From contig JBHLOY010000001.1 of assembly GCA_048939995.1 (NCBI GenBank), forward strand, positions 302,349 through 366,348: 64,000 nt of DNA, given 5' to 3'. Positions 1 to 64,000 of this stretch are shown in pieces. The translations under genes and the position numbers were made by a program. The stretch comes from Promethearchaeota archaeon. GTDB lineage: Archaea > Asgardarchaeota > Lokiarchaeia > Sigyniarchaeales > SOKP01. Positions within the stretch are counted from its first letter, which is position 1. Each line of letters opens with the position of its first letter. The notes beneath the pieces were generated by a model. That model saw nothing but the letters and a program-made list of their open reading frames with translations, was not told where the DNA came from and made no database searches.

Positions 1-84
1 ATAATTTTCATTGTAAGATAGAATGACTATATCCTCCAATATCTGAGCCCCATCATTTTTCTTTATAATCTTAAATTCACACAT
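1..84 (-). CDS. cooT: CooT-family nickel-binding protein (5' part only, runs off the window)
   Basis: Manual translation from ATG at 84: MCEFKIIKKNDGAQILEDIVILSYNENY. The N-terminal MC and ILEDIV pattern fit CooT. Divergent from cdhB/cdhC. Confidence 0.7.
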   Translation of the reverse strand, partial: MCEFKIIKKNDGAQILEDIVILSYNENY

Positions 85-238
85 ATTAGACTTATCTCAA
101 AATTTTTAATTATAATAGCCTTATATCTACTTTAATTAAATAAAACCAAATTTTTTAAAATACGCTTAATAAAATAAAATATAGCAATTATTTTAAAACA
201 TATACGTAAAAACTTTTACAGAGGAAATTGGTGGAATT

Positions 239-769
239 ATGGCAAGACCATACCAAAAAGCGAATATTCCTGGACCAGAAATGGGTACTACTGTTTTTGA
301 ACCGCAAGTCATGGCTAATTTACTGAAGAGTCCTAAGAAGAAAGTGTTTGTAATTGGTGCTGAATCACTAACATGGGAACTCAATGGCAAGAAAGTTGTC
401 GATTATTTTGTTGATATTGCGAAAAAGCTAGATGGGCATATCGTCGCTACTGGACACACATACAAATATCTAAAGCAAAAGATCGACACTACTAAACTTT
501 GGGAAATGTCATTAATCAATATCACCGCAAGATTAGTCGACAAAGATTGGAAAGGATTAGATGGAAACGGTCAATATAATATGGCGATTTTCGGAGGTCA
601 TCTCGTATTTTATGTCAGTCAAACCCTAAGTCGAATCAAGAATTTCTCAAATTGGGTAAAAACAATTGAATTAGATAAATATGCACACCCAAATGCGCGC
701 TTTAGCTTACCTAACTTTAGCGATAACGATTGGAAAGAGTTTTTAGAAAAATTAATTGAATTATTATAA
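239..769 (+). CDS. cdhB: Acetyl-CoA decarbonylase/synthase epsilon subunit
   Basis: 176 aa; PYQKANIPGP, WKGLDGNGQY, YVSQTLS and HPNARFS motifs; directly upstream of cdhC. Confidence 0.9.
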   Translation: MARPYQKANIPGPEMGTTVFEPQVMANLLKSPKKKVFVIGAESLTWELNGKKVVDYFVDIAKKLDGHIVATGHTYKYLKQKIDTTKLWEMSLINITARLVDKDWKGLDGNGQYNMAIFGGHLVFYVSQTLSRIKNFSNWVKTIELDKYAHPNARFSLPNFSDNDWKEFLEKLIELL

Positions 770-808
770 TAAGAAATATAAAAGGAACTTTATGAGGAGA
801 AGTATAAA

Positions 809-2218
809 ATGAGTTTTTCAGATATGCCTGTAGATGTTGGCCCCGTGTATGAGGGAGAACGTATCAGAGCAAACCAAATGTTTGTAGAACTCGGCGGACC
901 CAAGATCGAGAAGCATTTTGAATTGGTTAGAGTAAAAACAGCAAAAGAGATCAAGGATGGTCAAGTTACACTTCATGGTCCTGATCTTAAAGACATGAAA
1001 GAAGGTGAAAGATATCCTATTGGTATTTTGGTAGAAGTAGCTGGACCTGAATTAGAAGAAGATTTAGAAGCCGTATTTGAAAGAAGAATTCATGAATTTT
1101 GTAACTTCGTTAATGGTATTATGCATTTAAATCAACGTTATACTAACTGGATGCGAATTTCGAAATCTGCTTTTGAGAAAGGTTTTAATTCATTCGACTT
1201 ACTTGGAACTATCTTAATTAGATTATATAAAGCAGAATTACCAATTATCGAGCAAGCTCAAGTGACTTTCTTTACTGACGAAAAAGAAATTGAAAGACCT
1301 TATGATATGGCAATTGAGATTTATAATAAAAGAGACGAAAGAGCTCGAACTATCCATGATGAAGATGTCGATATGTTTTATGGTTGTGTGTTGTGCCAGT
1401 CTTTTGCGCCAACTCACGCATGTTGCATCACTCCTGATAGGACTTCATTATGTGGTTCAATAAATTGGTTTGACGCTCGTGCAGCTGCTAAAGTGGATCC
1501 TAAAGGTCCTATCTATGAGATCCCCCCCGGTGAATGCCTAAATGAGCTAGCAGGAGAGTTTTCTGGTGTAAATGAAATGATTAAGAAACGCTCCCTTGGT
1601 GAGATTGAAAGAATTTATCTTTATAGCGGAATGGAATTCCCTCATACTTCTTGCGGATGTTTTGAGGCGATAGATTTCTACATCCCTGAAGTGAATGGTC
1701 ATGGAATTGTTGATCGTAACTTTGATGGTGTCGCGATAAATGGTTTACCATTCTCAGCAATGGCTAACCAGACTGGTGGAGGAAAACAAATGCCTGGTTT
1801 CAATGGAGTAAGCATACAATATATTGCAAGCCCGAAATATCAAAAATATGATGGTGGAATAGAAACAATTGTTTGGATGCCAAAAGCAGTTAAGGATAGG
1901 CTTGGAGAGCTACTTCCACAGGACCTTTTACCCAAGATTGCTACAGAAGAGGATATCCAAGATATTAATGAGTTACGTGATTTTCTAAAAGAAAAGAATC
2001 ATCCTGTAGTTAAAACCTGGACTGAGCTTGAAGCAATGGAGGAAGAAGAAGAGGAGGAATGGGCAGAGGAAGGCGCAATGGTCCCAATGGGTACTGTTGG
2101 CATGACAATTCCAGGCGTTGGTGGGGCAGGTGGCTTTAAAATTATTTTAAAGAATTGTAAGATACATGCTGAATCAATAATCATTAAAAGAATAGAACCT
2201 TCAAAAAAGAAGAAATAA
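809..2218 (+). CDS. cdhC: Acetyl-CoA decarbonylase/synthase beta subunit (acetyl-CoA synthase)
   Basis: YEGERIR, CVLCQSFAPTH, SLCG and HTSCGCFE A-cluster motifs; acidic linker; C-terminal KIILKNCKIHAE; GAGGAG SD. Confidence 0.97.
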   Translation: MSFSDMPVDVGPVYEGERIRANQMFVELGGPKIEKHFELVRVKTAKEIKDGQVTLHGPDLKDMKEGERYPIGILVEVAGPELEEDLEAVFERRIHEFCNFVNGIMHLNQRYTNWMRISKSAFEKGFNSFDLLGTILIRLYKAELPIIEQAQVTFFTDEKEIERPYDMAIEIYNKRDERARTIHDEDVDMFYGCVLCQSFAPTHACCITPDRTSLCGSINWFDARAAAKVDPKGPIYEIPPGECLNELAGEFSGVNEMIKKRSLGEIERIYLYSGMEFPHTSCGCFEAIDFYIPEVNGHGIVDRNFDGVAINGLPFSAMANQTGGGKQMPGFNGVSIQYIASPKYQKYDGGIETIVWMPKAVKDRLGELLPQDLLPKIATEEDIQDINELRDFLKEKNHPVVKTWTELEAMEEEEEEEWAEEGAMVPMGTVGMTIPGVGGAGGFKIILKNCKIHAESIIIKRIEPSKKKK

Positions 2219-2390
2219 TTTTCTAATCTATTTTATTTTACTTTTATTTCTTTTTATATTATTTGAAGTAAGTATTTAGTTAATTTAGCTAATAAATTAT
2301 TAAATAAATTATTATTTATTAAGAGCTCCTATTTCTTATTTACTTAAATTGGAAATCAAAATTTAATTAGGAATAAGGAATTTAGAGGAG

Positions 2391-2924
2391 TTGAAAGATT
2401 TAATGGGCAAAGGTGGAATAGTTTTAGGAATGATTGCTCTATTATTAGGTGCTAGTGGTTTAGGTTTAGGGGTGATTACATATATAAACCAAGGTAATAT
2501 ACAAATAAATCAAGAAATCACACAAGTAATTCGACTGCCACCAGAATTCTGGTATGTTTATAAAGAAGATATTTTTACACCCACAAGTGGTGTATATATA
2601 AACGTTCCTGATTTATATGTAATTGTTTATTTGGATGTCGCTGCTACGGTCCATCTTTTATTTACTACAAGCACAAGAATACTTCCTGATCCATTCAGTT
2701 TTGCTGACATGCTTTTCTATTTCTGGATTGATGGGGTCCGATTAACTAATCCATTCACTCGTGCTGGTCCTTTTGAAGGAGATGCAACCTATCAATATTA
2801 TCCTGTCGCGCTACAACATTCTCAGGCTTTAACCGCTGGATTTCATAATATTAGCATAACAGTATTTTCTGAAACTGCGGGAAACTTAATGAGAAGCAGT
2901 GGTCTTGCAGTAACACGTTATTAA
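2391..2924 (+). CDS. Hypothetical protein, N-terminal membrane anchor plus predicted beta-rich domain
   Basis: Hydrophobic N-terminus (GIVLGMIALLLGASGLGLGVI). Start may instead be ATG at 2403. Confidence 0.7.
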   Translation: MKDLMGKGGIVLGMIALLLGASGLGLGVITYINQGNIQINQEITQVIRLPPEFWYVYKEDIFTPTSGVYINVPDLYVIVYLDVAATVHLLFTTSTRILPDPFSFADMLFYFWIDGVRLTNPFTRAGPFEGDATYQYYPVALQHSQALTAGFHNISITVFSETAGNLMRSSGLAVTRY

Positions 2925-2989
2925 ATATCGAAAAAATTAATTCTTTTTATTTTTTTATTCTATATATAGGAGTATTTCTTTAAACTCAA

Positions 2990-3283
2990 CTATCTTTCTG
3001 TATATCCGATAAAACCTCCTATTAGTACTAGTATTCCACCAATTAAACTTGTATATACAATCATAATTATTCCTAAAACTACAAACAGTATCCAATTTAA
3101 AGGGATAGGATTATTAGGACGAATAATACTAAGTAGTATAATTACAGCAATAACTATAGCAGCGATTAAGGTAACTACCTGTATAAGATCTAAATTTCTT
3201 TGATTGAATCCCAATATTGCTTCGATTAATGAGATTGCTCCACCTATACCTCCTAAAAGTTTCATTAAATCCTCGTTTCGCAT
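2990..3283 (-). CDS. Small membrane protein
   Basis: 97 aa with several hydrophobic segments. Confidence 0.75.
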   Translation of the reverse strand: MRNEDLMKLLGGIGGAISLIEAILGFNQRNLDLIQVVTLIAAIVIAVIILLSIIRPNNPIPLNWILFVVLGIIMIVYTSLIGGILVLIGGFIGYTER

Positions 3284-3529
3284 TGGTTAGAAGAAGCTAA
3301 ACTACATTTTAATTATATTTATTATAAAAATTCATTATAAAAAATCTAATGATTTTTTTCAAAATAATGATACATTTTAATTTTTAGGTGCATTGATTGA
3401 GGAGTATCCGTAATCTTTTATCTTTAAGGAAATTAACTAAAATAATTAAAAGTACGGAGGAAAAGTTTATAAATAATATAAAATAGTTATAAGCTTGCCA
3501 TTATGCTAATTTTTGGCAAGTGACTTAGA

Positions 3530-4018
3530 TTGAAGTATCAATCAGATGTTAATACTTGTTTTTATGGAAAGTGTTTAATCGCAACTGAGGATTTATCCCC
3601 AAATATTGTGGTTGAAAAACTCGAGGGCTATTATGTTCAAAAAGGAGAAATTCCACCAGACGAAATATGTCACGCAATTCTAGTCGATAAGGGAATGTGG
3701 ATGGTAATTCAAACAAATGCAAGATATATTAACCATTCATGTTCTCCAAATTGTTATATTAATGATAACTTAGAAATAATAACTAAGCTTACAATAAAAA
3801 AAGGAGAAGAGCTCACAATTTGCTATAATATTGTCCATAATGGTGAAAATCCAGGACAATGGGATGATAAATGGAGCTTCCTTTGTCTTTGTGGTTCAAA
3901 GAATTGTCAAGGGATTATTAATAAGTATATTACTGAAGATGGATTAATGTATATTGCGCCTGTGAATGAGGGTTTTAAAAATCAAATTGAAGTTCAAAAT
4001 ATATCTATCGAATACTAA
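3530..4018 (+). CDS. SET-domain protein-lysine methyltransferase with post-SET motif
   Basis: RYINHSCSPN, IKKGEELTICY and post-SET CLCGSKNCQG. Confidence 0.92.
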   Translation: MKYQSDVNTCFYGKCLIATEDLSPNIVVEKLEGYYVQKGEIPPDEICHAILVDKGMWMVIQTNARYINHSCSPNCYINDNLEIITKLTIKKGEELTICYNIVHNGENPGQWDDKWSFLCLCGSKNCQGIINKYITEDGLMYIAPVNEGFKNQIEVQNISIEY

Positions 4019-4158
4019 AAAACCACAATTTAGACTTCTAATTCTATATTTCTATTTTTATTTTAAATGAAATATTACTTTTTTCACAGCCTTTTTCATT
4101 TTTTAAATGATGTATAAGCTTTTTAACTTATTATTAAATTTTTGTATCTTGTTTTCTA

Positions 4159-5340
4159 ATGTTAAAAACAAACTTATTTTATACAAAGCTTGGAGGATTT
4201 GTTAAAAATCAAAATCCAGAACTAACTACATTTATCCATGCTAGTGATCTACATTTAGGAAGCCATCAATATAGGAATGACTTTCGTGCAGATGATTTTA
4301 TTAAAGCTTTCCAACAAATTTTAGAAATTTCTATATCAAGTCAATCTGATTTTATTATACTAGGTGGAGATGTATTTACTTCACTAGAAATGCTTCCAGG
4401 AAAACTAGTTAAGATTATTGATATATTAAAAGAGTTTAAAGTCTATACTAATGAATCTATCCCAATTATTGCAATAGAAGGAAATCATGATATTCGTCGG
4501 TTTTCAAGAGGAGTGAAATTCTCTCAACGCGGACAATCGTGGTTAAAACTTTTATCTAGTCTTGGTTTAGTAATACTCCTTGATGGAGATTTAGATGCCC
4601 CACCATCTTCAGTTTACTTACCATATGACTATTACTTTAAAAAAGGGGGAAAAATTAGAAGGAAAAATGTAATTATCTATGGGAATCATTATATTGGTGA
4701 GAACCCAGAAGACTATATTCAGAAAATAGGAGAGGCTATAGAGAAAGAAAAAGATTCATTTTGTGTTCTTCTACAACACTTTGGTATTGCTGGTCAGATG
4801 GAACATGTGCCTGGTATCAAATTGAATAAATTATACCCATTGAGAGAAAAAGTGGATTATTTAGCATTAGGTCATTATCATTTACAATTTATATTGGATA
4901 ATTGGATTTATAATCCCGGTTCTTCAGAAGCAGTCTGTTCAATTGATTCCAAATTTAAGCGTGGAATTTTTATTGTAAAAATAAAGGGGAATGAACATTT
5001 TATAAAAGAGGTTTATCCCATTAAACTCCTTAATAGGAACCATATCTGGAAAACAATCCATCTCCCTCATCCTTTTAAAAATAAGAGTGAATTGATAAAT
5101 TTTATCATAAATAAACTTAAGTCTGAGTTGAGTTATTTAGATAACAATCATAATAATCTTTCAAATCCTAAGGTACCTATACTATATCTTGTATTAAAGG
5201 GTAAAAAACCCTTATTACGCAGATTCAATGAAAAAGAACTTAAAACAGAATTATTAAAAATACTTCCAATTGTAGAGGCTAGGATTTATCAGAAGTATAG
5301 TGAATATACCAAAAGTCTAAATCAATATCTTTATCTCTAA
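4159..5340 (+). CDS. Mre11/SbcD-like metallophosphoesterase nuclease
   Basis: ASDLHLG, GGDVF, EGNHD, LGHYH and YNPGSSE motifs. No rad50/herA/nurA adjacent. Confidence 0.85.
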   Translation: MLKTNLFYTKLGGFVKNQNPELTTFIHASDLHLGSHQYRNDFRADDFIKAFQQILEISISSQSDFIILGGDVFTSLEMLPGKLVKIIDILKEFKVYTNESIPIIAIEGNHDIRRFSRGVKFSQRGQSWLKLLSSLGLVILLDGDLDAPPSSVYLPYDYYFKKGGKIRRKNVIIYGNHYIGENPEDYIQKIGEAIEKEKDSFCVLLQHFGIAGQMEHVPGIKLNKLYPLREKVDYLALGHYHLQFILDNWIYNPGSSEAVCSIDSKFKRGIFIVKIKGNEHFIKEVYPIKLLNRNHIWKTIHLPHPFKNKSELINFIINKLKSELSYLDNNHNNLSNPKVPILYLVLKGKKPLLRRFNEKELKTELLKILPIVEARIYQKYSEYTKSLNQYLYL

Positions 5341-5384
5341 TTTTAGTAATAGCTTTTTAAACTTAAACGATTAAAAATATAATT

Positions 5385-6983
5385 ATGAATTTAAAAATCT
5401 ATATAAAGAAAAACAAAATGTTTAGCATCCTAACCTTACTTTTTATTACTTGGGTCATATTTCTGATAATTTTAGCCATCAGAAATCAAAAAGTGGTTAT
5501 ATTCTGGGAAAATATATCCAATACGGATGTTTCTTCCGATTATATGATTATATTACCATTACTAAGATATATTTTAGAACCGATTGCACAATTGTCATTT
5601 ACTTTAGAAATGGAATTCACTTGGATGTTTCTCTTTTTCATATCCTATCCTATCCTTCGTATTCTTTATTTAGTATTAAGAAAGAAAGGGAGATTTCAAT
5701 CTCAAAAGTATAAATTATTAGCAATTCCACTAACAGATATTTTAACATTCTCTTTTAAAATTTTAACAACCGCAATATTCATAATTGGGGTAATAATGCT
5801 ATTTGGTTATTTAATTCAGGGATATTTTTTTGTTAGTAGATACTTTATGATACCAGTTCAAATTGGAGTGCATTTATGTATTATCCTTATTGTTATTAAG
5901 ACTTTTTATGTTTTACTTAAATTAATTCATCCTAAACTACAATTTCGTTACTCTAGAAAGAAGAGTGTTGGTAAAAAGAATATTAGATTAAGAAATGTTA
6001 AGAAAGAGGTTATATATTTAATTGGGATTGGCTCAATCCTTTTAGGGACCAATATTGTACTCATTTCATTCCCATTTCCCACTCAAATAATATCAACTCC
6101 ACTTGAAAATGATGAATTTCTCTTTGATTTTCATGTTCACACAATTTATTCTGATGGTTGGCTCACTCCTGAAGAGAGAGTGTTATGGTATATCCAGCAA
6201 GGAATTTCGGGAGCAGCGTTTTCAGATCATGATAATATCAGGGGCGCTTTAGCAGCTCAAAATTTTGTCGAAGAGAATGGACTTAACTTTTTAGTCTTAA
6301 TGGCCGAAGAATGGACCGATAATGGTAATGATATTCATATGAACTATTATGGTATAGCAGAAGAATTGATGCCTCTTCAATATTATACTCCCGGAGGACC
6401 TTTAGCACTAAACATTACAGACACAATAAATTATGTGAAAAGTCAAGGAGGATATATCGTAGTAAATCATTATAATTTTGACCCGAATCCCAATGGAGGG
6501 TACGGTGTTCCCTATAATTTGACTCAGTTACGCGATTGGGGTGTGGATGGCTTTGAAATTATTAATGGCGGTAGTTACGGGGGAAAGTATCAACAAGTAA
6601 GAGACTTTTGTATCCTAAATAATTTAACTTGTATTGGAGGTAGTGATATTCATACCAATGAACCATTAAATACATTTGTTAAGATTAAACTAGCTGATCC
6701 TTCAAATTTAACAATCGCAAATATTTTCGAAACTTTGAAAAACAATACGAATCATGAAGTTATCGCTATTGAGTTAAATCCAAAATTAGTTGATTTCTCT
6801 AATGACTTAAATGATTTTGGGTTCTATATATTTGAAGAGTTCATCAATTATTTTCTAAATATGAATACATATCAGAGTATTTCGTGGATATGTTGGTCTG
6901 GGAGTATATATCTAATAATATTCCTCCTTTATAGAAAAATTAAAAAAGTAGATTTAAGCCTATTACAACGGAAAATTAACTAA
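5385..6983 (+). CDS. Membrane-anchored PHP-domain phosphoesterase
   Basis: N-terminal TM segments; DFHVHTIYSDG, FSDHD, VNH and GGSDIH PHP motifs. Confidence 0.85.
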   Translation: MNLKIYIKKNKMFSILTLLFITWVIFLIILAIRNQKVVIFWENISNTDVSSDYMIILPLLRYILEPIAQLSFTLEMEFTWMFLFFISYPILRILYLVLRKKGRFQSQKYKLLAIPLTDILTFSFKILTTAIFIIGVIMLFGYLIQGYFFVSRYFMIPVQIGVHLCIILIVIKTFYVLLKLIHPKLQFRYSRKKSVGKKNIRLRNVKKEVIYLIGIGSILLGTNIVLISFPFPTQIISTPLENDEFLFDFHVHTIYSDGWLTPEERVLWYIQQGISGAAFSDHDNIRGALAAQNFVEENGLNFLVLMAEEWTDNGNDIHMNYYGIAEELMPLQYYTPGGPLALNITDTINYVKSQGGYIVVNHYNFDPNPNGGYGVPYNLTQLRDWGVDGFEIINGGSYGGKYQQVRDFCILNNLTCIGGSDIHTNEPLNTFVKIKLADPSNLTIANIFETLKNNTNHEVIAIELNPKLVDFSNDLNDFGFYIFEEFINYFLNMNTYQSISWICWSGSIYLIIFLLYRKIKKVDLSLLQRKIN

Positions 6984-7005
6984 AAACTATTTTACAACTT
7001 TTATT

Positions 7006-7461
7006 TTAAATGTAATAAAAAGATTTGTCATCATCGTATCTATCCTTTTCATCATCTTTATCTTCGTCATCATCATTCAGAAATTTTTTTGAAAGAAATT
7101 TCAAAATCTCTTCTGGATCCATATCGGGATCAAAATCTTTAAGATCATTTAGATTGATAGGGATAATCCCTCCATTCTTAAATGGAATAGCTTTCGCTTT
7201 AATTTCTCTTTCTATTTTTTCTTGTCTTCTAGCATTTAACGTTAATTCTTTTTTCATAAGCTCTCTTAATTGATCCGCGACTAGTTCATCCAATTCTTCT
7301 GGTGTTAAGTTCAGAAGCATTTCTACTCCATATAGTTTAGTAAGCTTTTTTAAAGCTTTTTCTTTCTTTGATTCTGGTATTTGTTTAATTGATTTTAAAC
7401 CTAGAATTGTTATAATATTTAACCAATCTAATTGATGAGTCCAAGTTTCTTCTTCTGACAT
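7006..7461 (-). CDS. Hypothetical protein with acidic tail ending in FYYI
   Basis: 151 aa, helical and charged, D/E-rich C-terminus. Confidence 0.8.
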   Translation of the reverse strand: MSEEETWTHQLDWLNIITILGLKSIKQIPESKKEKALKKLTKLYGVEMLLNLTPEELDELVADQLRELMKKELTLNARRQEKIEREIKAKAIPFKNGGIIPINLNDLKDFDPDMDPEEILKFLSKKFLNDDDEDKDDEKDRYDDDKSFYYI

Positions 7462-7626
7462 TTTTTCATAAAAAATTAGTTTTCAAATTTTAAAATTTTG
7501 GATACTTGTTAAATGTTTATCTTTTTGTTTATAAAGACAGTTTATTGATATAAATTTATGGTTTGTAATCTATTAAAGTTTTACATACTTTGATTTCAAT
7601 GTTTAAAAGAAAGATTTTAATAGATT

Positions 7627-8478
7627 TTAGTTTTTAAAAAACATTTTAAAATTTGAGATTATAATTTCTGGTTGATCATGAATAACCCAATGAGATGAAT
7701 TTTCTACTCGAATAATTTTTAAATCTTCTACATATTCCGATAATCCATCCAGATTTTGGGGTAAAACTGCAGTATCTTGCATTCCATGAATCACTAGTGT
7801 GGGGACTTTTATAATGCCTGTCCATTTATCGAAATTAAAATTTGCTCTATAATAATTTACACCACTTATTATTGCATTCGGTTGAGACCACGCTTCTATA
7901 TATTTTTCTTTGGTAAATTCATCAAAAGCACTTTTATTCTTTGCAGCTCTAAAAACTGCTGCTTTTAACGCCTTAAAATTATCGACAATTACAAATTTCT
8001 CTCCTTGGGGTTTTTGAAACTCAAAAATGTAAAAACTAGCTTTTTGCTGTTGCTTATCAGTTCTTAACTTATGTTGAAATATCTTAGGGTGAGGTCCATT
8101 CAAAATAGCTAACTTTTTAACCTTTTCAGGGTACTTTTCTGCGAAAACCCAAGCAACAACAGCTCCCCAATCATGAGCTCCTAAGTAAATTTGCTTCAAA
8201 TTAAGTTCATCAATTAAGCCTTTTAGATCTTCTATTAAAATCTCAATTAGATAATTTTCCTTTCCTTGAGGCTTATCTGATAAATTATAACCTCTCATAT
8301 CAGGGATTATTAATCTGTAGGATTTTTTAAGTTCCGGAATGATTGGAGCCCATCCAAACCAAAAATCAGGAAAACCGTGAAGTAAAACCAAAGGTTCACC
8401 AGACCCAATAATCACGGTATGCAACTTAACTCCATTGGTTGTGATGAATTTGGTTTCAATTTCATTTATCCAGTCCAT
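7627..8478 (-). CDS. Alpha/beta hydrolase, epoxide hydrolase-like
   Basis: LLHGFPD, DMRGYNLS, AHDWGA nucleophile motif and SHWV; GGTGA SD. Confidence 0.92.
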   Translation of the reverse strand: MDWINEIETKFITTNGVKLHTVIIGSGEPLVLLHGFPDFWFGWAPIIPELKKSYRLIIPDMRGYNLSDKPQGKENYLIEILIEDLKGLIDELNLKQIYLGAHDWGAVVAWVFAEKYPEKVKKLAILNGPHPKIFQHKLRTDKQQQKASFYIFEFQKPQGEKFVIVDNFKALKAAVFRAAKNKSAFDEFTKEKYIEAWSQPNAIISGVNYYRANFNFDKWTGIIKVPTLVIHGMQDTAVLPQNLDGLSEYVEDLKIIRVENSSHWVIHDQPEIIISNFKMFFKN

Positions 8479-8721
8479 TTTTTATCACCGATAGTTAATT
8501 TTATTGAATCTTCCTTTTATCTAAAAATTATCTGGCTATAATTCAAAAGTTATAGGAAAAAGGATAAATTTTCCTAAAATATAGACTTTCTAGGAAGAAA
8601 AACACATAGTATTAACCAAGGAATAATCTATTTGATGATAATAAATAATGATTTTGAATAATTTAGTTTAAATAGGGAAAAGAAACAGTAAAATAATTTC
8701 AACAAAAAAAATTATACATAC

Positions 8722-8931
8722 CTATTCAAAATAATTTCTGAATGATTCCTCAAAATCATCAACAGATTCACTATTCAGTTCAGCAAATTTATAACGACCA
8801 TGTGGTAGTTTTTCCTTTTTATTAAAGTGTTTCTTAAGAGAACTCTCAAAATCACTTGCACTCATACTTTTTTGTTCAGCAAATTTGATTTCACCAAAAT
8901 GTTTCAGATATTCAGGATCTGGTTCACTCAT
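8722..8931 (-). CDS. Small hypothetical protein with internal duplication
   Basis: 69 aa; KFAEQKSMSASDFESSLKKHF versus KFAELNSESVDDFEESFRNYF; GTGA SD. Confidence 0.7.
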   Translation of the reverse strand: MSEPDPEYLKHFGEIKFAEQKSMSASDFESSLKKHFNKKEKLPHGRYKFAELNSESVDDFEESFRNYFE

Positions 8932-9390
8932 TTTTTTATCACTATATAGTTTTGTTCAAATGTTTGTTTAATCAAATAAATGTTAACATAAATAAATCCA
9001 ATTCAACTATTTAAATATTTTCATACAAATAAACCTATGAAAAAATTTTATTCGGAAAAGATTCCCACTTGTCTTACATTGAACTTTTTAGGAATCTTGT
9101 TAGGTTTTTTAATTTTTGATAAAATCACTTTCCCTTCTCCAATGATAAGATCAATTTCGACAAAAATCTTTGGTTTATCATGATAAATTCATTTCGAATT
9201 TGGAAGATTTTACAGATTTTGATAGCAAAAAATTTTATACTTTAGCAAAATCTATTATCCATTTCTGTTAATTTATTGACAAAATTAATAATCGATAGGA
9301 TAGCCCAAAAATCATAAATATCAGAGAATAAATTTATTATAGAAAAATTTACAATTTTAAGTATTTTTATAAAAAAAATTTGCCAGGAAT

Positions 9391-10347
9391 ATGAATAGGA
9401 AAATAGAAAATAAGATATTTTTAAATTATTTATTGCAGTCTCTAAACTTAGATGAGTTAAAACAAATTTGTCGAGATTACAAGATAAAAGGTTTTTCAAA
9501 ATGGAAAAAAACTGAATTAGTTGAGAATCTATTAAGCTTTTTATCCGATGAAGAAATAGAATCCATTATAAAAGAAAAAGAAACGGAAATTGTATCAAAT
9601 TCGATAAAAGATGCAATAAAAATGATTAAAGGTGAGGGCAGAGAAAAATTAAGGGAAATTAGAATAGTAAATGAAGAAGAGCATGTAGTTGAATTAGATT
9701 TTAAGGGCTTTAACTGGGAGACTTCTTCTTATCTGGCTATTAATCCTCAGAATATTAATAACCCTGAAAGAGATTGTGATTGTCGCATTGGGAGTAACAT
9801 GGGACTGTGTAGTCATTTTTGGGTAGGTTTTATTTTATCTCTAAAACATAATTATTTTGCTTTATCAGATTGGAATCTAACTTTATTGCCAAGTAACTTT
9901 AAAGAAATGATAGAATCAATAGAAATTTCAACGTTATCAACACAAAAAGGTAAAGATCAAACTGTAACATTAATAGATTCTGAATCAGATCGTGTGGAAT
10001 ATATGAAGCATTTGGATAAAAGTATTACAATTTATGAAGGAGAGATCTCAAAGATCGATAAGAAAGTACAACAATTCCAAGATATTGAAACTATATATTA
10101 TTTGGTCTCCTTAACCAATGTTAGATTTGGTCCAAGAGTCAAGAGAAAAAGTGATTTTAAAGAAGAAGATATTGAAAATTTAGATGAGTTATATATTCGC
10201 TTAAGCGAAAAATTATATGAAGAAAGTCACTTGAATATTGGGGGCAAAATAACAGTAAATGGAAAATTAACGAGGGATGACTTCCTTAGGCTGTATATAT
10301 TGAAAAACATCAGAAAAATTACGAAAATTAATCCCCAAAAAGATTAA
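9391..10347 (+). CDS. SWIM zinc-finger protein with N-terminal SAP/Rho-N-like motif and possible C-terminal OB fold
   Basis: LDELKQICRDYKIKGFSKWKKTELV; CDC-x8-CSH SWIM motif. Confidence 0.7.
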   Translation: MNRKIENKIFLNYLLQSLNLDELKQICRDYKIKGFSKWKKTELVENLLSFLSDEEIESIIKEKETEIVSNSIKDAIKMIKGEGREKLREIRIVNEEEHVVELDFKGFNWETSSYLAINPQNINNPERDCDCRIGSNMGLCSHFWVGFILSLKHNYFALSDWNLTLLPSNFKEMIESIEISTLSTQKGKDQTVTLIDSESDRVEYMKHLDKSITIYEGEISKIDKKVQQFQDIETIYYLVSLTNVRFGPRVKRKSDFKEEDIENLDELYIRLSEKLYEESHLNIGGKITVNGKLTRDDFLRLYILKNIRKITKINPQKD

Positions 10348-10410
10348 TAATCTCTGACTAATATATACTAAAGATTCGATAATAATTTTACTAATTTTGT
10401 TGTAGGATAT

Positions 10411-11790
10411 ATGAATAATGTAAAATCTGGTTTTATTGATGATTTCAATATGATTTTATCAACGGATTTCTATCAATTAACGATGAGTGCGGCTTATTAT
10501 CAGTATAATCTTGAAAATAAAATTAATGAGAATGATGAAAATGCCACTTTTGAATTATTTATACGACACTATCCTAAGAATCGAAATTATTTTGTTTTTG
10601 CTGGCTTAGAACAAGTAATTCACTATTTATCAAATGCAAGATTTATAGAACGCACGATAAACTTTTTGAAAGAAAAAGATGTGTTTAAAAATATCGATTC
10701 AAGTTTTTTCAGTGATTATCTACCCAATTTTAGATTTAAACTTAATGTATGGGCATTAAGAGAAGGCCAGTTTTTCTTCCCAAATGAACCAATTGTTCGT
10801 GTTCAAGGCCCAATTATTCATACTCAATTAGCTGAGACATATTTATTGAATGTCATCAATTATCAAACATTAGTTGCTTCCAAAGCATCGAGAATAAGAA
10901 ATATTGCCCCTAATAAAATTCTCCTTGAATTTGGGACCAGAAGATCCCATAGCCCACTAGCTGGAGTCTATGCTGCTAGAGCAAGCTATATTGCTGGTTT
11001 CAATGGTACTAGCAATGTAATCGCAGATCTAGAATTAGGAATTCATTCTACTGGAACAATGGCTCATAGTTTCGTTCAGAGGTTTGATAACGAGAACGAA
11101 AGTTTTAATTTATATTGCAAACTCTATGAAAAAGACTCAATCTTGTTAATTGATACGTATGATACTGAAAAAGGAGCAGAACAATCAGTTAAATATGGAA
11201 ATATTATAAGGGGAGTTAGAATAGATTCTGGTGATCTTATTGACCATTCTAGAAAAGTTAGGAAAATTTTAGATATTCATGGTTATAATGATGTTATAAT
11301 AGTAGCAAGTTCAGATTTAAATGAATATAAAATTAAAGAAATTATTGAAAAAGATGCACCTATTGATGCTTTTGGAGTAGGCACTGAATTAGCAACTTCT
11401 AGTGATGACCCAACAATCTCAGGAGTATATAAATTAATTGAGTATGATGGAAAACCAAGAATTAAAATTAGTGAAGAAAAGCTCACTTATCCAGGAATTA
11501 AACAAATTTTTAGGTTTTATGACGAAGAAGGAATGTTTAGACAAGATGTCTTAGCTTTAGAAACAGAAAAATTTTCTTCTGATTCAGAGCCATTATTAGT
11601 CCCAATTATGGAAAAAGGGGAAATAGTTTGTAAACTCCCCTTTTTAGATGAAATTCGTCAATATTACTTAAAAAATATTGAAAAATTACCAACTAAATAT
11701 AAAGAACTTAATGAAAATCATGTTTTTGAATTAAAAATCTCTGATGAACTAAAAACATTGACAAATTCATTAAAAGCAAAATATAAGTAA
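10411..11790 (+). CDS. pncB: Nicotinate phosphoribosyltransferase
   Basis: TDFYQLTM, EFGTRR, GTMAHS, LIDTYD, VRIDSGD and FGVGT motifs. Confidence 0.96.
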   Translation: MNNVKSGFIDDFNMILSTDFYQLTMSAAYYQYNLENKINENDENATFELFIRHYPKNRNYFVFAGLEQVIHYLSNARFIERTINFLKEKDVFKNIDSSFFSDYLPNFRFKLNVWALREGQFFFPNEPIVRVQGPIIHTQLAETYLLNVINYQTLVASKASRIRNIAPNKILLEFGTRRSHSPLAGVYAARASYIAGFNGTSNVIADLELGIHSTGTMAHSFVQRFDNENESFNLYCKLYEKDSILLIDTYDTEKGAEQSVKYGNIIRGVRIDSGDLIDHSRKVRKILDIHGYNDVIIVASSDLNEYKIKEIIEKDAPIDAFGVGTELATSSDDPTISGVYKLIEYDGKPRIKISEEKLTYPGIKQIFRFYDEEGMFRQDVLALETEKFSSDSEPLLVPIMEKGEIVCKLPFLDEIRQYYLKNIEKLPTKYKELNENHVFELKISDELKTLTNSLKAKYK

Positions 11791-11835
11791 TATTAGGGTA
11801 ATTGAATAATTAACAAAATTCAATATTAAAACTTT

Positions 11836-12138
11836 TTGAGGTTAGAAAATTTGACCGAAAATCCAAAATTGGGTTACAGAATCATCGGTACTATAAAAAG
11901 TGTTAAAGGCACTTGTTCAGCGGGCCATAAGCCAGGAGATAGTATAGAACTCAGTGGATATGATTCTGGAGGATTGTGTGGATTTTTTTACCACGATATC
12001 TTCCCTTATATTATAATGTTGCAGTTTGGAGGAGCTTTCCCAGCAGACTGGGAGGGAAATCCTGATATAATCGAGCTTGGATGCATTGACAAAATAAATA
12101 CGGTTACAATAGAATTGAGAAGAATAATAGAAGATTAA
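11836..12138 (+). CDS. TIGR04076-family protein
   Basis: VKGTCSAGHKPGD, GLCG..YH and C-terminal CID...VTIELRR. Real start is probably TTG at 11851 after GAGG. Confidence 0.75.
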   Translation: MRLENLTENPKLGYRIIGTIKSVKGTCSAGHKPGDSIELSGYDSGGLCGFFYHDIFPYIIMLQFGGAFPADWEGNPDIIELGCIDKINTVTIELRRIIED

Positions 12139-12151
12139 TTTTTTTTTTTTT
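12139..12151 (+). terminator. Oligo-T archaeal terminator
   Basis: Run of 13 T immediately after the stop codon. Confidence 0.55.
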
Positions 12152-12284
12152 GAATACTAATTTAAAAAATATTTATGTATTAATATTTTATTTGAGTCAA
12201 ATTTTTATTTCTTCTTTCTGGATGATATCTAATATACGACATAATATTTTTGTATAAATAAGACTTAAGGAGTGAGGTAACCAT

Positions 12285-12458
12285 ATGGAGAATGAATCAA
12301 ATTTACCTCCAAATCTGCATATTCTTTCTTGTCCTTTCTTAAATAGTTGTAGCCTCCCAAAATCTCAAAATGTATGTAATTTTCCTGAATATAAAATATG
12401 TCCAGATTATCAATCTAAATTAAATAATTTAAAACATGCTTCAAAAGTATTACATTAA
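12285..12458 (+). CDS. 57-aa Cys-rich microprotein (not in ORF track)
   Basis: GGAGTGAGGT SD then MENESNLPPNLHILSCPFLNSCSLPKSQNVCNFPEYKICPDYQSKLNNLKHASKVLH; T-rich tract downstream. Confidence 0.7.
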   Translation: MENESNLPPNLHILSCPFLNSCSLPKSQNVCNFPEYKICPDYQSKLNNLKHASKVLH

Positions 12459-12567
12459 TTAAGTTTTCTCTATCTCTTTCACTTTTGATTTTAGTTTAAT
12501 TAAATAACAATTTATAATTCAAGTAATATTTCTAGATCTTGATTTTTAGTTAGGAAATGAATCATAG

Positions 12568-14037
12568 GTGTTAAAATTGCAAGCAAATAATATTGTTGAT
12601 ACCTTCCTTAACCCTAAGTCTGTGGCAGTAATTGGGGCTTCGAAAAATCCATTAAAAGGAGGACATCGTATTTTAAAAAATCTTGTTGATAATAATTTCA
12701 ATGGAAAGCTTTTTCCAGTCAATATTAATTCGACCGGTAAGGTTTTAAATTTAGAATTTAAGAAGTCTGTTCTTGATATAGAAGATGATTTAGATATTGC
12801 TATTTTTTATGTACCAAATCAATCTATTCCGAAATTATTGGAAGAATGCATACAAAAAGGTGTAAAAGGAGCAATCATTGAAGCCTCTGGATTTGAAGAG
12901 GTTGGAGAAAAAGGAATTGAATTAAGTGAACGGATTATTGATATAACTGCTAACTTTTCTAAGATAAGAGTTGTTGGACCTAATTGTATGGGTCTAACAA
13001 GAATCGATGAGGACAGTGACAGCGAAAGAAAAAGTGGTCTCTTTACCTCTTTTTTAGTATTTAATGAATATAAAAGAGGAAATATCGCTGTAATAAGTCA
13101 ATCTGGTATGCTTAACGGAGGATATTTCACTCACATTGTGACTAAATATCCATATATGGGCTTCAGATATATTTGTACCATCGGAAACAAAATGGATTTA
13201 AATGAAATAGATTTTTTGGATTACTTCTTAGAAGATCCTGAAATTAATGTTATTGCTTTATATCTGGAATCATTTAAAAATTCAAGAAAATTTATTAATT
13301 TATGCCAAAAAGCTGAAGGTATACAAAACAAAACTATAATCCTAACTAAAGGAGGAATAACATCTCAAGGTCAAAAATCAACCTTAAGCCATACAGCCTC
13401 GCTGTCAGAAAACTCTAAACTAATTCAAGCTACAATAAAACAATCAGGTATAATTCAAGCTCGAACCTTTTACGACTTATTTGAATTTGCCAGAACTTTT
13501 TCATGGATGTATAATACTAAGAAGAATTTCCCTAAGAAAGGCGGAATAGCGCAAATCTTTGGGTCAGGAGGAGCAGGTACTATTTCGGCAGATCTTACAA
13601 TGCAATATGGTTTAAAACTCCCCTTCCTTAAAGAAAAAACATATTCAGTGCTTCTCGACTTATTTCCAAAATGGATGCCTCCTAATAAGTTTGCATTTGT
13701 AGATATTTGGCCGGCAATGGAAAAGGCAATGACAAATGGGATTAATCCTGGTGATGTTGTAAGAAAGGTCTACAACGCTTTGTTAGAAGAACCTGAAATA
13801 GAAGGTATTTTTAACATGCTCTTTTGCTCTAAACAATTTAGAGTAGTGAATGATGTAAATTACTTGATTGATATTATTAATACATACCCTAAACCTGTTT
13901 TTCTCTTCTTGGTCGGAGATTATAATGAAGTCCGCTTAATTTCTCAACAATTAAGCGAGCATAACATACCCAGCTTCTCAAACTTAGAGGATATGGTAAA
14001 GAATTTTAGCATTTTACTTAAAAAAAAAGAAAGTTAA
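12568..14037 (+). CDS. ADP-forming acyl-CoA synthetase alpha-type subunit (CoA-binding)
   Basis: PKSVAVIGAS, GPNCMG, SQSG, GNKMD and SHTASL (phospho-His); likely start TTG at 12577. Confidence 0.88.
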   Translation: MLKLQANNIVDTFLNPKSVAVIGASKNPLKGGHRILKNLVDNNFNGKLFPVNINSTGKVLNLEFKKSVLDIEDDLDIAIFYVPNQSIPKLLEECIQKGVKGAIIEASGFEEVGEKGIELSERIIDITANFSKIRVVGPNCMGLTRIDEDSDSERKSGLFTSFLVFNEYKRGNIAVISQSGMLNGGYFTHIVTKYPYMGFRYICTIGNKMDLNEIDFLDYFLEDPEINVIALYLESFKNSRKFINLCQKAEGIQNKTIILTKGGITSQGQKSTLSHTASLSENSKLIQATIKQSGIIQARTFYDLFEFARTFSWMYNTKKNFPKKGGIAQIFGSGGAGTISADLTMQYGLKLPFLKEKTYSVLLDLFPKWMPPNKFAFVDIWPAMEKAMTNGINPGDVVRKVYNALLEEPEIEGIFNMLFCSKQFRVVNDVNYLIDIINTYPKPVFLFLVGDYNEVRLISQQLSEHNIPSFSNLEDMVKNFSILLKKKES

Positions 14038-14188
14038 AAGAGATGAATAATACTATTAAGAGTATGAACTATTGATAATATTAAATATAGTAAAAGTAGT
14101 AAAATGTTTAAATAATTTGAAAACTACATCTTTTTAATTACTTAACTAGTTATTTGAATAAAACATTAAAAAAAGGAGTAAAAATAGT

Positions 14189-15952
14189 ATGTATCATTTA
14201 GACGATACAGATGTCTTAGACGCTAAATACTACAGAAAGACTTTCAGTATATGTCCTGAATGCTTAGAACGTATCCCCGCTGAAGTATACGAAGATGACA
14301 ATGAAGAGATATGGATGAAGAAAAATTGCCCCGAACATGGAGATTTTAAAGACAAGATCAGTTCATCTGCTAAATATTATAAGTGGACACACCATGCAAT
14401 GAAAGATAAAGATGGAAAGATTGTATGGCAATTTGATAAGGATGGAGAAGCTAATCCTGCTGATTGTGCTCCAGAAGATCCACGAGGTTGTCCTTATAAT
14501 TGTGGACTCTGTCCCGAACATTTATCTACTTGTTCCTTAGCTCTAATAGACTTAACTAATCGCTGTAATTTTTCTTGTAATTTTTGCTACGCGAATGTTG
14601 AGAAAGCTGGCTATTTAATTGAGCCAACATTAGAAGAAATCGGACGAATTATGGATCACTTTAGAAATAAGCCTATTCCTGCCGTTGCTATCATGTTTAC
14701 GGGAGGAGAACCAACAGTCAGAAAGGATTTTCCTGAAATTTGTAAGATGGCAAAGGATAAGGGATTTAAAGAGGTCATTGTAGCTACAAACGGATATGGA
14801 TTCCAACGTAAGAAAGGTGGACTAGAATTTACTAAAAAATGTTGGGAATTGGGGTTAGATACCTTATATTTCCAATTTGATGGAATTAATGATATTACTT
14901 ATGAAAAAACTCGGGGTATTAAAAATCTTATGGCATATAAGCAAAGAGTCATTGATAACTGTCGAGAGGTAGGTCTTAGTTCCGTTGTTTTAGTTGCTAC
15001 AATTGCTAAGGGTGTCACTGATATTGAAATTGGAAACATTATCCAATATGCGATCGATAATATTGATGTTGTACGAGGTATTACTTTTCAACCAGTTTCA
15101 CTCTGTGGAAGAATTACAGCAGAAGAGATGGACAATCTCCGAATAACAAATGCAGATGTTCTAAAAGCAATTGAGGAACAAACTGGTGGAAAACTCAGCA
15201 TGGATAATGCATGGTACCCACTAACAACCATTGTAGAATTCGGCAGACTTGTCGCATATTTAGCTGATGTAGAAGCTATAGAGTTTACCTGCCACCCAGA
15301 TTGCGGTTTTGCAAGCTATCTAGTTGTCGATCCTGAGACGAACGAGATGGTCCCCATCATGGATTACTTCGATCCATTGAAAGTAATTGATTTTGCAAAT
15401 AGATTCTGGGAAAAAGTAAAACATAAAGAAAAAGAGCAGATCAAATTCTTTGAAAACTTTCTTGGTGATTTTGGGAAGACCTTAGATAAAGGGCTCAACT
15501 TTTTGGATAAACAGCAGCTTCGGGCAAGGTTTTTACTAGGTGTATTGCAATATATGAAGAAGCCGGGAAAACTTATGGAAATGTTTGGTAGACTAATAAT
15601 GAACGGAGATTGGGAGAGTATTAGCTCATTCAGTCATGGAACACTTTTACTATCAAGTATGCACTTCCAAGATGCATATAATATGGATCTTGAAAGAACT
15701 AAAAGATGTATTGTGCATTTTGGAGTAGCTATGCCCGATGGAACAGTAAATGAAATTTCATTCTGCACTATGAATACAATACATCGCCCTATTATAGAAA
15801 AGCAAGTTGCTAAAAAGGTTACCCAAAAAGTTAGAGACGAATTTGATACCTCAGTTGGTCAAGCTAGAGAAGACCTTGAACAGAAAATAGAGCCTGAGGT
15901 CGCTCAAAATGGTGGTATTGATATAAATGAACTAGAAGAGGAGGATGAATAG
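14189..15952 (+). CDS. tes: Tetraether lipid synthase (Tes/GDGT-MAS, MJ0619-like radical SAM)
   Basis: N-terminal CPEC...CPEHG; CPYNCGLCPEH; CNFSCNFC radical SAM motif; CHPDCG; FQDAYNMDLERTKRC; FCTMN. Confidence 0.88.
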   Translation: MYHLDDTDVLDAKYYRKTFSICPECLERIPAEVYEDDNEEIWMKKNCPEHGDFKDKISSSAKYYKWTHHAMKDKDGKIVWQFDKDGEANPADCAPEDPRGCPYNCGLCPEHLSTCSLALIDLTNRCNFSCNFCYANVEKAGYLIEPTLEEIGRIMDHFRNKPIPAVAIMFTGGEPTVRKDFPEICKMAKDKGFKEVIVATNGYGFQRKKGGLEFTKKCWELGLDTLYFQFDGINDITYEKTRGIKNLMAYKQRVIDNCREVGLSSVVLVATIAKGVTDIEIGNIIQYAIDNIDVVRGITFQPVSLCGRITAEEMDNLRITNADVLKAIEEQTGGKLSMDNAWYPLTTIVEFGRLVAYLADVEAIEFTCHPDCGFASYLVVDPETNEMVPIMDYFDPLKVIDFANRFWEKVKHKEKEQIKFFENFLGDFGKTLDKGLNFLDKQQLRARFLLGVLQYMKKPGKLMEMFGRLIMNGDWESISSFSHGTLLLSSMHFQDAYNMDLERTKRCIVHFGVAMPDGTVNEISFCTMNTIHRPIIEKQVAKKVTQKVRDEFDTSVGQAREDLEQKIEPEVAQNGGIDINELEEEDE

Positions 15953-16240
15953 ATGTCAGAAGAGCTAATAGAAACAAAAGATGGACTAAAACTTCGTAAA
16001 TTGGCTGAGTTAAAGACCTCGACAGCAAAAGAATATGAAGATGCGATGTTAAATCGAGTAGAATACTTTAAGAAGAAAAATGAAGCAAAAAGCGGATTCA
16101 ACAGTATTTTGCAGAACACATTTTTTAAAGCCTTCAGTTCTGCTTTAGATTTTAAGATAAACATAGATAAAGCCATAGGAGAGGAAAATTTAAAAAAAAT
16201 TCATGATGTAATAGACAACATCCTCTTATTTGGCTTATAA
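15953..16240 (+). CDS. Hypothetical protein abutting tes
   Basis: ATG immediately follows the tes TAG; GAGGAGG upstream. Confidence 0.75.
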   Translation: MSEELIETKDGLKLRKLAELKTSTAKEYEDAMLNRVEYFKKKNEAKSGFNSILQNTFFKAFSSALDFKINIDKAIGEENLKKIHDVIDNILLFGL

Positions 16241-16439
16241 ATTACTTTTTGATACTTTTTTTATTTTATTTTGATTTTCCTTTTAATTCATATTATTATG
16301 TATTAATTTCCCTGTAATGATAATAAATATATTTTAAAGGAACTTTATGTTGTAAAGATCTTCTCATCTTCGATTTCTGTTTAAATTTAATTTTATTTCC
16401 AAAACCTATTTTTGAAATAAAATTTTAAATTAGATTATT

Positions 16440-17522
16440 ATGGTATTTAATTTCTTTACCTTACCTATTACTATCCTTTTTATTATAAATGGATTTATTC
16501 AATTATACTACGCAATTAGGTTAAGGAAGAAGTTTGCTCAAAAACATAATTTTCAAAATTCTATTTTGGTATTTTTTTTATGGATCATTGCAGGGGTCCT
16601 ATATCCATATTTCTATTTAAGAGAAACTTTCCAAATCAGGTGGTTTCAGGCGTTATCAATGCAAATTATTTGCATTTACGCCCCACTTCTTATTCTTGGG
16701 ATATTATTCTACCAATATCAGTTTGTGGTCAAGAAAAATCAAGATTTAAAATTAGAGAGAACTATTGAGTCCTTTCAGAACAAAATGATTTTATTATATA
16801 ATGAGAAGGTGAATAATAAGAATTATCCATTAATTACTGATTTGCATAGAAAGGCTTTTCATTTAATTCCAGCAGTAGTTATAATTTTTTTGTGGTTTTT
16901 TGCGGTTTATCTTTGGGATGGAATTTGGAATGCTGATCTTTTTTGGGGGATCACTGGTGAAGAATATGGTATTTTTTTAATTCTAACTGTAGGATATGCC
17001 GGATTAATTATATTTGCAGCATTAGACTATATTCGATTATCATATATATTTGAAAATAGGAGCATATATCACCTAATGCCAAAATCTGTTTCAAATTTAT
17101 TAGTAAAAACGTTAAAGCCTAATGAAATCTATGAGTTCACTAAACCAGTTGCGTTAGTATTATCATTTGTACCAATTTTTTTCTTACCAATTAGTATATT
17201 TTCAGCTGCTGCCCTTATATCTACTTTGGGAGATGCTGCAGCATCTATCTTTGGGATATGTTTCGGTAAAAAGAATTTCCCTAAATCTAGTAAAAAAACT
17301 ATAATCGGATATGTTGCAGGATTTTCCTCTTCATTTATATGTAGTTTATTAGTGTTTTGGATATTTGAACCCTTACTTTCAGTAATAAAGTTAATGATTA
17401 TAGCTCTTAGTGGAGCATTAGTTTTTTTAATAATAGATCTAATGAGTCTAAAAGTCGATGATAATATTCTAAATCCAATATTTTGTGGGCTAGTTATGGT
17501 TCTTCTCTATTTATACATTTAA
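16440..17522 (+). CDS. CTP-dependent dolichol/phytol kinase-like membrane protein
   Basis: RKAFH, GDAAASIFG..FGK, KKTIIG and DDNILNP motifs. Confidence 0.82.
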   Translation: MVFNFFTLPITILFIINGFIQLYYAIRLRKKFAQKHNFQNSILVFFLWIIAGVLYPYFYLRETFQIRWFQALSMQIICIYAPLLILGILFYQYQFVVKKNQDLKLERTIESFQNKMILLYNEKVNNKNYPLITDLHRKAFHLIPAVVIIFLWFFAVYLWDGIWNADLFWGITGEEYGIFLILTVGYAGLIIFAALDYIRLSYIFENRSIYHLMPKSVSNLLVKTLKPNEIYEFTKPVALVLSFVPIFFLPISIFSAAALISTLGDAAASIFGICFGKKNFPKSSKKTIIGYVAGFSSSFICSLLVFWIFEPLLSVIKLMIIALSGALVFLIIDLMSLKVDDNILNPIFCGLVMVLLYLYI

Positions 17523-20428
17523 AAAAACGCATCAATCCTTTTAATCCCACGTATCTCATCATAAGTTATACCAAGAGCATCTAAAATTTGTTCTAAAGCC
17601 GATTGCAGCCGCTCTTTATACTTTTTTGAATCTATATCTTGAAGACTTGCTATCTGTTTTGCTTTAGCACCCACACTTCCTCTTGTAAGTACAATACTGA
17701 TTGTCTCTCCTTTTTGATATTTTTTCCCCGTAATTTTTTCTACTTCTAATGCGGCTTTTACATGTTGAGGAACTACTTTATATCTATCTAAGGGTTTCTG
17801 TAGCGTCATATTTATTGCATAATCGTCCAAGGTAAATGTTTCGGGTTTTCCAATTTTTTTTAAATTTTCTCTGACATTTTTTATTATCTCCTCCCTAGCC
17901 TGCTTAAATTCTTCTTTATTGGTGACATTTTTAAGAATTTCTAGTAACTCATTAAAAACCTTTTTAATGAACTCAGGTGTATTTCTTTTCTTCGCAACTA
18001 ATCCCTTAACATCGATATATTTGGTATCTTTATATATTCCTAAATAATTCTTTTTCCTTTGGGAAAGTGCTAAAAATTGATAAGTCTTCTCTTCTTCTAG
18101 GTCTAAATCAAGCTCATTTCTGCTCCAATCAGAGATTTGCTTCATTTGCTGCTTTGTAGGGTTTAATAAAAAAACAGAATCTGTGTCACCATATAAAACT
18201 GTTACTCCTAGTTCTTCAGCCTTTTTAATTGTCTGTTTAATGGAATATTGGCCTATTCCAGTGGTGCTTTCAGCTACAGGTAAACAAAAGAGAGGGAAGT
18301 TTTGACTTCCAAAAACACCATAAGATCCATTTATAAAAACTTTAAGCGCTTGCTGAATTGTTTGATAATAACTTCTCTGTTTTTCAGATAAAGTTTTATC
18401 TCCTGATTTAGGCTTAAAGTATTTAACTCTAATATCACGGAAGAATCCAACTACATATGCAAATATTCCTTTTCTATGTGTGCAAATATGATAAGGTGTA
18501 CCTTTTACAAGATTGTCTTTATCGTCCTTATGTGGACATAATACCGTTTCATAAGATAAATTATATTCTTTAATTATTGAAGGATATAGGGACGCAAAAT
18601 CCATTACTACTACATTAAAATGAATTCCTGGTACAGGTTCAACCACATAGGCTCCTAAGAATTTATCATCATCGAATTTTGACATTAATGCCCCTCCTTT
18701 CTTTGATTCAGAAATCTCAGCCCTTCTTGGAATCAGATATCCTTTTCTTCTGTGCTCAAAATAGAAGATATTTTGTATCCAAGTTGAAATTTGACGTCGA
18801 ACCATTTCATGGATAGGCATTTTTGTTATTCGACATAATAGGACTATCAAATTCCAAACTAACGAATTGTTGAATTGAGTCAATTCCAACGTTAAAATTG
18901 AATCTTTAAGGTTGTACCAAGAGAGGATATCATATTCCATTTCATGGATTTCTTCTTCATGTTCATATTTTTTCCTGCCTAATAACGCCGCACTTATTGC
19001 ATTAAGTGAGGCGCTTTCATATGCTCCTCCAAATGCATATCCTGAAATACTTCGGTTAAAGAAAAAATTGAACAAATCTATGTGAATTCCCTTTCTTAAA
19101 TCACAATCTGATTGCGATAAGAGTCCAAATCCCCTTTTAACATGAATTGGATTTATACTTCTTTTTATTTTTAATTTATTTGCCCTATGAAACATATAAT
19201 TTAAATCAAAATTATCTCCATTAAATGTAATAATAATTGGGTATTTCCATAAAATTCTAAAAGTTTCTTTTATTAATTCCTTTTCATCTTTAAAATAAGC
19301 AATCCTAGCATCAACCGGAAATTCCTTATGAGGTTTACGATAAAAGAAGCCCTCACGTTCTAATACATATACCAATTTAAGTCCATCATTAGACGCAAAT
19401 GAAACACTGATAATTGCTTGATTCGCAAGTTGAGGATCAGGAATAATTATATCTTCCTGTTCTAAGTTCACTTCAATATCCATTGCTAACAGCTTGACTT
19501 CTGGAATTGGAGTAAGAAAAATATCTAGAAAACGATCTGAGAATTCTTGGATTTCTTGGGATTCGTCTTTAAATAGACTACGTAATTCATTAGCAATTTT
19601 TTCAGATTCTGCTGTTTCTTTTTCAAAGCTCACTCTTTCTAATTTACCATCTTTAATTTTATAAATTAATCCAGGTATCAGTTGAGTATCAAAGATATAA
19701 TTCAAATGATATCTAATATCTGCTTCCCATGCTTTAATTTCATTTTTTCCTAATATGTTTTTTATATTTAACCCAGATCCCCCGATATTCGTAGGTGTCT
19801 TACCATATAGCTTAGTCATCCTTAAGCTTTCATCTTTTATTAAATCATAGCGCTCTATCTCTTCAAATCTCTTAAATCCATCATAATCAGTTAATTTTTT
19901 TTCTATTACATGTTCATTAACCTTCTCTTCATAATAAATATCATTTAAATTCGAAATTGTTTCTTTACTTAGACAATATGGTTCATGTCCAGTTGTATCA
20001 ATCCATATTTTTATGTCATCAGAATCTAAATCATAAAATTTACAGTAAGCTTTATTTTGACCCCCGTCATAGTCAACATCAAGTAGCAACCCCCTTTCTA
20101 AATTTTTTACAATTTCACCTTTCTCAATTAAGTGACGAATATACTTTGAAGTCATTGATTCACGTAAGACCTTTTCTAATTTTATACCACCTATTTGCAA
20201 TCCGATTGGCTCATCATCTGCTCTAAAAAATAGTTCTTTAGGAATCTCTCTCATTTTAGACTCCTCAATTACTATTTCTTTCACATTTTTTTGCTGCCCT
20301 TCTTTCAATAATTGCTTTTTAGGAGGTTTTTTAGTAGCTTTTTTTTCTTTTTCTTTATTCTCTACAAAAGGAAAAAGAGATTTCTGTTTTTGGTCTTCCT
20401 TTTTATTCGATTTTTTCGAGCTGGGCAA
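17519..20428 (-). CDS. polB1: Family B DNA polymerase, PolB1 group, catalytic motifs intact
   Basis: DFASLYPS, KVFINGSYG, YGDTDS; exonuclease DIE, FNGDNFD and YNLKD; GHEPY N-terminal motif of the PolB1 group. Confidence 0.93.
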   Translation of the reverse strand: MPSSKKSNKKEDQKQKSLFPFVENKEKEKKATKKPPKKQLLKEGQQKNVKEIVIEESKMREIPKELFFRADDEPIGLQIGGIKLEKVLRESMTSKYIRHLIEKGEIVKNLERGLLLDVDYDGGQNKAYCKFYDLDSDDIKIWIDTTGHEPYCLSKETISNLNDIYYEEKVNEHVIEKKLTDYDGFKRFEEIERYDLIKDESLRMTKLYGKTPTNIGGSGLNIKNILGKNEIKAWEADIRYHLNYIFDTQLIPGLIYKIKDGKLERVSFEKETAESEKIANELRSLFKDESQEIQEFSDRFLDIFLTPIPEVKLLAMDIEVNLEQEDIIIPDPQLANQAIISVSFASNDGLKLVYVLEREGFFYRKPHKEFPVDARIAYFKDEKELIKETFRILWKYPIIITFNGDNFDLNYMFHRANKLKIKRSINPIHVKRGFGLLSQSDCDLRKGIHIDLFNFFFNRSISGYAFGGAYESASLNAISAALLGRKKYEHEEEIHEMEYDILSWYNLKDSILTLELTQFNNSLVWNLIVLLCRITKMPIHEMVRRQISTWIQNIFYFEHRRKGYLIPRRAEISESKKGGALMSKFDDDKFLGAYVVEPVPGIHFNVVVMDFASLYPSIIKEYNLSYETVLCPHKDDKDNLVKGTPYHICTHRKGIFAYVVGFFRDIRVKYFKPKSGDKTLSEKQRSYYQTIQQALKVFINGSYGVFGSQNFPLFCLPVAESTTGIGQYSIKQTIKKAEELGVTVLYGDTDSVFLLNPTKQQMKQISDWSRNELDLDLEEEKTYQFLALSQRKKNYLGIYKDTKYIDVKGLVAKKRNTPEFIKKVFNELLEILKNVTNKEEFKQAREEIIKNVRENLKKIGKPETFTLDDYAINMTLQKPLDRYKVVPQHVKAALEVEKITGKKYQKGETISIVLTRGSVGAKAKQIASLQDIDSKKYKERLQSALEQILDALGITYDEIRGIKRIDAFF

Positions 20429-20580
20429 TTTAATTACCGTTAAAAATTAAATTTCACTTATTATTTAATAATATTCTAATCTTTATTATATTCTCAACTA
20501 TTTTTAATTTAATAATCCCACCCTAAGAAAAAAGACTAAATATAACTTTAATTAACTAGCTTTATTTAAAGACATAAAAA

Positions 20581-20940
20581 TTAATGAGGCATTCTATTTT
20601 CTTGAATGACTTTTTTTATCTCTTCTAAGAGGAGTTGCTTTTCAGCAATAAACCAATGTAGTTTAGATTTCTCGGGATGTTCTTGGTAAATTATTTTAGC
20701 AATTTCTTTAACATCCTCTTCTTGAGGCTTAATAATTTCCCCATTTACATCTTCTCTTATTAATAATACTAAATTATCTGTTTCAAGGGGCTTAACGTCA
20801 TAACCGTTTTTGATATTGTCATTAATTGTTACACATAATTCTGCAAGATACCACACACTTTTATCATAATCCTCGTCGGTTTTATATCTCTGGTATGCCA
20901 ATATCTCAACATCTTCTTTTGTAAACAAGTTTTTAAACAA
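20581..20940 (-). CDS. Hypothetical protein with two DUF2934-like repeats
   Basis: EDVEILAYQRY...VWYLAE and EDVKEIAKIIY...HWFIAEKQL. Confidence 0.7.
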   Translation of the reverse strand: MFKNLFTKEDVEILAYQRYKTDEDYDKSVWYLAELCVTINDNIKNGYDVKPLETDNLVLLIREDVNGEIIKPQEEDVKEIAKIIYQEHPEKSKLHWFIAEKQLLLEEIKKVIQENRMPH

Positions 20941-21171
20941 CTCCGTTATTTATATAATTTTTCAAGGTAATATATTATCAAAAAAGATAATTTTACATTT
21001 AATTATTTGTATTCAAATAATTTCATTATTTAAAAAGCTCTCAATGCCCCAGATTTATCATATTTAACCTTTATTCTTAATTCAAGCATTTAATCTCTAT
21101 CAACAAAAAATCTTTTATACTAATCAAGTATAAAATAACTTTAATACTATAAAATTTGGTTAGTTTAAGGG

Positions 21172-21792
21172 ATGTTAAAATATAAAATCATTTTAGCTGG
21201 AGATAAAAATGTTGGGAAAAGTTCTCTTATAACAAGATTCTGTGATAATATTTTTAAAGAGGATATGAAAGCTACAATAGGTGTGGATTTCAAGAGAAAG
21301 GTGATTGATCTCAAGGGTAAACATAAAGATTTTTCTTTAGATTTAAATATATGGGATTTTGGAGGTGAAGAAAAATATCGTACATTATTCCCATCTTATG
21401 CAAATGGAGCTGCAGCAGCTATGATATTATTTGATACGACTAATAGAAACTCTTTATATGGCATAGATAATTGGATAAGAATTATTCATGAAAATGCATT
21501 GGAAAACGTTGTAAAGATCATTATTGCAACAAAAATTGATCTAAAAAGTATCCGTGAAGTTTCTAAAAGTGATGCTACAGATTTCTGTAAAAAGTATAAT
21601 TGGTTCGAAAATTTCATTAGTACTTCTGCAAAGACTGGAGAGAATGTCGAAGAAGCTTTTTTGCATGTGGCAGAAGAGATTATAAAGAATAATCTGCAAT
21701 TTTGTAAGACTTGTGGAGAGGTCTTCAATCGAAAACTGAAACATTGTCAGCATTGTGGAGAAAAAGTAGAAATGGAGATATCACCTCTTTAA
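21172..21792 (+). CDS. Rab-like small GTPase with C-terminal zinc ribbon
   Basis: GDKNVGKS, TIGVDF, WDFGGE, TKID, SAK; C-terminal CKTC-x10-CQHC. Confidence 0.92.
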   Translation: MLKYKIILAGDKNVGKSSLITRFCDNIFKEDMKATIGVDFKRKVIDLKGKHKDFSLDLNIWDFGGEEKYRTLFPSYANGAAAAMILFDTTNRNSLYGIDNWIRIIHENALENVVKIIIATKIDLKSIREVSKSDATDFCKKYNWFENFISTSAKTGENVEEAFLHVAEEIIKNNLQFCKTCGEVFNRKLKHCQHCGEKVEMEISPL

Positions 21793-21798
21793 ACTTTT

Positions 21799-22467
21799 TT
21801 ATAAATCTTCTTCTTCTCTATTATAAAGAGAAGGAGGTGGTTTTGCTTTTTCTAATGGTTTACTTTTAATTCTATTAATGAATGCTTCAAGTTCCATTTT
21901 AGCGTTGATTATTGAATTATCTATCTCATCTTTAACTTCTTTTTCATCTAAAACAGAGATTCCATGACTAGGATAAAAGCCTTTAATCTTTAGCGTGTTT
22001 AAAATCTCAAGTGAATCTATATACTCAGAAATTGAACCAGATTCATATATATTTGTTATAGCCCCTTTAAATAAAGTGTCACCTGAGAATATATAATTTT
22101 GGTAAGGTTCGTATAGACATATGCATCCAGAGGTATGACCAGGAGTCTCAACAACTTTTAGAACCGTATTACCTAAATCTATTATATTTCTATCCTCTAA
22201 CCAAATATTAATACGAAGATCAGTTAAATCTATGCCCCATTTTTTGCCTTTAGTAATTAATTCATCACTATTTTGGATCTTTGCTGCTGCCCATCTATGG
22301 GCTGCAACGGGACAATGAAAGTAGGCATTAGAACTAATATGATCAAAATGCTCATGAGTATTAATAACTAAGTCAATATCTTCGATCTTTAAACCTACTT
22401 CTGTAGTAATTAAATAATTAAAACTGTTGAATTTTGTAATAATACCTGTATCTATCAATACGTTCAA
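21799..22467 (-). CDS. MBL-fold metallo-hydrolase (true start probably upstream, ~22629)
   Basis: LIDTG, THEHFDH, TPGHT, FSGD and PSHG. Frame is open up to 22635. Confidence 0.9.
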   Translation of the reverse strand: MNVLIDTGIITKFNSFNYLITTEVGLKIEDIDLVINTHEHFDHISSNAYFHCPVAAHRWAAAKIQNSDELITKGKKWGIDLTDLRINIWLEDRNIIDLGNTVLKVVETPGHTSGCICLYEPYQNYIFSGDTLFKGAITNIYESGSISEYIDSLEILNTLKIKGFYPSHGISVLDEKEVKDEIDNSIINAKMELEAFINRIKSKPLEKAKPPPSLYNREEEDL

Positions 22468-22942
22468 ATCTTCCCCTACAAGGAGATAAACATGGCAACC
22501 TGATCCTCCTGAATAAAATTGATATACATTTGGTCTTAATAAGTTTAAGGTATATCCATTCTTCGTGCCATATAAGTCATCTTCCTTAATAAGTCGAGGT
22601 TTAAAATATTCGATATTGCTTGGAGTAATGTATCTTCACTTTTTTAATTTAGAATTAAGTATTAACATTAATGAATAAAATAAAATATAAAAATCAAATC
22701 AATTCTTATAAGAAAAAACCAAACAGTTTTACATAAATGTTAGATCTCAACAATTGCTCTAATCTATTTAGTCACTTTTAGATATTTCAATTTGAATACG
22801 AAAGTGAAGTACTTTATGAAAAAGAAAGCATTAACAAAAAAAATCATTCTGCTCCTTCTAATTGCCTTAATAGTTTTAAACATGAATGGAAAATAGATTA
22901 TATTCACCAAATTTCTAATTTCGCATCAGCAAACTGTATTTG

Positions 22943-22997
22943 TTTAAAAAAGCTCTCAAAGCCACAAAATGATATCTTTGAGAGTCATTTTAAAAGA
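22943..22997. repeat. Imperfect hairpin, related to a second copy at 23666-23703
   Basis: CTCTCAAAG (22953-22961) / CTTTGAGAG (22976-22984) inverted repeat with TTTAAAA/TTTTAAA outer arms. Confidence 0.5.
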
Positions 22998-23568
22998 TTT
23001 TTATATAATGATCTGGCATTATAAGAGGGAAGACTATAGAAAAAATAAATATTATACAAAATATACAAAGATAAATTGCTTTAATTTTAATAGCGAAGTA
23101 CAAATAAACAACTACTGATATTGCCATAATAATTGATGCTATGGTATTAATTACCAAAGGAAAAAAATCAAAACTATTCAGTAGAATAGAAATTATAGAT
23201 AATCCCCCTGAAACTATTAAGTAGTTTCCATAATTCTTTTTGTTATATAACCCTATAATGATATTAGAAACTCCAAGACTAACAATAAGAATTATTCCTG
23301 GAACTAGTTTATGCCAAATCAACGAATATATTTCAAGAAATTGAATTTCCTCTGCTGATGGAAGTGATGTAAACATAATTGCAGGAATAAAAAAAAAAAT
23401 AAAGTACCATACTGCAGCAAGAAATCCACTTAAAATGAACAACCAAGATTTTTTAACACTCTCGATTTTTTTCCTTAATAGAAATCCAGCAAATATGAGA
23501 ATTGTGAAATCAACTATAAGAATAATATTAACGATATCTGGATTTGCAAGATGATAGATGATTACCAT
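22990..23568 (-). CDS. Hypothetical polytopic membrane protein
   Basis: 192 aa, about six hydrophobic segments. Confidence 0.7.
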   Translation of the reverse strand: MVIIYHLANPDIVNIILIVDFTILIFAGFLLRKKIESVKKSWLFILSGFLAAVWYFIFFFIPAIMFTSLPSAEEIQFLEIYSLIWHKLVPGIILIVSLGVSNIIIGLYNKKNYGNYLIVSGGLSIISILLNSFDFFPLVINTIASIIMAISVVVYLYFAIKIKAIYLCIFCIIFIFSIVFPLIMPDHYIKIF

Positions 23569-23983
23569 TGTTTACTAGTTTACCATGATTTAATTTGTTT
23601 ATATTAGTTTAATTGATTAAAGAGAAGATTCTAAATAAGCTTTATTTACTTCTCAAAAAAGCCAAAATTCCAAAATGAGCATCTTTGGAGTTAATTTAAA
23701 AGACAAATGGCTATAAAGATCACGCAATAATTCCAAAATTATAAAATGCTTAATTGATATAAAAGGCCATCAAATTCACGTATATCCATTTAATTACAAC
23801 TTTCGAACTTAAGCTTTAAGTATTGTCATTCAAAAATAAAGAAAGTATACCTAACATCCTTTATTCACATCTTCCTTTTCAGATTATTTAACTATTCTAT
23901 CAAATTTCTCAATAGGAATAATGATAAAAATCATAAAATTAAAATTTAATATTGCCCTATCTTTAAATTATCATTACAGAAAT

Positions 23984-24085
23984 GCCTCCGTAGCTTAGCG
24001 GTATAGCGGCAGTATTTAAATTAATCTCTAATAATTGTTGATACTTGTAATCTGCAGGTCGGGGGTTCAAATCCCCCCGGGGGCT
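23984..24085 (+). tRNA. tRNA-Thr(UGU) with 30-nt non-canonical intron (24013-24042) at position 30/31
   Basis: Acceptor GCCTCCG/CGGGGGC, discriminator U, T arm GGGGG-TTCAAAT-CCCCC. Removing 24013-24042 gives anticodon arm GCAGA-CTTGTAA-TCTGC. Confidence 0.93.
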
Positions 24086-24190
24086 TTCATTCTAAGACAA
24101 AGCTCTTTCTCAGATTGTTTTGAATATTATTTTAGACATATACTTAATTTACCTAATCTTATAGAATTTAAAGACGGTACTTAAAATAAT

Positions 24191-25777
24191 ATGAACAAAA
24201 TTAATAGAGTAATACTATGTATTATTGACGATGTAAGTTCAGAGCACTTCTTTAGCTTAATAAATATGGGAATCCTTCCAAATTTTGAAGAATTAATGAA
24301 TAATGGAACCTTTTCAAAAAATTGCATAACTGATTTCCCAGCAATAACTTTTCCAGCTCAAGTATCAACAATTACTGGTACTTATACAGGAGATCATCGA
24401 AATGAATATTGCCATGGGGTTCCGATGTATGATTGGATGGACAGAAGCTACGTACCTCCTATTTTACGATCTTATGGAACATATGGTTCTAAAAAAAGAA
24501 TTCAAATCTATAATATCAATGAAGATATGGGAGACAAATGTAGAACCTTAATTGAAATGATCGATGAGGGAAATTCAGTAAGCATTCCTCAATTTATAAA
24601 CCGAGGAACCAATTTTTTTTTCCCAGAAAGGAGACCAAAAATGATATTATATTATCTTTTTATCAAATATTACCCCAAAATCAAGGAAATGCTTGTTAGA
24701 GCAAATACAATCATTATTAAAAAGCTATTAAGAACATTTGAAAATCCAAAACACTTTTTTGAGTCTAAAGAACCTCCTATTGTCTCACTTCTATGGTTTA
24801 TGACCTCTGATTTGCTAATGCATATATTTGGTTACGATTCGTTGCTTTATAAGCTAAATCTTAGACATATTGACAAGGTTATCGGTTATTTAATCGAAGA
24901 GCTTAGCAAATTAGGTTATTTAGACGATACTTTAATTGCTATTACTTCTGATCATGGAAATTACAAAACTAAAAAGATTGGAAACTTAGATACTTTTTTT
25001 AAGAAAAATAGGCTAACTCAATTTCATCCTCGTAAAAACCTGAAAGGGAATATAGATTTAGCAGAATTCGGTGGATTAGGTTTTTTTTACTTTAAGGAAA
25101 ATTATCCCCATTTAAATAAAGTTTGGATACCTCCTAAAATAGAAACACTTAGAACTTATGGTCCAAATGGAGTGAATCTATTCCAAGAATTATTTAAAAT
25201 TGAAGGAACTGAATTAATGTATTACAGAGATTCTGAAAATTCGATAAATAAGGGGAGGATTTTTTTAAAGAGAAAAAAGCAGAATAAAGAAGGCTTTATT
25301 ACAGGATTTATCGAATATGAGGGTAATTCTAATAATCTTAAAACAAAATATAGTGTTGGTGAGGATGTTGATCATGATATTTTCGGATACTTACATGATG
25401 AAAGTGCTATAAAATTGATGGATAATAAATATCATACAATCGATGAATGGCTAGAAGCAACTTATCATTTAGATTTTCCATTATATCCTGATCTATTAGT
25501 TAGACATTTTAAAAACCCTCGAAGTTCTGATATTATTATAAGTACTGAGGGGAGAATCGCCTATAACATAAAGCATGGTAAAAAAACAAGTAATAATTAT
25601 TACTTACATGATATAGGTCTTAGAAAATGTTCTGTTGTGCCTTTAATATTAGCCGGTACTGATCAAATTCCAAAGAAAGAAATAACATATTGTAAAATAA
25701 CTGATATTGTACCTTCTTTACTAAGAATGCTGGGAAAAACTCCACACAAAAGTGTCGTGGGGAGATCCCTTATTTGA
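24191..25777 (+). CDS. Alkaline phosphatase superfamily protein (nucleotide pyrophosphatase/phosphodiesterase-like)
   Basis: IIDD, FPAITFP (Thr nucleophile), DLLMH, TSDHG and HDIG. Confidence 0.85.
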   Translation: MNKINRVILCIIDDVSSEHFFSLINMGILPNFEELMNNGTFSKNCITDFPAITFPAQVSTITGTYTGDHRNEYCHGVPMYDWMDRSYVPPILRSYGTYGSKKRIQIYNINEDMGDKCRTLIEMIDEGNSVSIPQFINRGTNFFFPERRPKMILYYLFIKYYPKIKEMLVRANTIIIKKLLRTFENPKHFFESKEPPIVSLLWFMTSDLLMHIFGYDSLLYKLNLRHIDKVIGYLIEELSKLGYLDDTLIAITSDHGNYKTKKIGNLDTFFKKNRLTQFHPRKNLKGNIDLAEFGGLGFFYFKENYPHLNKVWIPPKIETLRTYGPNGVNLFQELFKIEGTELMYYRDSENSINKGRIFLKRKKQNKEGFITGFIEYEGNSNNLKTKYSVGEDVDHDIFGYLHDESAIKLMDNKYHTIDEWLEATYHLDFPLYPDLLVRHFKNPRSSDIIISTEGRIAYNIKHGKKTSNNYYLHDIGLRKCSVVPLILAGTDQIPKKEITYCKITDIVPSLLRMLGKTPHKSVVGRSLI

Positions 25778-25821
25778 TTATTAAATAATTTAAATTAAAA
25801 GCTTAATATACTACTCTAACA

Positions 25822-26751
25822 TTGACAGATACAATTTTGATTACTGGAACTGATGGTTTTATTGGCTCGTATTTGAAAGAATTCTTTGTTGAGAATGACT
25901 ATAAAGTTATTGGAACCACTTTTATGAAAGAACCAGCTGAGAATGAAGTCAAAATTGATTTTCGTGAAAAGAGGGAATTTGAAAAATTACCAAAAAGTAA
26001 TTATCCTACTATTATTAATACAGTTGGTATCGTAGATCAAACTGCTTCAAAAAAGACAATCATGAAAATAAATGCCAGAGGAACAAAATACATATGTGAA
26101 TGGGCTTTAAATCATAATTGTCAACACTTTATCTTTATTAGTTCTGTATCAGCTTATGGAATCAAGCTTTTAGGAGAAAATCGCTCTGAAGAGAATACTA
26201 AAAGAAATAGGGGGATATTTGGAATTCCTTATATGAAATCAAAAGCAAAAGCAGAACGATATGTTGAAAGAAGTGGTTTGAATTATACTATTTTAAGATT
26301 ACCCCCAGTTTTAGGTAAAGCTGATACTTATCTTTCTCCTTCTATTATCCCTAATCTACTTGACGGAACGTTTTATTATTGTGGTAACCAAGATCATAAA
26401 TATTCCACGCTATATATAAAGAATCTTGGACCAATTCTTAAGAAGATCATTGAGAATCGCCCATCTTGTGACATATTTAATTGCACTGATTTTCAAATTA
26501 CTTGGAGAGAACTAATAAAAGAGTATGCAAATATTTTAAATATTAATATTCTTGAACAAAATAAACCACTATTAAGCATTATTAGAAACTTTCATGACAA
26601 GCAGTATTTATTAATGATTTTGTTTAGTCGCTTTGGATGTCATTATCCAAATGAAAAATTGAAAAACAAATATAATATTAATCCTATTTACTCATGGAAA
26701 GAAGGTGTTAAAGAAGCTGTTGATAATTATTTACTGGAGATTTTAAAGTAA
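25822..26751 (+). CDS. NAD-dependent epimerase/dehydratase (extended SDR)
   Basis: ITGTDGFIG, SSVSAYG and YMKSK. Confidence 0.88.
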   Translation: MTDTILITGTDGFIGSYLKEFFVENDYKVIGTTFMKEPAENEVKIDFREKREFEKLPKSNYPTIINTVGIVDQTASKKTIMKINARGTKYICEWALNHNCQHFIFISSVSAYGIKLLGENRSEENTKRNRGIFGIPYMKSKAKAERYVERSGLNYTILRLPPVLGKADTYLSPSIIPNLLDGTFYYCGNQDHKYSTLYIKNLGPILKKIIENRPSCDIFNCTDFQITWRELIKEYANILNINILEQNKPLLSIIRNFHDKQYLLMILFSRFGCHYPNEKLKNKYNINPIYSWKEGVKEAVDNYLLEILK

Positions 26752-26943
26752 TCATATTTCATCAGTCACCTTTTAATTGAAAAATTATTTTATTTAAGAA
26801 AAAATATAATCCGTGATATCGCAATATACGAAAAGTGAATTGTTATAAAGTTATATTTATATTATTAATATTATTTCAATGAGCTAGTCTACACTAATTA
26901 GCTTAAATTTAAATAAAACTATCATAAGATCGATGCTTTATTT

Positions 26944-27564
26944 ATGGTTCAATTAAATAGGATCATTGAACAATTGAAAAAGATGCGAAATTTAATTCGC
27001 ATAACAGTTGTGGGAGATGGAGCTGTAGGGAAGACCACATTGGTTCAAGCTATTCTGAGAATCGCTCTAAATTGTGCTGAAAATCCCCCAATTACTAATT
27101 TTATGAATACAAAAAAAATAAACCGTACTCCTTTCATGGAGATAGAATCATGGAATTATAAAGATCTATTAATTCAATGCTATGATCTGGCAGGACAAAG
27201 GAGTCCAGGAGCTCATCCTTTAGATATTTTACAAAATCAAGTGATAAGTTCAATTGATATTTTCATTTTTGTTTTTTCAGTCGATAGATATGAATCTTTT
27301 GAAAATCTTAATAATTGGATGACATTGATGCATTTGGATAATTCTTATGTCAACAAAAATAAAACGGGATTAATTCTTGTTGGAAATAAGATAGATTTAG
27401 GCAGTAATGTATCGAAAGATTTAATCCAATCGATAGTAGGAGACAATAAGTACTTTCATTCTTATGTAGAAACAAGTGCCACAAAAGGAATAGGAATTGA
27501 TGAGTTATTGGATGGAATAGCAAATATCGGTAAAAACATTCTTAACACATACATGAAAGGCTAG
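26944..27564 (+). CDS. Ras-superfamily small GTPase
   Basis: GDGAVGKTT, DLAGQ, GNKID and ETSA. Confidence 0.9.
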   Translation: MVQLNRIIEQLKKMRNLIRITVVGDGAVGKTTLVQAILRIALNCAENPPITNFMNTKKINRTPFMEIESWNYKDLLIQCYDLAGQRSPGAHPLDILQNQVISSIDIFIFVFSVDRYESFENLNNWMTLMHLDNSYVNKNKTGLILVGNKIDLGSNVSKDLIQSIVGDNKYFHSYVETSATKGIGIDELLDGIANIGKNILNTYMKG

Positions 27565-27614
27565 TTCATAGCAATGAAGTAATCGATTTAACTACTTATA
27601 GATGATAACATTAT

Positions 27615-29834
27615 ATGACTGAAATAACCTGCAGGCTTTGTAATGAAAGTATTAGTTTTAATATTGAAGATAAGGAGTCTTATTTACATAAAAGCGAAAC
27701 TGGAAATCCAATAATTGGAAAATTGTATACAATACGAGTAGGACATCAATACAAAAGAGGTTTAATACATATCAATGTAGTTGTTATTGATGAAAAGGGA
27801 GAGTATCGAGCCCATAAAGATTATTACGAAGAAAAGGAATTAAAGCAGAAATCTTTTGACAAATGGGAAAGATTTTTGCACCAGATTCCAATAGAAATTA
27901 GATCTTATTTAACTTTAGCAAATGATAATGAAAAGAGAATCTTATCCTCAATTACAGACCCGTTAAATAAGTCACCAACTGAATTGTATTATAATTTAGC
28001 AAGATTAAAACTCGAAAATCCATTTAGTCAGTTGTTAAGCTTTTTAGCTGTGAAATGGGGTTTTATAATTGGAACAGGAAAGTCACTTTTACAAGAGAAT
28101 TATCTTTCTAATTCTTGGAGTTATCCAATATATTTACGTTTGCAAGCAAGATTTTCCCCTAAGCCAGAACTGGTGGAGATCATAAAAGGCTTGGATTTTA
28201 GTTCAGCCCCAGCTTTAATGCAATTAGAAGTAGCAATTGCCAAAGCGGAAATATATCTTCGTTTAAGTGAATACAATTTATTAGAAGAATTATATAATGA
28301 GTCCTTAAAAAATTGGGGTCATGAGACGTCTATTGAAATGAAGAGTGGTTGGATGTTAATTCAAGGGTATTATGGATTTGGTTTTTATTTTCTTGGAAAT
28401 ATAAATAAAGCTATAAAATTAATAGAACCTGCTTTTAATTTTGGACAAATAATTGAGAATCGTGAAATAATTAATGTTGTGGGGAATTTTTATGCAGCAG
28501 TACTTCAGTCTAGCGGAGAGTTAGAAAAAACTCTGCAGACTTACCATATTGTTTTGAATGTGAGTGAGGATATGGGAGATGAGAGAACAAAAGCAGTAAT
28601 CTCATCAAATATGTCTGTTGTTGAATCAAAACAAGGATTATATGATCAAGCTTTAGAGCGTCAGAGAGCTATTTTGGAATTACCCATTGTTAAGGATGAG
28701 TACTTTTTAAAAATGTCTCTCCAGAGTATTATAGCTGAGACTCTCTTTATTGCTGAGCATTATGAGGAATCAATAGACTTATGTAAGACTTTAATTTTTG
28801 ACAGAAATATGCCTACAAATTATAAATTTGATACGCTTTCTACTCTTAAAAAGATTGCTGGTAAGACTGACTCTCCTGAATTATTAGAATTTGTTAAAAA
28901 TCATTTAATAGATGATAAAGAATTTTTAGAATCTCCAGTTAATAAAATCTTTAATTATGATTTAAAGGCTATTGATGCTAAGCTGCAGGAAAAATGGGAT
29001 GAATTGGTTGATTTGTTGAAGAAAGAACGCAAAATTATGTTTAGTAACAATTTAATTGAAGATGCTAGCGATATCGAAATTAGGCTCGCTGAAGGCTACT
29101 TTAAATTATACCAACAATTTGAAAAACTTGAGGATCTGAATCATGCATATAGTCACTTAGATCTTGCTAAGATGATTGCATTTGAACGTCAAAATTATTT
29201 AGACCTATGTAGATTAGAGATACTTAAGGGACTACTCGCAAACGAAAGCAAAGTAACTGATCAAGCAGAATTAAATCTAAAAAATGCGCTAAAAATTGCT
29301 CAAGAGCACAATTTGCAAAATCTAGAGCCCCAAATTGTTGAACAACTTGATCAATTAGATAAAGGAATAATTGAAAAATCAGCAAGTTCATTTCTACGAA
29401 AATTATTTAATAGATTATCATTCAGGAAAGCTGAAGAAGCAAAACCTAAACAAGAAGGTGTAGTGTATACAATTTTTGTTGCAAATCAAGATTCAACTTG
29501 GAAATTGGTATTACAGAATGAAAAAGTGGGATCTTCTGAATATACCCATTATTTGTTAGGTTTTCGTGATTTGTGGGAACAATTAAGGAGAACTGATATT
29601 AATCAACCAAAAAATTACTTTAATACAGAAAAAGGAGCAGTTCTAATTGAGAATTCTCCTAATTTTCAATTAATTACTCTATGCGATCAGTTGGATTATT
29701 TAACAAGATTAACTCTTCAAAATATTTTGCCCACATTAGAAGAGTTTTCATTTAAATATATTCCCGAAGAGTTGTCTCAAAAAGTACTGGAGCTTATAAA
29801 TACTAATATCACAAAATTCATTAAAGTTGATTAA
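27615..29834 (+). CDS. TPR-repeat protein with possible C-terminal longin/roadblock-like domain
   Basis: Central TPR-like helical repeats (GNINKAI, GELEKTL, GLYDQAL). The C-terminal ~125 aa has a beta-beta-alpha-beta-beta-beta-alpha pattern. Confidence 0.7.
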   Translation: MTEITCRLCNESISFNIEDKESYLHKSETGNPIIGKLYTIRVGHQYKRGLIHINVVVIDEKGEYRAHKDYYEEKELKQKSFDKWERFLHQIPIEIRSYLTLANDNEKRILSSITDPLNKSPTELYYNLARLKLENPFSQLLSFLAVKWGFIIGTGKSLLQENYLSNSWSYPIYLRLQARFSPKPELVEIIKGLDFSSAPALMQLEVAIAKAEIYLRLSEYNLLEELYNESLKNWGHETSIEMKSGWMLIQGYYGFGFYFLGNINKAIKLIEPAFNFGQIIENREIINVVGNFYAAVLQSSGELEKTLQTYHIVLNVSEDMGDERTKAVISSNMSVVESKQGLYDQALERQRAILELPIVKDEYFLKMSLQSIIAETLFIAEHYEESIDLCKTLIFDRNMPTNYKFDTLSTLKKIAGKTDSPELLEFVKNHLIDDKEFLESPVNKIFNYDLKAIDAKLQEKWDELVDLLKKERKIMFSNNLIEDASDIEIRLAEGYFKLYQQFEKLEDLNHAYSHLDLAKMIAFERQNYLDLCRLEILKGLLANESKVTDQAELNLKNALKIAQEHNLQNLEPQIVEQLDQLDKGIIEKSASSFLRKLFNRLSFRKAEEAKPKQEGVVYTIFVANQDSTWKLVLQNEKVGSSEYTHYLLGFRDLWEQLRRTDINQPKNYFNTEKGAVLIENSPNFQLITLCDQLDYLTRLTLQNILPTLEEFSFKYIPEELSQKVLELINTNITKFIKVD

Positions 29835-29878
29835 AATATTTAATAAATAAATAATGGAATAAAATTTGGTCTTATAAT

Positions 29879-30895
29879 ATGGAACCAAACATTGCAGCCT
29901 TAAATGCCCTCAAATATGTTTTAGAAGCAAAACCAGGTGAATCAATACTTATTATTTCTGATGATGTGAAAAAAGAAGTAGGTCAAGCATTTGCTAAAGG
30001 AGCGATTGAATTAGGCTTATGGACTCGCTTGGTCATTTTAAATACAGAATTAAACTTATTCAGAACAGAAATTCCAAGTAATTTGTTAGAAATGTTAAAC
30101 TCATCTTATAAACCAGACATTTATATTAACACGTTAAGAGATACGGCTAAAGAAACCCCATTCAGAATTAAAATTATTCAATTACAAACTCGAAAGCACT
30201 TATCCCGATTGGGTCATTGTCCTGGTATAACAATGGATATGTTATCAGAGGGAGCTTTATCCCTTTCAAAAGAAGAGCATACTGAAATGCAAAATAACGC
30301 TCGAAATCTATTAAATATATTGCAAGATGTTGATAAGGTCCTTGTGAAGGCCCCAGCAGGTTCAAATTTTGAATTGAGTGTTCAAGAACGTACATGGTTT
30401 AGTGACACCTTCCTTAATTGGAAGGAGATGAAATGGATGAATTTACCTACTGGTGAAGTTCTTGTAGGCCCTATTGAAAATTCTATGAATGGAACGTTGG
30501 TATGTGATTTAGCTATAGGTGGTATTGGGCCTATTAAGAAGCAAGTGAAGTTAGAGGTCCAAGATGGACGTGTTGAGAAAATTGAAAGTGATGATAAGGA
30601 TGTCCTAAAGATAGTAAAAGAAACTCAAGCTACTGATGAGATGGCAAAGTATATAGGGGAATTTGCTTTTGGTCTCAATCCTAAAGCCAGACTAGTAGAA
30701 CAATTTCTTGAATCAGAAAAAGTGGGAAATGCAGTACATGTTGCTTTCGGCAATAATATAGATTATCCAGGGGTAGTAGCAAATAATTCAGCAAATCATC
30801 AAGATTTTCTAATTAATAAACCATCAGTAGATATTATCTACTCTAATGGCCGTTCTCGAAGAGTGATGGAAAAAGGTAAACTATCTTTAAAATGA
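29879..30895 (+). CDS. Aminopeptidase, M29 (AmpS/AmpT-like)
   Basis: NLPTGEV, IGEFAFGLNP, ESEK, HVAFG and HQD. Confidence 0.9.
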   Translation: MEPNIAALNALKYVLEAKPGESILIISDDVKKEVGQAFAKGAIELGLWTRLVILNTELNLFRTEIPSNLLEMLNSSYKPDIYINTLRDTAKETPFRIKIIQLQTRKHLSRLGHCPGITMDMLSEGALSLSKEEHTEMQNNARNLLNILQDVDKVLVKAPAGSNFELSVQERTWFSDTFLNWKEMKWMNLPTGEVLVGPIENSMNGTLVCDLAIGGIGPIKKQVKLEVQDGRVEKIESDDKDVLKIVKETQATDEMAKYIGEFAFGLNPKARLVEQFLESEKVGNAVHVAFGNNIDYPGVVANNSANHQDFLINKPSVDIIYSNGRSRRVMEKGKLSLK

Positions 30896-30954
30896 ATTTT
30901 TCCTGTTATAATTAATGTTATAATTTCCACTATAGAACAAGATAATAAATCAGT

Positions 30955-31380
30955 TTATAGAGGTTCTCTTACTAAATAGTAGGTTTTTTCAGAATTACAT
31001 TTTGGACATATAGTTTTGCTTTCCCTTGAAGCTGTTTTATCTTCCCACTCTTCATTACAATTTAAACATCCATATCCAATAAAACCTTTTTTAACGTCAA
31101 CATTACCACCATATACCGTAATAAATTTTCCCTCCATTAAGGCTTGGGTTACTTTTTGATGAGCTCCCTCTAGTATTCTAGAAAAAGTAGGTTGAGATAC
31201 TCCCATCTTTTCAGCAGAATCTTTTTGATTCAACTTGATATAATGTTTGAGGCGTAAAGCCTCAAATTCAGCCATATTTATAACTACTTGATTTTCAGAT
31301 GGGCGTTTCTCTATCATCCTATGAAAATACTGATTATCAGGGGGGTTTTTTATCATTCTCATTCTTGTTCGGCGGCCCAT
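30955..31380 (-). CDS. DUF134 HTH protein with C-terminal zinc ribbon
   Basis: EFEALRL, MGVSQPTFSRIL, CLNC...CPKC. The ORF-track GTG at 31389 is probably the SD, so the ATG at 31380 is used. Confidence 0.88.
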   Translation of the reverse strand: MGRRTRMRMIKNPPDNQYFHRMIEKRPSENQVVINMAEFEALRLKHYIKLNQKDSAEKMGVSQPTFSRILEGAHQKVTQALMEGKFITVYGGNVDVKKGFIGYGCLNCNEEWEDKTASRESKTICPKCNSEKTYYLVREPL

Positions 31381-31577
31381 AATAATCACTATTATATTAT
31401 TTATATTTGAAATATTTATTCATTTACTTATTCAAATTTCTTATAATAATAATGAAAATTTTAATCCTTTGTTTTTGAATCATAATCACTTTAATTGATT
31501 CTCAGATTCATCATTATATTTAAAAATACATAAATCTAATCTATATCTAATTTTAATAAAAAAAAGAGACAAAATAT

Positions 31578-32966
31578 ATGACCGAAAAAGAAGTTGAAAT
31601 ACATCACTCAAAGAAAAACATGGCATCATATGGATTTGCGAAATTTTTAAGTGAATTTATAGAGATGGCTTTTGCGACCTGGGCATTTGCTTATTATCAA
31701 AGTGTACTTGGATTACATCCAATCTATGTGGGAGTAGGATTTGCATTATTCGCTATTTGGAATGCTGTCAATGACCCTCTTTTAGGTTTTATCACAAATA
31801 GACCTTTTAAATTTACTAGAAAGTGGGGACGTAGGTTTCCTTGGATTATAATCGGAGGTATTCCTTATATCTTAAGTTATACATTAATTTTTTTACCTAT
31901 AAATGTAGATCCTGTGTCTGATGCGTGGATACTTTTTGTCTGGCTAATTTTTTCTACATGCCTATACGACACTTTTAATTCAATATTTTTTATAAACTAT
32001 GTATCTTTATTTCCTGATAAATTTCGCTCTGTGAAAGAACGTAGAACTGCAACAGCAATACAAACACCTATTGGAATCATTGGTATTGCTCTGGGCTTTC
32101 TTATACCGCCATTAATAGTTGATGATGCCTTTCCCTTTACTTTTATCATTCAAGGAGCAATAATTAGTGCGATAGGTCTAGAAGTATTAGCTTTAGCAAT
32201 ACCAGGATGTACAGAAGACCAAATAACTATTGATAAATATCTGAATAAACATAAAGATTATGTTAAAGAGACGTCATTCTTTAAATCATTAAAAACAGCG
32301 TTTAAACAAAAAAACTTTGTGATTTTCATTATTAGTTACACACTATATCGTTTTCTAATTATCTCTATTCAAGCATCTATTTATTACGTAGTTACATTTA
32401 TCATGGGCGAACAAGAAGAAATAATGACTTATCTTTCAGCGAGTTTTCTTATAGGGGCACTATTCAGCTCCCCTCTATGGGCTTTATTGGCACAAAAAAC
32501 AAATAATAATAAAAAAGTTATGGTTATTTCAAGTTTTGTGCTCGTAGCTACTACAATTCCATTAATGTTTATTGATAACTGGGTTTTTATGCTTTTTCCG
32601 ATCGTTTTATGGGGTGTAGGGGAAGGTGGATACTGGGCGATGATAGCTCCAGTGTTAGGTGATGTAATTGATGAGAGTGTTACTCTCACTAAAAAGAGAG
32701 AAGAGGGATTATATAATGGGTTTCTTCAGTTCTTTGGTAGACTTGGGCTTCTTATGCAAGCTGCTTCTTTTACAATCATTATGCTTATAACCTCATTCCA
32801 TGTCGATCCTTATTCTGGATCTGCTCTTTTCGGAATAGACCTCTTTTTTGCCTTAATTCCTGGAGTTGCAATGCTGATTGGTAGCATTATATTTCTAAAA
32901 TATTTCAAACTAACTCCTGATAAAGTTAAAGAAAATCAAGAAATAGTTAAAAAATTAGGATTGTAA
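31578..32966 (+). CDS. MFS transporter, GPH/MelB-like
   Basis: WNAVNDPLLG, WGRRFPW and DVIDE...RE EG motifs; about 12 TM. Confidence 0.9.
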   Translation: MTEKEVEIHHSKKNMASYGFAKFLSEFIEMAFATWAFAYYQSVLGLHPIYVGVGFALFAIWNAVNDPLLGFITNRPFKFTRKWGRRFPWIIIGGIPYILSYTLIFLPINVDPVSDAWILFVWLIFSTCLYDTFNSIFFINYVSLFPDKFRSVKERRTATAIQTPIGIIGIALGFLIPPLIVDDAFPFTFIIQGAIISAIGLEVLALAIPGCTEDQITIDKYLNKHKDYVKETSFFKSLKTAFKQKNFVIFIISYTLYRFLIISIQASIYYVVTFIMGEQEEIMTYLSASFLIGALFSSPLWALLAQKTNNNKKVMVISSFVLVATTIPLMFIDNWVFMLFPIVLWGVGEGGYWAMIAPVLGDVIDESVTLTKKREEGLYNGFLQFFGRLGLLMQAASFTIIMLITSFHVDPYSGSALFGIDLFFALIPGVAMLIGSIIFLKYFKLTPDKVKENQEIVKKLGL

Positions 32967-33473
32967 CTCATCTTAAAATCTTTTTTTTTTCAGATTGATA
33001 ATTTTAAAAAATAATCTTATCTAAAAAGATTATAAGAATTAAATAAAAATTAGTAAATAACATAAATCATTACTTGGTGGGTCAAAATTCGGTATATTGA
33101 ATATCAAATAATAATTGGAGATGCACCTCCTGGAATAATAATTGAGGATATTAAAAATAGTGCTACTCCCGGAAGAATTGATCATATTGAGGAATATATT
33201 AATGAAGCAAAAAAGGAAGCAAAACTCTTCCCTAAGGGGATCATTCATCATCTCTCAACAGAAGCTTATGCTTGGAATTTTTCTTTAATCTATAAAGCCA
33301 ATAATTTTGATGTTATAAAATGGAAAACTGCTTTCTCTTGGAAAGAACTCATCGACGAAGAAAAAAATAAATCATATGAACTTGAAAAGGGCTTATTTAT
33401 AGGGGTTGTTGCGGGAGTTTTCTTTTTTTTAATAGATGAAAACATCGATAGAAATTATATAAGATTAGCAGAG

Positions 33474-34181
33474 ATGATTGACGTATTTATTCAAAAGACA
33501 AATCAAGAAGCCCCCTTTTTAGTTTATGGATTCTTAGAAAATAAAGAAAAGGCTGCCAAATTAAAGGCAAATAAAGAGATGCTAGAAAATCTTGCGGACA
33601 TAAAGGCATTAGTATCCAAGTATGGTGGCGAATTCAAACTTGAAAATTTGAAAGAAATTAAAATGAACTTGCCTTTCTTAATTAGGGAATATTCACATTA
33701 TTTTTTAACTCATTTTAAGTCAATATCTTCAAACTATTCAGATCTTAAACTTAATCAGGTTTTTTTCTTAGATTATGAGGATCTGACAGCCTTAAAAGAA
33801 ATTGAATTATCTCTTAGTGAAGAATTACAGACTGGTCAGACCGTGGATGAATTACTATCTGAATTATTTTTTAAGTATTTAAAACAATATCAGGAAAAAA
33901 TAGAAGTAATTTTAGAAACTTCCAAATCTGAAAAAATTCAAAGACCAATTCTTAATAAAACTGAAGTAATTAAGGTAATCATTGAAGAAATTAAGAAAGG
34001 CATTAGAAGACAATGCCCTAATTGTCTGAATAATGATAGGAATAAAATAAGAGAAGTAATTGACCGTGAGAATGTTATAATGGAGAATCCCAACATATAT
34101 GGTTTTAAATATATTTGCGGGATGTGTGGTCATGAGTTTACTAAAAGAGAGATGATTAAAAAAGTCGAGAAACAAGAATAA
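33474..34181 (+). CDS. Hypothetical protein with C-terminal zinc ribbon (true start probably ~33087)
   Basis: CPNC...CGMCGHEF. Frame is open for 136 codons upstream of the ATG. Confidence 0.8.
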   Translation: MIDVFIQKTNQEAPFLVYGFLENKEKAAKLKANKEMLENLADIKALVSKYGGEFKLENLKEIKMNLPFLIREYSHYFLTHFKSISSNYSDLKLNQVFFLDYEDLTALKEIELSLSEELQTGQTVDELLSELFFKYLKQYQEKIEVILETSKSEKIQRPILNKTEVIKVIIEEIKKGIRRQCPNCLNNDRNKIREVIDRENVIMENPNIYGFKYICGMCGHEFTKREMIKKVEKQE

Positions 34182-34192
34182 ATATTTTAAGG

Positions 34193-35377
34193 GTGGACAA
34201 CATTCAGATAAAATATGCTAATCGGTTAGAACGTTTACCTAAGTATATTTTTGCTGCTATTGAAGAATTAAAGGAGCAAAAAAGAAGAGTAGGTATGGAT
34301 TTAATATCCCTTGGGATTGGAGATCCAGATTTACCCACGCCAGAACTAATTATTAATGAATTAATTCAACAGGTAAAAATATCTAAAAATCAGAACTATC
34401 CTTCAAGTATGGGTGAAAGTGATTTTAGGGAAGCTGTTGCAAGATGGAATAAAGTGAGATACTCTATAAATTTAGATCCCGCAACAGAAGTATCACATGT
34501 TTTGGGTGGTAAAGAAGGAGTAGCAAATATCGCAAGAGCTTTTATCAACCCAGGAGATTTAGTCTTATGTCCAAATCCAGGATACCCTGTTTATGAAAAT
34601 GGAGCGACAAAATTGTGTGATGGAGAACCATATTTACTCCCTTTAACTAAAGATAATGGTTTTTTACCTGATATTGAATCAGTCGATACTAAGCTTCTTA
34701 AAAGAGCAAAAATAATGTACTTAAATTATCCAAATAATCCCACAGGGGCAATTGTTTCTGAAGAATTTTTAAAGAAAATAGTGGATTATGCGGAGGATTA
34801 TAAATTCATCATAATCTACGACAATCCTTATTCTGAATTCACTTTTGATGATTACATCGCACCGTCTCTTCTGCAGTTTAGTTTAGATCATGTTGAGATC
34901 AACAGTGCCTCAAAAATGTTTAATATGACAGGTTTCCGATGTGGCTGGATTGCGGGAAATGCGGATATTATTGAGGGTTTAAGAAATATAAAATCTCAAA
35001 TCGATTCAGGAGGTCCAATCTTTATTCAAAAGGCAGTAATTAAAGGCCTTAATGAATATAATTCTAATAAAAAACCCTTGATCGTCTCAGAAATCATGGA
35101 AGTCTATGAAAAAAGGCGAGATCTTTTAGTAAAAGGTCTTAATAACATGGGTTGGAAAACTGACACTCCTAAAGCGACATTTTATGTTTGGACACAAATA
35201 CCAAAAGAAGAAGGAAGCAGTATGGAATTTACAAAGAGATTAATAAATGCCGGGGTAATTGTCACACCTGGTATTGGATTTGGAAAATATGGAGAAGGAT
35301 TTGTTAGATTTGCATTAACTCAACCTCCTGAGAAAATAAAGGAAGCTTTAAAAAGAATTGAAAAAGTAATTAAATAA
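34193..35377 (+). CDS. dapL: PLP-dependent class I/II aminotransferase, LL-diaminopimelate aminotransferase-like
   Basis: LGIGDPD, GGKEG, PGYPVY, NYPNNPTG, DNPY and SASKMFNMTGFRCG. Confidence 0.8.
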   Translation: MDNIQIKYANRLERLPKYIFAAIEELKEQKRRVGMDLISLGIGDPDLPTPELIINELIQQVKISKNQNYPSSMGESDFREAVARWNKVRYSINLDPATEVSHVLGGKEGVANIARAFINPGDLVLCPNPGYPVYENGATKLCDGEPYLLPLTKDNGFLPDIESVDTKLLKRAKIMYLNYPNNPTGAIVSEEFLKKIVDYAEDYKFIIIYDNPYSEFTFDDYIAPSLLQFSLDHVEINSASKMFNMTGFRCGWIAGNADIIEGLRNIKSQIDSGGPIFIQKAVIKGLNEYNSNKKPLIVSEIMEVYEKRRDLLVKGLNNMGWKTDTPKATFYVWTQIPKEEGSSMEFTKRLINAGVIVTPGIGFGKYGEGFVRFALTQPPEKIKEALKRIEKVIK

Positions 35378-35395
35378 AAATAAAATATTAATTTA

Positions 35396-35581
35396 TTATT
35401 TCTTTTTTGAATATTTACTCCTAAGGTATCCAATTCTTCTCTGATCCTCAATTTCTATCTTTCCTTCTGAGGAATCAAAGTAGTCTAAAGAAATCATAAC
35501 AGGAGCCCTATCAGAATCCCAATTTTTATAATAATCTAATATCATTTTAGGATCTAAATTCTCTGCCGCCTTCCTCTGCAT
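35396..35581 (-). CDS. 61-aa hypothetical protein
   Basis: Perfect GGAGGTGA SD (35594-35587) just before ATG at 35581. The ORF-track GTG lies inside the SD. Confidence 0.75.
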   Translation of the reverse strand: MQRKAAENLDPKMILDYYKNWDSDRAPVMISLDYFDSSEGKIEIEDQRRIGYLRSKYSKKK

Positions 35582-35599
35582 TTTTTTCACCTCCTTTTG

Positions 35600-35815
35600 T
35601 TTATTTATTTATCACGCAGAGAGAGAAACCCTACCCCAACCTCTTTCTTAAAATGTAGTAAAATATTATGTTGAGAGAACAAATCCCAAAAAATTATTAG
35701 AAAAAGGTCAGAAAAAGGGGTTTATTCTCTCTTCATAACACTACAACTGGGATAAAGGCTCTCTTATAGCCTCCCCATGAGATTGTAGTATTATGTTGTG
35801 AAAATATCATTTTTA
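35600..35815 (-). promoter_or_regulatory. Candidate structured 5' leader or cis-regulatory RNA
   Basis: Two long stems whose G-U pairs work only on the minus strand; TATA-like TTTATAAG at 35849-35842. Confidence 0.55.
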
Positions 35816-35960
35816 TTGTTAGAAATATGAAATCGTGTAAACTTATAAATTTACCCATTTCATTCCCATTTGTTAAATTATCCCGACATTTGACTACACA
35901 GTTTTGTATAAATCATATTGTTTAAGAATTCTTTAAAGAGACTAATAATTTTAATGAATT

Positions 35961-37280
35961 ATGGACAAAAAGATTGTTTTAGTTGGAGCAGGGAGTACAT
36001 CTTTTGGACTAACTATGTTAACAGATTTATTTCATAGTAGGATATTAACAGGATCTACTATAATATTACACGATATCAATAAAGAGCATCTAGAATTAAT
36101 TTTCCAATTAATATCTGCTGAAAATAAGTATCAAAATAATAAATTCAAAATTGAATACACAACAGAGAGATCTAAAGCCTTCAAGGAAGCAGATTTTATA
36201 ATTAGCTCGATTGAAGTTGGAGAACGCTTCAAACTGTGGAGGGAAGATTATGAAGTTCCAAGAAGAAATGGATCAACACAAATTTTGGGAGAATGTGGAG
36301 GACCGGGAGGGACTATTCATGCCTTTCGAATTATTCCTTCAATTATTGATATTGTAAAAGATGCCGAGAAAATTTGCCCCGATGCTTTTTTTATAAACTT
36401 TTCAAATCCCCTTGCACGAGTATGCTTAGCAATTAAAAGAGTAACTAAAAATCTAAAATTTATTGGGCTATGTCATCAAATTGGATTTTTAAATAAGCAT
36501 TTACCTGCCCTAATAAACAAGGCTTTAGATCAAGTAAAGATTAAAGTGGGAGGCTTAAATCACTTTGCTTTTCTGCTAGGTCTAGAGGAGAGAAAGACTG
36601 GAAAAGATTTAATGCCTGAATTCAATTCAAGAGCATTAAATTATTTCAGACAGAAGGAAGATCGTTTTGAGTATTCAACTCTGACTTTTGAGGTTTATCG
36701 AAGATTTGGTTTCTTCCCCTACGTAGGAGATAACCATTTAGGAGAGCATCTTCAATTTGGTCAAGAATTTATTAAGAGCCAAGATATGATTGATTGGATT
36801 GATCAAACAGAATATAATGGAAGATTAATTTTTGAGTATATTATGTGGAGATATAAAAAATTTAAGAAAGGCAGATTCCCCAGAAAAGGCATACTTCCTA
36901 AAATATCTTCCAGAGAGAGGGCTATACCAATTATCGAAGAAATTATTCAAAATAAAAATGCCTATGAAGTTGCTGTGAATATTCCAAATGACCAAATTAT
37001 TGATAATTTGCCTCAGGATTTGATTTTAGAATGTTCTGCTATTGTTAATAAAGAAGGGGTTCATGGAATAAGGATAGGTGTAATTCCAAAACAACTTGCT
37101 GCGATATTGAATATAGAAGCAACAATACAGGACATTTGTGTTGAAGCAATACTGAAACAATCTAAAGAACTAGCAATAACTTGTTTAGCAATAGATCCTA
37201 ATGTAGGTAATTTTGAAGCGGCTGAAAGGATATTTAATGAGATAAAAAGCAAAAATAATTATTACATTTATTTTAAATAG
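35961..37280 (+). CDS. Glycoside hydrolase family 4 (NAD-dependent alpha-galactosidase/glucosidase)
   Basis: VGAGSTSF, GECGGPGG, NFSNP, GLCH and GLNHF. Confidence 0.92.
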   Translation: MDKKIVLVGAGSTSFGLTMLTDLFHSRILTGSTIILHDINKEHLELIFQLISAENKYQNNKFKIEYTTERSKAFKEADFIISSIEVGERFKLWREDYEVPRRNGSTQILGECGGPGGTIHAFRIIPSIIDIVKDAEKICPDAFFINFSNPLARVCLAIKRVTKNLKFIGLCHQIGFLNKHLPALINKALDQVKIKVGGLNHFAFLLGLEERKTGKDLMPEFNSRALNYFRQKEDRFEYSTLTFEVYRRFGFFPYVGDNHLGEHLQFGQEFIKSQDMIDWIDQTEYNGRLIFEYIMWRYKKFKKGRFPRKGILPKISSRERAIPIIEEIIQNKNAYEVAVNIPNDQIIDNLPQDLILECSAIVNKEGVHGIRIGVIPKQLAAILNIEATIQDICVEAILKQSKELAITCLAIDPNVGNFEAAERIFNEIKSKNNYYIYFK

Positions 37281-37387
37281 ACTAAGTAGAGAAATTTGTT
37301 ATTATTTTCTTGTGAATGGCATATTTTACGAATGATTAATGAAAAAACCCTAAACATTTATTTACTGATATTACTATATAATAGCTC

Positions 37388-40300
37388 ATGGGATCCAATG
37401 AGAAGAAAAAATCTAGTGAGAGAATTGAACGTGCAACTACCTTTCTTACGAAACTTTGGTGGTTTTTTGCTTTTTTAATAGGAATTCCAGTAACTATTTC
37501 CACTATTAGTTTCTATATTTTCAACTTCATTATAAGAGATATTTATATCTCTATTGGACTTTCAGTGGTTGTCTATTTATTCGCCATTTTCATTTTTTAT
37601 AAAAGTTTTGACCAATACAGAAATAGTCCTTTCTTTCTTAATAATAAAAACAATTTTAGCGCCAGAATTCACACATTTTATATAATTAGTAGCCTTGCTT
37701 TAATAGTTACTCCTATATTTGTTTATATAACTCCTGAGGGATATTATTTTGAATTACTTCCTTTAATTTCTTATTGTATTTTATATAATATCATTTATTT
37801 TTATTATTTTTATAAGCCTATTGAAGATTATGATATCTCTGAATCAAGATTTAAAAGTGGAATAAGTTTTAAATCATCGTTGAAAGAGTTTCACAATGTA
37901 GTGGTTATATTAAATTACATAATTCATATTATTTTCTTAACCTATACCCATTACACGAGATTATCATGGCTATTTGCTTTAATATCAAATATTGTTTTCT
38001 ATATCTACACAATATTAACAACAAGAAATTTAAGGAAGAACTTTAGAATTGCTATTGACAAAGGGGAATCTATTCTTAACTATTTAATAAAATTTAAGAA
38101 AAAGTTCACAATATCGATTATTAGCCTGTGTTTTGTGCTCTTAATTCAATTACCATTTGATTTTTATCTAATAAATACCCTATCTGGTGCCATCTATACC
38201 TATTTTGATTATATTATGATCATATTCTATTCAATGATCTTCTTCTTTTTATACTTGAAACTACGGATATATGCCTCAATATATTACGAGAAGGAAGTCT
38301 TTAAATTATCTAATCAGGGAATGAATGAATCAAATGAAGATTCTTCAAGAATTTTAATGAAATATCAAAAATGGAATATGATAATATCTCTGTTTTTCAG
38401 TATTTTCGTGCTTTTATTTTCATTAGGGATCAATTTTCCGGTAATAATCATTATTTCCTTGCCAGCTATTATTATAGCAACGTATTATGAACAAAAGGCT
38501 AACTTTTGCCCAAAGAGATATAGTCGTTATATATTTTTATTCAATAGTATTATTATATTAAGTTCAATATTATTTTTAGGAGTTTTTTATCTCGAACTTC
38601 AAATAATTCTATTTCTCCTAAGTATCTATTTGGATTTACAAATTTTTTCTCATTATAAGTATTTTGATAAAAATAAAATCATTTTGACCCAACATTTAAT
38701 AGCTTTCATATGCTTCTTAGTAATTTCTCAATTATTTTATCCTTTCATTTCATTAATCTATTTAGGGTTAGCTATTGACCCTTTTTTGTTAAATCTTATA
38801 AATATCTTAATCTATATATTATTAGTAAGTTTAGCATTATTAGGTACCTTCTATTATTTATATTTCCGTTACTTTAGAAAAAGTAAATGGAAGAATTTTA
38901 GTCTAATTCTAAATATTGTTATCTTTTTAATCGAAATTCTTTCATTTGCTCTTATAAATTTATATAGTATTTTTTCTGTAGAATTTAATGTATATATTAA
39001 TTATGTTATAATAAGTGCTATTTTTCTACCAATAATTTTTGATTTGTTTATTGGGCTTAACTATCTCCTTGGAATCACATCTAAAAAAATTTCTTTGAAG
39101 GAATTATACTACTCATGTTGGATTTTAATTTTAACAATATTTAGTACCCTACTTTATTTTTCCCTAAATAATTACATGTTCCTAATAGCCGATTTATTAT
39201 ATCTCTCTATTTTTTCCCTGATTTTACTTAAATTTGGAGTGAAAATTGAGCAAGTAAATATTAAGATCTTCAAAAAAATTGTGAGTCTTAACTCAATTTT
39301 TATCCTTATAGAGCTTTATTGCTTAACATTCTCAATTATTTTTTCGAATCTTATTTTTTTAGAAATTTCACATAACCTTTTGCTTTCTTCTTATTTCTCA
39401 TTGGTTTCAATCGCAATTTTAATAAATATATTCCTAAGGAAGATTATTTCAATGGTAATAATAAAAATGATTAATTTGGTTAGTTTACTGTTTTCTACAG
39501 GAATAATTTTTTACAATTTATACGCTTATACTCTTGGATCTTATTTTGTTATTATTATTCCGATTTTATCTTCATGCCTTTTCTTTTATATTTTCATTTT
39601 TTATCTTAAATCATTAATACATGGGTTTTTACCAAAAAACCTTTTTTTAATAAATACAATAATCATATTCATCTCCTTATCTCTTATACCGTCATTCTAT
39701 GCATTAGAAAGCATTAAGTTAGGATTAACTGTTGATTTTGTTACAGTATTTAATTCAACCCTTTACATTATTCTTGGAATATTGTTTTTTATCACTGTTT
39801 TCTCGCCACAATTTAAAATTAGAGAAGGAAGGAAGCGATTTGTACTATTTACGCTGATTCTTCTTCTGTTCATTTTAGCGGGAACCACAGTTTTTTATTA
39901 TTCAAATCTATTTTTATATACTACTTTGTTTGGAGAAACAGTTCCTTTAATCGCAAGCTCAGCTTTTCTTTTCGTTCCTTTAATATTACTATATAAGTAT
40001 CAATTTATTAAAATTAAAACTAGTAAAATCCTTATCCTTTTAAACTATCTTTTTCTCTGGGGAGCGCTAATATCTATTCCAATTGTTTTTTGCTTAGAAT
40101 TTATAAGATTAGGTAATTTTATTCAAACTTATCTCATGGTAACATTATTAGTTGTAATATTTTATGGGTTTTTAAAATCTCTATCCCCCATATCACAATC
40201 GCTTGAATTTAGAGCATCTTTTGATTATAAAATACGAATAATGCAAATATGCATTTGGTTTTGTATTGCAGTCTTGATCTCATTAATTATTCCTTTTTTC

Positions 40301-43300
40301 TTTTTATTCCAACAATATTATTGGTTAAATCTATTTACAATAAGTTGTACACTAATTCTTTTTTTCATCCTGAATATAGCAAATCTACCTCAATTAGAGA
40401 GTTTCAAGCAAAAAGTCTTTGAAAACAAAAGAAGCAAATTAGATTTTTATAAAATTTACAAAATTTATGAATATTATAAAAATATTATTTATTTTGGACT
40501 AATTTTTTCAATATCTTTCTTTTTTTACTCAATCTTCCAAGCTTTCAATCTTGTTTATATAATTTTTCAATCAACTGATAGCTTATTAACGGGTTCTTTT
40601 AACCTAGTAATTTTTTTGATATTTACTTTATTACTCTTACATTTTACAAGTAAGATAATTAGATTAGAATTTGTTAAAACAAGAGATATAATTGAATTAA
40701 TAATTTGGTTAACTATAAAATTCAGTATTTTATTGTTCCTCTCTTTATTGCCCATTCAAATTTCAATTTCTAATAGAATTTTTCTAATAATCCTAGCGTT
40801 TGCTATTCAAAGCCCAATTACCATTAACTATCTCGATAAACATATGATGTTTTTAGAAAATACTAAGCTACTCATGAATAGAGTTATAGGATTTTTGTTT
40901 TTTGTAGCAGCTTTAGGGTTTATTATGGAAAATCTATGGAGTGTTAATATTAGTATATTATACTTTAATCAAAATATTCCAATTTTTATTGGCTTTCTTA
41001 TATGTTTAATTTTTACATTTTTTAATTATTACATTATACATTTTAATGAAATTATCCAAAAAGGAGGGAGATTTAGAATATACAGATTGTATCTAATCTC
41101 CTTTCTGTTATTAGTTCTATTTCTATTGATGAATATTCAATTTATTCTAATATTTTTATTTGGTGTTCTTGTTATACTTCTTCGAAACAAGAATAGAAAT
41201 TTTATATGGCATCTAATCAATTATTTCGTAATTAGTTTTCTTTGTTTAATTGAATTAAATCTTTTTATAATAAAATTTAATCTTCTTCCTTTTACTTATA
41301 TCCACCCAGGAATTTTTGCTTGGATATATTTTATATCCTTTATTTCTATTTTATTTATTTCAATTATTCTTAATTTTAAAAGAATCAATATTCTTGAGGA
41401 ATTATTATTGGATTTTTTAATTCCTTGTTTAATTTTTACCTCGATTTTAATTTTCTTTCCGATTCCTATTTTTTATAACATCACAATTTCTATTACTATT
41501 CTACTATTTTTAATAAGCTTATTCTTTTATCGCAAAAAAGATGACATATATATTTGGTTTATACGTCCATGCGCCTTATTATTTCTCTTTAACCTAATAA
41601 GTATTGGCTCTTATTTCATAATATTTAGTTTACCCATCTATCTTGAATACAATCTGATATTAAGTTCCACCCTAACTTTTAGTATTATAGGTTTTTGCTT
41701 TGCTTTATTTTATCATAATTTAGAAAAGAAATTTAAAAGTAAAGTAATATCAATTGTTCTCATCTTAAGTGTCATCAGTTCCTTTATATTTTCTTACCTA
41801 ATCATAGAAATATCATTTACATTAGCTTTTATTTTTCCATGGTTGATTGCTGGAAATATGGCTATCATCTTATTATATATCTCCATTGGAATTTATCAAT
41901 GGAAAATATCATGGGCAATTTGGAAATCAGGGTATTGGATTTGGATATTTGTTCCGATCGTTAATTATCTTTTAATCGCTCAATCATTCGCAGGAATTGA
42001 TGTTTATACAAATGCTCTAAATTTATTTGGTTTAAACATTTATGGTTCGTATTTAATAACGTTTGTCATTTGTTTATTATTATCATTACCCTTCTGGTAT
42101 ACATGGATTAAAGACCACTTTAATGTAGTTTTGTTTACGATTTGGGGTTTTAGTTTGTTTTTAATATTTTGGTTTAGTCAAAATGCTTTCTTTGGATTTG
42201 ATATATTAATTATTTTATCATTTCTGGGAATTGCTATAATATTCCTTATGCCAATTTTTTATAGATTAGGTTTTTGGAAAATTCTATCTATTCTTTGGCT
42301 AATATTCACTTCACTTCTAACCATTTTTATAACATTCATTTTTGTTGGAATTAATTTCCCTTTAAACCAGATTATTCCATTTGATTTAGTCGTGGTTGGA
42401 TTTCTTTTCATAGTATTTTCCTTTTTTCCAAATTTGAAAGCTATGAAATACATAATATTGATTACAGCTTACTCCGTAGCCATGATTGGTATTTTTTGGA
42501 TACTATATATCCTTATGGTTTCAATAACCTATAATATTCCTGTATCAATCAATATCTCTTTCATTATAATTGGTTTTAGTCTATTTAGTTCACGTATATT
42601 GAAATTAAATAAAAAATTATTCAATTTTCTAATTTCTACAATGTTAACTGTGAATTTTTCACTTTTAACATTCTTCACTTTTATCATGATCCCTCATTTT
42701 GAATTTTTCGCGTTATTTTTAGCTATAACTGTTTGTGGAGGATCTCTTCTTGTATTTAATCGATTTCGAATGTTTTCTCCGATTAAAATGATCATTCCTT
42801 TATCTATCTTATCTATGGGAATATCCTTAACATTCTCTACTTTAATCTATATTTTTCTACCAAATTCTTTTTTCCTTATATCTGCTGCGTTCATTTCGAT
42901 AATTTTATTGATTAATTATCCCGTTTTAAAATATATTCGCCACATTTTATGGTATTCTGTTCCTTTGCCTTTTTGTTTGTTTATTTTGCACTTTTTATCA
43001 TTACTAGGGCCGTTCCAATCAATATTTAATTTAACCTTGGTTGGATTGATTTTATATACCTCGATATTTCAAATACTTACGAATTTATTTTATGGTAAAG
43101 CCAGGAGTATAAATCTTTTAGCTTTTGTTTTAAATTCTACCTATATATCCCTATTTATTGCTATTCTCAGTCCCTTATTTATCGTCTATAAGATTCTTGA
43201 ATTTTTTATAATTTGGTCAATTTTGATTTTATTATGTATTAGATATATAGAGAAGGGGGGTCAAGAACTTCTCAAAAATAAGGCAATTACCATTTTACTT

Positions 43301-45868
43301 AAAATTAGTAGTTATATAGCATTATTCCTCTACCTTGAAATTTCTCTTCTAATTACAGGTATATTAAATGAATTTATAGTGCCTGAATTCACGAGTAGTG
43401 TTTTGATTTTTTTTGGAACCTTACTTTTATTATCATTACTAGATATTTTCCTTATTAAGAAAGTTAGTAGCAAGTTAGTTTATCCAATTAATGTGATTTG
43501 CTACATTTTAATTTCAATTTATTTATTTATATTTCTAAATCGCTTTTTAGCTATAGATATACAATTTATTTTCTTAAATCTAATCATATTATTGGCGATG
43601 CAATTTTATACCATAAAAATCATATTTTCTCTTCTAAATCAATTAGAACGTTATGATAGAGAGAAGTTAACCTCTTTACAAAAGATTTTTCAAACGATTT
43701 TACTTAATACTATATTCGTTGTTATTAGTTTATTTGGATCATCTTATTTCACATCAATATTCCTAAATGTTTCACCATTGCTTAGTGGATTCTCTGCTAT
43801 TTTCTTGTTTCTAATGATTTTTAGTTTTCTAATGTTTAATCTGAATCAGTTAGTAAAGATTAGGTTTAAGCTAAAGGTGTTATTTGTTTATTATCTAATA
43901 TTTATAGTAAGTTTTGTTTCATTTTTTACCTCTTATATTATGATTTTCAATCTTATTACTATCTTATATCTGAGTCTATTTTCTCTTATTATCACTAGTT
44001 TGTTATCTTACTTTATCTCCTTGCTAAACAAAATATATATAGAAAAATTAGGGACTGAGATGATAAAGAAAGTTTATTCATTTTTACAATTTATTCTTTA
44101 CTTAGAAATTTCATTGATTTTCTATAGTCAATTTTCCGTTTATTTCAATATATTCGAAAGTATATTAACGTCTCAAATAGTCCTAAGTTTAATTTCCTTA
44201 ATCGAATTAAAATTTATAAAAAAAGTAAAAGCCTCCTATGTTCTTCTTATTCACACGATTAGCTTTTTTAACATTAGTTGGGCTCTATACGTTATTATAT
44301 TTCAATTTACTTACAATTATTTTAATTTAAATATCATTTTCTTCATTTTAATGCAATTTTATACGAATCACCTATACTTTATTACTAAAGCTGAATTTAA
44401 TCCAACAAAAAAACCTAATTTTAAGAAATGGAAATTAATTAGACAAAAAATAATTGGATCTTGTTTCTACCTTGCTTTATTAGTATATATTGTGCAGTAT
44501 TTAATTCTATTTATTCCTGATATTCTGCTAGTAGTTTTAATCTCAAGTATATTACTTCATGGTTTAATGTATTTAGATAAATATGTGTCTAAATTTTTAG
44601 CTACCTGGTCAAAATATCTAATTATATTTTCTGGGATCTTAATTATAGGTGTTTCTATTTTGTATTCGTTGAATTGGATCTTAACTATTTCTATACAAAT
44701 CATTCCTATAACAATACTCATAGTTTTACTTGAAGTAACCTATTTGATAAGATTATTACATCTGTGGAATATTTTAAAAAGTGAGTTTGCTAAGAATCGA
44801 AATTACCTCATTATCTTATTCTATTTAGATATCATAACTTGGCCTCTTTTTTATTTAAACTTGCAAATTTATAATTTTCTGAATATCTTGTTGATATTTT
44901 TTATAATATTAATAATAATTTCTCTGATTGATATTCGGATAAAAGCCATTAAACCGAGTCTAAGAAGAACAATCTTTAAGGTTGGTTATACAATTTTTGA
45001 TATAATATTATCAATACAGATATATACGTTATTAGAATACATAATTCAACCAAACTTACCATTAAATCTTTCAATAGCAGGTCTAGTATTTATTATAGTA
45101 ATTGGTTTTTTAATAAAGCCTTTTAAAAAGCGTAGACTTATTTCATTCTTTTACTGGTTCTTTATATATCTATTCATTAGCCTTATCATTTTTTACGCCT
45201 ATTTGAATCTTTGGAGTTTTACAGTAGTTGTATTTGGAATACTATTATATCCGTTTATTTTCATGCTTGAGGAGTTGAGAGAATTATTTAATCATTTCTT
45301 AGATTATCTTCAGAAGCTTATAATCAAAATTAAATATATCATAATAGCTGGTTATAAAAAATTGATTAAATTCATTAAAGACAACTTCAAGATAGTCCGA
45401 ATTTTAATTTGTATAATCTTTGGAATAATGATGGGTTTTATCTTTTCTGAGTTTGTTTTAGTCATTTTAAATCTATATCACTCAATTCTGTTAGCAATAG
45501 CTTCTTTTGGGATTATTTATGCTTTTACTGACTATTTATGGTACTTTTTTTACGTCAAAAAGCTTGGAGATGTAAGACAAATATTCAGACAAAAGTTAAA
45601 GATATTTATAATTATTTGGATTAGCTTCTCCGTCTTTATATTTACATTAATACTACCCTATGTTGGTTCTGTCCTTTATTCATTATTTCTTATCTTAATA
45701 CCATTTTGGGGTTTAGGATCAATTTTAATCTGGGTGGTTAATCGAAAAGAGGCTAAACAAAAAATTTCGGTAAAAACTAGGTTCTTTATAACCTTGTCTA
45801 CAATAGTAATATTTGTTATTTGGGTAACAGTTATTCTAATTTGGTACTTTTTTGAAATTCGTGTTTAA
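37388..45868 (+). CDS. Giant polytopic membrane protein of unknown function
   Basis: 2826-aa uninterrupted ORF made almost wholly of hydrophobic segments with short Lys/Arg loops. Confidence 0.85.
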   Translation: MGSNEKKKSSERIERATTFLTKLWWFFAFLIGIPVTISTISFYIFNFIIRDIYISIGLSVVVYLFAIFIFYKSFDQYRNSPFFLNNKNNFSARIHTFYIISSLALIVTPIFVYITPEGYYFELLPLISYCILYNIIYFYYFYKPIEDYDISESRFKSGISFKSSLKEFHNVVVILNYIIHIIFLTYTHYTRLSWLFALISNIVFYIYTILTTRNLRKNFRIAIDKGESILNYLIKFKKKFTISIISLCFVLLIQLPFDFYLINTLSGAIYTYFDYIMIIFYSMIFFFLYLKLRIYASIYYEKEVFKLSNQGMNESNEDSSRILMKYQKWNMIISLFFSIFVLLFSLGINFPVIIIISLPAIIIATYYEQKANFCPKRYSRYIFLFNSIIILSSILFLGVFYLELQIILFLLSIYLDLQIFSHYKYFDKNKIILTQHLIAFICFLVISQLFYPFISLIYLGLAIDPFLLNLINILIYILLVSLALLGTFYYLYFRYFRKSKWKNFSLILNIVIFLIEILSFALINLYSIFSVEFNVYINYVIISAIFLPIIFDLFIGLNYLLGITSKKISLKELYYSCWILILTIFSTLLYFSLNNYMFLIADLLYLSIFSLILLKFGVKIEQVNIKIFKKIVSLNSIFILIELYCLTFSIIFSNLIFLEISHNLLLSSYFSLVSIAILINIFLRKIISMVIIKMINLVSLLFSTGIIFYNLYAYTLGSYFVIIIPILSSCLFFYIFIFYLKSLIHGFLPKNLFLINTIIIFISLSLIPSFYALESIKLGLTVDFVTVFNSTLYIILGILFFITVFSPQFKIREGRKRFVLFTLILLLFILAGTTVFYYSNLFLYTTLFGETVPLIASSAFLFVPLILLYKYQFIKIKTSKILILLNYLFLWGALISIPIVFCLEFIRLGNFIQTYLMVTLLVVIFYGFLKSLSPISQSLEFRASFDYKIRIMQICIWFCIAVLISLIIPFFFLFQQYYWLNLFTISCTLILFFILNIANLPQLESFKQKVFENKRSKLDFYKIYKIYEYYKNIIYFGLIFSISFFFYSIFQAFNLVYIIFQSTDSLLTGSFNLVIFLIFTLLLLHFTSKIIRLEFVKTRDIIELIIWLTIKFSILLFLSLLPIQISISNRIFLIILAFAIQSPITINYLDKHMMFLENTKLLMNRVIGFLFFVAALGFIMENLWSVNISILYFNQNIPIFIGFLICLIFTFFNYYIIHFNEIIQKGGRFRIYRLYLISFLLLVLFLLMNIQFILIFLFGVLVILLRNKNRNFIWHLINYFVISFLCLIELNLFIIKFNLLPFTYIHPGIFAWIYFISFISILFISIILNFKRINILEELLLDFLIPCLIFTSILIFFPIPIFYNITISITILLFLISLFFYRKKDDIYIWFIRPCALLFLFNLISIGSYFIIFSLPIYLEYNLILSSTLTFSIIGFCFALFYHNLEKKFKSKVISIVLILSVISSFIFSYLIIEISFTLAFIFPWLIAGNMAIILLYISIGIYQWKISWAIWKSGYWIWIFVPIVNYLLIAQSFAGIDVYTNALNLFGLNIYGSYLITFVICLLLSLPFWYTWIKDHFNVVLFTIWGFSLFLIFWFSQNAFFGFDILIILSFLGIAIIFLMPIFYRLGFWKILSILWLIFTSLLTIFITFIFVGINFPLNQIIPFDLVVVGFLFIVFSFFPNLKAMKYIILITAYSVAMIGIFWILYILMVSITYNIPVSINISFIIIGFSLFSSRILKLNKKLFNFLISTMLTVNFSLLTFFTFIMIPHFEFFALFLAITVCGGSLLVFNRFRMFSPIKMIIPLSILSMGISLTFSTLIYIFLPNSFFLISAAFISIILLINYPVLKYIRHILWYSVPLPFCLFILHFLSLLGPFQSIFNLTLVGLILYTSIFQILTNLFYGKARSINLLAFVLNSTYISLFIAILSPLFIVYKILEFFIIWSILILLCIRYIEKGGQELLKNKAITILLKISSYIALFLYLEISLLITGILNEFIVPEFTSSVLIFFGTLLLLSLLDIFLIKKVSSKLVYPINVICYILISIYLFIFLNRFLAIDIQFIFLNLIILLAMQFYTIKIIFSLLNQLERYDREKLTSLQKIFQTILLNTIFVVISLFGSSYFTSIFLNVSPLLSGFSAIFLFLMIFSFLMFNLNQLVKIRFKLKVLFVYYLIFIVSFVSFFTSYIMIFNLITILYLSLFSLIITSLLSYFISLLNKIYIEKLGTEMIKKVYSFLQFILYLEISLIFYSQFSVYFNIFESILTSQIVLSLISLIELKFIKKVKASYVLLIHTISFFNISWALYVIIFQFTYNYFNLNIIFFILMQFYTNHLYFITKAEFNPTKKPNFKKWKLIRQKIIGSCFYLALLVYIVQYLILFIPDILLVVLISSILLHGLMYLDKYVSKFLATWSKYLIIFSGILIIGVSILYSLNWILTISIQIIPITILIVLLEVTYLIRLLHLWNILKSEFAKNRNYLIILFYLDIITWPLFYLNLQIYNFLNILLIFFIILIIISLIDIRIKAIKPSLRRTIFKVGYTIFDIILSIQIYTLLEYIIQPNLPLNLSIAGLVFIIVIGFLIKPFKKRRLISFFYWFFIYLFISLIIFYAYLNLWSFTVVVFGILLYPFIFMLEELRELFNHFLDYLQKLIIKIKYIIIAGYKKLIKFIKDNFKIVRILICIIFGIMMGFIFSEFVLVILNLYHSILLAIASFGIIYAFTDYLWYFFYVKKLGDVRQIFRQKLKIFIIIWISFSVFIFTLILPYVGSVLYSLFLILIPFWGLGSILIWVVNRKEAKQKISVKTRFFITLSTIVIFVIWVTVILIWYFFEIRV

Positions 45869-45908
45869 AGGATTTAGGTTTCAATGAAAAATTTATTAAA
45901 GAATTAGG

Positions 45909-46070
45909 TTAAAGATTTCTCTTTTTCCACTTTCTTATATAAGACTTAAACTCGTCATCTTTCATGCCAATTGTATTTACTTCATTAACATGACTGGACG
46001 ATTTATGATTGGGAGCATTTTTCTTAAAATTTAATGTCCAATCATAATAAGATACTGCTTTTGATGACAT
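45909..46070 (-). CDS. 53-aa hypothetical microprotein (not in ORF track)
   Basis: MSSKAVSYYDWTLNFKKNAPNHKSSSHVNEVNTIGMKDDEFKSYIRKWKKRNL; fills an otherwise empty gap. Confidence 0.5.
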   Translation of the reverse strand: MSSKAVSYYDWTLNFKKNAPNHKSSSHVNEVNTIGMKDDEFKSYIRKWKKRNL

Positions 46071-46229
46071 AATTAAACAATATATGTACCGAAAGATAAA
46101 TCAAAAGAGAGTGTTAAATTTCTAAATATTAAAAGGCTAAGAATGGATTAAAACAAATATAAAAACCTAAAAAGAATGATTGATTGACTTTAAAATAATT
46201 AATTTAAATAAACTCAAAAGGGGAATATT

Positions 46230-46775
46230 ATGGAAAATGAACAAAATAATACAAAAATTAATGTAAGAGATTGGATCATTCTCAGTACTACAATGATCGG
46301 AGCTGTTTTAACAATTCTTGCCTTGATATGGCAATTTAAACCTTCTTATGGTATTATAACCGTAACTTTTCTTCTATTGCTTTCTTTCATATTGTTTGTA
46401 AATTCTGTGTCAGCAAATTCAAAAGCAAATTTTGAAATTAAGTCAAAAAGAATGAAAGAAAAACAGATCTTTAGATTTGTTTCATTTGCGGAATACACTT
46501 TTGGTCTTGGCTTTACTCTTGTAATAACTGCTTTTTCTATTCTTGGCTATAAATATTTCATAGATTTTGCAGGTCGAAGTTTAATAGCACTAATTCTACC
46601 AATTAGTTTTATGATCGTTACATGGATAATGATCTTTATTTATAATACTATTAATTACTCTGGAAGGCCACTTAAGAGTTTTAGAAGTTTAAAGAGAAAT
46701 TTATGGATATTAATGGAAATGTTATGTTTATTTTGTATAATCTTAGATTTTTTTGAAATTATATTAATTCCATAA
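46230..46775 (+). CDS. Hypothetical membrane protein
   Basis: 181 aa, about five TM segments. Confidence 0.8.
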   Translation: MENEQNNTKINVRDWIILSTTMIGAVLTILALIWQFKPSYGIITVTFLLLLSFILFVNSVSANSKANFEIKSKRMKEKQIFRFVSFAEYTFGLGFTLVITAFSILGYKYFIDFAGRSLIALILPISFMIVTWIMIFIYNTINYSGRPLKSFRSLKRNLWILMEMLCLFCIILDFFEIILIP

Positions 46776-46784
46776 CCTTTTTTC

Positions 46785-47810
46785 TTAGCTCTTTTTTTTT
46801 TCAATTAATATATATTCCTTTCTAGGTTTACCGCTGTCTCCTTTAATTTCGATTTCTTTAACTATTCCTTGATTAATGAAATAATTTAATATTTCTCTTA
46901 GTTTACCCCCTCCAATTTTTGATTCAATGCTTAATTCTTTTGTTGAGATATTTTCTTTGTCTTGAATTATATTTAGTACAGTTTGGAAGGGCTCTGGATA
47001 TTCGATTTTTATTCTTTTTATAATAGTTTTTACTTCAAGATATCGTTTTGATTGTTGTACAAAATTACTACCAAAGAATCCATCAAAGTGAAAAATATCA
47101 TCATTTAAGAAGAGAACTGTGTTGAGATATTTTTCATCTATTAAAAAGACTCCATTGTTCACTATTAAATCATTATAGCGAACTTGTTGACATGTTCTTT
47201 CTTTAACTTGAATTATTTCAATTCTGATTCTCTTAAGAATATCAGTAATTTGATCAAAATAATTATTTATTGAATCAAAATCCTCATTAGAAAAATATAG
47301 AACTAAATGAATCCCCCTCAAAAATGAATTGTAAAAAGCAGGTTCTAACTTCTTTAATAAAGTCGGGGGAAGTGCTGACATGTATATTTCATTCCTGCAA
47401 TTTTCTATTAACTTATAATGATATTCGGCAGCAAGGTTTATATCTGTATAATGATAAAATGTTATATTTGCATAACATTTACCCGAGGTACTTTCTTCTG
47501 CTTTAATTGTTTCTCCGATCAAACTAATTTGTTCCTTAAATCCTTTGATTCTTTCGTCCAATAATTTGGTTAAAGCAATCTGAGGATCAATTCTGAAATA
47601 TTTTTTATTCTTTTCACTTTTAGATGAGAAAATTAGTCCCATATCTTCTAAAATTGATAAATTGTAATTAACCTGAGCATATGATAGGTTCAATTTTTCT
47701 TTGAATTCAAGAATTGTTCCCGATTTTTCTTCGATTATATAATCATATAATTGAATCTGAATTTCTGATAATCCGATATCTCTTAGATAACTATGGTAAT
47801 TTTTAAGCAT
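46785..47810 (-). CDS. TrmB-family transcriptional regulator with extra C-terminal wHTH
   Basis: N-terminal wHTH (IGLSEIQIQLY...LEDMGLI...YFRIDP), effector-type domain, C-terminal HTH. Confidence 0.8.
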   Translation of the reverse strand: MLKNYHSYLRDIGLSEIQIQLYDYIIEEKSGTILEFKEKLNLSYAQVNYNLSILEDMGLIFSSKSEKNKKYFRIDPQIALTKLLDERIKGFKEQISLIGETIKAEESTSGKCYANITFYHYTDINLAAEYHYKLIENCRNEIYMSALPPTLLKKLEPAFYNSFLRGIHLVLYFSNEDFDSINNYFDQITDILKRIRIEIIQVKERTCQQVRYNDLIVNNGVFLIDEKYLNTVLFLNDDIFHFDGFFGSNFVQQSKRYLEVKTIIKRIKIEYPEPFQTVLNIIQDKENISTKELSIESKIGGGKLREILNYFINQGIVKEIEIKGDSGKPRKEYILIEKKKS

Positions 47811-47970
47811 TTTTATAATTATTACTCTCTGGCTATCTAATTATTATGTGACACAATTAAAAAGTAATTTCTAAAATATATTGGTTATTTATGGTGTTAA
47901 ATACACTTCTCAAATAACACAAAAACAATTAAAATTGAAAAATAATAAAAATTTAATGAGGTGATATTTT

Positions 47971-48102
47971 TTGGCTCAATGTAAAGATTGTAAATTTTAT
48001 AAACCAATAAATGATACTAAAGGAGACTGTTTTGGTCATGAGGTTCCTGCGACACTTGATACAAATAATTGCCCTACAAATAGTTTTCAACCAAGAGACT
48101 AG
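47971..48102 (+). CDS. 43-aa 4-Cys microprotein, BssC/HiPIP-like (not in ORF track)
   Basis: GAGGTGA SD (47958-47964) then TTG: MAQCKDCKFYKPINDTKGDCFGHEVPATLDTNNCPTNSFQPRD. Confidence 0.75.
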   Translation: MAQCKDCKFYKPINDTKGDCFGHEVPATLDTNNCPTNSFQPRD

Positions 48103-48115
48103 AAGTTGATAAAAA

Positions 48116-48739
48116 ATGACGGTAAAAATAGATTTCAAGAAATCAATGAAAGAGTTATATCAACCAAGTGCGAAAGAGCCCGTATTGATTCATGTACCAG
48201 AAATGCAATTCATAATGATAGAAGGCAAGGGATCTCCAGGCGATTCACAACAATATAGTGATGCGATTGGAACGCTATATCCAATAGCATATAAGTTAAA
48301 ATTCTTAAGTAAAGGGAAGAGTAAAGATTATGTAGTTCCTCCACTTGAAGGTTTATGGTGGGCTGATGACATGAAAGATTTTATAGAAGGAAATAGGGAC
48401 AAGTGGAAATGGACAATGATGATTATGACTCCCAAGTGGGTGACCTCGCGAATGTATGAGGAAGCAAAGAGATTCGCGTTAGCGAAGAAGTCTGAACTTA
48501 AAGAAAGTATTACCAAGGTACGACTTGAGAAATATCATGAAGGTAAATCTGCACAAATTATGCACATTGGACCATATTCAGAAGAACATCATACAATTAT
48601 GAAACTACATAATTATATCAAGGAGCAGGGAGGCAATTTTGATGGTTATAAACATAAGCATCATGAAATTTATCTTAGCGATCCAAGAAAGGCTAATCCG
48701 GCAACAATGAAAACTATAATAAGACAACCTTTTGAATAA
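48116..48739 (+). CDS. GyrI-like small-molecule-binding protein
   Basis: YVVPPLEGLWW, WKWTMMI, HIGPYSEE and HHEIYLSDPR. Confidence 0.9.
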   Translation: MTVKIDFKKSMKELYQPSAKEPVLIHVPEMQFIMIEGKGSPGDSQQYSDAIGTLYPIAYKLKFLSKGKSKDYVVPPLEGLWWADDMKDFIEGNRDKWKWTMMIMTPKWVTSRMYEEAKRFALAKKSELKESITKVRLEKYHEGKSAQIMHIGPYSEEHHTIMKLHNYIKEQGGNFDGYKHKHHEIYLSDPRKANPATMKTIIRQPFE

Positions 48740-48869
48740 ATTTTCTTCTAAATTTATCTTATTTTTATTTTTGCAAAATTTTAAACTTCAATTTTACTAT
48801 TAACTTAAGAAAATAAGAATAGACTCAATTTTTATATGAAATGAGTTCATGAGAGAGAATTTTAAAAGG

Positions 48870-49254
48870 TGAAAAGGTTTCGAGAAGCTGCAATGACTAT
48901 CAAAAGGTTTTCCGGACAGCCAAAAGATTATCATTGCGTAGTAATGCTTCCGTTCCTAGGTCTGGAAATCTCTATGCATGATCGATTTATTAAGTTATGT
49001 TGCGTTATGAAAAGAATCTTCATTCATAAGCATAATTGCTTATACCTGTGAACGTTCTTATCGTTTGATAATTTTACCAATTCGTTAGAATCGGCAAGAT
49101 TGAACGTCAAATACAAACTGGAAAGCTTGCATCTTAAGTCCTGATTATGCTTTTTACACACAACCTCTTTTCATATTGCTATTAACTTTTTTTAGTACCA
49201 ATGCATTGAGGTTACATTACTGCTTCTCGATGTTCACAGCATTTGATATGAACA
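48870..49254 (-). ncRNA. Candidate novel large structured ncRNA (~385 nt)
   Basis: 16-nt end-to-end helix (49230-49215 with 48895-48880), many internal stems with minus-strand G-U pairs, upstream TATA-like TTTAAATA (49283-49276), pyrimidine-rich 3' tail. Confidence 0.6.
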
Positions 49255-49380
49255 AGTATTAGTGTGATAAATTTATATTTAAATAAATCTATTAAGGGGT
49301 TATTAGTTTACCAACTATATTTGGAAAAATAGGTTTTTTAGTCGACTTATCATTCATAGTTAACATTTTCATTAAAATTT

Positions 49381-51783
49381 TTAACCAATAAAACAAGATA
49401 AATCTCTTTGAGAAGATTTTTTCCAGTAATCTCGTTTGAGCACTTCTTCAAGTTCAGGAAATTCGAACGGAAATATATTTTCGAAGGCTCTTTTTAATAG
49501 TTCAATATATTTTTTCTTATCGTAGTGATGTATCCGTTTATTATAAAGATCAGAGATAATAACCTTTCGATCGGGAAAATCTGGGTCGGCATTGGCATTA
49601 AGAATTATATACTTTACATTCTTTCCAGGTGTTACTATAGAACCAGATTCTTCCAATTGTCTAGCAGCAATAGCCTGATATGAATTCACTTTATAAGCTG
49701 AGGGTTTGCGAGATATTCGTTGGCGAATTGTGAGGTCTTGTGTTGATAGCTTTCCTGAATAAATTTTATCAGCAAATTCATGAAATTTCGTTTTTGCCAA
49801 TGGAATTCTTTTTATAAATTCATTAATAGTTTTTGCACCTTGGAAAATGTCAATAAAGGCATACTGGGCTTCTTTCACGATCGTAGGCACATCTCTACGT
49901 CGTACTTCAATACCCCGAACTTTAACTTCGCCATTGCTCTTTATGCCCCAATAATGACTAAGAGCTGGAACTCCTGGCTCAGCTTTTGAAGGGAGAAATA
50001 CAATTATACTATATCTACCTTCCCAACTCATTGGAACATTTGTATGTTCTGAGATTCTATCAGCAATTTCCTTTGATATCTTCTCGAATTCTTCTGCTGT
50101 TCTTCCCCTTGTATCTTGAAGCCAGATGGAATCAACAATGCCATGAACGATTTTACAGTCATACTCTTCAGCAATCTCGACTGCTCGCATAAGAAATTCA
50201 CGTGCAAATGCACATACCGTTTGATGAGCTTCGATTTTACCAAAACGTGCGTTTTTAAACCCTAAGTATCCAAAACTTACGACAAGAACCCATTTTAAGG
50301 CAATATCAGTGAACTTATAACGAACATTTCCTGTCTTTCGTACATACTCTTTATATTTTAATCTTTTAGACAAGGGAAGCTTTATCGACTTTGCGATAAT
50401 TCCTTCTCTTTTTGAGCAGATATGGAAATCCAACCCCGGTACCTTTATGCCTGTTCCATCATCCTTACAACATTTGCAGTTGAGAGTTTCAGAGGAAATA
50501 TTATAATTTGCCATTACGGAAGGATACATAGAAGAGAAATCTAGTTCAACAATATTGTCAAAGACACCAATCATCGGTTCGAAGATGTGTCCTCCCCGAT
50601 CACTTCTTATTAAGTCCATTGCTGAATTAAATCCTTCAGGACTCTTTTTAAATGGGGCAATTAAGTGATCAAGTTTATACGCATTGTAATACTGGATGGA
50701 CTGGAGCGCTCCTCCAATTGTTATTCGAGAAAGTCGTTGTAAGGACACTCGTGAAATACGGGCAACTTCAATAACGCCAGGAATATTACCTTCGGTGAAA
50801 TGAAGGCTGGCATAGGATGCAGTATCTAAATGAAACCTGCCTGTAAAATATACTTGCGTCTTCGAACGATGGAATATAATGCCATATGACATATAATGGC
50901 TTGATCCTCCTGAGAGATTAAAAAGGCTCTTCTCTAGTGGAGTTTTATCTCGAGAGAAATAAAGCTTTCTTGATATGCCATTTACAGAAGCTCGAGCAGC
51001 TAAATATGGAAACATGAACTCATCCCCATTTTGTGTGAGAATTATATCAGGATCAAGCCTCTCAATGGCTTTGCTTAAATTTTCCAACTTTTCTGATTCA
51101 CTACCTTGATCTATTAAGTATGTTTTCTTTTTGTATCCATCTGCCCGAGGAACATTATTCTCATCATTTTCAACAATGCTAATTTGTATAGAATCAAGTG
51201 GATCGTTATAGTATGGTCTTATTCCTTCATATTGAACCTTAATGTCAATCCATACAGCTTTTAGGGGAGGTAAATCATAAAATAGTTTTTCGTTGTTATC
51301 TTTCAATTCTAAAGAAACAAGCTTAGTTAAATAACCCCTTTTATTTCTGGTTCTCTTTATCTTAAAATGACAAAAAGACATTGGAAATAAATCGTTAACG
51401 TAGAAATACATTTGAGCAATAGGCAAATCTGTATTGTATAAGGTAAAGAGATCGATTTCATCAATTTCCTGAATAGTTTTCTTAAATAACGACGGTTTTT
51501 TCACTGATACGCCTAAGACTTGAGTTTTGTTTTGGTCTTCTAATTTCACATATTTGTCACATATTCTCACTTTTTTGACGTTATGATTTTGTTGAATGAT
51601 ATGCTTTAATCTTTCAAGGTCATTTCCAGCACTTGCTTCTGGTACTGCAAAGAACTCAGGGCAAAAATCATGATATAGCTTTATAACCTTCTGCTCTTTA
51701 AAGGGTTTTACCCAGAGAATGACCCCCTCGCTAAACGTTGAAACATCTAAAAGCCAGCCATCAAAAATCTTTTCCAAAATCAA
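49381..51783 (-). CDS. polB2: Family B DNA polymerase, PolB2 group (altered motif C)
   Basis: LDFSSMYPS, ALKWVLVVSFGYLG, HGIVDS instead of YGDTDS, VRGIEVRRRD; degenerate exonuclease motifs. Confidence 0.92.
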   Translation of the reverse strand: MILEKIFDGWLLDVSTFSEGVILWVKPFKEQKVIKLYHDFCPEFFAVPEASAGNDLERLKHIIQQNHNVKKVRICDKYVKLEDQNKTQVLGVSVKKPSLFKKTIQEIDEIDLFTLYNTDLPIAQMYFYVNDLFPMSFCHFKIKRTRNKRGYLTKLVSLELKDNNEKLFYDLPPLKAVWIDIKVQYEGIRPYYNDPLDSIQISIVENDENNVPRADGYKKKTYLIDQGSESEKLENLSKAIERLDPDIILTQNGDEFMFPYLAARASVNGISRKLYFSRDKTPLEKSLFNLSGGSSHYMSYGIIFHRSKTQVYFTGRFHLDTASYASLHFTEGNIPGVIEVARISRVSLQRLSRITIGGALQSIQYYNAYKLDHLIAPFKKSPEGFNSAMDLIRSDRGGHIFEPMIGVFDNIVELDFSSMYPSVMANYNISSETLNCKCCKDDGTGIKVPGLDFHICSKREGIIAKSIKLPLSKRLKYKEYVRKTGNVRYKFTDIALKWVLVVSFGYLGFKNARFGKIEAHQTVCAFAREFLMRAVEIAEEYDCKIVHGIVDSIWLQDTRGRTAEEFEKISKEIADRISEHTNVPMSWEGRYSIIVFLPSKAEPGVPALSHYWGIKSNGEVKVRGIEVRRRDVPTIVKEAQYAFIDIFQGAKTINEFIKRIPLAKTKFHEFADKIYSGKLSTQDLTIRQRISRKPSAYKVNSYQAIAARQLEESGSIVTPGKNVKYIILNANADPDFPDRKVIISDLYNKRIHHYDKKKYIELLKRAFENIFPFEFPELEEVLKRDYWKKSSQRDLSCFIG

Positions 51784-51785
51784 CT

Positions 51786-52058
51786 TTAGGACTTGTCTCT
51801 TATTTTTTCTTCTAATTCCTTTATATTATTCTCCAAAAACTCAATTTTTTTCTCTTGTTCTATGGCAAAAGACATAAAAAGAATTTCTGAGAGCAAGGGC
51901 CGTCCTCCTAAACTACCAGCATCAGCATGAATTCGCGAATAGTTCACTAATTTATCAAAAATCTTTCGCTCTTCAGGCCTAAGTGCTCTTTTGAAATCTT
52001 TCCAACTCTCGATTTCTTGTTCAAGTGCAGGTCGGAATGAAGGCACAGTTCTACCCAT
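51786..52058 (-). CDS. PolB2-associated small helical protein (arCOG07300-like)
   Basis: MGRTVPSFR...W..FKRALR..ER..FD signature; ends 2 nt before the polB2 start. Confidence 0.85.
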   Translation of the reverse strand: MGRTVPSFRPALEQEIESWKDFKRALRPEERKIFDKLVNYSRIHADAGSLGGRPLLSEILFMSFAIEQEKKIEFLENNIKELEEKIRDKS

Positions 52059-52258
52059 CTTTTCAAACCAAAACTTGTTTTTAAATCCTTAGAAGGGAAG
52101 TAATTCGGATAATTAAAAAGAAGATACTAAAAGTATTTACTGATTTTTTACACAACTGTTAAAATGAGAAGAATTAAACCATATATAGATCTTTAACTTT
52201 CTAAGATCTATAATCTTCTTGATTTGTAAAAATTTTAAACGAAGAGAAATAAATTAAT

Positions 52259-52666
52259 ATGTCATTAGAACAACATGCTCCTTGTGGAATTTTTTGTTCC
52301 AGATGTCCAGGAGTTAAATTTTATAATTGTAAAGGATGCAGAAACCAAAAAGGTCAGATAAAAGATTTCCCGGTTTGTAAGACTTATGAATGCGTCACAG
52401 GTAAAGGTTTTAATTTCTGTTATGAATGTGAAGATTTTCCATGTGAAAAGCTACAACCTATAGTTAATTTTGAGATATTTACACCCCATAATTCTAAAAT
52501 ATATAACTTGCTAATGATAAAAAAATTAGGAATTACGACATGGAATGAAATCTGTGATCAAGTATCAGATTTATATTATAAAGGACGAAAGATTCGCTAT
52601 GGTGGCGATCCTTTAACTCTTAAAGAAAAAAATCCAAATTTGTATAAAAAGAAGAAAGAAGAATAA
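52259..52666 (+). CDS. DUF3795-family Cys-rich protein
   Basis: APCGIFCSRC, CKGCR and FCYECEDFPC. Confidence 0.88.
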   Translation: MSLEQHAPCGIFCSRCPGVKFYNCKGCRNQKGQIKDFPVCKTYECVTGKGFNFCYECEDFPCEKLQPIVNFEIFTPHNSKIYNLLMIKKLGITTWNEICDQVSDLYYKGRKIRYGGDPLTLKEKNPNLYKKKKEE

Positions 52667-52692
52667 GTTGGGGAATTATAGAGGATATTAAC

Positions 52693-53451
52693 TCAGGATA
52701 ACCAGCAATCTAATGTTTTAGTTCTTGTAGCGTTAGCAAGACTTCTCTTAGGTCTTCGAGGTCTCCATTTCAAAAGGTGTCTTTCTGATAGAAATGGATG
52801 CTGAACAAGAATATATTCTACATATCGCTCCTCATTGTTTATTAGAACTAATACATTTCCAAAATGGGAAAGAATTTTCCCTCCCTTGGGACGGAAAGAG
52901 CTATATTCGTTTAATGGAGCAGTTATCACGATTAGTGGCTTTGTCTTTTGAAGAATCTTTTTAATACCATTTATCGCTTTTAATATGTCTTCAAATGTCT
53001 GCTTTTCATAATTTTGAAGTAATGTAGTTATCCCCGAAATTAAAACAACCTTAACTTTCTCGAGATCAGAAAGTTTGTGTTCCAATAACTCGATCATTTG
53101 TTCCCAAGTAAAAGCACGAGCAATTAAGATGTTATCTAAAACAATGCGTGGCGATAAATTCTGAGATACCGCAAACTTACTTATATTATAAGGATTGAAT
53201 CGATTATTCCCATCAATAAAGGCTATCTTTACACTCTTACCTCTTAAACCCCCATGCGCATATGATTTTTGTGATATCACCGAAGTTGTTAGCAAAATGT
53301 TAGTAGTTGTCACCTTATCTCCGTAAAGAAGATAAACTAGATCTTTGTGGAACCCTCCTCCCAGTAGTTCATCTAAAGTTGAATCTCCACTTGACATAAT
53401 TGGAATTTCTCGACTTTTTCTGTAAAATCTGAACCCCGAATTGAATGACAT
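52693..53451 (-). CDS. RadA/Rad51-like protein with degenerate Walker A (PolB2-cassette type)
   Basis: SGDSTLDELLGGG, FIDGNNRFNPY and LDNILIARAFT; P-loop reads YGDKVTTTN with no GKT. Confidence 0.85.
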   Translation of the reverse strand: MSFNSGFRFYRKSREIPIMSSGDSTLDELLGGGFHKDLVYLLYGDKVTTTNILLTTSVISQKSYAHGGLRGKSVKIAFIDGNNRFNPYNISKFAVSQNLSPRIVLDNILIARAFTWEQMIELLEHKLSDLEKVKVVLISGITTLLQNYEKQTFEDILKAINGIKKILQKTKPLIVITAPLNEYSSFRPKGGKILSHFGNVLVLINNEERYVEYILVQHPFLSERHLLKWRPRRPKRSLANATRTKTLDCWLS

Positions 53452-53750
53452 CAGATATTATATCTTTTTCTTCAAAAAAAAGTTGGGTTACTCCGACAAT
53501 TTTCTAAAATGCATCTTCTTCAAATTGATAGTCAATTAAAAGGAATTTAAATAGGAATTGGTTTTCTTTTAAAGATAGGATCATTTCATGGAGGCAGAGA
53601 GAGATGATTATAAGTAAAAGTAAATGAAAGAATAATAATTTTCTTTTTTTTAGAAATTATCTTTTGATAAACCTTTTTAATAGAAAGCAGCTTAATTAAT
53701 ATCACAATTCAAATTACATTTGAAATAATTCATACAAAAGTGTATATGAT

Positions 53751-55463
53751 ATGGAAAATCCTTATGAAAATCGTTTTTGGCGTAAGAGCTGGGATAAAGG
53801 TCTTGCAGACTTAGATTCAAGTCTTTGGGAAACATCTTATAGTGATGCTGTAAGGGATACATTTGAAAAATTTCCAGAAAAGATGGCATTAGCATATCAA
53901 GGCTTAGAAATTCCATATAAAGATGTTGACATATATTCTAATCAGTTTGCAAATATGCTGGTCGAAAATGGCTTTAAGAAAGGAGATGTTGTGGGGATTA
54001 ATTTACCAAATATTCCGGAATATATTTATGCTTTGCTTGGGACACTTAAAGCAGGATGCATTGTATCTGGAGTAAGTCCATTAATGTCCGATGTTCAAAT
54101 GCATTATCAAATAGATGATTTAGGCAGTGGTGGTAAAAATGTTGCGTTGGTCACACTAGATGCGATATTTCAGCATAGATTAAAAAATATTGCTGATAAA
54201 TTACCACAACTTAAATTGGTTGTAACAACCAGCGTAATTGGATCATTCGATAAAGAATCTCGTGAAAAAATAAGAGCTGTAAGAGAAATACCATTTGGAG
54301 AAGTTACTCCTTTAAAGGATAAAATAGTATTAGACTTTCAAGATGATGTGTTAGTTAAATATCCTAAAAATTTACCAAATGTTAATGTAACTCCCGATGA
54401 TATTGCTTTTATACAATATACCGGAGGAACTACAGGTCCCCCAAAGGGAGCAATGCTAACACATAGAAATTGCGTATCTGATCTTCTTATTGTGCAAAGA
54501 TGGTTAGATTGGGAGAGAGGGGCTGGGGTTGCTTTATCAGGTTTTCCTTTCTTTCATATTGCAGGTACTTTCTTCTTAGAAAATTGTATCTATTTAGGTT
54601 GGAGCCAGATTTTAATAGCAAATCCGCGAGATGCATTACATATTTGTAATGAAATCAAAAAGTATCAACCCAATACCTTAGTAAATGTACCATCGTTATA
54701 TCAGATTTTAATTAATTTTCGCAAATTTAGCCGACTAGATCATTCAAAATTGGAAGTTTGTATTTCAGCGGCATCTCCATTCCCTGTTGAGTCCCAGAAA
54801 GCTTTAGAAAAAATTGTTGGGGAAGGAAAATTATTAGAAGTTTATGGAATGACAGAATGCTCACCATTGACAACTATGAATCCTTCGAGAGGTGAGCGTA
54901 AGCTAGGATCAATAGGATTACCATTATTGAATACAGAGTTAAAATTAGTTGATCCTGATACAAATGAATTAGTTCCCCTTGGAGAACCTGGTGAGATCTG
55001 TGTTAGAGGCCCAATGGTAATGAATGGGTATTATAATAAACCTGAGGAAACAAAAAAGGCTATTGATCTAGATGGGTTTATGCATACTGGAGATGTTGCA
55101 GTGATGGATGAAAAAGGCTATTTGAAAATCGTTGATAGAACAAAAGATATGATTATCGTGGGAGGTTTCAAAGTTTTTTCAAGTAAAGTTGAGGATATTC
55201 TTTCGAAACATCCAGCTATCGGCATGATTGCTCTTGTAGGTGTTCCTAATCCCGATAGACCAGGTTCTGAATTTGTTAAAGCATTTATTCAAATAAATCC
55301 CGAATTCGATTATGATGGAACTGAAGAAGCCTTAAGCGGAGAGATTTTAAAATTTGCTAAAGAAAACTTATCCCCATATGAAGTACCAAAATATATTGAA
55401 ATTATGAAAGAGCTTCCACTAACTGTTGTGGGGAAAGTTGACAAAAAAGTATTAAGAGAATAA
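53751..55463 (+). CDS. Long-chain fatty acid-CoA ligase (AMP-forming)
   Basis: YTGGTTGPPKG, YGMTE, TGD, DRTKDMI and GKVDK. Confidence 0.93.
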   Translation: MENPYENRFWRKSWDKGLADLDSSLWETSYSDAVRDTFEKFPEKMALAYQGLEIPYKDVDIYSNQFANMLVENGFKKGDVVGINLPNIPEYIYALLGTLKAGCIVSGVSPLMSDVQMHYQIDDLGSGGKNVALVTLDAIFQHRLKNIADKLPQLKLVVTTSVIGSFDKESREKIRAVREIPFGEVTPLKDKIVLDFQDDVLVKYPKNLPNVNVTPDDIAFIQYTGGTTGPPKGAMLTHRNCVSDLLIVQRWLDWERGAGVALSGFPFFHIAGTFFLENCIYLGWSQILIANPRDALHICNEIKKYQPNTLVNVPSLYQILINFRKFSRLDHSKLEVCISAASPFPVESQKALEKIVGEGKLLEVYGMTECSPLTTMNPSRGERKLGSIGLPLLNTELKLVDPDTNELVPLGEPGEICVRGPMVMNGYYNKPEETKKAIDLDGFMHTGDVAVMDEKGYLKIVDRTKDMIIVGGFKVFSSKVEDILSKHPAIGMIALVGVPNPDRPGSEFVKAFIQINPEFDYDGTEEALSGEILKFAKENLSPYEVPKYIEIMKELPLTVVGKVDKKVLRE

Positions 55464-55496
55464 ACTTTCCTTCATAATATTTTTTTTTATTAAAAT

Positions 55497-56273
55497 CTAA
55501 GTTTTATTTAGCTCTATTTCGACGAGTAGAATGATCTTAGGAAAAATATCCCCAATTTTTTCATGAATTACCACTTCAGCATTGTCATCCATATCAGTAT
55601 GCTGAATGTTGATAATCGCTAATTTCGCACCAGCAGAAAGAGCTTTTCTGGGATAAAAAGCAACAGGATATACTAAAAGACTACTTCCAAGTACAATCAA
55701 CAGGTCACAATCTGAGATCATCTCATCTGCTTGTACTAGTGTTTCAGAATGCAAGGGTTCACCGAAAAAAATTGCATTTGGTTTTAATAAACCTCCACAA
55801 ACTTCGCAGGAAGGAGAATAATTTCCTTTCAATACCTGGTTTATCATGGTGGTAATAGGATAAATCTCTTTACATCTCATGCATATGGCTTCATTTACTG
55901 TACCATGAAGTTCAATTATGTTCTTAGTATGCGCCTTTCGATGAAGTCCATCGATATTTTGAGTTAAAATCCCTTCAAGTTTTCCTAATTTCTGGAGTTT
56001 CGTTAAAGATTTATGCCCATTGTTTGGTCTTGCCTTGAAAATGTTCATCCCCATTTCTAACATAAATTTTAGGTTTTTTTGAGTATCAGATATGTAAGAA
56101 TGAATACTTGCAAATTCATTTGGGTTTACTTGTTCCCATAAACCAGTCCCAGGGCTTCGGAAATCTGCAATACCGGACTCTGTACTCATCCCAGCACCTG
56201 ATAACACTACTATTTTTTTTGCATCTATGATTAATTGGGCAAATTTTCTTATCTTTTCATCCAAATTATTCAT
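55497..56273 (-). CDS. cobB: Sir2-family NAD-dependent deacylase
   Basis: GAGMSTESGIADFR, TQNIDGLH, ELHG, two CxxC and GSSL.VYP. Confidence 0.93.
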   Translation of the reverse strand: MNNLDEKIRKFAQLIIDAKKIVVLSGAGMSTESGIADFRSPGTGLWEQVNPNEFASIHSYISDTQKNLKFMLEMGMNIFKARPNNGHKSLTKLQKLGKLEGILTQNIDGLHRKAHTKNIIELHGTVNEAICMRCKEIYPITTMINQVLKGNYSPSCEVCGGLLKPNAIFFGEPLHSETLVQADEMISDCDLLIVLGSSLLVYPVAFYPRKALSAGAKLAIINIQHTDMDDNAEVVIHEKIGDIFPKIILLVEIELNKT

Positions 56274-56463
56274 CTATGTATTTTCCCCTAATTCATTTGA
56301 AAATTGATACAAAAATAGAAAAAATATTTAATATTATTATTTTTATTTATTGATTATAATATATATTATTATAATTGATTAAGTTATAACATAGCAAATT
56401 TTTTTCATTATATCTATTAATATAAGAGGTATTTACTAATATACTTAAAGGAGATAAACTGAA

Positions 56464-57018
56464 GTGTGGGATGGGCAAATTTCTAAATCTTATATTTATA
56501 AAATTTGTGTAGTCGGAGACGGAGGTGTTGGAAAGACCTCAATGGTATTGCGTTATTGCGAAAACACATTTAAGGAAAATTACATTATGACTATTGGGTC
56601 CAATTTTTCTACTAAAACCGTCGATTTGCCAGCCTATCCTCAACTGCAGGTGAAACTTCAAATTTGGGACCTCGCTGGCCAGAAACATTTCAGCTTTGTA
56701 CGCCCACCATTCTACCGAGGAGCTACTGGAATTGTTTATGTATTTGATTTAACACGAAGATCCTCATTTTCTGATCTAATTGAATGGAAAAGTGAAGTAG
56801 AGAAAGTTGTTTCTCAAAAACCAAGTTTATTAGTTGGTAATAAGATTGACTTAGCCAGAGAAGGTAAAAGAGAAGTATCTTTTCAAGAAGGAGAAGCCTT
56901 AAAATCAGAGTTAAATGCAACTAAGTATTTTGAAACTAGTGCAAAAGAAGGGGATTCTGTGGAAGAAGTATTTAAACTCCTAACCCTTGAAATTTTGAAA
57001 ACCTCTGGTAAGATTTAA
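56464..57018 (+). CDS. Rab-like small GTPase
   Basis: GDGGVGKTS, TIG, WDLAGQ, FYRGA, GNKID and ETSAK. Confidence 0.94.
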   Translation: MWDGQISKSYIYKICVVGDGGVGKTSMVLRYCENTFKENYIMTIGSNFSTKTVDLPAYPQLQVKLQIWDLAGQKHFSFVRPPFYRGATGIVYVFDLTRRSSFSDLIEWKSEVEKVVSQKPSLLVGNKIDLAREGKREVSFQEGEALKSELNATKYFETSAKEGDSVEEVFKLLTLEILKTSGKI

Positions 57019-57101
57019 AATTTAATGTTCTATAATGATTAAATTAAAATTAAGTATTATATTTTTAACAAATAAGCTTTAGATCTTTTTAGGTTGTAAA
57101 T

Positions 57102-57827
57102 ATGTTTGGTGGAGGTCAAGTAAAGTACGATCGTGCGCTTACTGTGTTTAGTCCAGAAGGGCGCTTATTCCAAGTAGAATATGCATTGGAGGCCGTTAGG
57201 CGTGGAACTCTAGCTGTAGCTGTGAAATCTAATGATGCTGTATGTCTTGCGGCTCAAATTAAGATAGCTTCTAATTTAATGGATGCAGATTCTATAGATA
57301 AATTATTTCAAATTGATGAGCATATAGGTGTGGCAATTTCCGGTTTACATGCCGATTCTCGAATTTTAATCAATTATGCTCGTGTTCAAGCACAATCATT
57401 TAGATTAACCTATGATGAACCTGTCCGGCTTAGTATGTTAGTAAAGACTCTTGCAGATATTAAACAACAAATGACACAATTTGGAGGTGTGAGACCTTTT
57501 GGATGTGCTCTCTTTTTTATAGCTATTGATCCAGCAGGAGCTCAGATTTACACAACCTCTCCGAGCGGAATTTATCGTTCATTTAGAGCATATGCCTTAG
57601 GAAGCGGAGAAGCTGCTGCCAGAGAATATTTAATCGCAAATTATAAGGAAAAAATGCTATTTGAAGAATTAGTTAAATTGGCATTAAAAGCTTTAAAAGA
57701 ATCAATAGATGAAGAGGCAACAAAAGAGAACATTCGGTTAGCTTATATTAAATCAGAGGACAAAAAGTTTCATATGTGCTCGAAAGAAGAAGTTGAGAAA
57801 TTCTTAATCGACTTAGAAAAAAAATAA
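57102..57827 (+). CDS. psmA: 20S proteasome alpha subunit
   Basis: YDRALTVFSPEGRLFQVEYA, SGLHAD and GGVRPFG. Confidence 0.96.
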   Translation: MFGGGQVKYDRALTVFSPEGRLFQVEYALEAVRRGTLAVAVKSNDAVCLAAQIKIASNLMDADSIDKLFQIDEHIGVAISGLHADSRILINYARVQAQSFRLTYDEPVRLSMLVKTLADIKQQMTQFGGVRPFGCALFFIAIDPAGAQIYTTSPSGIYRSFRAYALGSGEAAAREYLIANYKEKMLFEELVKLALKALKESIDEEATKENIRLAYIKSEDKKFHMCSKEEVEKFLIDLEKK

Positions 57828-57873
57828 AATTAAATTTTAATTTAAGCATTTTTTGTAATTATATCGTAAGGCA

Positions 57874-60837
57874 TTATTCGTACACATAAATTAATCCAAC
57901 TAGTGATTCATAAATAATATCACCATTAACAATCAAAGTCCATTTATAATAGACAATAATATTGCCTTTTGATGTGTTTAAAAATCCAGTTAGAGTAATA
58001 CCTTCTCCAAAATAGAGAATCTTATCTATGATTGTAAAATTAATTCCACTATATTCACCTATAGTAAATGATGTGTTTGTGGTTGAATAGACTAGAGGTA
58101 ATATTAAACTGTAATTAACATTACTTGTTGTTGAAGTGTATACTGATAACCTTACAATGATGTTTAATCCTGGGGCTGAAAAATTTGTATCTAAATTTTG
58201 TAATTGGATAATAAATTTCGCGGGATCATCAGGGTATGTCATTAATGGTTCCATATTAAATTCATAAGAAAGTGATATGTTTGAAGGAATACTTGTTGAG
58301 ATATTTAGGTTATTGTAAGCGATCTCAACATTGCTCCCATATCCAACTTTTCGAGTAAAAGCTTCTACAAAACCAACTAACTTTAATTGTTGTAAATCTC
58401 CTGCCGTACTATAGGTTGGAATGTAATAATAAATTGAATCTCCAAGAGGATATAAAAGTATATTACCATTTCGAGCACCTGAAATTAAAGTTATTTCTTG
58501 GGTTGCTTCAGAGAGATATGTTTCATTAGCTGATTTCGGACCTATTAAAGTTTTATCAGAGTTTCTTGTCGTATAAAATATAGCTTCTCCAAAATGAACT
58601 CCGTGTCTAACAACATACATACCAGCAAGTACTATGGCTGAACGTCCTTTATACTCAACTAGATCTAATCCAACATATTCAATCCCTTGACCTAAATCCG
58701 TTTCAATATAAAATAGATCTCCATTTGCAGGTCTTTCATGAAAATCATCTTCTCTTCTCCATGTGGTAGGGTTTTGAACGTGATATATGTAATTTGCTTC
58801 TAACTGCAATTCGAATAAATCTTCTGGATATCTAATTTGTTCTTTTAACCAATCAGGAGCATCTTGCCAATTATATCTAGAAATAGAGGTATATATTCTC
58901 CAAAGAGAATATGTAGGATCATTGCTAGTGTTTAAACTAGGATTTCTGTAAAATTCTAATTCTCCTGTTTTAACATCTATCAAACACACACCCAAAAATC
59001 TTAATATAGGAAATTTGGCATAAGAGCCAATATTTATATGCGTATATATAGAGACAGCATAATACATTTTACTTGCATTAATATCAAATACTAGATATGG
59101 ATCACTATCAATCTTAAGATTTGGAAATAACGTATTTCCTACTCTTGTTTTAACATTCCGATTAATTAAATATTCGTGTACTGCTTGGGTTGCATAAGCT
59201 ATTAAGCCCAGATTTATGGTTTTCCAAAAGCCTTCTAGACCAGTGAGTGTTCCATCCGGATCTCCTGTATAGCGAAATTCATTATTTGGAATACCTTCGG
59301 CCCATTCAGTTCCTAATAGAATATCTGAATCATAAGCTCCTAAAGACCCCTCTTCATAATAGCCTTGAGTTTTTTCTAAAAATTTTTTACTTTCACTTTC
59401 ACCGAAAAATATTGGGTAGTTCTCTGGGATATTAAAGGTAGAATTCAAATTAACTAAATTACCAGAAAATGTATCCATTGCTAAGAAACCTTCAACGTGA
59501 TCGTATAATTCTGTATTTGTTTGAACGGGATCCCCCGTTATTTGAGAAAATCTAATAGTTTTTGGAGCGACCCAATATTCACTGGATTGGTTTGTAAGTG
59601 GATTTCTGATATAAATTATATCTGAATCTGCTAAACCCTCAAAAGTAGATCCTATTGAAGCTGCTAAATACTGCACAGCGAAATCTTGGTCAAATTGCCG
59701 AATGTTTGATCTAATTGTAGCATCATCAGTTATAGGTGATTCTGTGAAATTCTCAACTGGGCGTTCTTCAAATATACTTAATCCAGCACATTCTCTTGTC
59801 CAATCTATTTCTCTACGAATTTTTTTATTCCACTCTTGTTCGACCCATACTTCAGTATTATTTAAACTAATTGCTGGTCCGATACTTATCATTAAAGGCA
59901 CTATGATAAAAATTACTATTACTGCACCAACGACAATAATCTTTTTCCTTGTTTGTCTTTTAAGAATATAATTTTTAGAATTCTTACGATATGATAATCT
60001 CCCAAATACATAGATGAGGATACCTATAGCATTAAAGGTAACAAAAGCAAAAATAATTGACCAGATCTGAATAAGATTTATTCCATTTAATGCTTGTGTA
60101 GGTAAAAAAAAGAACCAGAGTCCAAAAAGCAAACCACATATTAATAACGTATTTGCTAAGACATAAAAATCGTTTCTTCTGAGATAAAGATTTTTTGCAA
60201 TATTAAGCACTATTCTAAAAATAATAATACCTAATGAAAGGGTAATAAGTGGAAGTATTAAAGTTCCATAGATAAATATAGTTATAAAGTCCATATTATT
60301 TTGATTAAAAATTACTTGAAAAGCATCAATTATGATGTTAGGGCTTAGTTGTATTTCTCCATTTTCAATAAGATAAGCAGTCCAAGCAAATGATTGTCCA
60401 TTTAGATTAAGCATGAAACCTAATAAGTAGAATAAGATAAATCCAAAACTCCACCAAAAAATAAGTGATTTAACATAAGAAGGTTTTCCAAAACCTAGTC
60501 GTGTACCAATTATAGAAAGTAATGTTCTATCTGGAGGTATACTCATGATAATACAGCCAGTTAAAGCTCCGATTAAAGAAGTTTTATTAAAAAAGAAATT
60601 TGAACCCCAAAAGTTTATAAAATGCACCTCTATGAAGTTGGTATTTGCCTTTGTTTCATATAGCTGAACTTGAAGGTTAATTGGTCCAATCCAGGCTGGC
60701 CAAAACCAAAAAATTGACAAAATTATGAGTATTACAAAAATAATTAAGAGGCCTAAAAATATTTTTTTTAGTTTAGGTTTTTTTTTAAATGGGATATATT
60801 TAAATCGAGAAACTTTATTTTCTTCGTTTTTATTCAT
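57874..60837 (-). CDS. UPF0182-family membrane protein
   Basis: N-terminal TM block; DSDPYLV, IRYPEDLF..Q and GNILLYP motifs. Confidence 0.82.
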   Translation of the reverse strand: MNKNEENKVSRFKYIPFKKKPKLKKIFLGLLIIFVILIILSIFWFWPAWIGPINLQVQLYETKANTNFIEVHFINFWGSNFFFNKTSLIGALTGCIIMSIPPDRTLLSIIGTRLGFGKPSYVKSLIFWWSFGFILFYLLGFMLNLNGQSFAWTAYLIENGEIQLSPNIIIDAFQVIFNQNNMDFITIFIYGTLILPLITLSLGIIIFRIVLNIAKNLYLRRNDFYVLANTLLICGLLFGLWFFFLPTQALNGINLIQIWSIIFAFVTFNAIGILIYVFGRLSYRKNSKNYILKRQTRKKIIVVGAVIVIFIIVPLMISIGPAISLNNTEVWVEQEWNKKIRREIDWTRECAGLSIFEERPVENFTESPITDDATIRSNIRQFDQDFAVQYLAASIGSTFEGLADSDIIYIRNPLTNQSSEYWVAPKTIRFSQITGDPVQTNTELYDHVEGFLAMDTFSGNLVNLNSTFNIPENYPIFFGESESKKFLEKTQGYYEEGSLGAYDSDILLGTEWAEGIPNNEFRYTGDPDGTLTGLEGFWKTINLGLIAYATQAVHEYLINRNVKTRVGNTLFPNLKIDSDPYLVFDINASKMYYAVSIYTHINIGSYAKFPILRFLGVCLIDVKTGELEFYRNPSLNTSNDPTYSLWRIYTSISRYNWQDAPDWLKEQIRYPEDLFELQLEANYIYHVQNPTTWRREDDFHERPANGDLFYIETDLGQGIEYVGLDLVEYKGRSAIVLAGMYVVRHGVHFGEAIFYTTRNSDKTLIGPKSANETYLSEATQEITLISGARNGNILLYPLGDSIYYYIPTYSTAGDLQQLKLVGFVEAFTRKVGYGSNVEIAYNNLNISTSIPSNISLSYEFNMEPLMTYPDDPAKFIIQLQNLDTNFSAPGLNIIVRLSVYTSTTSNVNYSLILPLVYSTTNTSFTIGEYSGINFTIIDKILYFGEGITLTGFLNTSKGNIIVYYKWTLIVNGDIIYESLVGLIYVYE

Positions 60838-60964
60838 ATCTATTAAATCACTGATAGGTTAATTCTTTACTTAAAAATAAAAATATCAAATTATTTTAGA
60901 TTATTAAATGCTTTAATAATTAAGATGATTACCATTATTAAGGATTTTTGTTATAAGATGTAAA

Positions 60965-61369
60965 GTGGTGTGTATGGGGAAAAAAAAGAAAATTCGGGAG
61001 GAATTTGAAGAGGTCTTTAAAAGTGGTAACGAAAAGGTTATTAAGAAAATGTTGGATAAATATCCGTGGTTACTCGATGAAGTGTCAACTGAAATGAATA
61101 AAGCAATGGGAGATCAGCATCAAGTTATTTCTGCTCTGGGAATTATGGAAGATGAACTTGGTACTCCAGTCCCTATCGATGAAATCGCCTTTTCTCTAAA
61201 AACTGATTTCAATATTCGAATGAATGAGGAGGAGATTTTGAAAATCCTTACTGAAGTTGAAGAATTAGGATTGGTAAAAAAGGATGTTAACGGGTGGATA
61301 CTAACGAATGAAGGGGGTAAAATTTGTGACGATTACCTTAATAAAAATTTCAATAGAGTAGGATCATAA
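60965..61369 (+). CDS. Hypothetical protein with C-terminal winged-helix-like domain
   Basis: EELGLV...W.LT..G wHTH wing pattern. Start is probably ATG at 60974. Confidence 0.75.
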   Translation: MVCMGKKKKIREEFEEVFKSGNEKVIKKMLDKYPWLLDEVSTEMNKAMGDQHQVISALGIMEDELGTPVPIDEIAFSLKTDFNIRMNEEEILKILTEVEELGLVKKDVNGWILTNEGGKICDDYLNKNFNRVGS

Positions 61370-61496
61370 TAAGAATTATAATGATAATGATAACTCTAAT
61401 TTCTAGAAAGTAATTTGAATTGAGTTTATATATATTAATTATTTTATGATATTTTGTAGAATTTTTTAATACCATTTTTCAAATTTGATGATAATC

Positions 61497-64000
61497 ATGG
61501 ATGATCAAAACAAAAATAAAGATTCAGAAGAGGAATTTGAGGAAAAGGATACAGAACTTAGAAAAAGTGATTTCGACACTTTTTTTGATGATTTAGATAA
61601 AGCAGAGGAAGAAGTTTCATCAGAAGCCTATGAATTAGTGGCTCATGCGCTATCTTTAATTAAAGACCATTACTATGATGATGCCATAGAAATATTACGC
61701 CAAGCCATAGGTTTATATAGTCAAATTAATAAGGTTGCTGAAATTGAAGCTCTAAATAAAAAGATTACAGATATTTATTTAGAGAAGGAGCAATATTTTC
61801 GAAAAATTGAGTCTGAGTCAATTCTTGAAATACCAGCTGTAGATGAAAGGAATGAAATTTATACTAAGGCTTACGGTTTAATAGATGCAGGTAATAAGCT
61901 TCTAGCCATGAAAAAATTTAATGAAGCGCTCGATAATTATGATGAGGCTATAAAATTCTTTCAAATATTAGAGGCAATGGGTGAAATTGAGGAAGTTAAT
62001 AAGTTGATTGAAGAATGTTATAATAGAAAAGCAGAATACCTTAAACAAGCTAAAGAGCTTCAAATTGAAGAAAAACCAGAACTCAGTGAAGAAGATTTAA
62101 AACTACAAAGAATTAGAATCTTTAAGGAAACAAAACAGCATGAGGAAGAAATATCAAATAAAGCTTTTGGAATATTAAATAAGGCATCTGAATTTGCGAA
62201 AATTCACCAATATGATCAATCAATAAACCTATACCTGAGGGCTCTGAAATTATTTGAAGAGATTAATTGGAAAGAGGAAGTTAAGAAGGTTAAAACTACG
62301 ATTGAGGAGTTAGAAATATCAAGAGAAAAATGGAATGCAGAAATGGCCCAATTAAGAGCTCAAGAAGAAAAGAAGAAATTAGAGCAAGAGAAAGCAGTGG
62401 AACTTATTGAGAAAGCTAAAATGGAAGAAAAAGTTAGAATTCAAATGCAAGCAGAAAGGCTAGCAGAAATTACTAAAAAGACGGCGGAAGAAAAATTATT
62501 CAGAAAAAAAATCGCAGAATTGACTAATAAGGCAGAAAATTTGGCACGTGAATACGAGACTGAGAAAAAGAAAGCAATTAAAAAAGGAACTTTACCAGAA
62601 AAGTGTGTTTACCTCGAAATCATAGAGATTTATGAAGATGTGAGGAATTTGGTAGCGGAAAAAGGATTGGACGATCAGGTAACTGCATATTCTGATCAAA
62701 TTATTCACTATAATGATTTATACGAAAGAGATAAAAAATTACGACAAATAGAAGCTCAGAAACTTAAAAAACAGAAAGAATATGAAGAATTGCAAAAAAC
62801 TCAAAGAGAAAAGATCTCAGACTTAGAGCGGGAACGAAAAGAAGCATTTGAACAGCTAAGGACTATAGAACATGAGGAAGAGTTATTTAAGAAGCAGATT
62901 ACTGAAATGATTAATAGGGCTGAAAAATTAGCACGTGAATACGAGACTGAGAAAAAGAAAGCAATTAAAAAGGGAATTTTGCCAGAAGAGTGTGTTTACC
63001 CTGAAATCATAGCTATTTATGAAGAAGTAAGGGGATTGGTGGCGGAAAAAGGATGGGAACATCAAGTGGATGTATATTCTAATCAAATCTCCCATTATCT
63101 TGACTTATTAGAAAAAGATGGTAAATTACGATTAGTAGAAGCTCAAAAAGCTGAAAAACAAAAAGAATATGAAGAGTTACAGAAAGCTCAAAGCAAAAAA
63201 ATTACTGATTTGGATCTAGAACGAGAGAGAATAGAGATATTAGAACAACAACGAAGAGTGGAACAAGAAGAAGAAAATTTTAAGTTAAAAATCGATCAAA
63301 TGCTCACTCAAGCCGAGAAGTTAGCAAGAGAATATGATTTAGGGATGAAGAAAGCAATTAAGAAAGGACAATTGTTGGAAAACTGCGCTTATCCCGAGGT
63401 TATAGCTATCTATGAGGAAGTAAGGAAATTAGTAGCAGAAAAGGGATGGAAAGATCAAGTGACTATATATTCTAATCAGATTGCTCATTACCTTGATTTA
63501 TTAGAAAAAGATAGTAATTTACGCGTAATAGAAGCTCAAAAGGTTGAGAAACAAAAAGAGTACGATGAATCGCAAAAAGCCCAAAGCAAGGAAGTTTCAG
63601 ATTCAGAACTTGAACGATTAAAAGCATTAGAGCAGCAGAGAATAATTGAGCAAGAAGAAGAAGCTTTCAGGGCAAAAATCGATCAAATGATCACTCAGGC
63701 GGAGAAGCTAGCTCGAGAATATGAGATTGAAATAAAGAAAGTAATTAAGAAAGGACAATTGTTAGAGAAGTGTGCTTATCCCGACGTAATAGCTATCTAT
63801 GAACAAGCAAGAAATTTAGTATTAAAGAAAGGATTTGAAAAAGAAGCAACTGTTTATTCAAATCAAATCAGAAAATATTCAGAGTTACTAGAAAAAGATA
63901 ATAAATTACGCGTAATAGAAGCCCAAAAGGTTGAGAAACAAAAAGAGTACGATGAATCGCAAAAAGCCCAAAGCAAGGAAGTTTCAGATTCAGAACTTGA
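61497..64000 (+). CDS. Large helical protein with TPR/MIT-like units and ~130-aa tandem repeats (3' end beyond window)
   Basis: Open frame from ATG at 61497 (or 61488) to the window end: MDDQNKNKDSEEEF...YYDDAIEILRQAIGLY. Absent from the ORF track because no stop falls in the window. Confidence 0.88.
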   Translation, partial: MDDQNKNKDSEEEFEEKDTELRKSDFDTFFDDLDKAEEEVSSEAYELVAHALSLIKDHYYDDAIEILRQAIGLYSQINKVAEIEALNKKITDIYLEKEQYFRKIESESILEIPAVDERNEIYTKAYGLIDAGNKLLAMKKFNEALDNYDEAIKFFQILEAMGEIEEVNKLIEECYNRKAEYLKQAKELQIEEKPELSEEDLKLQRIRIFKETKQHEEEISNKAFGILNKASEFAKIHQYDQSINLYLRALKLFEEINWKEEVKKVKTTIEELEISREKWNAEMAQLRAQEEKKKLEQEKAVELIEKAKMEEKVRIQMQAERLAEITKKTAEEKLFRKKIAELTNKAENLAREYETEKKKAIKKGTLPEKCVYLEIIEIYEDVRNLVAEKGLDDQVTAYSDQIIHYNDLYERDKKLRQIEAQKLKKQKEYEELQKTQREKISDLERERKEAFEQLRTIEHEEELFKKQITEMINRAEKLAREYETEKKKAIKKGILPEECVYPEIIAIYEEVRGLVAEKGWEHQVDVYSNQISHYLDLLEKDGKLRLVEAQKAEKQKEYEELQKAQSKKITDLDLERERIEILEQQRRVEQEEENFKLKIDQMLTQAEKLAREYDLGMKKAIKKGQLLENCAYPEVIAIYEEVRKLVAEKGWKDQVTIYSNQIAHYLDLLEKDSNLRVIEAQKVEKQKEYDESQKAQSKEVSDSELERLKALEQQRIIEQEEEAFRAKIDQMITQAEKLAREYEIEIKKVIKKGQLLEKCAYPDVIAIYEQARNLVLKKGFEKEATVYSNQIRKYSELLEKDNKLRVIEAQKVEKQKEYDESQKAQSKEVSDSEL
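62532..64000 (+). repeat. Intragenic tandem repeat, ~390-nt unit, at least 4 copies
   Basis: AExLAREY-encoding units start at 62532, 62919, 63312 and 63699 (periods 387, 393, 387 nt). Confidence 0.9.

Follow-up and report, generated by a model that had tools for sequence, protein, structure and literature searches.

A modular structured RNA of a new class encoded in three genera of one Lokiarchaeia family

A stand-alone structured RNA gene of 374 nt was found on the minus strand at positions 49253-48880 of the window (the whole stretch of 64,000 nucleotides of Promethearchaeota archaeon DNA that was analyzed), and its homologs almost certainly constitute a real structured RNA family. Because no known family matches it, the family is regarded as a new RNA class; newness is claimed for the class and not for the function. 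Large structured RNAs of unknown function are mostly bacterial and phage-borne, and no description of one in Asgard archaea was found in a literature search of incomplete coverage. These results support the sequence-only reading of the window, which had proposed an independent, undescribed Asgard structured RNA gene on this strand. The window copy belongs to subtype B, and the features of the locus are as follows:

49334..49344, minus: CGAC-(W)(W)AAA box, single copy in the window, at -91
49289..49305, minus: TAATAA-N4-TTAATAG element, conserved, at the BRE position ahead of the TATA box
49276..49283, minus: TATA box TTTAAATA, near-invariant in the family, at about -30
48880..49253, minus: RNA gene body, subtype B, 374 nt
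49232..49253, minus: P0, hairpin at the 5' end, longer in one clade and absent from two copies
49223..49230, minus: P1 5' strand with invariant GAGAAG, partner 48887-48880
49215..49221, minus: P2 5' strand, partner 48946-48940
49201..49210, minus: P3 5' strand, partner 48979-48970, with the variable module inside
48980..49200, minus: variable interior, module B
49165-49143, about 49140-49102 and 49097-49074, minus: module B hairpins b1, b2 and b3
49071-49058 and about 49056-49017, minus: module B hairpins b4 and b5
48953..48967, minus: P4 hairpin, sequence free but position kept; one homolog lacks it
48890..48937, minus: P5 hairpin, about 20 nt longer in the window's clade
48880..48887, minus: P1 3' strand CUUCUCGA
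48864..48877, minus: U/C-rich tract, likely the archaeal terminator and 3' tail
49381..51783, minus: neighbor outside the RNA, PolB2-type family B polymerase, 800 aa
48116..48739, plus: convergent neighbor, GyrI-like protein, 207 aa

The folding energy of the RNA region was -116.7 kcal/mol on the minus strand (z -8.2), and none of 100 shuffles was as good, whereas the plus strand folded less well (z -4.0). Folding beyond chance, for which a comparison with dinucleotide shuffles had been suggested, was thus confirmed on the minus strand. The sense strand also folded better than the antisense strand in nine of ten homologs tested, the remaining one being a tie. In the folded molecule, P1, P2 and P5 form a three-way junction, and module B is closed by a stem (49173-49167/49014-49008) that contains a multiloop with five hairpins, most of whose loops are GNRA or NAAC throughout the family. 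Judging from the TATA spacing and the family alignment, the 5' start would be at G49253; the 3' end of the mature RNA probably lies within the U-tract, in line with U-tract termination in archaea (PMC8716108). The TATA-like TTTAAATA previously noticed about 22 nt before the first hairpin was located at 49283-49276, 22 nt ahead of G49253, and the U/C tracts expected after the closing helix were found at 48877-48864. No ORF was kept family-wide, in agreement with the earlier impression that the region holds no convincing ORF; an antisense ORF of 43 aa is shared by some B copies and is absent from the window clade and from subtype A. Additionally, a local hairpin of the GAGGUA/UACCUC type, mutually exclusive with P1-P3 and weak in the window copy, was observed at 49228-49208 (minus) and is a candidate folding intermediate or switch.

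The promoter was conserved whatever the genomic site of the gene. In the family promoters TTAATAG is placed at -43 and TAATAA at -53, and most homologs carry two CGAC boxes, at -95/-96 (45 of 53) and -65/-66 (38 of 53). This box is likely a regulator site. No other convincing promoter with CGAC boxes was detected in the own genome, and a shared regulon was consequently rejected. Regarding transcription, words of the stretch were present in 20 runs recorded as RNA, and contigs from four independent metatranscriptome studies mapped inside 48888-49224 of the RNA body, among them one of 231 nt at 99%+ identity and a 159-nt adapter-flanked piece. Given that these contigs are unstranded, that the runs were picked by this very stretch and that RNA libraries may contain DNA, they give a weak hint that the RNA is transcribed. 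The flanking genes had no cover in the RNA runs, an absence that was disregarded for ranking expression.

True copies were identified in 58 of the 154 genomes of the order by BLAST, pattern and covariance-model searches after the removal of chance matches. All of the carriers belong to three genera of a single Promethearchaeota (Lokiarchaeia) family: the own genome and 19 of 41 others in its genus, 37 of 54 in the sister genus, and one of six in the third. One copy per genome was the rule and two the maximum, the own genome having a single one according to both BLAST and the family profile. Metagenomes yielded 23 further pattern matches, 17 of them full length. Several 99-100% complete genomes of the two main genera gave no match, and the gene is therefore dispensable. 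Within their limited reach, the searches gave no credible copy outside the family, be it in the families examined elsewhere in the order, class and phylum, among other genomes, or among collections of viruses, phages and plasmids; the covariance-model searches scored about 50 candidates per genome, so the absence from other genera is soft. Several candidates for a wider range were discarded. None of the 50 short-pattern matches in viral contigs bore the ends of the family, three bacterial pattern matches (among 185,579 genomes) and the match in genome G122 were due to chance, and the Hodarchaeota or Thorarchaeota submitter labels on some matches did not widen the range. A weak model match in another Asgard family (L290, 26.6 bits) consisted of a single hairpin, and its relatives lacked the frame. 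Two unusual arrangements were also seen: a 5' RNA fragment without promoter or 3' end on the minus strand of L063 at about 2950 (G113:C123), likely a decayed second copy, and two complete tandem genes behind PolB2, each with its own promoter, at L054:1464-2263.

All of the copies share one frame, composed of the P1 closing helix (GAGAAG/CUUCUC), the 3' U/C tract and P0 (missing in two copies). P1, P2 and the 3' hairpin P5 meet in one junction, P2, P3 and P4 in the next, and P3 encloses the variable part; nearly every copy also has the three-way junction and a TATA promoter with CGAC boxes. The family spans about 230-735 nt, and the frame is retained over lengths of 251-735 nt in four architectures, a modular variation that is invisible from the window sequence alone. 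Subtype A (about 230-290 nt) contains a multiloop of three or four hairpins, mostly UUCG-capped, and in subtype B (324-374 nt) the stem is longer and the hairpins, five in number, end in GNRA or NAAC loops. A form of 656-659 nt nests A, an extra domain and B within one frame, and a form of 728-735 nt chains three related units behind one promoter. Three-unit forms of this and greater length were recorded at L075:3061-3793, L061, L071, L074, L076, L077 and L181; in them the 3' strand of the last unit is able to pair with P1 of the first, and alternative folds or processing into units are possible.

The homologs and their covariation bore out the proposed structured RNA. In 33 aligned B copies, 90.1% of 4210 cells were paired as compared with 36-43% in slid controls, and 49 of 131 pairs showed two-sided changes as compared with 31 in shuffles, figures that are strong without amounting to a formal test; the controls overstate the covariation, as the B sequences are related and the alignment also supplied the structure. 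Many one-sided changes led to G-U pairs, as expected for RNA. Subtype A covaried independently (two-sided changes in 27 of 66 pairs), and a model built from it recovered the B copy of the window at E 1.4e-9. The invariant bases lie in paired positions of P0, P1 and P2, plus one junction A. The b5 loop was GNRA in 27 of the 33 copies and the b3 loop in 20, with UAAC at b3 in another seven.

Every stem listed in the sequence-only reading was found as sequence in the region, and the fold that it had assembled from them was partly upheld. With support expressed as the percentage of cells paired in the 26 copies outside the window's clade, the 5' hairpin (98), the outer 8 bp of the closing helix (90), the UUAUC stem (99), the AGAUGCAAGC stem (86) and the UUGCCGAUUC stem (85) stood. 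Four inner helices did not: UAACCUC/GAGGUUG (69), AAGCAUAAU/AUUAUGCUU (67), GACGUUC/GAACGUU (63) and AUGAAGA/UUUUCAU (53). The closing helix had been drawn with 16 bp, of which the inner 6 bp reached 75%; their 5' strand pairs better with 48946-48940 (P2, 98%). These four helices, together with the inner 6 bp, are alternative pairings of the window copy's sequence alone, and the GCUGUC/GAUAGU stem is an extension restricted to the window's clade.

The Rfam 15 covariance models gave no match to the window RNA at E<=10 and none to five other subtypes at E<=5, as anticipated for a novel RNA. The exclusion of SRP RNA, RNase P RNA, tmRNA and introns was likewise sustained. The single SRP gene of the genome is at C13:51784-52104 (70.9 bits), with no match on the RNA, the RNase P RNA gene is at C7:131556-131880 (126.5 bits), and a 5S rRNA with expansions was rejected on account of a permuted 5S gene on C37; as all three are encoded elsewhere, the RNA is not a missing housekeeping RNA. 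A retron msr-msd was rejected, there being no RT among the neighbors or in the own genome, and so was a Y RNA, the Ro60/TROVE gene being present in none of five carriers while the control was positive in two genomes. The search for the major vault protein gave no match, yet neither did its control. An OMEGA or bridge guide RNA was also dismissed: the window has no nuclease or recombinase neighbor, no neighbor is constant, and the RNA is flanked by the promoter and the U-tract, with no variable single-stranded guide segment.

As regards function, the best explanation, held with middling confidence by analogy with OLE or raiA, is that a stable and dispensable non-coding RNA, encoded by the host and transcribed independently, would serve as an accessory RNP scaffold or sequester proteins. 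An upstream factor would switch the gene on from two CGAC boxes, the transcript would begin at G49253 and end in the U-tract, and a host RNA-binding protein would read the sequence-invariant base of the molecule, while the hairpin arms capped by GNRA, NAAC or UUCG loops may pack together to offer an additional binding surface of variable extent. Sequence invariance in a helix suggests that a partner recognizes it, and a fixed base below an interior that can be replaced, nested or tripled would fit such a scaffold or sequestering RNA. Conserved unpaired bases or a programmable stretch, which one would look for in a catalytic core or a guide, are not seen, and the absence of the RNA from many complete genomes makes its role conditional. 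Against the scaffold reading, no partner protein and no constant neighbor gene were found, the invariant paired bases could be explained by tertiary contacts without any protein, and a patchy distribution would be equally expected of a selfish passenger and of a conditional helper.

The raiA motif RNA, a stand-alone structured RNA of unknown function, has a conserved closing P1 and a variable periphery and binds a KH protein (PMC12968392). The Lokiarchaeia RNA resembles it in having subtypes with differing stem number and a strongly conserved closing P1 (PMC12968392), but raiA is bacterial and has a two-pseudoknot core, whereas the present RNA has no Rfam match and no pseudoknot signal. It is also similar to OLE, GOLLD and ROOL, large multi-branched orphan RNAs of which GOLLD combines a conserved and a variable region; these are bacterial or phage-borne, and GOLLD and ROOL lie near tRNA islands and have kissing loops (PMC12286853). 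By contrast, the Lokiarchaeia RNA is encoded on an archaeal chromosome, viral collections yielded no copy of it, and no sequence or model match was seen. With archaeal SRP and RNase P RNA it shares a size of about 300-370 nt, a 5'/3' closing helix and an own promoter, but it lacks helix-8 and P4 signatures and is dispensable. The Y RNA/Ro60 and vault RNA design comprises a conserved closing stem, a variable interior and a 3' U tail, and the Lokiarchaeia RNA follows it at a much larger size. The U6 snRNA has a 5' hairpin, a GAGAAG word soon after it and a 3' U tract. All three occur here, but GAGAAG is locked in P1 and no ACAGAGA box, AGC triad, internal stem-loop or Rfam match was present, so this resemblance is treated as coincidence. 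The short, long, nested and tripled forms mark the functional core of the RNA and are ready targets for cryo-EM, and its partner would reveal whether scaffold RNAs like those of eukaryotes operate in Asgard cells. The reach is limited to three genera, in which the RNA is dispensable, and searches of other Asgard groups did not yield it. A bolder proposal, doubtful although conceivable, is that this is the first large ornate Asgard RNA class, in which a unit of about 250 nt, nested or chained so that each transcript holds one to three, may assemble into a higher-order particle, of RNA alone or RNP, whose biochemical role would be new.

An assembly of RNA only, in which monomers joined by tetraloop and A-minor contacts would form a dimer or cage like those of GOLLD, ROOL and OLE (PMC12286853), is unlikely. 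The conserved GNRA loops, the A-rich linkers and the existence of nested and tandem three-unit forms, which would then be covalent multimers, speak for it. However, no kissing-loop or pseudoknot covariation was seen in a mutual-information scan (low depth, Neff about 20; phylogeny-dominated), the arms of subtype A are mostly UUCG-capped, and threefold differences in the size of the interior fit a fixed cage poorly.

The genomic sites bear on another explanation, that the RNA is a mobile cassette, selfish or non-autonomous like a MITE or SINE, with insertion points behind genes. Subtypes A and B and the tripled form are represented among the 22 of 52 loci at which the distance from the PolB2 stop to the RNA start is 105-243 nt; the remaining loci represent five or more other sites, for instance between Hsp20 and thioredoxin reductase-like genes. 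No neighbor gene is constant across loci and the downstream gene is usually convergent. A cassette of about 500 nt is cleanly present or absent behind PolB2, and in many RNA-free PolB2 loci 10-30 nt separate the PolB2 stop from the convergent gene that follows. The PolB2 tree implies at least 5 gains or losses of the RNA, a count that is somewhat too high in that L181 was scored empty by pattern although it bears the RNA. Together with the total of at least six sites and the occasional second copies, this favors mobility. Nevertheless, a mobile cassette is improbable. One copy per genome is normal, and 19 loci displayed only short A/T-rich chance repeats, with neither target-site duplications nor terminal or outer inverted repeats, so a MITE or SINE was rejected here as well. 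The upstream promoter moves along with the gene, which retroposition would not copy, and no RT match was found in the own genome or in three of four other carriers. Furthermore, the subtypes follow the PolB2 clades, as under vertical descent, with the filled sites spread over the PolB2 tree, and phage, plasmid and viral collections contained none. Most simply, these sites would reflect a long-standing location behind PolB2 from which the gene was lost repeatedly and moved a few times.

A trans-acting regulator or decoy, in which the local GAGGUA/UACCUC hairpin would alternate with P1-P3 as a conformational switch, has a comparably low probability. The alternative hairpin beat shuffles in 24 of 39 distinct 5' segments and the upstream promoter boxes are conserved, but about one third of the copies lack this hairpin, the own genome has no antisense match beyond chance, and the usually convergent downstream gene is not constant.

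A new ribozyme, one of the options raised at the outset, is even harder to credit: despite the size, complexity, GNRA loops and conserved three-way junction, the invariant bases are almost all paired, the entire interior can be exchanged, no Rfam ribozyme matched, and there is no sign of scars or of insertion into a host gene.

Finally, it is very improbable that the RNA serves the PolB2-PPB2-iRadA damage polymerase as guide or template, as suggested earlier for PolB2, or as primer. Copies placed directly behind PolB2 span several subtypes and both main genera, and this site is probably ancestral, but over half of the copies are elsewhere, PolB2 was detected in 110 of the 134 genomes of the family with the site mostly empty, five carriers that are 92-100% complete have no PolB2 match (assembly gaps being possible), the promoter differs from the motif of the PolB2 operon, and no variable single-stranded guide segment exists. 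The link to PolB2, already described as positional, is one of synteny and not of dependence.

A separate motif, AAAAATYAG...GTATYTTTYTTTAAA, was conserved upstream of the small gene that precedes PolB2 (window about 52110-52145, minus; L065 and L071-L078) and is a candidate damage-response promoter. The 5S rRNA gene at G000:C37, about 49400-49560 (L030), was circularly permuted, as were those of L081, L082 and L084: the 3' half, a capped linker and the 5' half follow one another between pairing flanks, with Rfam scores of merely 18-28 bits, and re-ordering gave a 115-nt 5S-like sequence. Moreover, the window contains a 2826-aa ORF with no Pfam match at 37388-45868 (plus) and, at about 47970-48101 (plus), just before the GyrI-like gene, a small Cys-rich ORF with a strong ribosome-binding site that also occurs in L011.
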